Shown piece after piece: positions 1 to 64,000 of a stretch of DNA of 64,000 bases. Position numbers and translations under genes: made by a program. The notes beneath the pieces are model-generated. The model saw only the letters and a program-made list of their open reading frames with translations. It was not told the origin of the DNA and made no database searches. This stretch comes from Macrostomum lignano (taxonomy: Eukaryota). The stretch is taken from assembly GCA_002269645.1 (NCBI GenBank), contig NIVC01002565.1, positions 62,001 through 126,000 of the forward strand, in the 5' to 3' direction. How positions within the stretch are numbered: position 1 is the first letter of the stretch; each line of letters opens with the position of its first letter.

Positions 1-112
1 GCGTGCGGCCGAAGCAAGTCCCGGCGTTTGAGTCGTACATGAAGCTGAAGCGACCCTTCGGGGCTTCCTTGTCTCCGTCGACCTCGTACTTGCCGCGTGT
101 ACTGGCGCTCAT
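1..112 (-). CDS. ATP1B: Probable first coding exon of a Na+/K+-ATPase beta subunit (runs off the window start)
   Basis: Manual translation from ATG at 112: MSASTRGKYEVDGDKEAPKGRFSFMYDSNAGTCFGRT. The F(M/L)Y.....G.C/FGRT segment resembles the pre-transmembrane motif of X,K-ATPase beta subunits. The fragment is short, so the assignment is tentative. Confidence 0.55.
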   Translation of the reverse strand, partial: MSASTRGKYEVDGDKEAPKGRFSFMYDSNAGTCFGRT

Positions 113-766
113 TCCGTTTGTCAGAGGAGAAGCATGCAAGACACACAGGATTGAAGCGGTGAAACTGATGACGAAACAATAACAATACGCTAACATGCTA
201 TTCCTTTGTAAAATTAAGAAAATGAAACACGACGCGTTTGCATAAATTCCAAACCACAATAAAGTAAAAAAGAGAGGTGGGCAAAGACAATAGGTCACAT
301 GCTTTATTTCTGAAATAACTGCGTCAATACATAGCTCAAAATTGGCACAATCCATACCTTACTAAACAAAGAGCAAGAGAGCACAGGGAGGCTGGAACAA
401 CAGTAAATTTTAAAAAAGTATTCACTGCTGTGATTTCATTCTACGGGTGAGATTCTTGAAATAATTATAAAATAGCGCAGAAAAGTAAAAAAATACACCA
501 TGTTGATATTCTGCTCTCCATGCAGCATTCGCTTCCTGTTGCCGCAATGACTCTAATGACTATATATACTCGTACAAGCGTATAGTGTTGCAATTATTGT
601 TTAAATCATTACAATCAGGCATATGAAGATTTCTGATTTAAACAAAAAATGTTTTATCGAAAGGTACTACATGAAGACGATTGAATTGGGATAGCAATCC
701 ATAACACAATACCTGTTGTTAAGTACTCTTTAAAGCTGCTTGAATGCATAGAAGCTGTGCTATACA

Positions 767-1058
767 ATAATAAAAATAATTGATTACACCTGCCCCAGTT
801 GAGCCAGATGTGCAGCCGACAGCTCAGCCGCAGCTATTGCGCGGCGCATCTGAATGCTGCGTACGGCTGTCCAGTCCAATGACTAAGGGGGGGGGGTCGC
901 CACACACACCCTCAATTACCCCAGCTAATGCGGGCACCCATTTTACAGCTGGGTGAACTGAAGTAACGCAGAGTTAAGTGTCTTGCTCAAGGACACAAAT
1001 TGTTCCCAGTGGATCGAGAATCGAACCCCCGACCTTTCAGTCGTGAGTCCAAGGCTAC
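767..1058 (-). mobile_element. tRNA-derived CORE-like SINE, copy A (head partly deleted)
   Basis: Same ~290-bp sequence as the copies at 37815, 39781, 45652 and 50885. The reverse complement has B-box GGTTCGATTC, CORE-like CCTTGAGCAAGACACTTAAC...CTGTAAAATGGG and a (TTA)-type tail. Confidence 0.85.
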
Positions 1059-1087
1059 GAGCTCGTACATACAGTAGTCTTATCGAA

Positions 1088-1380
1088 AATTCAACCTGGT
1101 TGACTACTTATTCAACCTGGTTGACTACTTATTCAACCTGGTTGACTACTTATTCAACCTGGTTGACTACTTATTCAACCTGGTTGACTGCTTATTCAAC
1201 CTGGTTAACTACTTATTCAACCTGGTTGACTGCTTATTCAACCTGGTTGACTACTTATTCAACCTGGTTGACTACTTATTAAACCTGGTTGACTACTTAT
1301 TCAACCTGGTTGACTGCTTATTCAACCTGGTTGACTGCATATTCAACCTGGTTGACTAATTATTCAACCTGGTTGACTGC
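1088..1380. repeat. Minisatellite, 21-bp unit TATTCAACCTGGTTGACTACT, ~14 copies
   Basis: Direct head-to-tail repeats with no unique spacers. Explains the STWLTTY ORFs. Confidence 0.95.
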
Positions 1381-1399
1381 TGTCAACCGCCGTGCACGG

Positions 1400-1637
1400 C
1401 CTGTTGTAACTGCATGCTGGGCGGAGACTGAGCGTCAGTCAGCTTGGGGCTGCGAGTCGTCCACTACGCCATGGAGCAGCACGAACGGTGAAAACGGCGG
1501 TCAGCCGGGCGTAGAATGCGGTGTAGAACAGAATGATGCGCAGGCAGGACAGGGTGCGATTATTCCGGCTGTAGGCAAAGCGATAGAACTTGGTAATCTT
1601 GTCATTGATGATGATGTTGTTCTTTGCCTTCGGTCAT
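1400..1637 (-). pseudogene. Frameshifted Na+/K+-ATPase beta-like N-terminal fragment
   Basis: The minus strand reads KITKFYRFAYSRNNRTLSCLRIILFYTAFYARLTAVF, resembling the beta-subunit TM (SW.KI.LFY..FY..LA..F). After frameshifts it continues VLLHGVVDDSQP / KLTDAQS. The ATG at 1637 is out of frame. Confidence 0.5.
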
Positions 1638-4029
1638 TTTTGCTTGCAGTCTAGCCAATGGCGCTGCAATTAGGAGATAGTTGAATATTTCTTATTCATT
1701 GATGCTACTTAATTACTATAAAGCCTATTTATTGCTTTGATGCTTATAAACCTCATTCATGCAATCATGAAATTGTAATCTACAGATATAAAAAACTAAA
1801 AAACATTTTAAATCATTATATGATTTTGTATACTTATTTAGGAAAAAACCCATGGCAAAAACTAGGGCCGAGTAGCCATTTTAGGGTTCAGAAAAATTGG
1901 TAAATTAAAATCTTATAAACTGCTTTTCAGCGGCTACAATTGGCCTTCGAATTCATCGAAGGTCGGAACCCATTAGCTACCTTAAATATTAAATCTAGCG
2001 AGGTGGAGTGGAGGGCCATGGTTGAAGAACATGATACATTTGCTCACTAATCTACTCATAGTAGGTTGAATCGAGCACATTTCTGCTCCATACAACCCGT
2101 CATTACACCTAAATAATGCGCGTATATTAAGCCAAGAGCGGCCCCTCAAAAGATAAGACATGAGAGCCGCCCCTCCCTCCTCTCTCGCAGAGATACCAGC
2201 AGGGCCCTCTGAGCCAAATCTTGCTCCGCTCGGATATGACCGAGTGCGCGTGGCCTTATCGCTAAAACTTCAAAGCCAGCCCTGCACTCGAGACCACGGC
2301 TCGCGAGTTTTTCGTCCGAATCGAGTCAAATGCGCTCAGATTGGACTCGAATCTGCTTGGAACTCAGCCGCTATAACCTATATTCGACTCCGTTATGGTT
2401 CGAAGAGCCGCTGAAGATAGCTATAAAGCTGTAAGTTACGATAATAAATGCAGTAAAACACTGAATTCTTGGGTAATTTTACAAACTCATTGGGGTTCAT
2501 TTTTGTGCTCTAGCTACTAGTGCTGCATACTTAACTATGCGTCATTAACAATTATGCAATACTTTCTAATATTATTTCATTAAAACTTATTTGCAATATT
2601 GGAAGGGAGTTGCTCAGATGCTTTAAGACAAAGCTTATATGGGATGCTGATACCTTTTAAACATTTTTTTCCTTGTTTCAGCACTAAAGAGTTCTAAAAG
2701 TTGATTCATTAGTCTCTTACCTTCGGATTATATGAGCAGACACAGTGTCAGTCAGGTAACTGGTGCCTACTCAGCCAAATAGCAGCTGCCGCTAATTCTG
2801 TGTCGGTATGCCTGGATTACAAAACCGGAGATCAAAACAGCTTCTCAATTTTACGTATTGGTGAGTCGAAAAATTTCTCAAACAGCTACGTAAGGACTTA
2901 ACCGATCTGGACCAGCCTGGAATGCTCAAATCAACTGCTCCAGGGTGGCACTATGACTAGTTTTCGAAGCCCCACCTCCAGAGGGAGGAGAGATAAGCGA
3001 ATCTCTGCACTGTCATTGGTTGGACTCGGAGAGCACTGTCATTGGTTGTTGGACTCGGAGACAACGGGAGAGTTGCAACTCGATTCTTCTGCTTGTCTAT
3101 AGCATGCCTCACCGGCGTGACTGCCTGGGTTATGAAATGACGCGAGAACAAGCAAAATGCATTAGCAATAATAAGAGAAAGATAGTTCCCTAGAAAAGAA
3201 GAATCCGGAGCGGAAATCGACCAACTCGACCAATCGACCAAAGAATGCTTGCGCTTCTTGGCTCTCATTTTGGTGAAACAAGAATTTTAAGAACATTAAG
3301 AATCCTTTGAGTTGAATGGGACAAACTTTTCAAAACTAACATGCATCAATTTCGTCGTGAATTCCGAGGTCTCATTCAATGAGACAAAACTTTCTGATTT
3401 TAATAAGCCAAAAAAATGAAACTTAGGAAGATACATTTCTGCACTGCCACGGAGACGGTTTTAAGGGCTGCTTCATAAAATCATAGAAAGTGAAATTCCT
3501 TCCAATTTTCCCACACTTCTTGAACTTGCAATCTGCTTCAAATTTCTTGCCCGGGCTTGCTTGTGAGTTAAGGGTAGAAATTAGTCAGCTCTTGTAAGCA
3601 AACTAGGGATTAAGGACAGCTGAAGCAGAAGGGCGCAGCACTCGCTGTGAAATGAATTGGCGAGATGGGAAATTTTCAGTTCTCAAGCTCTTAACTCCCA
3701 ATAGCTCACCTTCTGGACTTTCAAATTCCAAAATCAAGCGAAGTTCCGGGGAAACGAGACAGTTGTTTCTGTCTCTACAGTTTGCTAGAACGTATTTTTC
3801 CCCCACCGAATTTGTCTATGGAAAAACCTCATTCAGCGCAGTGCAAAGAGGCAAATATTTGCAAAATTCGTTTAGAAAACCGCTGTGTCTGTCATACGCA
3901 GCTCTAGATGTCATTTCAATAATAGACCCTACTACGGTTCCAGTTGCACTAGGAATGCACAAGTGAAAACTGATATATCGCGCACGAGTGCACGATGTCC
4001 TTCACGCACGAGTGAACGTGAAGGAATTC

Positions 4030-4187
4030 CATTGTCGGATGATTCATCGTGCAGGAATGCACAAAACCGTGCAGGAATGCATTTCTGCGCCTAATGCTTT
4101 TTCAGTGAGATTTTACCATAGACATCCATTCCTGCACGCAAAAGAGTGCAAGAATGCCATTCTTGCATGGAAAATCAGCCGACAATG
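4030..4187. mobile_element. Possible small MITE / inverted-repeat element
   Basis: Ends CATTGTCGGATGATT and AATCAGCCGACAATG form a 14/15 inverted repeat. Internal GTGCAGGAATG / CATTCCTGCAC are also inverted. Confidence 0.4.
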
Positions 4188-5251
4188 TTAGTTGCTCTGT
4201 GCTAGTTAAAGCTTACACCTTAGCAGGCATGCTTGGCAATAGAGAACAAGATTTTAGAGAGCGGGTCGCTGTGAAGCCCTTAAGTCTTTATTAACTGCCT
4301 TTTTATGAGCGTATAGTATTAAGCAGCCACGGAAGTATGTACAGTTAAGAGATGGAGAATTCGAGTAATAAAATGAAACATATTTCTTCTTAGTAGATTT
4401 ACTACCAAGTCCGAAGCGATGTTTTGATGCACTTCGGTCCATTTTTCTGCGTTTGTTTCCAGCGTTTAACTTGTGAAAAGTTGTTTGCTTGAATATTAAT
4501 TCGATCGAGGGAGAATATATTAGGATATCAAACTTGAGTATTTGAGAGGATGGGAGGATTTATCAAAGTCCTGTCTCTCAACCTGTATCCAGATCCAGGT
4601 TTTTCCTGCTGTGGAGTCTCCTTTGTAGAAGCCTTTGCTTTAACCGCCGGCTCAGCCGCTAGTTCTTCCAGCCTTGCCTGATTCTGTAGTTCCGCCCGCT
4701 GCTCGGTTTTGCGGGTATCCCATAGCAATTTGGGTTGCACTGTCTCCTACATTCTCTGTCCAGTGTTTCGCTGTTGATCCACATGTCTTTTCCAGAGTAA
4801 TCCACCAACTCGAACTGCGTAGGCCAGTGGAGCTGTCCGCTTGATGATCGTTCCGAGAGCCCATCTTTAAACACATATACGCTCGTACGTACGTTTTAAA
4901 TGGATACATATGGCTCTTAGGGCGCGACTTTTGGCTTGAACGCGAACGCATGCCGCGCCTACCGACCGAGTACGGCCGAGCGCCCGCCTGTCCTCGCAGG
5001 TTCAGTCCCTGCAGTTTAGCAGCAGCAAATCCTACACACGTGGCGGTGAGCACTACGACTCGGCGCAGATGGTGTGGCCTGCTATCTGATGTCGTCGACG
5101 TCTCAAAAAGTCGCTTGGACAGACTAGGCCGGGGTGGCGATACAGTGCCGATTTGGTGACTCGCTTGTGTGTGTGTTTTAACCCTTAGCTCTTAATCTGG
5201 GAATTGTGCCGACAGGGCAACTCCAGAAACCTCGCGACATCGCACGGTCAT

Positions 5252-7190
5252 GACTTACTTGACTTAGCTGCAGGGGTTCCACATCCGGATGCAGCGAGGA
5301 GGCGTTGCCGCCCATGTCGCTAACCCCTGACGACCACGGGCAGCCAGTTCTGCGGTGTCGCGCAGGGAGATCCGATGGTGCCGGTGTCCGCAGCGCGGTC
5401 TCCCTCTGGAGAGTCCAGGAGGTGGATGGTCGTTCGCCCGGTAGCTCTTAGGTAGCGGACGAGCTGTCAGAGATTCTCATGCCTAAAAAGTCGGAGAGGT
5501 CCGGGTTTGGGCCGAGGTAAGTGAGCCTGTTCTAATTAAAGGCGGGGCATTCACAGATGAAATGCTCCGCAGTCTCGACACCGGTCGGAGAGGCAGAATG
5601 GGCATTCCTCACTACGGTTTTTTACCGGGAGGTAACGATGCCTGACAAAACAGCCATGACCCAAGAGGGCCATGGTCACCGCCCTGATGTCCCTGCGGTT
5701 GAGTCCAAGCAGGGCCCTGCGCAGGGCGAAGGAAGGACAGGGGACAGCCTCGCGGGATTGTCGGCAGTCGGGGGCGTTAGCCCACCTTTCCCTCTGCTTT
5801 GAAGCCACCCACTGGTTGATCCGAGTGGTGACAACGGCGGTAGTGGTGGGGGCACGGGCAGGGGACCAGTAGAAGAACCGGTCGAGCCAGTCTTGGCCAG
5901 GCGATCGGCCAACTCGTTGCTGGGGTAGCCCGAGTGCCCGGGGATCCACCTTAGGGACACCTTGTTGGAGGCGCCTAAGCGGTTAAGCTGCGCGATGCAG
6001 TCGAGGACTGTACGCGAGCAGGTGGAGGTGCGCTTAAGGGCGTGGATCGCCGCTTGACTGTGCGAGTGGAGGGTAATCGCCTTCCCCAGACGCGCTGATG
6101 TACGGCTCCATGGCGCAGAAGCTGATGGCGAGAACTTCGTTTTGGAAAACAGTGGAGCAGGTGCCTGCTAGGAAGTCACCACGGTTCTCCCTCCAGACAC
6201 GATGCAGTATCCGTAGCCAGAGGTGGAGTTGATTTGGAACCCGTCAGTGAAGCAGTGGATTTCACGGGGTTTCCAGTTGTCCCTTGCCTCATGACGTGGT
6301 GGAATGCTGGTTTTGAATTCAAGCGGATGGCAGAGCGTAGACGGGATTCCGTCCGAGAGGGTCAGCAGGCCTTCCGCTGCTTCCAGGTCTCGCAGGCTGC
6401 GGTCGCAGAAGTTTTACTTTCTGAAAGCGAACTGCTTCTGGATGAGGACACCCGCGTCAAGCAGACGCGGGAGTTCATTGCCTCCCCTCCAACAAATAGG
6501 TCAAGGGGAAGGTCCAGGAAGAAGTTCATGCCAAGCAAAGGGTGAGAGGGAGTCGCGCTCATGATGGCTCGACGAGTGCGGCCTTGCACCTTGTTAGGAG
6601 CTTCAAGAACCCCTTTCACCTCTAGGCACTGTTCCAGATGAAGCCGGCAAAGTCTCACGATGGCAGTGTAAATCCACGGCGGGGGTGAGGCCCCAGGTAG
6701 CGCCGAAAGCTCTGCGGATCTGCGTGAGAGTCGCGAGAGCTTTGCAGGCTTTGGTTTGGACGTGTGGCGTGACGCCCAGACATCTGGTTTGTTTCTCCAT
6801 GGCAACGGGTTTGCGGTTCAATTCTCCAGTTTCGGCTGCTGATAAAAATTATAGCCACGGTTTTAGACTCAGAGAACCTGAGACCGCGGCTGTGTGCCCA
6901 GCGCTCGGCACGGTGGATGAAGGCTTGGAGGAGGTCTCTGAGGACCGCGGGTGATGGTCCAGCCCAGGGACTACTCCCTGGAGTAGTCCCTGGTCCAGCC
7001 ACAGTAGCCGCCGACATTTTAAACCGGGTCCGGATACGGGCTGCAGAGCAGCTCGTCCATGACAAGTTCCAGGGGATCTTGTGAACGTCGTCATCAATTA
7101 CCAATAATCTATTGGAGATGGAGACAGACGAACGGCTGATATCGCAGAAGTTCTATCGCCTGTCCGTCAGCGTCTCGGCGCAAAATAAAT
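5252..7190 (-). mobile_element. 5'-truncated, degenerate LOA-like non-LTR retrotransposon (RT C-terminus, RNase H, CCHC, 3' UTR)
   Basis: Fragmented ORFs homologous to ORF2 of 28631-34514: [45 protein letters not shown]...CPFC. Same 3' tail GCAGCTAAGTCAAG. Confidence 0.88.
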
Positions 7191-7512
7191 GCTTTCTTGA
7201 CATATATAAATGTAACAGCACTCGACGTCATTTACGAGCTATTTTTTTACAACTTATATTATATATTATTATTAAAAGGAAGGAAATTCTCGTTACGCAT
7301 TTAATTACAACTGACAGTTTCTTTGTTCTGTCTATTAATCTGTTGCTCTAAATCATTAGGAATAGTTCGATGCCCATAAATAGCCTAGTTTCATGCTTTG
7401 ATATTTTACTTTGGGTCCAGTCCCAATCGAATCTTGTTATTTGAATAAAGGCTTATAAACAGATACGGGCAATACTTGTTCAAATAGCTTGACTGCTTCA
7501 ATTCTTAGTATC

Positions 7513-7584
7513 GGGGGTGTAGCTCAGAGGTAGAGCGTTCGCTTTGCATGTGAAAAGTCCCGGGTTCGAACCCCGGCTCCTCCA
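7513..7584 (+). tRNA. tRNA-Ala (anticodon TGC)
   Basis: GGGGGTGTAGCTCAGAGGTAGAGCGTTCGCTTTGCATGTGAAAAGTCCCGGGTTCGAACCCCGGCTCCTCCA. Cloverleaf with A/B boxes, the G3:U70 Ala identity pair, and a T-run terminator just downstream. One U-U mismatch in the acceptor stem. Confidence 0.9.
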
Positions 7585-9781
7585 CCGATAACTTTTTGTC
7601 CTGTTCCATGGAATTTTACTTATCATCTACTTACACAGAAAAAATTGAAATTAGTTGTCTCTGATTTTTATCTAATTTTTACTTGATATTTCTAAAAAAT
7701 GACACCATAGAAAGTTCCACACCTGCTATGTAATTTTGAATGCCACTATTAGGATATATACCTATATGTATCGAAAAGGCTGTATGACGCAAAATAAAGA
7801 AAAACCTAATTTAAATATTGCGCAATATGTATTAACTAAACATGATAGTTAAACATTAAAAAAATAATATTGGCTTTGCTCCAAAACTTTATCCGTGTTA
7901 AAAAATAATTTTCAATTACTATGCCTTCAGTCGCTCTCTGATAAATTGATTTTCCGAAAAACAATTAAACTAACTCATCAGAATCAGAATCACTATAATA
8001 AAACGAGCATTGATACATAGCAATTGCATAAAGGCCCATGGCCCGCACATTATTCTATGGCTGTGCCGCTGTTGCTCATTATTATTGCCTATTAATAGGA
8101 TTCACTTAGGCCTAGGCCATATCTCGGCTAGCCAATTCAGCAACTAATTCCTCGCCCCTCTTGGTTGGGAATTTTGGAGCAGACCCAAGGCCAAGGCGAG
8201 ACCGAGACGAGATTTTAAGTTAGCCTTTGGACATTATTTTATCTTAACCTGGCTAGTCCTTAATTCCATTCTATTCTATAGATTTTTTAAACCTAGGCCT
8301 AGCATAAGAACGTGCATCAGGCATTGGGCCTAAGCCCTAACCTAAGTAAATGACCTAGGCCTATTTGTATTTGTGGACCAGCTTAGGCCTAGAATTTATA
8401 GTTAGATTTGCAAATAGAAACTTACTATTTTTGTATACATTTTTCAGAATCAAATTAAATGCATTTTGACATTACCCTCTGAGAATTTTTTTGCCAGGTT
8501 GCTAGAAAATTGTTTGTGATCTATTGAGTTATCATTGGCAAAGTGTTACAAATATACACCATGCATTTTACTAGCAAATTGCTTGCTAGCATCAATAGGC
8601 CCCAGCTTGCAACAATTGCTAGAATTTTGCTAGGCCCTTACATATTTGCTACAGTATAGGCCTAATTTTTCTTTGTAATATTGTTTATATATAGAAATTT
8701 GTATTGTATGATTTATAGGATTAAGTACCTCAGTTGTCTATAGCATTAAATGATAAAAACCTAATTAATTAGAGGGCCTAATATAAAAATTAAGAATTAG
8801 GCCCTAATATATATACTTTGTATTATCACTTATGTTAGACATTTGTTATTAATTAATTATAAAAAATCTTTTAATTATACTGTCTTAACCCTAAAAACTA
8901 AACTAAAGATTACTTAATTTTAAATTTTAATTGTTATCACTAGGCTATATTAATCGTTTAATAAAGTTTAAGCCTCTATTTCTATCCCAAAAGTTGATAA
9001 AAGTAATAGGGCTATTAGTTCAATCTTACTAATACTAGGCCCTACTAAACTAGGGGCCTAATCATCAAAGTTATAAAGCCTTGTATTCCTTTTTTAATAT
9101 CATTGCTATTGCTATATGAGTACTTATATTATTTGGCCTTAATCATTGAACTTTAAGTTTAGGCGCTAGAATTAGGCCTAGTCTAAGCATATAGGTTTAA
9201 TATTAGGCATATAGGTTTAATATTAGGCATATAGGTCTAATGTTAGGCCCTAGTCATATTGAAGTCTATATATGAATATAAATATATGTTTGAGTATATA
9301 TTTAAATAATTTACTTTTTATTAGGCTAGTACTATTTTTATTCTATACTAATAATATTCAATTTTGTTCTATACTAGTAGCATTCTTATAAAGGCTTGAG
9401 CAATAGAGGTTAAATAGGATTAAAGTCATTAGGCAGGATTAGGAATGCCTAAATATGCTGCTATCCTACTACTTCATTCTTAGAAAATTGATTAAATCTA
9501 AATATAATTCTCAAAAATTTATTAAAGCACTAATTCAATAAATCAGAGCATACTTTTTTATTAATTGATAAATTCACTTTTAAGTCAAAAGAGTTGCAAG
9601 GATTAGAAAATAGTGCTTTTTCCTAGGTGTCTTTATTCTGCCTATTACTGTTTCTTAATCAAAATTATATGTATCAACCCCAAAGTAAAACTGCTCTAAT
9701 AGTGCCACCAATGAGCTAATTGCCATAGATGAGTATGCTGCAAGAATGCCAATTGGGATAGTTATTCATAATTGCTTTTTG

Positions 9782-10643
9782 TGATGTGTTCCTTATTACC
9801 CGACTTTCGATAATCAAGGAACAATCACTTCTAGCTCAACAGCTAGGCAACCCAGTAAGTCAAACGAAGGTATTCAATTACCTTTAATCCGGATTTGAAT
9901 TTCTTGAGTAGTTCTCGCTAGGAACTTGTCAGTAGATCTCGTAGATCAGGCGCCTTGATTCTTCAGTTGCTCTGGTCCTGGTTCCTCTTGTACTTCCGAT
10001 AAGTTCTTCCGGCCGGTATCTTCCGTCAGGACCAATCAGAGGCCTCGTAGCAACAATGGGTACCCTGCGCCAAACTGCGGTCTAAATTAAGCCTCCTTCT
10101 TCTAGCAGTGCCTCTATGCACTCTAGGTATAGCTCCGGAAACCACTGATAGTCCTCTAAGATCTATCAGGGGCAGTCCTTCTGGAGACTGCAACCAATGG
10201 AGTCTAAACAGACTCAAGAGTCTCAACAGACTCAATTAGACTCAAGTCTCAATAGACTTGAGCGAGACGTCTCTAACACAACGGGCGCAAATAAGGAAGG
10301 CTTACCGCAACAACTCGACCGAGTCTCGATTGACTTGGTAGATCAGGAAGTCCTCCTAAGGCTTCCTCTTCGGAGCGCTCCTCTTCCGTGGGGAGAATGG
10401 CTCCGGTACCGCTTCAGATCGCTTGTATTTATAGACAAGTTTTTGATCCAAAATAGTATCATGACAATTCACGTGTTGCGCTAAAAGGGGAAAATGGCTC
10501 ATGGCGTATTATTCTGGTAACATCTTTTTCTGGTAGCGTGATTCATTCAAAGCTTAGGCGCACATGCGTGTACTTACTTACTTATAGTAGTATTATACGA
10601 TTATCTTTTTTTTCTGTTTTTGCGGGAGGCAGAACACTCTACA
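9782..10643 (-). repeat. 3' LTR (862 bp)
   Basis: Direct repeat of 19539-20400 at a constant offset of 9757. No differences seen by eye, and the ORF-track translations inside both LTRs are identical. Confidence 0.97.
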
Positions 10644-10646
10644 AAA

Positions 10647-10658
10647 TCTCCCTTTTTT
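10647..10658 (-). promoter_or_regulatory. Polypurine tract
   Basis: AAAAAAGGGAGA on the minus strand, 3 nt before the 3' LTR. Confidence 0.85.
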
Positions 10659-10773
10659 ACGAAAAAAAACTCGTCCCGAGTTTTAACAATGAAATAATAA
10701 AATTCTGTGGTGATCAGTTAATATAGGAAATAAACAATTGATTTTGTGCGCGTCTAGAGAAGCGAGGGTTTGG

Positions 10774-11207
10774 TCAAAACTCTAAAAACTTTTCAGTACA
10801 TATTGCGGTCAAAACTCGAATATCGCGTAGACATCGAGTGGCATCAGGTTTGATACGACACCACTTTCGAAACGTGCAGTCTCGCGGCATACTATTACAT
10901 AAGGGGCATCCTATAATGCCCCTACTAGCGGTTTGCTTCAAACAGTGCATGCAAATAAAATGTTGGTGGTTACAATATTGAAACGTGCGCCAAGAATAAC
11001 AATAGGCACATTGTCGCAAACTATCTCTACAGAGGGGACAATCTGCCAGGGCTGAATATAGTGTGAATCACTTAAACATTGTCCGCAAACTTTATGTCCA
11101 TTGATGCAAATAGTCGGTGGCTTGACAGCCAAGTCATCAGTTAAACATATCGGGCAGTCATATAGCTGCTGAGGCTGGGGCGCCTGTTTTGACAGTGCGT
11201 TGCCCAT
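10774..11207 (-). CDS. Accessory ORF of the LTR element: N-myristoylated tandem RING (2 x C3HC4) protein, ~144 aa after restoring one base near 11065
   Basis: Joins ORF-track 10938..11219 and 10774..11019. It starts MGNALSK, followed by CPIC-x12-C-x3-H-x2-C-x2-C-[frameshift]-CPLC and then CAYC-x8-C-x3-H-x2-C-x2-C-x11-CPLC. Confidence 0.75.
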
Positions 11208-11327
11208 AATTGTCGTCAATTTGTCGCTGTCTTTGTGTCGCTCGGATTAGTCGCCTTTTACGACAAGCTTGCGAAGCTGTAGTGCTATTCTTTATCCCGG
11301 TCACTACACGGGGTTGTTCTCTAAACT

Positions 11328-11640
11328 CTAGCGTGGTCGTAGGTTGTAGCCATGTGGCTGGCTCACATCTGTCGTTTGAGTCTCCTCGTGCTTCGTCGCG
11401 ATGTGGCGGTTCGTTGAACGCGTGCGATCAGCGTTGTCTAATGTCGGTAGAAACGTCGCGTGTCAGTGTTGATCTTCTTTAGTCGATGAATGTGTACGTA
11501 GAACTGGTGCTGATGTGGATCTTGTACATTAGCCAGGCGTGCCGTTGTTGGTGACGTTAGTTGGACCACTCGATAGGGTCCTTTATACTTCTGTGCATGT
11601 TTATGCGTCTGCTGTGGCGGGTAGTGTAGGTAACGATGTC
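11328..11640 (-). CDS. Frameshifted integrase C-terminal tail (GPY module and YNLRPR end)
   Basis: Alternative frames read GDIV/YLHYPPQQTHKHAQKYKGPYRVVQL...VHIHRLKK and ...QPHGYNLRPR*, typical Gypsy integrase C-terminal motifs. Two single-base indels are required. Confidence 0.75.
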
Positions 11641-14600
11641 GCCGGCCGTCAGGGTTGTCGATCTCGCGTCGTTGCCGGTGGTCAGAGCCACCTGGTTGTC
11701 AATGTTGTGCTTGGCGATCTTCCATGCGAGGTGTAGTTGCGTGACGAATTTCTGAATGGAAGTCGGTACTTCCACGTACTGCGATGGTAGCAATTGCTGT
11801 GCGAGCAGATTCGGCGGTTGGAAGTCTCGTCCAAACATTAGGAAGAATGGCGTATTGTCCGTTGATCGATGAATAGCGCTGTTGTAGGCCATTGTTACAG
11901 ATTGCAGGTAGATGATCCAGTCTTCCGGCTGTTGGTGCGCGAAATGTGTAATCATCTCGTGCAGGTTGCGGTGAAACCGTTCAACCATGTTTGCCTTCGG
12001 ATTGTAGGTCGATGTGTAGATCTGCGTAATGTTGAGAATCCTTACGACTTGCTGAAACAGTTGCGATGTAAACTGCGATCCGTTGTCCGATGTGAGGTTC
12101 TTCGGCGTGCCGTACTTGCAAATGATTTCGTTGAAGAAACTCATTGCCACTGTCTGAGCTGTGATGTCCGGTATCGGTATGGCGATAGCAAACTTCGAGA
12201 AGATATCCAAGGCGGTTAGAATGTAGGTGTAGGCGATGCCCTGGAGACAGCTCGGTGGTAGCGGTCCGGTGATGTCGATGCTTAGACAGTCCATTGTAGT
12301 CGACTTCGGAATGGACTGTAGCTGCGGTTTCTGTCGTCGTCCTGTCTTTGATGCAGCACATGAATGGCAGTTGTTGCAATACTGCTTGATGTCGCCGTAC
12401 ATAGTTGGCCAAAAGTAGTATTGTTCCACTCTCGCGATGGTCTTTGCTGCCGACAGGTGTCCAGCGAGTGGGTTGTCGTGTAGCTCGTTGAGAATTGCTT
12501 GCCGAAACGAATATGGTATGTAGATCTTGGGTTTATTGTCGCTCATCCAGTAGAGCCGTGACTTATTGATTGTTAGGTGTTGTCGTTGCTTGCGTAGGAA
12601 TTTTCGTTCCATGGGACTGAGTTTGATGTTCTTGTCGTCGTCTTTAACCGCTTGGTAGAAGTTGTCGCGCTCGGTTTCATCCACCAACTCCTTGATGTTA
12701 GGGATTGGATGAATGGCGTTGACTTCATAGGCTCTTGACAGGGCGTCCGCGGCTTTGTTGGTAATTCCTGGTTTGTAGACGAGTTTGTAGTTGTAATCCT
12801 GGATCTTGAGTGTCATTCTGATGAGTCGGTTGTTGGTCTGTCCTTTTGTAGTTACGACGTAGGTCAATGGTGCATGATCCGTGCGTACTATCGTCTGTAT
12901 TGGAGAACCATAGATGTAGTAATGAAACTGTCGCAGGGCGAACAAGACTCCTAGTAGCTCTCGTTCCGTAGCTGACCACTTTGTTTCATTTGGTTTGAGT
13001 GCTCGACTGACGTAGGCAATAGGTCGTTCCTTCTTGTCCTCGGTTTCCTGTAGTAGGACTGCTCCGAGTCCCGTTCCTGAGGCGTCTGTCTCGATGATGA
13101 AGGGCTTGTCGAAGTCCGGATGCTGTAGCAGTGCGTCTGATGTCAGCTGTCGTTTGATTTCGTCGAAACTTTCCTGTTGTCTCTGTGTCCAGTTGTCTTG
13201 CTTCCATTTGTCGAACTTGAGCAGGTCGTACAGTGGCTTTGCTGTCTTTGCGAAGTTAGGTAAGAACTTCCTGAAGTATTGCGCAAGTCCAAGGAATGAT
13301 TGGACCTTCGTTATACTGGTTGGCGTAGGAAACTTCTTCACCTTTTCCACGTTGTCTGGGTCCGGTGAGATTCCTTTGGCTGTCACCTGATGTCCCAGGT
13401 AACGCACGTTGTCTCGGAAGAATTTGCATTTAGTTGGTTGTAGCTTCAGACCTTGGCGTTGAATGAGCGCTAGGGCCTTCTCCGTAGCTTCGTAGAGTCG
13501 CTCGAAATCCTCTCCGTAGGCTAAAATGTCGTCGACATAGTGCAGCAGGTTCGTGCATCCTGCTAGCATGTATGCTGTTAGTCGACTCATCGTTGCTGGG
13601 CTGTTGCTAAGTCCCATCGGCGATCGATTGTACTCGTATACTTGTCCATTGTAGGTTTTGAAAGCCGTGTACTGTCGTGACTCTTTCTCGATTTCAATTT
13701 GCCAAAATCCATGACGTAGGTCGAACACCGTGAACAATTTTGCCGTGTTGAGCTTTGCTAGTAGTTCGGAGATCTTCGGTAGGCTTTGCTGATCCGTCGG
13801 TATGTACTTGTTCAACAGTCTGAAGTCGCATACGAGTCGTCTTTCGTTTGTCTCCTTCTTCTGTACCAGTAGGCACGGTGAGGAGTAAGCCGAAATAGCT
13901 TTGCTGATGATGCCGTGCTTTAGCATTTTATCGATGATTTCGTCAAAGTGTTGTTGCAGATGCTTGGCGATCGGGTACGGCTTGCACTGAATTGGTTCCG
14001 TGTGCGGCAGAAGTTTGATTTCCTGTTTGATGTCCTTGGCTCGTCCGATGTCGTAATCATGATGGCAGAAGGCTTCGTTGTACTTCCACAACAGCTGTCG
14101 AACTTTCCTCTTTTGCTGTTCCGTAATCGGGCTGTCATCCAAATTGATCTTCTTTTGAAATTCTTCCTCTGTTAGTCGTGGAGTCGCTTGTTCAATCAGC
14201 ATAACCGATGCTTGGGTGTTGAGATGACCGATGCACATTCCTTGTCGTAGATGAACCGTTTCTGTGTTCGGGTTGAAGATTTGTACTGGCAGTTGCTTAT
14301 CCTTTGCAACCAGCACTAGTGCCGTAGGCATCATGATTTGATGTTTTGCCGTGACTCTCCTGTGTGGATCAAATATCATTGCTTCATCTGCCGCGCTGGT
14401 CGTTTTCGCTCTGACCCAGCATGCGCTTTCAGGCTGGATAATGACATCTTGCTGCAGAGTTACTTTCGGTAGTACTCGAATCTGGTTGATCAGCGGTTGC
14501 TCCACCGTGTCGATCCTAAACGTTTGCTTGTTGAAGTCGAAGGTCAATGGTAGTTGAAGCTGCTTGAACGTGTCGATTCCAACGATGACGTCTTGGTTTG

Positions 14601-17600
14601 GTAGTCTGTCGATGATGTACGTCGGGACCGTCAGCTGTTTATTAGCAATTTTCAAGTCGATATCTGCTTTTCCTAGGATGTTGAGTGAATGTCCTCCTGC
14701 TCCTGCAACTGCGATTGCTGCTGGTCGTACCGCGAGTCGTAGCTTGTTGCATAATTGTTGCGAGATGACTGTGATCGAGCTGCCTGAATCCAGTAGTGCT
14801 CGACATGGCAAGTTGTTGACAATGACCTGAGCCATTGCTTTGCCAATCTCGGCGTGTAGCGTACAGACGTAGTTTTCCGGCCATTTTGGCTCGTGCTGTT
14901 CTGCTTGATAGTTGGGTGGTTGTATCCTTGGTGCCGTTGGTGTTGTCGGAATCGATGGATATAGCCGCGTTGCTAGTGTCGGTTGCCCTTGAACCTCACA
15001 ATGTGCAGTTTCTGTTAGTTCTAAACTGTTGTCGCTTTCCGTTGTCGTTCTTTGCATTATGGCATTCACTGTCTTCTTAGCTCTTGGACAAGTTTGACTG
15101 AAGCACCGTACGATCGATGAAATGATGAAGATTGCCGTGACAATCCACACAATGCAAGCACCGTAGAAGATGAATCCTTGATAGAGACTGCCTCTTCCAT
15201 TGAGCAGCTCCCAGAAGCTATTTGTCCAAAATGATTTGATGGCGCTGTCCATTGAAACAAGGACGGGAAATCTTCCTGTCCCGGTTCCTTTGTCCTTTCT
15301 TGTGAACAGCTGGTGAATCATCTTGCGTTGGGTGATGAACGCTTGCAAGAAGTCGTTGATCGTCCATCCTGGTGTTATCTCGTCAAGTTGGATATCGGCG
15401 AATGGCGTATACTTCGTTCTGTTGAATCGGATTTTCAAATCCTCCATGTCGTAGTTTTCGTCGACGATTACTTCCGGTTCTGTGACGTTTGCTGTCGTTC
15501 CAGTTGTTTTGATGACGTGTAGTGCATTGTCCAGTTGATAGTAGTTTACTGCCGTGGTGCAAGGTCTCGGTATTGCGGTGCCAACGATGATGTTGTGTAC
15601 CGTGTCCAAGAATCCCTGAATTCGTTTTCCTTCGTAGAACGCTTCAATCCTTGGCTTATCGTAGCAGGTTGTTGACGTGTTTGACGGCAAGATGTTAAAG
15701 TGCTGTATCGGCGTGCACTTGTATATCAACAGATGCTCGTATATTGGAACTGCCAAAACGTTCGTCATTCCGGTGATTTTACGAAAAGTCATCGTAGGGT
15801 TGACATAGTAGTTTTGTCTGGCATAATTTAAGTTGATTGCGTGCATTTTGCAAGTTAGCTGGACCAGTGTTCGATGCAAGTGGTTTAACTGGTTGTGTAG
15901 ATTGTGATCCAAAGCCGTTATCTTTGCTGACAACAGCCGGTTTGACACCAGTTTGGGACGTTCGATGTCACGTCGTCTTCTATTCTGTTTTTCTTGTTGC
16001 TGATACGTTCCATTGATGATTGCCAAGAAGGTTTGTTTGTCTTCATCCTTTACGTAGACTGGTATCTCTTGTTCCGAGATGAATAGTGTCTTGTCTGTAT
16101 CCTTGCATTTCAGTTTTTGCTCGACTGGTTTCTTTTGAAACGTCAGTGCCAAGTCTCCTGACTTTGCCAAAAACGTATTTGACAGTAGTCCTCCTTCAAC
16201 TGTGTGATACTTTTGAAGCTTGCAGTCAATTTCCGGCTCAACTTCCCACGCGAAGAAGTATTGTCGTGATTTGTACGGTTCCTCATAGTGTGATTGTGCT
16301 CTGTGCTCAATCTGCCATCGATAGTCTTGATGATATGTTGGACTCAGTGGTAGACTGTGTAGTTCTTCCTTCCGTAGAATCGGCGTTGGACACCATCCTT
16401 CACTGTATCGACATTCGCTTAGTTGCAGCTGTAACGATTCCATTTTCTCGTACGGATTGTAGTAGAATGGAATATTTCTGATCAAGTAGCTGTTGCGTGC
16501 CATATATTCTTTCCATTTTCCGAAGAAGTGAATATATCGACCGTTGGCTGAATTCTTTGTTCTGAACAGCTGTGCGTTGCCGACCTTCTCATCTGGTTCC
16601 AGTTCACCATCCTTTGAAAATAGTGTTTGATTCCATTGTAGGCATTCCGCGTGCGACACATGTAGCTCATGTTGTTTAAATCGGATCCGGTTCCATTGTC
16701 CGCGCCAAACTTTTTCCACCAGGTGCTTGTCTCTGAAGCATACTATCCCGTGTTGTCGATGCTTCTTGATGTTAGCCTTGTAGAGATCGAGTGTAATCTT
16801 CTTTGGTTTTGTCTGGTTTGTCTTGAAGTAACTGCATTTGATGTCGGTTGGTATCTTGTAGATCATCGGTTGGATATGCGCATCCGTTGGACAAATCATT
16901 GGCTTTTCCGTTGCCGTTGCTTTGGCGACTACTGCTATCAGTAGTATCACGATGATCCAGAATAGCCAGTTTTTCCACTTCTTGGATTTTGCCGTTGTCC
17001 TTGCTGGCATTGGCTGCGATCGCCATTCGTTATCTTCCATGTCCGCATCATATTCTTTCGGTTGTTCCATTGGCTGATCCAGGCGGAAGGCTTCTGATTC
17101 GCTTTGCTTTTTGGTTATTTCATTATCTTCGTCTGCGGCTTCTTCCGATGTTTCCGTTGTTTCACTCCATTGCGTTTGGTATCTTTTCTCTGTCTTGTAG
17201 TCGACCGTTTGAATATAGGCTTCACCATTTCGTTTGTATCGGATCTCGTAGCATTCGTCGCTGTCGGAACTCGGCTTTTCTTTCACCTGTTCTTTTTCCA
17301 TTTCTTCATCTTTCCATTGTATTTCGTAGCCTTGATCGCTGTCGGAACTTAGATTCTCCGCTCTCGGTTCTTCCTGCATTCCTCTTTCGGCTTGGTAGTC
17401 GTTCGTGTCATCACGCACCTCGCAGTCGTGGTCGTTGCCGTAACTTCTACATTCTTCTTCTTCTTTCATTTCTTTGTCTTTCATGCTCGTTTTGTCGTCA
17501 TCCACTGTTGTCGATTCATAGTTGTTTTCTTCGCCGGTTTTCATCTTTTCTTCGTTGCCGATGTCGCTCTCCGCCTCCTCCCTTGTCTTGTGATTTACTT

Positions 17601-18822
17601 TCTTCCTGTTTTCTCTGCTGTCTCCGGTGGTCTCTTTTAATTTGATCATTTCGGTTTCATTCGTCTCTTCTGTGTTGTCAGTGTTGTCCTCGTGCGTCGT
17701 CTTCTTTTCGATCAAGCTGATGTCAAGTTCCGGGACTGTGAAGTCCATTTCCAAGTCGTCAATTGTGAACACTTGCTGTTCTTGCTGTTCATTTTCCGGT
17801 GTGTACGTGATGGCATTCGCGTATCGTGGCATTGCTTGCGTCGGCTGTCTTTGTGTGTATCTGACGTTGCGTGGCCTGTAGCCATTACTTCTGAAGCGGC
17901 CTTCGTTTCCGAAGCGGCCATCATTTCCGGAGCGGTCATTATTTCCGAAGCGTCTATCATTTCCGAAGCGTCTCATTCCTTGTTGTTGGCGATTTTGATA
18001 GTGCTGCCATGGTTTCTGCGGCTTCTGATTGTTGAATATCTGTCGCGGCTTGTCGTATCTTGTTGACCAATGAGGACAATTAATCTGATAATGTCCTTCT
18101 TGTCCGCAGTAGTAACATCTGGCTGAGGCTTGTTCATTTCGTCTTTTTTGTTCGGCGATAGCAGCTGTCTGGTGCTGCATTAACTTGTTTAGTTGCTGCG
18201 TCAGTTTCTGCACTTCATTGTTGCCTGTCGTCATTAATGGGGCACTGGCTTCCCATTGCATTCCGCAACGCAAAAGGTCTTCTTCGGTTTCGATATTTTC
18301 ACGCAAAAGTCTATCCCGAAGTGACGGCTGTGCGTTGTTTATTACGTGCAGGATGAGGTTTTGTTCACGATCCATCAATCGTTGTCTTTCTCTGGCGGCC
18401 AATTCTGCCGCTCCCAGTGGTGGTTGGTCCGCAGCTTGCAGCGGTGGCTGATGCAGTGCCTTAATTATCTGGCGGATATCGTCCACAAAGGCGAGGAAGG
18501 ATTCTGTTGCTTGCATCCTTCTGTTATGCAACTTGTGCAGCAGCACTGATCTGTTTGTGCCGCAACGGTTGAAATGCGCGCGCAGTTGAATGATTAGTGC
18601 TGGATAATTTTGCTGTGTTGCCGCATCCAGCTTGCCGTAAATTTCTCGCGCAGTACCTTGGAGAAGAGGTGGCAGCAGCTGTGCCTTCTCTGGATTTTGT
18701 AGGTTGTATTCCCTACATACCAGGTCAAAATGGTCGACAAATGTGTTAAAATCTTTCTCCATCGAGAAAGTACCGACCGTTTCTTTGATGTCTCTGTGTA
18801 CCGTTGGATTGCGCCGCGCCAT
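11557..18822 (-). CDS. Gag-Env-Pol polyprotein, 2421 aa (capsid, CCHC nucleocapsid, acidic linker, gB-like envelope glycoprotein, aspartic protease, RT, RNase H, integrase)
   Basis: CCHC CYYCGQEGHYQINC (~18075-18116). Signal WLFWIIVILLIAVVAKA (~16920-16975), furin RRRR (~15970-15982), TM (~15110-15180). Protease LLDSGS (~14780-14800), RT YVDD (~13530-13540), RNase H IIETDASG (~13078-13101). Integrase HHCC (12355-12483) and DDE (SIDITGP, SDNGSQF, VERFHR). Confidence 0.97.
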   Translation of the reverse strand: MARRNPTVHRDIKETVGTFSMEKDFNTFVDHFDLVCREYNLQNPEKAQLLPPLLQGTAREIYGKLDAATQQNYPALIIQLRAHFNRCGTNRSVLLHKLHNRRMQATESFLAFVDDIRQIIKALHQPPLQAADQPPLGAAELAARERQRLMDREQNLILHVINNAQPSLRDRLLRENIETEEDLLRCGMQWEASAPLMTTGNNEVQKLTQQLNKLMQHQTAAIAEQKRRNEQASARCYYCGQEGHYQINCPHWSTRYDKPRQIFNNQKPQKPWQHYQNRQQQGMRRFGNDRRFGNNDRSGNDGRFGNEGRFRSNGYRPRNVRYTQRQPTQAMPRYANAITYTPENEQQEQQVFTIDDLEMDFTVPELDISLIEKKTTHEDNTDNTEETNETEMIKLKETTGDSRENRKKVNHKTREEAESDIGNEEKMKTGEENNYESTTVDDDKTSMKDKEMKEEEECRSYGNDHDCEVRDDTNDYQAERGMQEEPRAENLSSDSDQGYEIQWKDEEMEKEQVKEKPSSDSDECYEIRYKRNGEAYIQTVDYKTEKRYQTQWSETTETSEEAADEDNEITKKQSESEAFRLDQPMEQPKEYDADMEDNEWRSQPMPARTTAKSKKWKNWLFWIIVILLIAVVAKATATEKPMICPTDAHIQPMIYKIPTDIKCSYFKTNQTKPKKITLDLYKANIKKHRQHGIVCFRDKHLVEKVWRGQWNRIRFKQHELHVSHAECLQWNQTLFSKDGELEPDEKVGNAQLFRTKNSANGRYIHFFGKWKEYMARNSYLIRNIPFYYNPYEKMESLQLQLSECRYSEGWCPTPILRKEELHSLPLSPTYHQDYRWQIEHRAQSHYEEPYKSRQYFFAWEVEPEIDCKLQKYHTVEGGLLSNTFLAKSGDLALTFQKKPVEQKLKCKDTDKTLFISEQEIPVYVKDEDKQTFLAIINGTYQQQEKQNRRRRDIERPKLVSNRLLSAKITALDHNLHNQLNHLHRTLVQLTCKMHAINLNYARQNYYVNPTMTFRKITGMTNVLAVPIYEHLLIYKCTPIQHFNILPSNTSTTCYDKPRIEAFYEGKRIQGFLDTVHNIIVGTAIPRPCTTAVNYYQLDNALHVIKTTGTTANVTEPEVIVDENYDMEDLKIRFNRTKYTPFADIQLDEITPGWTINDFLQAFITQRKMIHQLFTRKDKGTGTGRFPVLVSMDSAIKSFWTNSFWELLNGRGSLYQGFIFYGACIVWIVTAIFIISSIVRCFSQTCPRAKKTVNAIMQRTTTESDNSLELTETAHCEVQGQPTLATRLYPSIPTTPTAPRIQPPNYQAEQHEPKWPENYVCTLHAEIGKAMAQVIVNNLPCRALLDSGSSITVISQQLCNKLRLAVRPAAIAVAGAGGHSLNILGKADIDLKIANKQLTVPTYIIDRLPNQDVIVGIDTFKQLQLPLTFDFNKQTFRIDTVEQPLINQIRVLPKVTLQQDVIIQPESACWVRAKTTSAADEAMIFDPHRRVTAKHQIMMPTALVLVAKDKQLPVQIFNPNTETVHLRQGMCIGHLNTQASVMLIEQATPRLTEEEFQKKINLDDSPITEQQKRKVRQLLWKYNEAFCHHDYDIGRAKDIKQEIKLLPHTEPIQCKPYPIAKHLQQHFDEIIDKMLKHGIISKAISAYSSPCLLVQKKETNERRLVCDFRLLNKYIPTDQQSLPKISELLAKLNTAKLFTVFDLRHGFWQIEIEKESRQYTAFKTYNGQVYEYNRSPMGLSNSPATMSRLTAYMLAGCTNLLHYVDDILAYGEDFERLYEATEKALALIQRQGLKLQPTKCKFFRDNVRYLGHQVTAKGISPDPDNVEKVKKFPTPTSITKVQSFLGLAQYFRKFLPNFAKTAKPLYDLLKFDKWKQDNWTQRQQESFDEIKRQLTSDALLQHPDFDKPFIIETDASGTGLGAVLLQETEDKKERPIAYVSRALKPNETKWSATERELLGVLFALRQFHYYIYGSPIQTIVRTDHAPLTYVVTTKGQTNNRLIRMTLKIQDYNYKLVYKPGITNKAADALSRAYEVNAIHPIPNIKELVDETERDNFYQAVKDDDKNIKLSPMERKFLRKQRQHLTINKSRLYWMSDNKPKIYIPYSFRQAILNELHDNPLAGHLSAAKTIARVEQYYFWPTMYGDIKQYCNNCHSCAASKTGRRQKPQLQSIPKSTTMDCLSIDITGPLPPSCLQGIAYTYILTALDIFSKFAIAIPIPDITAQTVAMSFFNEIICKYGTPKNLTSDNGSQFTSQLFQQVVRILNITQIYTSTYNPKANMVERFHRNLHEMITHFAHQQPEDWIIYLQSVTMAYNSAIHRSTDNTPFFLMFGRDFQPPNLLAQQLLPSQYVEVPTSIQKFVTQLHLAWKIAKHNIDNQVALTTGNDARSTTLTAGDIVTYTTRHSRRINMHRSIKDPIEWSN
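15060..16980 (-). other. Envelope glycoprotein domain (class III, herpesvirus gB-like) embedded in the polyprotein
   Basis: Signal peptide, Cys-rich ectodomain with six N-X-S/T sequons, furin site and C-terminal TM. The motif series C...NP...C.P...CY..P...GFL...PCT...YY parallels HSV gB domains III-IV. Confidence 0.85.
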
Positions 18823-19518
18823 GTTGTTGATAGGGTAGAACGGTAGTTCAAGATCTGGATCGATTTGTAACGGATCGTCCAGTGTGGTGTTTGCCTCGGA
18901 ATAAACCTCGACTGTAACGAATTGCCTTGTGGTGTCGATTTGTTATTCGCTGGCCTCGGATGCGGTGTGGCTTGCTGCCACTGGTTGTCCTCAAATGAAC
19001 TTGTTCTGTTCGCTTGCTGATTTCGCACTTATGCGGCGTCCCGCAAAGTGTATCTTCAAGTTGAAGTGGACTTGTCTTCTTGCTTTGCAAAGTCTTTCTT
19101 CTCTTCTTTGACTCTCTCTCTTTTGTCAATTAACTCTGCTCTCCACGAAGTTTCAATTAATTTCGGTTTTGTTTTAGTTTTTGTGCCGGCAAAATGTTTC
19201 AGTTATTTTTTGTTTGTTTTGCGTCGACGATTCTTTTTATTTTTGGTTTGTTTTCAGTGTACCGACGAAGTTAATTTCGGTTTTGTTTTAAACTCACACT
19301 TGCTCGAGCTCGTCAAAACAAAATTTTAACACGCGTGCTCAAACTGTACTCAAATTTGACAGGTGCTCAAACCTGTACACCAAATTTTACTCGAGTTTCA
19401 AAACGTAACGGACTTAAAAAGTGTTAACTCTAACACGTGCGCGCAAAATTAATGAAGTCGCTCTGTCGTCACTTTACAATAGCTTGGCCAGGCTATTGCT
19501 CAAGGTTTGAGTAGTGCC

Positions 19519-19536
19519 GAGAGGGCGAGATCACCA
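19519..19536 (-). promoter_or_regulatory. Primer binding site
   Basis: TGGTGATCTCGCCCTCTC begins 2 nt after the 5' LTR. TGG is complementary to tRNA CCA. The primer tRNA was not identified. Confidence 0.8.
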
Positions 19537-19538
19537 AT

Positions 19539-30685: not shown

Positions 30686-33600
30686 ATGAATAAGCTCCAC
30701 GCTGCCAAAGGAGCGACATTCTGTCTGCAAATTAATTTACAGCATTGCGTATCTGCGTCAGTAAATCTGATGAAGATTGCTGAGCTGTACAGGCCAGGCC
30801 TCATCCTGATCCAGGAACCCTGGATGCGCAACGGTAAGTTGCCCAACATTCCCTCTGGCTACTCTGATTTTTATGTGTGTGGCCCGGGGAACAGCCGCCC
30901 TAGAGCGGCTATCCTCGCTGCTAGCCATCTCCAGGCTTGGCTGAGGACTGATCTCTCTGATGGAGACCTTTGCGTCATCCAATCTAATCATTTCTCTCCG
31001 CGTACGTGTCTTGTTGCCTCGGTTTATATCCCAGGCGACAGAGACCCTGCTCCTGAGAGTTTACTGCGCCTCGCGCAGTACTGCGAGTCCCAGAACGCTG
31101 AGCTGTGCTTAGGGGGCGACCTCAACGCGCACCACAAGCACTGGGGCAGCAAAGATACCAACACTAGAGGAGAGGAGCTTTTGGCCCTCATCTCTAACAC
31201 AAACCTCATGCTCTGCAACCGCGGCAGCACTCCTACCTTTAATAATGGCAGATGGACCGAGGTCCTCGACGCCACACTCGTTACCCCAAGACTCTTTGAC
31301 AGAGTTGAGGAGTGGAGAGTCTGGTCTGAGGAGCCCTCCCTGTCTGACCACTGCTTTATCGCCTTTAACATCGCGGACACTAAAACCCAGTCTCCGATCA
31401 CTTGGAGACGCAATATCCGCAACACTGATTGGGCGGCCTACAAGGCTGCCCTTGATCTGCACCTGCAGGAACTCACGGACTTACGTCCGATTGAGACCTG
31501 CGAGGATGTGGATCATATGGCTGAGACGCTGACAGGTTGCATTATTGAAGCCTACGAAGCGGCTTGTCCTGCTCGCGCCTACAAAGGCAAGACCTCGGCG
31601 CCGTGGTGGAACCCGGAGCTGGGGAAACTCAGGCGGAAGGCCAAAAGCCTTCATCGCCGTGCCATGAAGACCGGAAACCCGGAGGACATGGAGCTTTTCC
31701 GGCAAGCCTCCCGCAATTTCAAATCTGAAGTGCGCAAGGCCAAGGAATGTAAGTGGCGCCAATTCTGCAATGAATTGGATCAAGACAGACCTACTTCTAG
31801 GCTTGTCAAGGCCCTTACAATGGACAAAATGTCCAAATTAGCCATGATCAAAAAAGATGATGGCTCTCTTACTAAAGACCCTGAAGAAGTGCTTCAGCAT
31901 ATGCTTAGCACATTCTTCCCGAGGGTACCTACTGCTAGACCGGAGCCCAACCATTCGATGGATGGAGCCACCCTAGCGGCGGGCATTGTCACTGAAGACC
32001 TAATCGCTCGTGCGGTCAGAACCTTCAAACCCTTCAAATCTCCTGGACCTGATGGTATCTACCCTGTTCTCCTTCGTGAAGCAGCCAAGATACCCTCGTT
32101 CCTGAGACTCACCGCAATCTTATGCGGGCCTCTATCCAGCTGGGATACGTTCCCAAATGCTGGACTGAAGCTCGGTAGTCTTTATTCCCAAACCTGGGAA
32201 GGGTGACTACCAAAGCGTCAAGGCCTTCCGGCCTATTAGCTTAACGTCAGCAATGCTTAAGCTCACTGAGAGGCTTATTCTCTGGCGGCTGCTGTCCTGC
32301 GAGCTGACAGCGATGCCCCTCAGCAATAATCAGCACGCCTTCCGTACCGGGAGGTCGACTGACAGCGCCCTGCATGCGATTGTCGAGAAGATTGAAAGGG
32401 CGGTACTGGGTGACGGTTACGCTCTGGCTCTCTTTCTTGACATTGTTGGCGCCTTCGACAACGTTATCTTTGAAGCGTTTCAGAGGGCCCTTCAAAATCG
32501 CAAAGCTCATGCTACCCTCATACGGTGGATCATGTACATGATCTCCAACCGTACGGTCACTGCCCAACTTCTTGGGCAAACTGCCTCCACCAGAGTCTGT
32601 AAGGGTGGACCCCAAGGCGGAGTCCTCACCCCGACGCTCTGGAACCTGGTCATGGACGCTCTTTTGAGTGACTCCCGACCCGACCCCGTATTCAAAGTCG
32701 GGTATGCTGATGACGTCACGGCCATTGTGGCAGGACCGTCTCCCAGCACGCTCAGGGATCTGATGCAGAGCTTTATCCGCAAAGCAGAATCCTGGGCCAA
32801 TGACAATGGTCTGGAACTCTCTGAGCCCAAAACCGTTGCCATTATGTTTACCAGCAGACTACGCTGGAACATACGTCCTCTGCAGCTCTACGGCAGAGAT
32901 ATTGCCTTCGCGCACCAGACCAGATGTCTCGGGGTCATACTTGACCACCGGCTCAACTGGTCCTCCACGTGAAAGCAAAAGCCAAGCGTGCCTCAGCCAT
33001 CCTGGCCCAGCTCCGACGAGCACTTGGCACTTCTTGGGGTCTATCCCCAAAGCGGCTTTGGTGGATCTATACTTCCGTAGTTAGACCTGCCATTACGTAC
33101 GCCTCTGTTGTCTGGGTTAGCGCTACCCAGGTCAAAAGCCATGCAGACCTGCTCAACACGATCCAAGGCAGAGCGTGTAGGCTCATCTGCAACGCCACCA
33201 GGTCCACGCCCTTTGCTGGCATGGGGGCCTTCCTTAATCTTCCGCCTCTTGACCTCTTCATCAGGGTGAGGCGGCTAGAACGACGCGGCGTCTAATTGAT
33301 GCCGGCGTCAAATTCATTTACATGAGAGCACCTGCTAAGCGGAACCTTGTCCCGCATAGCGATCTGTGCCTCAACTTTCTCAACGAGTGTCAGGCCAATC
33401 GCGTCTTCACCGATGGCATTGCCTCAACGCTCAACCTGAGACAGCGCTACTCCGTAGCTATCGACTCGCGCGATAACATCAATGACCAATGGAACCCTGG
33501 TGAGCTTCATTGCTACACCGACGGTTCTAAGCAGTCAGCCAACACCGGCTTTGGTGTTGGAATCTTTCTGAACGGGAGGGTCATCGCTACCCACGCTCAA

Positions 33601-34422
33601 TACACTGGGGTCAACTCCAGTGTTTTCCAAAATGAAGTTCTGGCCATCAGCTCCTGCACTGCAGAGCTTCTCGCCACTGGCGTTACTGGTAAGAACATCA
33701 TTTTCCATTCGGACAGCCAAGCTGCCTTGCACGCCATCAGTGGCTGCAGCACCAACTCTGCTACAGTCCTCGACTGTATCAAACTCCTCAACGTGTTGGG
33801 TTCCGCCAACAAAATTACCCTTAAGTGGGTTCCGGGGCATGTGGGGATCCGAGGAAATGAGTTGGCTGACACCCTTGCAAAAGTTGGTGCCTCCGGCTCC
33901 TCTCTCGGCCCCGAACCTCTTGTCCCGATTCCTGGCTGTGTCATCGACTCGCGCATCAAAGCGTGGATCAGGACTCAGCACCGCTCGACTTGGGCGAACC
34001 GCACGAACTGCAGGCAATCCAGAGGCGCTGTCCCTCAGCCCTCTCACCAGCTCCGGAAGCTCCTCTTGCGCCTCTCGCGCAGAGACATCCGGGCTGCCAC
34101 CATGACCCTCTCTGGTCACGGCTGCTTCTCCAGGCACCAGCACCTGCAGGGCAACGCCACCAACGCCACCTGCAGTTTCTGCAACTCAGGTGACGAAACC
34201 GCTGAGCATTTCGTCAGCATCTGTCCCGCCTTCACGCGGGCCAGACTCACTTACCTCGGGCCACACACATCTATTACTGAAGCGTGCAAACCCGAAAACT
34301 TTAATCAGCTCATGCGCTACCTTCGGGCCACCCGCAGGGCTGAACTCTCCTTTCCAGAGAGCACTATAGCTGCTGGCGACACTGGGGGACCTCCCTGGGC
34401 GGCGCCAACCCTCCGTCCATAG
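30686..34422 (+). CDS. ORF2 of the LOA-like element: APE endonuclease, reverse transcriptase, RNase H, CCHC (split by several 1-nt indels)
   Basis: ORF-track pieces 30686-32206, 32253-32972, 32969-33295 and 33322-34422 are consecutive domains of one protein. Confidence 0.92.
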
Positions 34423-34929
34423 CGACGCGTCGGCCGTTCAGGGACTAGCGGAATGGGCGCTCGCGCCTTCCCGCTGTGTCCCCTCCGGGACAGCCCTGCA
34501 GCTAAGTCAAAGTCAAGCAGTGGACACGCAATGCAGACAGAATCTGCCGTGTGGCTAAAATGCGCTACAGTAAAAAAGCATTGCGGGCAATTCACTCGCG
34601 GTCAAATAGCACTGCGGGCAAATCTCGGCTGGCAATTCTCGGCGGGCAATGTTCGGCGGGCAATGTTCGGCGGGCAATCTTCGGCGGGCAATGTTCGGCG
34701 GGCAACTCTCGGCGGGAAAAAATTCGGCGGGCAATTCTCGGCGGGCAATTCGCTCACGGGCAAAATGCACTGTGGGCAATTCTCATGGACCCCCCAAGCA
34801 GCTAAGTGCATGTAATGCAAATCGTGAAAAAACCATAGACTATTATGGGCAAGCTATTATTTCTTAATCCATACGTATTCATGCAACTACGCTCAACTAC
34901 ATACTTAATCAAACACTCGCAAACAAACA

Positions 34930-35340
34930 ATGAAAAGGTTGCAGACTCGCCACTTCGATGACGCCGAGATCATCATGGGCCTGTACGTCAAAGAGTACTT
35001 CGATCCGTTCCGACCGGACGAACTCATCAATAAGCTTATCGATCGGTGCTGCACTATCCGGCAGAACATCAACAAGCCTCTATCGACTGAGAGCCTCAAG
35101 GCGCCTGTCAACATTAGCCAGCGCCGGTCAGCCATGACTCTGGTGGGCGTGATCACCGGCTACGTTGAACTGCGGTTCAATCACTACAGCACCATCCTGG
35201 AGCCTGGCGAGCTGGCCTTCATGCCGCCCGGCAGCGTCTACCTAGTGCTCTCTGTAGTGGACAAGGAATATTATTCCGACCGGAAATACGAAGCTCGGAT
35301 AGTGTACGCCGAATACCCGGCTAAGATCAACTACTTTTAG
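34930..35340 (+). CDS. 136-aa single-exon cupin-fold protein resembling the C-terminal cupin of CENP-C/Mif2
   Basis: GC3-rich coding-like ORF with A-rich context AAACAAACAATG. The segment LVGVITGYVELRFNHYSTILEPGELAFMPPGSVY...EARIVYAE fits the cupin V..G.V......L..G..F.P.G..Y pattern, without the metal-binding His. Confidence 0.6.
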   Translation: MKRLQTRHFDDAEIIMGLYVKEYFDPFRPDELINKLIDRCCTIRQNINKPLSTESLKAPVNISQRRSAMTLVGVITGYVELRFNHYSTILEPGELAFMPPGSVYLVLSVVDKEYYSDRKYEARIVYAEYPAKINYF

Positions 35341-36635
35341 TAGCAAAATGGCCTGTTTAGCGTGATTTGAGACTTCTGGAAATTTAGAAATTGAAATTTA
35401 ACAAAACTACATTTAATTTCAATTGTTCAGGTTAACATTTATCCTCCCAAAACTGTTACAGTTTTAATAACCTAGTTAAAGTTTGAAGAGTCCATGATTT
35501 TGTTTTGTTAATGACAAAACTAGAAAGCAATTTCAGTTGTGAGCCCTGCTAAAATTAATATTTTGTATGCGGGTGAATTTACTATACCGCAATTTGTTTT
35601 CCGTGTTTTGGCGCCCTGGAAACTGGATCAAGGGTAATAAATTATCGTGGCCACTGATGACTAAACGAATGACCTTAAGTGAGGATGTATAGGGAAGCAA
35701 GAACTTTGTCACAGTTTTGGGCTAGAGTTGACAAATCTCTTCTATTCAGAGCGGTTTGGCTTTCTTTGGCATGCTGATTAACTGTGTCAGTTTAAATCAT
35801 AATTAATACCTATGTGCTCGATAGGTGCGCAGTAGCCGTATTAGTGCCCGGCCTGAGGTCGTTAATCATGCCATCAATGCCCCTCTGATCCCCTGCCGGG
35901 TCTTCATCACTGTCATTGAAGCATATAGCGGCAAGAAAGCTGCAAGAATGCTTTTTTGGCACTGAGCGAGCGCAGGCCCAGCCAATTTAACTGAAAGCTT
36001 TCTGGCGATGAGATTCAAGTGTCTCTTGGACTGCCCCCAATTTTGCCTTACTAATCAGATCTGCCATTTAATGTCTCTCAGGGCTATTGACTATCGGAAC
36101 CAAATTTATTCATCGAAATTCGACGTTGAGCTCGGGAAGTGGATAATACGGAATTATAGAGCAATCAGAGCATTGGAGATAGCTCTAGCGGCCAAAATGG
36201 GGCACTTCCGGTGCGTCCTCGGATGGCAGTTTAGAGTTTTTAATCGCTAGGGAGCTGATCAGCTGCTGAACTGCCTAAGTTGCAGATTTCGGGATTAACA
36301 ATCGATTAGTATCGATTGCACGGATTCGTTCGGCTATTAAGGAAGATGCTGGCAGCTGAACTGCGTCACGAGGCCAGAGAGCATCGAGCAGAGTGCCAGG
36401 TTTTTTTAGAATACGAGCCAGCTTTGTCTCAAAGTTGCAGGCACCCACACCTGACTCATTGGCGGGCACCGGGCTGGCACCCAATAGCCGACTAGCGGCA
36501 GCACACGGCGTCCTGCTTGGCCGTCCAATCCTAAAAATTGAAGGCCGGAATATTTGCGAGCCCGTCGGGGATCTGGCGGGCTGTGGAAACCTTCAGCCTG
36601 CGGTGTCTGACGGGCGGCCAGGCCTGCGAAGCAGT

Positions 36636-64000
<27,365 letters not shown>

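Follow-up and report, generated by a model that had tools for sequence, protein, structure and literature searches.

The long terminal repeat (LTR) retroelement described here, from the flatworm Macrostomum lignano, carried between its integrase and its polypurine tract (PPT) a gene for a protein with two RING motifs in tandem, and this gene belonged to a family of duplicated, element-borne genes under purifying selection. In our assessment, the chances are about even that the family encodes RING E3 ligases aimed at host factors. The element was found in a 64,000-nucleotide stretch of DNA (the window), where a first-pass annotation had proposed that two short open reading frames (ORFs) hid a single gene for an N-myristoylated tandem RING protein, acting either as a matrix-like membrane tether or as a membrane-targeted anti-silencing ligase.

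The window element and its copy of the RING gene

The element extended from 9782 to 20400 on the minus strand. It had a primer-binding site (PBS) and a PPT and was flanked by a target-site duplication of 4 bp. Its 5' LTR (TG...CA, 19539 to 20400, with a TATA box near 20190) and its 3' LTR (9782 to 10643) showed no differences over 860 compared bases. The PBS (19525 to 19536) consisted of the same 12 nt as in the catalogued Mlig_errantivirus_2, and the PPT was located at 10647 to 10658. A single open frame of 2461 codons from stop to stop (11557 to 18942, minus strand) encoded Gag with a CCHC knuckle, a signal/anchor helix, a gB/class III-like ectodomain, a transmembrane helix, protease (PR), reverse transcriptase (RT), RNase H (RH), and integrase (IN), in that order. 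The Gag ATG was found at 18822 and the N-terminus read MARRNP, without Gly2, so that Gag had no N-terminal myristoylation signal, as had been noted earlier. The env region (15124 to 16974), placed between gag and pol, was assigned from the GAG-ENV-POL type of the element, from hydrophobicity, which gave the two bounding helices (signal/anchor, 16918 to 16974; transmembrane, 15124 to 15180), and from a match to PF24664 with an E-value of 2e-5, which was below the cut-off; an RRRR site accompanied the two membrane helices. By its LTRs, PBS, PPT, PR-RT-RH-IN order, and gB-like env between gag and pol, the element is a young Ty3/gypsy errantivirus of the GAG-ENV-POL type. This gene order, with an HSV/gB-type env, has been reported for flatworm, nematode, and bryozoan errantiviruses (Chary and Hayashi, PMC13524379). 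The window element resembled Platyhelminthes_Rhabditophora_Mlig_errantivirus_2 of that report in gene order, env type, the 12-nt PBS, LTR length (approximately 860 nt), and total length (approximately 10.6 kb), and it very likely belongs to this catalogued family. In the window element the slot behind integrase was occupied by the RING gene, not by env, whereas the main text and seven supplements of PMC13524379 described no post-pol cassette for Mlig_errantivirus_2 and contained the word RING 0 times.

A long acidic spacer of low complexity (17000 to 17900) separated the zinc knuckle of Gag from the signal helix of Env. Outside the element, the window held degraded non-LTR retrotransposon fragments (RT and RNase H-like pieces, 5178 to 7152, minus strand), judged by eye from ORFs. 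An intronless ORF approximately 450 bp from the 5' LTR (20844 to 21266, plus strand), which we take from familiar motifs to be an LSm7-like host gene, and exons for PDZ, SH3, and guanylate-kinase domains (23080 to 25565, minus strand), presumably of a Dlg-like host gene by the same kind of judgement, were also present.

The RING gene was located, as annotated, between the end of the pol ORF at 11557 and the PPT. It started on the minus strand with an ATG at 11207 that opened the sequence MGNALSK (11187 to 11207); this confirmed the MGxxxSK start proposed earlier, a candidate N-myristoylation signal confined to the window's lineage of gene 1. Two Cys/His motifs followed in different frames, within ORFs at 10938 to 11246 and 10774 to 11067 (minus strand). 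The first motif, RING1 (11029 to 11156), had the pattern C-x2-C-x12-C-x3-H-x2-C-x2-C-x12-C-x2-C followed by a linchpin Arg, and the second, a RING2-like motif defined by paralogue alignment (10897 to 11010), had the pattern C-x2-C-x8-C-x3-H-x2-C-x2-C-x11-C-x2-C without this Arg. Behind RING2, a stump of a C-terminal helical domain ran to a premature stop (10774 to 10896). When 40 matches of 149 candidates were scored, 30 loci including the window's own were obtained. In 27 of the 29 siblings, one uninterrupted frame spanned both motifs, with lengths of 113 (one locus), 124 (15), 141 (one), 144 (six), and 222 (four) aa, and the remaining two were broken elsewhere. The two short ORFs thus represent the two parts of a single gene. 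The base said to be missing near 11065 was misplaced; a one-base indel near 11042, inside RING1 and approximately 25 nt downstream, separated the window from all 29 siblings, and the junction of the joined peptide that had been proposed was present in none of them. Further one-base indels private to the window, near 11633 and 11460, broke the integrase C-terminus. The three private indels in 2.4 kb, despite identical LTRs, may be real mutations or assembly errors; private single-base gaps were also seen in other copies.

The window copy belonged to a subtype (25 of the 30 loci) derived by a 3' deletion of approximately 1.2 kb, which stopped at 113–144 codons or earlier and lacked the greater part of the C-terminal helical domain and the entire second paralogue. 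Four loci retained a 222-codon gene followed by the second paralogue, and another amplified subtype matched codons 1–90 only and stopped there. Within codons 1–106 of the truncated subtype there were 13 synonymous and 24 non-synonymous variants, of which 9 and 6, respectively, were shared; some of the variants predate the truncation. Because the two most amplified subtypes, including that of the window, keep only a truncated gene 1 and no gene 2, the full cassette was not needed for recent copying and is dispensable in cis.

The RING gene family after pol

Protein searches of the genome scored approximately 150 matches each, numbers that are lower bounds and not copy numbers, and the context was read for a subset of them. 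Four lineages, with integrases 72–100% identical, bore two or three tandem genes after pol, each of approximately 200–225 aa, with the architecture RING1-RING2-helical domain and located between integrase and PPT. Intact-looking cassettes contained two or three genes per element; a single expanded array of up to seven RING genes was considered and rejected, since mapping gave nested insertions parted by LTRs. No RING match was found after pol in seven more distant Ty3/gypsy relatives (integrase identity 38–45%), and an eighth such stretch ended at the contig end. Stacks in which approximately ten or more copies and fragments of the family were nested, all in one orientation, were observed at L111–L118 (G000:C2121:1-70000) and similarly on contigs C87, C1130, C272, C1405, and C4009. 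Many stacked copies sat inside each other's LTRs or RING genes, and the stacks could represent self-targeted insertion or a flamenco-like piRNA cluster.

Pairwise dN/dS values (Nei-Gojobori) indicated purifying selection, at 0.12–0.30 for gene 1 in five of five pairs (upper bootstrap bounds ≤0.67) and 0.14–0.22 for the downstream genes in four of five pairs, the other pair being saturated. The values for comparison genes were 0.03–0.06 for integrase and, where not saturated, 0.06 for gag and 0.10 for env. The cassette is thus under constraint, yet evolves faster than pol. The dS between two lineages was 1.5 for gene 1 but 0.5 for integrase, a difference suggestive of cassette exchange between lineages.

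Among 1.84 billion representatives, only four full-length matches, namely a M. lignano model and three Logan proteins, and two partial matches were found; the other matches were generic RINGs. A near-identical RING protein in UniRef was labelled Macrostomum lignano, and the UniRef model P0001, which is a gene prediction, fused an LTR-coded peptide to the RING start. Logan contigs carried full-length homologues at 25–35% identity. The Logan protein P0004 showed only 33% identity with its best match in this genome, suggesting that the family probably reaches another host. Among named host and viral proteins, homologue searches gave no relative that matched over the full length, and word-based searches gave either no matches or only P0003 and P0004, which were already in the query alignment. 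All full-length matches whose context was examined adjoined the pol or LTR of this family, in a survey that could miss intron-split host genes.

In the alignment of 16 natural paralogues (199–222 aa, with 20–73% identity to the first), the invariant positions included 14 of the 16 zinc ligands, down to 20% identity, and a Trp-Pro pair of the C-terminal domain. Seven of the eight ligands of RING1 were invariant and the eighth was present in 14 of 16 paralogues, with spacing within the canonical C3HC4 range; RING2 likewise had seven invariant ligands of eight, and its first loop of 8 residues was one below the canonical minimum. Arg directly followed the last Cys, which is the linchpin position, in RING1 of 16/16 paralogues and in RING2 of 0/16. 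In addition, RING1 had Pro at the preceding CP in 15 paralogues and Ile or Val at +2 in 14, consistent with an E2-binding face. The linchpin Arg stabilizes closed E2~Ub, and it is not decisive, since some linchpin-bearing RINGs are not ligases and some ligases have no linchpin (PMC12326332). Judged from these sequences, the asymmetry of the Arg would favor one catalytic and one structural RING.

The claim of two C3HC4 RINGs was upheld by the ligand pattern, but not by the short first loop of RING2 or by the Pfam RING scores, all of which were below curated cut-offs (best, 23.4 versus 29.3 bits for Sina_RING and 22.2 versus 27.3 for zf-RING_2). A family profile matched the RINGs of TRIM21, RING1B, and SIAH1 over RING1 (E 3e-5 to 1e-4) and weakly those of MDM2 and TRIM56 over RING2 (E approximately 0.015). 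The family resembled RING E3 ligases (TRIM, SIAH/Sina, RING1B, and MDM2) in the C3HC4 ligand pattern, the Sina-like CxxxH spacing, and the linchpin Arg of RING1, and its nearest neighbors by sequence, fold, and language model were all RING proteins, many of them viral (herpesvirus ICP0 family and giant-virus RINGs). Unlike known host and viral RING ligases, its members had two RINGs six residues apart, followed by a helical domain of approximately 115 residues without a confident fold match. An AlphaFold model (pLDDT 83) predicted a compact helical C-domain and disorder at residues 1–14. The fold search gave a divided answer; residues 9–66 of the model aligned with RING structures at Z 3.2–4.1, but Foldseek E-values exceeded 0.001, and the pdb and viral libraries contained no match at E ≤ 0.001. 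The best VIA-align hit, at Z 5.0, was within background, and a single-sequence fold of the helical domain had a pLDDT of 48. A predicted complex of gene 1 and gene 2 products, made without alignments, scored 0.00. The highest 19-residue hydropathy in the 16 RING proteins was 1.58 against the threshold of 1.9 that was used, indicating that they have no transmembrane helix.

Myristoylation motif, late-domain motifs, and splice signals

Of 20 non-redundant starts in the clade, 19 had MGNALSK or MGNAQSR. Position 5 was free, and Gly2, Asn3, Ser6, and the basic residue 7 were kept across copies with a gene-wide dS of 1.5; the N-myristoylation signal is probably real in this clade. Gly2 was restricted to one nested clade (6/26 tree rows, support 100/100; 2/16 in the paralogue alignment). 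Sister orthologues began with MANT, MAKK, or MDCP, and Gly2 was missing from all downstream paralogues and outside homologues examined. In two sister lineages (c and d), Gag also started with MARRNP and the RING genes had no myristoylation motif. PTAP/PSAP or PPxY was found in 0/16 RING proteins, with one loose YPx(n)L match. A motif scan revealed a late-domain-like cluster of LYPSI, PTAP, and PPNY in a span of 20 residues in the cytoplasmic tail of Env (14908 to 14970, minus strand), behind the transmembrane helix and before the protease, not in Gag. All three motifs were present in three of the five polyproteins examined, those of the window lineage and its close sisters; lineage c had PTAP only, and lineage d none in the segment. 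In a GAG-ENV-POL polyprotein, the two helices would tie Gag and Pol to the membrane.

At 30 of 37 non-redundant starts of downstream genes, an AG stood no more than 2 nt from the ATG, often behind a pyrimidine-rich stretch, compared with 0 of 27 gene-1 starts; for these counts of related, not independent, copies, three mis-called internal Met rows were dropped, and seven rows had been called at a second Met, with AG also preceding the first Met. The seven downstream starts without an adjacent AG were all those of third-position genes. Upstream of gene 1, a non-coding motif kept in diverged lineages (11250 to 11283, minus strand) contained an ACAG candidate acceptor and a short inverted repeat, with its AG approximately 60–90 nt from the gene. 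The 5' LTR of the window element had a candidate splice donor, GTAAG, at 20062, with no ATG between the TATA box and this donor, and a weaker one near 19639. GTAAG occurred approximately 120–130 nt past the LTR TATA box in three of four lineages (a, b, and d); lineage c had no clear donor at this first site, and a second donor-like site was found near the LTR end. The LTR donor and the acceptor-like sites at most downstream ATGs suggest spliced subgenomic mRNAs. Trans-splicing affects many transcripts of M. lignano, which also has polycistronic units (PMC5730564), and either the LTR donor or trans-splicing could yield monocistronic mRNAs. No GT..AG joint was found among the 15 joints listed for the longer copy in assembled contigs of four runs, three of them guessed to be RNA and one of unknown kind; strand and level were not readable from these contigs, and the result weighs neither for nor against expression. 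These contigs covered the longer copy throughout, and one listed joint fitted the 3'-deleted subtype. Among the runs listed, none with a family match was recorded as RNA. Spliced retrocopies were not found in the examined loci, where 46 of 46 occurrences of the LTR donor motif ran on into GTAAG; they are not expected, because such RNAs would lack the PBS.

Possible functions of the cassette and comparison with other elements

The reading to which we give even chances is that of a post-pol accessory cassette of two or three paralogues, each with a RING1-RING2-helical domain architecture, probably expressed from spliced subgenomic mRNAs in which the LTR donor or the host spliced leader is joined to an acceptor at each gene. 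RING1 would bind and activate host E2~ubiquitin, RING2, without the linchpin, would be a structural or dimer-mimic partner, and the helical domain would choose what is ubiquitinated, most plausibly factors by which the host restrains the element. The paralogues would have diverged toward different targets, and gene 1 of one lineage would have gained an N-myristoylation signal that would shift it to membranes. The E3-ligase-like character suggested in the first-pass annotation gains from the RING1 Arg in 16/16 paralogues and from the profile matches to TRIM21, RING1B, and SIAH1; a host defence factor would be the most plausible substrate by analogy with viral RING proteins, and the anti-silencing role put forward in the annotation is conceivable. 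The sub-threshold Pfam scores argue against a ligase family of this kind, as does the fact that copies lacking the full cassette have amplified recently. To our knowledge, animal LTR retrotransposons have few known proteins that counter host defence. A ligase cassette that is conserved and duplicated, in a young element with many copies in a laboratory flatworm, would offer a direct bait, in that any binding partner or ubiquitination substrate of its proteins ought to be either a restriction factor of the host or part of particle egress, and the helical domain, without a confident structural match, may be a new substrate-binding module. If the reading is true, accessory-gene complexity like that of lentiviruses arose in Ty3/gypsy elements. 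A bolder version, possible but doubtful, is an errantivirus with complex-retrovirus organization, in which each paralogue of a spliced two-RING ligase family degrades a different restriction factor (for example, piRNA-pathway or chromatin-silencing proteins), a newly acquired myristoyl anchor redirects one paralogue to membranes, and lineages exchange cassettes faster than pol.

The RING proteins might instead be non-catalytic zinc scaffolds that regulate element RNA or transcription, like CERV of Cer1 or retroviral Rev and Tat, or decoys by which E2s or RING partners of the host are sequestered. CERV is a cysteine-rich accessory protein of a Ty3/gypsy element, made from a spliced mRNA and needed for genomic RNA export (PMC10309623), and a splicing element would need an export route for its unspliced RNA; RING2 lacks catalytic hallmarks, and RING-only truncations are the commonest copies. 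We nevertheless consider this unlikely, though deserving some weight, given that the linchpin Arg of RING1 was invariant and its E2-face residues were kept down to 20% identity, and that a myristoylated version would be poorly suited as a nuclear export factor. The same RING1 hallmarks would serve a ligase acting on the assembly or egress of the element itself, for example through recruitment of ESCRT at membranes by a ubiquitinated Env tail or Gag, and the lineage with the myristoylation signal also had the fullest set of late-domain motifs in its Env tail. This seems rather improbable; the seven more distant Ty3/gypsy relatives in the genome have no RING cassette, the truncated subtypes amplified well, and two or three paralogues at 20–35% identity would fit diverse host targets better than one self-substrate.

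The other function offered in the annotation, in which the RING gene separately supplies a matrix-like tether to the membrane or a budding protein in the manner of arenavirus Z, is in our view very improbable. Z has a size of about 90–100 aa, and it shares with the flatworm proteins the combination of a Gly2 motif and a RING in a small protein, in one lineage only. The retention of Gly2, Asn3, Ser6, and the basic residue 7 at a dS of 1.5, together with a Gag without Gly2, would suit such a tether. However, Z has one RING, a universal Gly2, and usually late domains, which one arenavirus Z is without (PMC3640512), whereas the flatworm family has two RINGs and a 115-residue helical domain in 199–222 aa, no proline-rich late domain in 16/16 proteins, and Gly2 in one derived clade; Lassa Z ranked 48th, with an E-value of 0.8, in the fold search. 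A Z-like matrix function of the family was rejected because Gly2 is limited to that clade, sister lineages have the same Gag start without the motif, and the late motifs lie in the Env tail of a polyprotein that has two membrane helices of its own. We attach almost no weight to a recently captured, decaying fragment of a host RING gene or to a chance join of two ORFs. The broken window copy and its truncated subtype would fit decay, but this explanation is largely refuted by purifying selection in all lineages and the deep paralogue tree; full-length homologues also exist outside this genome, and the full-length matches examined in context adjoin the family's own pol or LTR. The earlier concern that the segment might be unique to this copy was dispelled by the continuous frames of 27 siblings and by the low dN/dS. 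The evidence supports a maintained accessory gene.

Extra genes beside gag, pol, and env, to which the RING cassette may be compared, include CERV, the sORF2 of MDG1-group elements, which is often myristoylated, sometimes located after pol, and fusogen-like with a transmembrane helix (10.1101/2025.03.14.642691), and the extra ORFs of rotifer Ty3/gypsy elements (PMC5408684); an accessory ORF for an m6A demethylase is reported from an orchid Ty3/gypsy element (PMC9289625). The flatworm RING proteins differ from sORF2 in having no transmembrane helix and from CERV, which has no RING, and the main text of PMC5408684 gave 0 matches to RING or ubiquitin. The novelty assumed for Ty3/gypsy elements held in part. 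The element type is already catalogued and myristoylated accessory proteins such as sORF2 are already known, but a RING cassette in an LTR element was not found in the literature searched, nor in PMC13524379 (main text and seven supplements) or the main texts of PMC5408684, PMC11963269, and PMC12801592, a scope that excludes Repbase and subscription journals.

In this genome, the position after pol seems to serve more generally as a slot for accessory genes. Another LTR family had a 293-aa ORF after pol (L138:1800-2681, on G000:C108), a putative member of the element, with a DnaJ domain at its start (PF00226, E 1e-12, above the cut-off, HPD intact), and integrases similar to that of this family were found on many contigs. 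The distant Ty3/gypsy relatives L131, L133, L137, and L136:1418-2506 had other post-pol ORFs (254–260 aa plus 105–113 aa; 362 aa), together with short antisense ORFs of approximately 85 aa, in which a hydrophobic helix followed by Cys and Arg residues was reminiscent of small fusogen-like proteins.

Follow-up and report, generated by a model that had tools for sequence, protein, structure and literature searches.

In Drosophila errantiviruses and vertebrate retroviruses, env is a separate gene 3′ of pol and encodes another class of fusogen than gB. Nematode metavirus elements reportedly possess a continuous gag-env-pro-pol ORF with a nyamivirus-like Env and small extra ORFs, and their RT clade (NERV) is said to be restricted to nematodes. 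GAG-ENV-POL elements with a gB-type Env are described in the available part of Chary & Hayashi (eLife 2026, PMC13524379) for Nematoda, Bryozoa and Platyhelminthes; the nematode case, a flipped ENV-POL order in a metavirus, is credited there to Sacco 2022, and the elements are not monophyletic. The labels used include RT clade S / IN clade H and cysteine-bridge classes, and the main text, as far as available, mentions neither polyprotein, "splic-" nor frameshift. Literature searches joining Macrostomum, LTR retrotransposon and envelope, or directed at gag-env-pro-pol/NERV, gave no match, and LTR elements are not mentioned in the available part of PMC4604429. The original prediction on the locus presented here took a position of env 3′ of pol to be the rule and saw in the Gag-Env-Pol order a candidate for a little-described or undescribed architecture. 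This premise is outdated by the published elements, and the novelty of the architecture falls with it, as the order is documented including flatworms.

The element is located in a window of 64,000 nucleotides from Macrostomum lignano (assembly GCA_002269645.1, contig NIVC01002565.1, positions 62,001 to 126,000). One minus-strand ORF, running from 18822 to 11557, encodes 2421 aa from its ATG with no internal stop, whereas the runner-up among the stop-free frames of the window comprises 508 aa. The proposed one-ORF order is borne out, since all listed domains could be placed in this frame: Gag with its CCHC, an acidic linker, a signal-like segment, a 571-aa ectodomain with RRRR, a transmembrane segment (TM), and finally protease (PR), RT, RNase H (RH) and integrase (IN) (Table 1). 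As to the extent of the ORF, the open frame is real, but in the family as a whole the protein continues past 11557, where the window copy has its stop. The frame of the window copy breaks in the integrase tail near codon 2397 (near 11630), where contigs of all four sequencing runs compared differ from it, and integrase core, GPY/F and C-terminus share one frame in 18 of 20 sibling 3′ stretches.

Table 1. Features of the element, listed in the direction of its transcription (window coordinates; aa, residues of the ORF).
Feature	aa	Position	Strand	Remarks
Target-site duplication TTTG		9778..9781	+	4 bp; second copy 20401-20404
5′ LTR, TG...CA		19539..20400	-	862 bp; matches 3′ LTR at 862/862 bases
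Primer-binding site TGGTGATCTCGC		19525..19536	-	2 nt past LTR
Leader without ATG		18823..19538	-	716 nt
Gag capsid-like region	1-235	18118..18822	-	weak Pfam DUF1759; Atlas neighbours
Nucleocapsid zinc knuckle CCHC	236-249	18076..18117	-
Acidic linker	346-612	16987..17787	-	30% D/E
Putative internal signal / signal-anchor	619-639	16906..16968	-	hydropathy; KSKKWK before, AKA-TA after
Predicted gB-type (class III) fusogen ectodomain	640-1210	15193..16905	-	12 Cys, 6 N-glycosylation sequons
RRRR, furin-type site	948-951	15970..15981	-	placed by the model in a low-confidence loop
Putative Env transmembrane anchor	1216-1238	15109..15177	-	followed by R..C..PRAKK
LYPSI, PTAP, PPNY cluster	1287-1305	14908..14964	-	TM-PR linker, predicted cytosolic
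Aspartic protease (LLDSGS)	1332-1421	14560..14829	-
Reverse transcriptase (YVDD)	1654-1813	13384..13863	-
RNase H	1878-2010	12793..13191	-
Integrase HHCC + core	2102-2275	11998..12519	-	GPY/F tail past the frame break of the window copy
Accessory RING-finger ORF 3′ of pol		10777..11207	-	broken in the window copy
Polypurine tract		10644..10658	-
3′ LTR		9782..10643	-	862 bp

The hallmarks of Ty3/gypsy elements (Metaviridae) are present: direct LTRs with TG...CA, target-site duplication, primer-binding site (PBS) and polypurine tract, as well as the Pol order PR-RT-RH-IN with GPY/F in the integrase tail (of the siblings). This Pol order is shared with the Drosophila errantiviruses gypsy and ZAM. 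Ranked by similarity, the best PDB match of the RT was Ty3 RT (E 2e-64), with foamy virus and MLV at 1e-40 or weaker. A Pfam scan of the ORF detected none of the Pao domains that would be expected of a Tas-like BEL/Pao element with gB-env. Such elements are marked by a Pao protease (A17) with env lying 3′ of the integrase, and one of the homologues (P0059) is of this kind. As in the GAG-ENV-POL HSV/gB errantiviruses, env is situated between gag and pol, and the predicted gB-type ectodomain between a signal/TM and a TM segment.

For Env, the proposed layout with two membrane segments is supported by hydropathy: the two top peaks of the protein, at aa 620-638 (KD 2.41) and aa 1216-1234 (KD 2.43), flank the ectodomain, and the next one reaches 1.51. 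Cleavage behind the signal segment may occur at AKA-TA. The structure model of the ectodomain (pLDDT 78; a single-sequence fold with pLDDT 30 was set aside) matches herpesvirus gB, which supports a gB-type Env. Compared with prefusion-like HCMV gB (8vyn), the model gave Z 12.1 and an rmsd of 6.2 over 387 residues, and in a Foldseek search of the PDB every match listed was herpes gB (best E 9e-20). Over the whole chain, the TM-scores against gB remain low at 0.25-0.29, most entries being postfusion. Against BFVD, nyamivirus-type G ranked on top, with Nyavirus G among the best matches. At the sequence level, Pfam Monjiviricetes_fusion was hit at E 8e-6, below its cut-off, PF24664 is present in 24 of 45 aligned members, and a search of the PDB found nothing under E 0.66. 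The models place a fusogen fold of class III between the two hydrophobic segments. This predicted fold is shared along the ectodomain with herpesvirus gB and the G proteins of Monjiviricetes, nyamiviruses and chuviruses, but with 10-17% identity, and here it forms part of a retroelement polyprotein in which Pol is joined to the predicted cytosolic tail of Env. To call the ectodomain "Cys-rich" was an overstatement, as it contains 12 Cys in 571 aa (2.1%) versus 42 in 2421 (1.7%) for the whole protein.

The capsid and env were both missed by a Pfam scan of the whole protein. For the capsid-like region itself, DUF1759 was found at E 0.0015, under that family's cut-off, and its Atlas neighbours are Ty3_capsid/Retrotrans_gag/PNMA, with scores of 0.90-0.92 for Ty3_capsid/Retrotrans_gag; the capsid assignment is therefore softer than that of the other domains. 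The acidic linker, without match in Pfam, diverges most between subfamilies, and codons 288-513 could not be aligned in the ~91% subfamily.

At least 40 matches to env were found in the genome, of which 15 of the 40 scored are 100% identical (rounded) over 2 kb of env. Eight fetched copies exceed 99% over 7.2 kb or more, i.e. there are multiple copies at >98% identity, the mark used by Chary & Hayashi. Twenty siblings, all found by an env query and all carrying env, show TM and PR in one stop-free frame in 15 cases, and a continuous frame from CCHC to PR in six; in the other 14 it is broken or the stretch is missing. Breaks between TM and PR recur near codon 1262 (three siblings) and codon 1247 (two). 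The position of the insert is common to siblings and more distant relatives: in 9 of 55 distant homologues, among them a second M. lignano family (P0013), a single chain contains CCHC, the match to env and, further downstream, a protease motif. In keeping with the identical LTRs and the many near-identical copies, the explanation that we consider probable as a whole is that this LTR element is a young and multicopy member of the Ty3/gypsy group (Metaviridae), of the GAG-ENV-POL type with gB-Env known from print.

A likely counterpart is Platyhelminthes_Rhabditophora_Mlig_errantivirus_2 from M. lignano, listed in Supplementary file 1 of PMC13524379. Its LTR measures 863 bp (862 bp in our element), and the 12-nt PBS, 2 nt after the LTR, is identical, that of the window being the reverse complement of the one listed. 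Both have a gB-type Env and the ENV-POL order, and 16 copies are listed compared with 15 matches at 100% in our analysis. The nearest named proteins to the ORF are from M. lignano and 98% identical. Matched in this way by features rather than by sequence, the two are very probably the same family. The nematode metavirus elements of Sacco 2022, as described by Chary & Hayashi, share the flipped order but have nematode instead of flatworm hosts.

Within the linker between the Env TM and the protease, all three retroviral late-domain classes are found as LYPSI, PTAP and PPNY. In retroviruses late domains sit in Gag and not behind the Env anchor; HIV p6 contains PTAP and LYPXnL, and PPxY is another class. 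The motif classes of vertebrate retroviral Gag are the same as those of the linker, for which a late-domain function may be proposed. None of the 20 siblings, of which the most distant have ~91% DNA identity, has lost any of the three motifs. Among distant homologues, P[ST]AP was found in 6 of 34 TM-PR linkers, while 28 lack it; including the window protein, in which the motif was noticed before this test was picked, it occurs in 7 of 35 linkers, compared with 0.32 on average after shuffling (0 of 2000 shuffles). Of the 11 alternative arrangements of the letters, ten appear in no more than one linker each, but [ST]APP is equally common (6 of 34, four of them overlapping as P[ST]APP). PPxY (75 of 2000 shuffles) and YPxL (35 of 2000) show weak enrichment, and neither P[ST]AP nor PPxY is present in 26 of the 35 linkers. 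The count covers homologues with a C-terminal env part, after 7 of 42 entered proteins were dropped (five without detectable TM, two with linkers <40 aa). A literature search on late domains, PTAP or ESCRT in errantiviruses had no match, and the main text of PMC13524379, in its available part, does not mention late domain, ESCRT, PTAP or budding; no printed report of such a cluster behind an Env anchor was found in our literature searches.

Five of the 20 sibling stretches contain the RING-finger ORF in an intact form of 222 aa. In the Atlas it matches viral RING proteins of a generic kind, the recognition staying below the threshold, and a search of 93 candidates (122-389 aa) gave no homologue at E 0.001. 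A literature search on RING fingers as additional ORF in gypsy LTR elements found nothing; RING is likewise not mentioned in the available main text of PMC13524379, and the available part of PMC5408684 describes accessory ORFs of other types. The ORF may have been captured, and a possible role for it is that of an accessory ubiquitin ligase.

The model that we favour, with a probability of roughly 70%, is an unspliced, membrane-threaded polyprotein whose Env tail would recruit ESCRT for budding. The genomic RNA would be translated as one polyprotein, with Gag made in the cytosol. The internal signal, flanked by basic residues towards Gag, would then thread Env into the lumen of the ER; there Env would be glycosylated and trimerise, to be cut later at RRRR. 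The TM would halt transfer, so that PR-RT-RH-IN would again be cytosolic while remaining attached to the tail of Env, and a signal peptidase cut would leave Gag anchored in the membrane via the signal until a protease trims it. Clustering of Env could pair protease monomers and so start maturation. LYPSI, PTAP and PPNY would recruit ALIX, TSG101 and a NEDD4-type ligase, so that the ESCRT budding signal, Gag-borne in retroviruses, would here be on the Env-Pol junction, and enveloped particles would fuse with neighbouring (stem or germ) cells.

Retroelements generally need an excess of Gag. A real single ORF might be subject to splicing, early termination or frameshifting, giving mostly Gag or Gag-Env and little full polyprotein; the TM-PR breaks in 5 of 20 siblings would stop translation 35-50 aa past the TM start. 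However, the frame overlap in these five copies contains no slippery heptamer, and the linker has full length in 32 of 40 genome matches (one base shorter in eight). In addition, contigs of the four runs, guessed and not recorded to be RNA, contain no env-skipping joint and no listed indel from 11633 to 19216, including the linker, so that a programmed Env-PR frameshift was set aside. A rare spliced RNA could escape such contigs, which lose rare splice forms; the absent joint fits with 1:1:1 synthesis of Gag, Env and Pol but is no proof of it, and the element is apparently present in RNA runs, its expression being a guess. Altogether, such ratio control appears unlikely to us.

Somewhat less likely still is an element that is now intracellular, with non-infecting particles budding into the ER and Env serving as membrane tether and in-frame spacer. 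In PMC13524379, in its available part, copy number is read as consistent with expansion and not as proof of activity, and an open env frame would be weak evidence of a fusion function, because an in-frame env could not take a frameshift without loss of Pol. Nevertheless, the subfamilies have kept a full predicted gB fold as well as the furin site, the sequons and the late-domain-like motifs, and every sibling has env, though these were found by env. An assembly chimera or chance in-frame insertion in one copy, as suggested by scattered single-base frame breaks typical of error-prone assemblies, can be regarded as refuted: besides the genome matches, contigs of the runs span the passage from gag into the signal (16864-18595) and that from env-TM into the linker (14688-15696), independent protein records (P0002) join TM to PR-RT-IN, and the order recurs in unrelated homologues and in print.

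With the architecture published and the family very probably catalogued, the element adds no new kind. That GAG-ENV-POL elements in general are made as unspliced single polyproteins with late domains on a gB-type Env tail, coupling envelopment, Pol packaging and protease activation, is a tentative proposal that we rate somewhat below even odds; if true, budding logic of that kind would be undescribed for retroelements in the literature searched. Being young, high in copy number and carried by a laboratory flatworm, the family offers a test case in which the cell biology of GAG-ENV-POL elements, i.e. topology, stoichiometry, budding and entry into stem or germ cells, becomes approachable, and the cluster of late-domain-like motifs behind the Env anchor provides a specific and cheap hypothesis for how particles may bud.

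The original prediction of Gag, Env and Pol in one ORF was confirmed: CCHC, a membrane-bounded insert, protease (PR), RT, RNase H and integrase follow one another in a single 2421-aa frame. Among solved structures, Ty3 is nearest to the RT of the element. In the window copy, a frame break near codon 2397 leads to loss of the GPY/F tail, which is kept in frame in 18 of 20 sibling stretches. The LTRs are accompanied by a target duplication (TTTG), PBS and polypurine tract, and a leader of 716 nt without ATG precedes the ORF. The identity of the LTRs therefore indicates a very recent insertion.

Positions of features in the window, in the 2421-aa protein (aa) or in the fetched sibling stretch L032
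Feature	Position	Strand	Remark
LTRs	19539-20400 and 9782-10643		flank ORF; 862/862 bases identical, TG...CA ends
Gag-Env-Pol ORF	18822-11557	minus	from first ATG; ORF scan
CCHC	aa 236-249	minus	Pfam and motif scans
Hydrophobic peaks	aa 620-638 and 1216-1234	minus	bound the Env ectodomain
Protease	aa 1332-1421	minus	Pfam and motif scans
RT	aa 1654-1813	minus	Pfam and motif scans
RNase H	aa 1878-2010	minus	Pfam and motif scans
Integrase	aa 2102-2275	minus	Pfam and motif scans
LYPSI...PTAP...PPNY	14908-14964	minus	TM-PR linker
RING-finger ORF	10777-11207; L032:337-1005	minus	separate ORF between pol and 3' LTR
MAGUK-type gene pieces	23080-25565	minus	host gene
Non-LTR retrotransposon	29485-34422	plus	
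SINE-like short repeat	818-1056, 37816-38034, 39774-40036, 45708-45944, 50929-51190	both	five dispersed copies

Elsewhere in the window, the MAGUK-type gene pieces (PDZ-SH3 and guanylate kinase) occupy two long frames with a 35-bp tandem repeat between them. In the non-LTR retrotransposon, AP endonuclease, RT and RNase H each have a frame of their own, and inverted matches of short length point to a fragment related to this element near 5500-6160. Minisatellites are numerous from 36 kb on.

Only two strong hydrophobic peaks were detected (Kyte-Doolittle 2.4 vs. 1.5 for the next), and the 571-aa stretch between them holds RRRR, 6 sequons and 12 cysteines. KSKKWK precedes the first segment and basic residues follow the second; because of these flanks, Gag and Pol would be expected to face the cytosol according to the positive-inside rule. 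For an ectodomain model built with 45 sequences (pLDDT 78, pTM 0.67), every match listed by Foldseek against the PDB was a herpesvirus gB (best E 9e-20), with TM-scores that are low (0.25-0.29) because most gB entries there are postfusion. Realignment to the prefusion-like HCMV gB gave Z 12.1 and an rmsd of 6.2 over 387 residues. The best matches among predicted viral structures were the glycoproteins of Beihai rhabdo-like virus 3 and Nyavirus, and Pfam Monjiviricetes_fusion, also matched by 24 of the 45 aligned members, was found under the cut-off (E 8e-6). Its predicted fold places the insert among the class III fusogens of the gB type.

The element has multiplied recently. A 2-kb env query against the genome yielded 93 candidates, 40 of which were scored: 15 at 100% (rounded, including the window) and 25 at 92-94%. 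The sibling set comprised 20 of the 39 other matches, from gag to mid-integrase, plus 20 3' stretches. No sibling lacking the insert was seen, PR following the TM in all 20 copies found by the env query and sharing one stop-free frame with it in 15. The frame from CCHC to PR is unbroken in 6 of 20 siblings (5 of 8 among copies above 99%). The majority of breaks is private to one copy; in our reading, the scattered breaks are due either to errors in the assembly or to post-insertion decay. In four runs taken from as many studies, the RNA nature of which is only guessed, contigs cover every bin of the element and bridge gag to the signal and the env TM to the linker; among the matches listed they show no indels between 11633 and 19216. 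That the architecture is an artefact is scarcely credible.

Two subfamilies carry common frame breaks between the Env TM and PR, near codon 1262 in the sibling stretches L018, L019 and L020 and near codon 1247 in L021 and L025. At these sites no slippery heptamer was found in the five copies, and 8 of 40 linker matches are one base short. The common breaks may represent an inherited defect, a systematic assembly error or helper copies encoding Gag and Env only. Tandem or nested copies are hinted at in L018 (G000:C2447), L023 and L027, where an integrase end with RING, or a second gag frame, lies directly upstream of another copy.

We favour, with a probability of about 0.7, a model in which translation of the unspliced RNA would yield a single chain. 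This chain would be threaded through the ER membrane, leaving Env in the lumen and Gag and Pol in the cytosol, and would be cut by furin and signal peptidase as well as by the protease of the element itself. Pol would be packaged via its tether to Env, the Env tail would recruit ESCRT and cell entry would proceed through gB-type fusion. Control of the product ratio through splicing or an early stop is unlikely; no env-skipping joint was seen in the contigs of the four runs. Purely intracellular replication, to which the predicted fusogen and the linker motifs give little encouragement, appears less likely still.

In the window protein, the 96-aa linker contains the three motifs LYPSI, PTAP and PPNY inside 19 residues, and PTAP and PPNY are found nowhere else in the protein. 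In retroviral Gag, late domains of the ALIX, TSG101 and NEDD4 classes have motifs of these kinds. All three motifs of the linker are kept in 20 of 20 siblings. P[ST]AP is present in the same linker of 6 of 34 homologues (mutually 20-33% identical where they align) and absent from the other 28. Including the window protein, 7 of 35 linkers carry it vs. 0.32 expected (0 of 2000 shuffles), in a post hoc test from which 7 of the 42 proteins entered were dropped; its density is 1.87 per 1000 aa in linkers vs. 0.12 elsewhere. Ten of 11 rearrangements of its letters occur in at most one linker each; the exception, [ST]APP, is found in 6 linkers and forms part of P[ST]APP in four of these. PPxY (75 of 2000 shuffles) and YPxL (35 of 2000) show only a slight excess.

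An exhaustive search for relatives gave 56 hits, the nearest named proteins being from M. lignano (ALD16272.1, 98% identical). CCHC, env match and downstream protease motif are combined in one chain in 9 of 55 homologues (near-identical P0001 left out), an approximate count since gene models can bridge frame breaks. These include a protein of 2991 aa whose contig, at 9424 nt, leaves little room for introns, and a 2852-aa protein of a second M. lignano GAG-ENV-POL family (P0013 cluster; env 29% identical, linker with PSAPP and LYPTL). The remaining hits are mostly fragments; in one, a BEL/Pao element, env lies downstream of integrase. Some of the homologous proteins are unusual: env is followed by two protease-like domains in P0034 and has protease-like matches on both sides in P0028, and in P0015 a NADAR domain precedes it.

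The GAG-ENV-POL architecture is real and already known: the novelty proposed for Env between Gag and Pol did not hold, as the order has been published for Platyhelminthes, Nematoda and Bryozoa (Chary & Hayashi, eLife 2026, PMC13524379). According to the passages available, which are the same in the preprint, errantiviruses of these phyla have HSV/gB Env only, those with this order are not monophyletic, the ectodomains are bounded by signal and TM or by two TMs, and the flipped order in nematodes is credited to Sacco et al. 2022. In the available part of Supplementary file 1, with nine flatworm elements, M. lignano is represented by Mlig_errantivirus_2 only (gB Env, 16 copies, LTR 863, PBS 2 nt after the LTR), which has the same 12 PBS bases as the window element, an identification by features rather than sequence comparison. 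The main text of the eLife paper (PMC13524379) makes no mention of late domains, ESCRT, PTAP or budding.

The RING-finger ORF is broken in the window copy, and reaches 222 aa in 5 and 124-144 aa in 8 of 20 sibling stretches; in the remaining 7 it is either shorter or broken or was not detected. No homologues were found at E 0.001 in a set of 93 candidates (122-389 aa). The abstract of Sacco et al. reportedly speaks of a continuous gag-env-pro-pol ORF, and if this is correct the single-frame point is also already covered. No paper on such late domains was found in the literature searched, the coverage of which mostly excludes subscription journals, and that the late-domain reading is both true and undescribed has somewhat less than an even chance. 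The late-domain-like motifs of the linker and the RING-finger ORF are what is possibly new in this element.

Follow-up and report, generated by a model that had tools for sequence, protein, structure and literature searches.

The window analysed is a stretch of 64,000 nucleotides of Macrostomum lignano DNA (assembly GCA_002269645.1, contig NIVC01002565.1, positions 62,001 to 126,000 of the forward strand). Between positions 9782 and 20400 it holds a minus-strand LTR element with a span of 10,619 bp, in which LTRs, target-site duplication, primer-binding site (PBS), and polypurine tract are all present (Table 1). The two LTRs (19539-20400 and 9782-10643) show 100% identity over 862 bp; with its LTRs identical, the element is young and inserted recently. 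The longest open reading frame (ORF) of the window is a stop-free minus-strand frame of 2,461 codons from 18942 to 11557. Env is not a separate ORF and lies inside this frame, and the chance of its 637 stop-free codons is about 1e-14 at this base composition. Along the ORF, Pfam matches follow the order zinc knuckle, Env, protease, reverse transcriptase, RNase H, then integrase, which places env in frame between gag and pol. The Pol order, PR-RT-RH-IN, is made up of Ty3/gypsy-type Pfam domains, and no BEL/Pao-specific family was found among the 13 Pfam hits. In the copy as assembled, a frameshift near 11630 interrupts the C-terminal part of the integrase. Judged by its sequence, the element falls into the GAG-ENV-POL group of Ty3/gypsy elements, which is already known.

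ORF residues 1051 to 2437 are identical at 1379/1387 positions to UniRef A0A0M4HFM6, an M. lignano retrovirus-related polyprotein whose record starts within Env; the identity ends at residue 2437, at the frameshift. A search of a 50%-identity library gave 73 Env relatives at E ≤ 0.001, mostly 22 to 30% identical, and a word-indexed homolog search gave one relative with the Env sequence and two with a profile. The 73 relatives are predicted proteins, many of them partial and some perhaps spliced gene models. Pol follows Env in one predicted protein in 24/73 and precedes it in 0/73; Gag features stand ahead of Env in 29/73, and Gag, Env, and Pol occur together in 14/73.

Table 1. Features of the LTR element and its Env region (window coordinates; "quoted peptide" marks peptides cited in the earlier note)
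Feature	Position	Strand	Remarks
5' LTR	19539..20400	-	862 bp; ends TG...CA; identical to 9782-10643
3' LTR	9782..10643	-	862 bp; ends TG...CA
Target-site duplication TTTG, 4 bp	9778-9781 and 20401-20404		flanks element
Primer-binding site	19525..19536	-	2 nt inside 5' LTR
Polypurine tract	10647..10658	-	3 nt before 3' LTR
Gag core	18043..18822	-	starts at first ATG of the ORF; N-terminus Gag-like, common to relatives
CCHC zinc knuckle, one, in Gag	18117-18076	-	Pfam zf-CCHC E 0.003, under curated cut-off
Acidic low-complexity linker	17011..17790	-	260 aa, 81 D/E and 35 K/R; Gag-Env junction, in frame
Internal signal / first membrane segment	16912..16965	-	hydropathy 2.41; five basic residues ahead; signal-peptidase site inferred by eye
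Env ectodomain	15178..16911	-	~578 aa with 12 cysteines and 6 N-glycan sequons; predicted fold class III, gB-like
Domains I + II (fusion domain, PH-like domain)	16006..16824	-	folded alone, pLDDT 86.9, pTM 0.77
KVWRGQW	16713-16693	-	quoted peptide, present
Predicted fusion loop 1, WRGQW	16693..16707	-	beta-hairpin tip
YIHFFGKW	16536-16513	-	quoted peptide, present
Predicted fusion loop 2, HFFGKW	16513..16530	-	loop before strand 134-151 in model
RRRR furin-type site	15981-15970	-	between domain II and central helix
Domain III central helix (47 residues)	15802..15942	-	model helix 324-370; aligns with gB central helix
QLTCK	15861-15847	-	quoted peptide, present
YVNPT	15807-15793	-	quoted peptide, present
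KCTPI	15720-15706	-	quoted peptide, present
TCYDKP	15669-15652	-	quoted peptide, present
IQGFLD	15621-15604	-	quoted peptide, present
RPCTT	15567-15553	-	quoted peptide, present
VNYYQL	15549-15532	-	quoted peptide, present
Env transmembrane anchor	15121..15177	-	hydropathy 2.43; four basic residues after
Tail / spacer, Env anchor to protease	14848..15120	-
LYPxI, late-domain-like motif in tail	14964-14950	-
PTAP, late-domain-like motif in tail	14940-14929	-
PPxY, late-domain-like motif in tail	14919-14908	-
Aspartic protease	14545..14835	-	Pfam Asp_protease_2 E 1.7e-9
Reverse transcriptase	13384..13863	-	Pfam RVT_1 E 5.8e-28
RNase H	12793..13191	-	Pfam RT_RNaseH_2 E 6.1e-37
Integrase (in-frame zinc-binding and core domains)	11557..12519	-	Pfam Integrase_H2C2 E 2.1e-20, rve E 8.3e-14
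Small extra ORF, RING-like Cys/His pattern	10777..11207	-	starts MGxxxS; two pieces in this copy

Env has the layout of a membrane glycoprotein

The Env region (~17010 to 15100, minus strand) is bounded by two hydrophobic segments (16965-16909 and 15177-15121). Based on hydropathy, its layout is that of a membrane glycoprotein, with a signal segment, an ectodomain, a C-terminal anchor, and positive-inside charges. The hydrophobic core of the first segment was present in 43 of the 45 relatives examined, and the sequence upstream of the core was net basic in 34/43. All 12 ectodomain cysteines are conserved, each in at least 55/56 to 59/59 covering rows. The peptides on which the earlier note had built its comparison of this region with herpesvirus gB were all found in place, in one minus-strand frame.

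A family profile relates Env to gB

Searched alone against the PDB with phmmer, Env returned no gB and five unrelated matches (E values of 0.48 to 0.78), and no Pfam family scored above its curated cut-off. The best family was Monjiviricetes_fusion (PF24664), with 24.2 to 24.5 bits (E ~1e-5) relative to a cut-off of 27 bits and a match restricted to the central Env region; as far as a sequence score goes, such a near miss shows relationship, not membership. Glycoprotein_B (PF00606) gave no match at E ≤ 1, and by this Pfam test Env is outside the herpesvirus gB family.

Alignment A1 comprises the ectodomain and 43 of the 73 relatives (those of ≤965 aa; the near-identical P0003 was left out). 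Searched against the PDB at E ≤ 10, the profile of these 44 sequences yielded 43 gB entries among 44 matches, with 13 matches at E < 1e-3 and EBV gB as the best (E 4.6e-15). According to the earlier note, the motifs NP, C.P, CY..P, G.L, and PCT and an aromatic pair occur in Env in the same order as in gB. This order, taken as NP, C.P, CY..P, G.L, C, and aromatic, proved to be above chance, and the HMMER alignments of the family profile to EBV gB (i-E 1.2e-11) and VZV gB (i-E 7.7e-12) span exactly that stretch; the aligned block also takes in the central helix. A second block between A1 and EBV gB, over the N-terminal 100 positions, is colinear but weak (i-E 0.91).

The predicted Env structure resembles gB

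The AlphaFold2 ectodomain model built from A1 had a pLDDT of 76.2 and a pTM of 0.51, with residues 482-575 mostly at pLDDT <60. When the model was compared with the PDB by Foldseek, herpesvirus gB was the only protein among the matches listed (best E 3.9e-20), with TM-scores to gB of only 0.35 to 0.46 and rmsd values of 17 to 36 Å. In VIA, a structural search independent of Foldseek, the best six matches among 48,161 chains were gB, with Z scores from 11.2 down to 7.7. HSV-1 gB came first (Z 11.2, rmsd 9.0, 409 aligned), and domain IV of PRV gB matched at Z 10.6 (rmsd 4.1, 163 aligned); Chandipura G had a Z score of 7.0, and unrelated helical matches had scores of 7.2 and lower. A long central helix (324-370) followed by a beta-rich crown domain is present in the model, and the domain IV match and the profile alignment agree with this arrangement.

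A separate model of domains I-II was built from the query and 34 of the 73 relatives. Its best match was HSV-1 gB residues 136-456 (Z 10.2, rmsd 7.2, 219 aligned), and gB (Z 9.6 to 10.2) was followed by Chandipura G (6.9), Bourbon (6.2), Thogoto (5.9), and GP64 (5.5), among PH domains; Foldseek on the same model agreed in placing gB first. Because no significant match to gB was seen in the sequence of domains I-II, their structural match constitutes a second line of evidence. A trimer prediction with three copies of model residues 318-575, made without an alignment and uncertain in its fold, scored 0.12 and 0.11 against a mark of 0.32 and speaks neither for nor against a trimer.

Altogether, the profile search, Foldseek, and the Foldseek-independent structural search agree, and they support the class III, gB-like fold that had been proposed for the ectodomain. 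The outcome named beforehand as contrary to that proposal, a class I/II or non-fusogen fold, was not seen: Foldseek against the PDB and VIA both give gB first. Env most likely works like a class III fusogen. Class I/II fusogens were absent from the Foldseek matches listed and from the domains I-II matches listed. The single one in VIA, the MPMV TM core (Z 6.2), matched over a 57-residue helical hairpin only, among many unrelated helical proteins, and was dismissed as generic.

Predicted fusion loops and furin site

According to DSSP on both models, strands 51-70 and 73-83 are joined by a two-residue turn at G-Q of WRGQW; FFGKW, also in both models, forms a loop of the fusion domain ahead of the third long strand. 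In a conservation alignment that joined the query to 71 of the 73 relatives (P0003 and P0004 left out), an aromatic residue occurs in the loop-1 window in 52/54 covering rows and in the loop-2 window, which includes insertions, in 50/51. The corresponding counts for eight control turns were 8/54, 57/59, 8/59, 16/58, 30/57, 3/57, 43/51, and 3/9. Two of the eight (57/59 and 43/51) are about as aromatic as the loop windows, so aromatic content alone was rejected as a loop marker, and loop conservation supports the assignment as fusion loops without proving it. The weak N-terminal block puts the aromatic hairpin-tip columns at the loop-1 position of EBV gB, where, according to sections of PMC12859058, such constructs have HR from HSV-2. 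The two gB-type fusion loops claimed by the earlier note fared differently. Loop 1 has both the WRGQW hairpin tip and the weak EBV alignment in its favor; for loop 2, the position in a fusion-domain loop and the aromatic conservation stand, but no residue-level alignment was obtained. Within the limits of the models, KVWRGQW and YIHFFGKW are candidates for the bipartite hydrophobic fusion loops expected side by side at the tip of domain I.

The RRRR sequence lies ten residues ahead of the 47-residue helix, and R-x-K/R-R is found at the furin position in 44/57 relatives. According to sections of PMC12859058, cleavage of EBV gB takes place at this junction too, where domain II meets domain III. 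The furin site is therefore where it had been said to lie, before the long central helix.

The predicted Env fold is shared with gB and with glycoproteins of RNA viruses

Env and herpesvirus gB (HSV-1 2GUM, EBV 3FVC, HCMV 5CXF, and KSHV 9CU4) have the same domain order, with PH-like domains I and II, and have the long central helix, domain IV, and the loop-1 position in common. They differ in that identity is 11 to 14%, the Env ectodomain is shorter, and Env has 12 cysteines, compared to the five disulfides of EBV gB described in sections of PMC12859058. Moreover, the Env signal is internal whereas that of gB is N-terminal, and the Env tail, unlike that of gB, runs on into Pol. Env is also encoded within the ORF of an LTR retrotransposon that encodes no gH/gL, while gB is herpesvirus encoded and works with gH/gL. 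Nyamivirus, chuvirus, and xinmovirus G proteins (PF24664) represent the best Pfam family of Env and its top matches among predicted viral structures; identity to nyamivirus/chuvirus-type G is 10 to 14%. In the search of predicted viral structures, the best two matches were RNA-virus G proteins, namely, Nyavirus G (E 3.8e-23) and the G of a rhabdo-like virus; further matches were a mix of entomopoxvirus proteins, gB, and nyami-, chu-, and xinmovirus glycoproteins, with gB first at rank 5. Rhabdovirus G, baculovirus GP64, and thogotovirus Gp match domains I-II of Env at Z 4.9 to 6.9, clearly below gB and within the plain PH-domain range.

Direct capture of Env from a herpesvirus, by which it would be a true gB orthologue, would account for the top PDB matches all being herpesvirus gB and for the 3/44 A1 members with a Glycoprotein_B match at E ≤ 0.01 (best 8.7e-5). 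At the same threshold, however, Monjiviricetes_fusion matches 21/44 members (best 3.8e-14), Nyavirus G and not gB heads the predicted viral structures, and the low identity and the cysteine count set Env apart from gB; the PDB ranking may do no more than reflect the set of class III proteins with solved structures. We consider such an origin highly improbable. Among predicted viral structures, G proteins of the nyamivirus and chuvirus type equal or surpass gB as matches, so Env resembles gB in fold but stands at least as near to these RNA viruses as to herpesviruses. The label "herpesvirus gB-like" of the earlier note is kept for the fold: Env resembles the gB/mononegavirus-chuvirus G branch and not herpesviruses in particular, and "herpesvirus-like" holds for the fold only, with herpesvirus as a structural label. 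A gB-type Env in this setting bears on how herpesviruses, negative-strand RNA viruses, and retroelements have come to share class III fusogens.

The element probably belongs to a catalogued family

GAG-ENV-POL elements were first reported by Sacco et al. (2022), in nematodes; that study reportedly described gag, env, pro, and pol in one uninterrupted ORF and a glycoprotein resembling those of Nyamiviridae. GAG-ENV-POL elements with a gB-type Env were described by Chary and Hayashi (eLife 2026; PMC13524379), who credit the flipped gene order to Sacco et al. 2022 (doi 10.1099/jgv.0.001739). As reported there, GAG-ENV-POL Ty3/gypsy elements occur in Nematoda, Bryozoa, and Platyhelminthes, and this order is given for all flatworm elements. 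The published elements are like the present one in gene order, in the gB-type five-domain Env with fusion loops in domain I, and in the position of the ectodomain between two membrane segments. Supplementary file 1 of that study (row 1445) lists Platyhelminthes_Rhabditophora_Mlig_errantivirus_2 as ENV_HSV, with 16 copies and LTRs of 863/864 bp. This family has the same PBS 12-mer with the same 2-nt spacing, the same host (via A0A0M4HFM6), and a gB-type Env. The LTRs are 862 bp here, the span of the family is 10,591 bp versus 10,619 bp here, and the LTR offset is 9727 versus 9757 (30 bp apart); the frameshift at the integrase C terminus is a feature of this copy. Neither the short Env motifs nor the Mlig_errantivirus_2 sequence was found in the supplements of PMC13524379 searched, and its pairwise table, with six flatworm sequences, does not include the M. 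lignano Env. Matched by PBS, sizes, host, and Env type, the element is probably a copy of Mlig_errantivirus_2.

Overall, we assign a probability of roughly 0.85 to the reading that the region is the class III gB-type Env of a young M. lignano GAG-ENV-POL Ty3/gypsy element, most likely a Mlig_errantivirus_2 copy. Because elements with gB-type Env have already been catalogued, the finding is correct without being novel; the class, gB-type Env in GAG-ENV-POL Ty3/gypsy elements, was already known, as was, probably, this very family, and the present element is a well-preserved example of the type.

A polyprotein model for Env

The simplest reading of the long ORF is one polyprotein that would span the membrane twice, with Gag cytosolic and anchored, Env luminal, and Pol on the Env tail. 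A single chain of ~2,420 aa would be translated from the genomic RNA. In it, the first hydrophobic segment would send the ectodomain into the ER lumen and be cut by signal peptidase, with Gag staying membrane anchored, and the second would bring the chain back to the cytosol, where Pol would hang on the Env tail until protease releases it. Furin would cut Env between domains II and III, and Env trimers on budded particles would put both loops into the membrane of the target and then adopt the hairpin form by refolding. Triggering would probably be by low pH, because no gH/gL-like partner is encoded. With such an Env, the element could pass from one cell to another, for instance, out of the soma into the germline or stem cells. 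How class III fusogens are triggered without partner proteins is a question to which a stand-alone fusogen of the gB type is relevant.

Env might instead have kept its fold and lost entry, acting as a membrane scaffold that joins Gag and Pol for retrotransposition within the cell. Such a role would suit the two membrane segments, which are needed for the topology whatever Env does, and for most elements of this kind, env-mediated transmission still lacks proof (PMC13524379). On the other hand, a mere spacer would not need the cysteines, furin site, and aromatic loops, which are conserved across relatives of ~20 to 30% identity, and we judge the loss of entry to be improbable. Less far-fetched, though still unlikely, is the production of Gag, Env, and Pol from separate spliced or internally initiated RNAs, with the single frame incidental. 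Strict 1:1:1 synthesis is unusual for retroelements, which counts in favor of separate RNAs, as does the start of record A0A0M4HFM6 within Env. Against them, both linkers are stop-free, the Gag-Env linker over 260 codons (chance ~2e-6) and the Env-protease linker over 89 codons (chance ~1e-2), and Env and Pol are in frame in 24/73 relatives, though these are predicted proteins and some are perhaps spliced models.

Late-domain-like motifs in the Env tail and a RING-like ORF

LYPxI, PTAP, and PPxY, which we take to be ESCRT late-domain motifs, cluster within 19 residues of the Env tail; PT/SAP and PPxY occurred together in 0.05% of 200,000 tail shuffles. An enrichment test, chosen after the motifs were seen, covered a window of 120 residues in the 39 relatives with sequence past the Env end (P0003 left out). 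Late-domain motifs were present in the tails of 10/39 relatives, compared to 1.2 expected, and 0/1000 shuffles reached 10; the relatives are not independent, with pairwise Env identities of 0.16 to 0.48 among nine positives, and two positives have the motif right at the anchor end. Reversed motifs were found in 1/39 tails and two scrambled sets in 0/39. The motifs showed no excess in the region before Env (6/30 versus 3.4 expected; 103/1000 shuffles) or in the ectodomain (5/72 versus 7.5 expected). In the tails, neither PPxY alone (2/39; 107/1000 shuffles reach 2) nor YxxL/I/V/M/F (16/39 versus 14.2) was enriched. Tails without a late-domain motif numbered 29/39, and P0003, the closest relative, has a 33-residue gap over the motif-bearing segment.

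The double-spanning polyprotein can be extended tentatively to assembly, in a form that we regard as possible rather than probable. Gag would be anchored by the Env signal segment, Pol would be packaged via the Env tail, and ESCRT would be recruited by the tail late domains and not by Gag; env may have inserted between the nucleocapsid and an old p6-like region, and a myristoylated RING-like protein may aid budding. Neither this assembly mode nor late-domain enrichment behind an Env anchor was found in print in the literature searched. For the nematode, bryozoan, and flatworm GAG-ENV-POL elements, the main text of PMC13524379 leaves tail late-domain motifs and a RING-like ORF as in this copy unmentioned; the terms "late domain," "PTAP," "ESCRT," "polyprotein," and "RING" each occur 0 times. 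The enrichment behind the Env anchor leads to a testable model of how a gag-env-pol polyprotein might bud. If the assembly reading is true, a gH/gL-free gB-type fusogen in a young multicopy element of a laboratory flatworm would make gB triggering and cell-to-cell retrotransposon spread testable.

With the RING-like ORF piece, a homolog search found none, and the atlas result was below the recognition mark; sections of PMC10309623 on Cer1 CERV describe no RING protein. The Pfam RING matches of the small ORF all fell below the cut-off, the best having an E value of 1.9e-4.

Env resemblance to entomopoxvirus proteins and features flanking Env

When the predicted Env model was searched against BFVD, a library of predicted viral structures, four entomopoxvirus proteins matched it (W6JPK9, Q9YVZ3, A0A916KPE9, and Q9YW15; E values of 5e-21 to 4e-14); three of the four are uncharacterised. 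On the Gag side of Env, comparison with the closest relative showed that the acidic linker is far more variable than the parts flanking it. In the Env-to-protease tail, late-domain-like motifs were enriched, occurring in 10 of the 39 relatives with sequence beyond the Env end (closest relative left out), versus 1.2 expected from shuffles.

Small RING-like ORF and integrity of the element

The small ORF downstream of pol opens with an MGxxxS start that, judging from its sequence, may be of the myristoylation type. Its Pfam RING matches were weak, all below the cut-off, and its atlas look-alikes were small viral RING-like proteins, likewise a weak match below the recognition mark; a homolog search with a piece of this ORF returned none. 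Myristoylated RING matrix proteins include arenavirus Z, and the ORF is reminiscent of such proteins. In the present copy, it is split into two pieces, with the break at ~11055-11060. The LTRs are identical, yet the integrase C-terminal region carries an apparent frameshift in the assembled sequence.

Other features of the window

The table collects these features together with the host genes and other repeats. The 5' LTR of the element lies 470 bp from the intronless LSM-domain gene.

Features of the element and its surroundings (window coordinates)
Feature	Position	Strand	Remarks
RNase H fragment	~5500-6170		inverted
tRNA-like genes, two (Ala, Met)	7513-7586 and 52076-52150	+	
Small ORF	10777-11207	-	pol to polypurine tract; MGxxxS start, RING-like Cys/His patterns
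Apparent frameshift, integrase C-terminal region	near 11630	-	as read in assembly
LYPxI, PTAP, and PPxY late-domain-like motif cluster	14908-14964	-	tail, Env anchor to protease
Acidic linker	17011-17790	-	260 residues, Gag to Env
LSM-domain gene, intronless	20871-21266	+	Pfam LSM, E 5.5e-17
MAGUK-type host gene exons	23080-25565	-	PDZ, SH3, guanylate kinase domains
Minisatellite arrays, many	24050-24490, 36640-37300, 46970-47900, 52800-64000		periods 8-55 bp
Non-LTR retrotransposon	~29485-34422	+	endonuclease, RT, RNase H, separate frames
Exon with RIH (ryanodine/IP3 receptor) domain	48226-48960	+	E 1.3e-8
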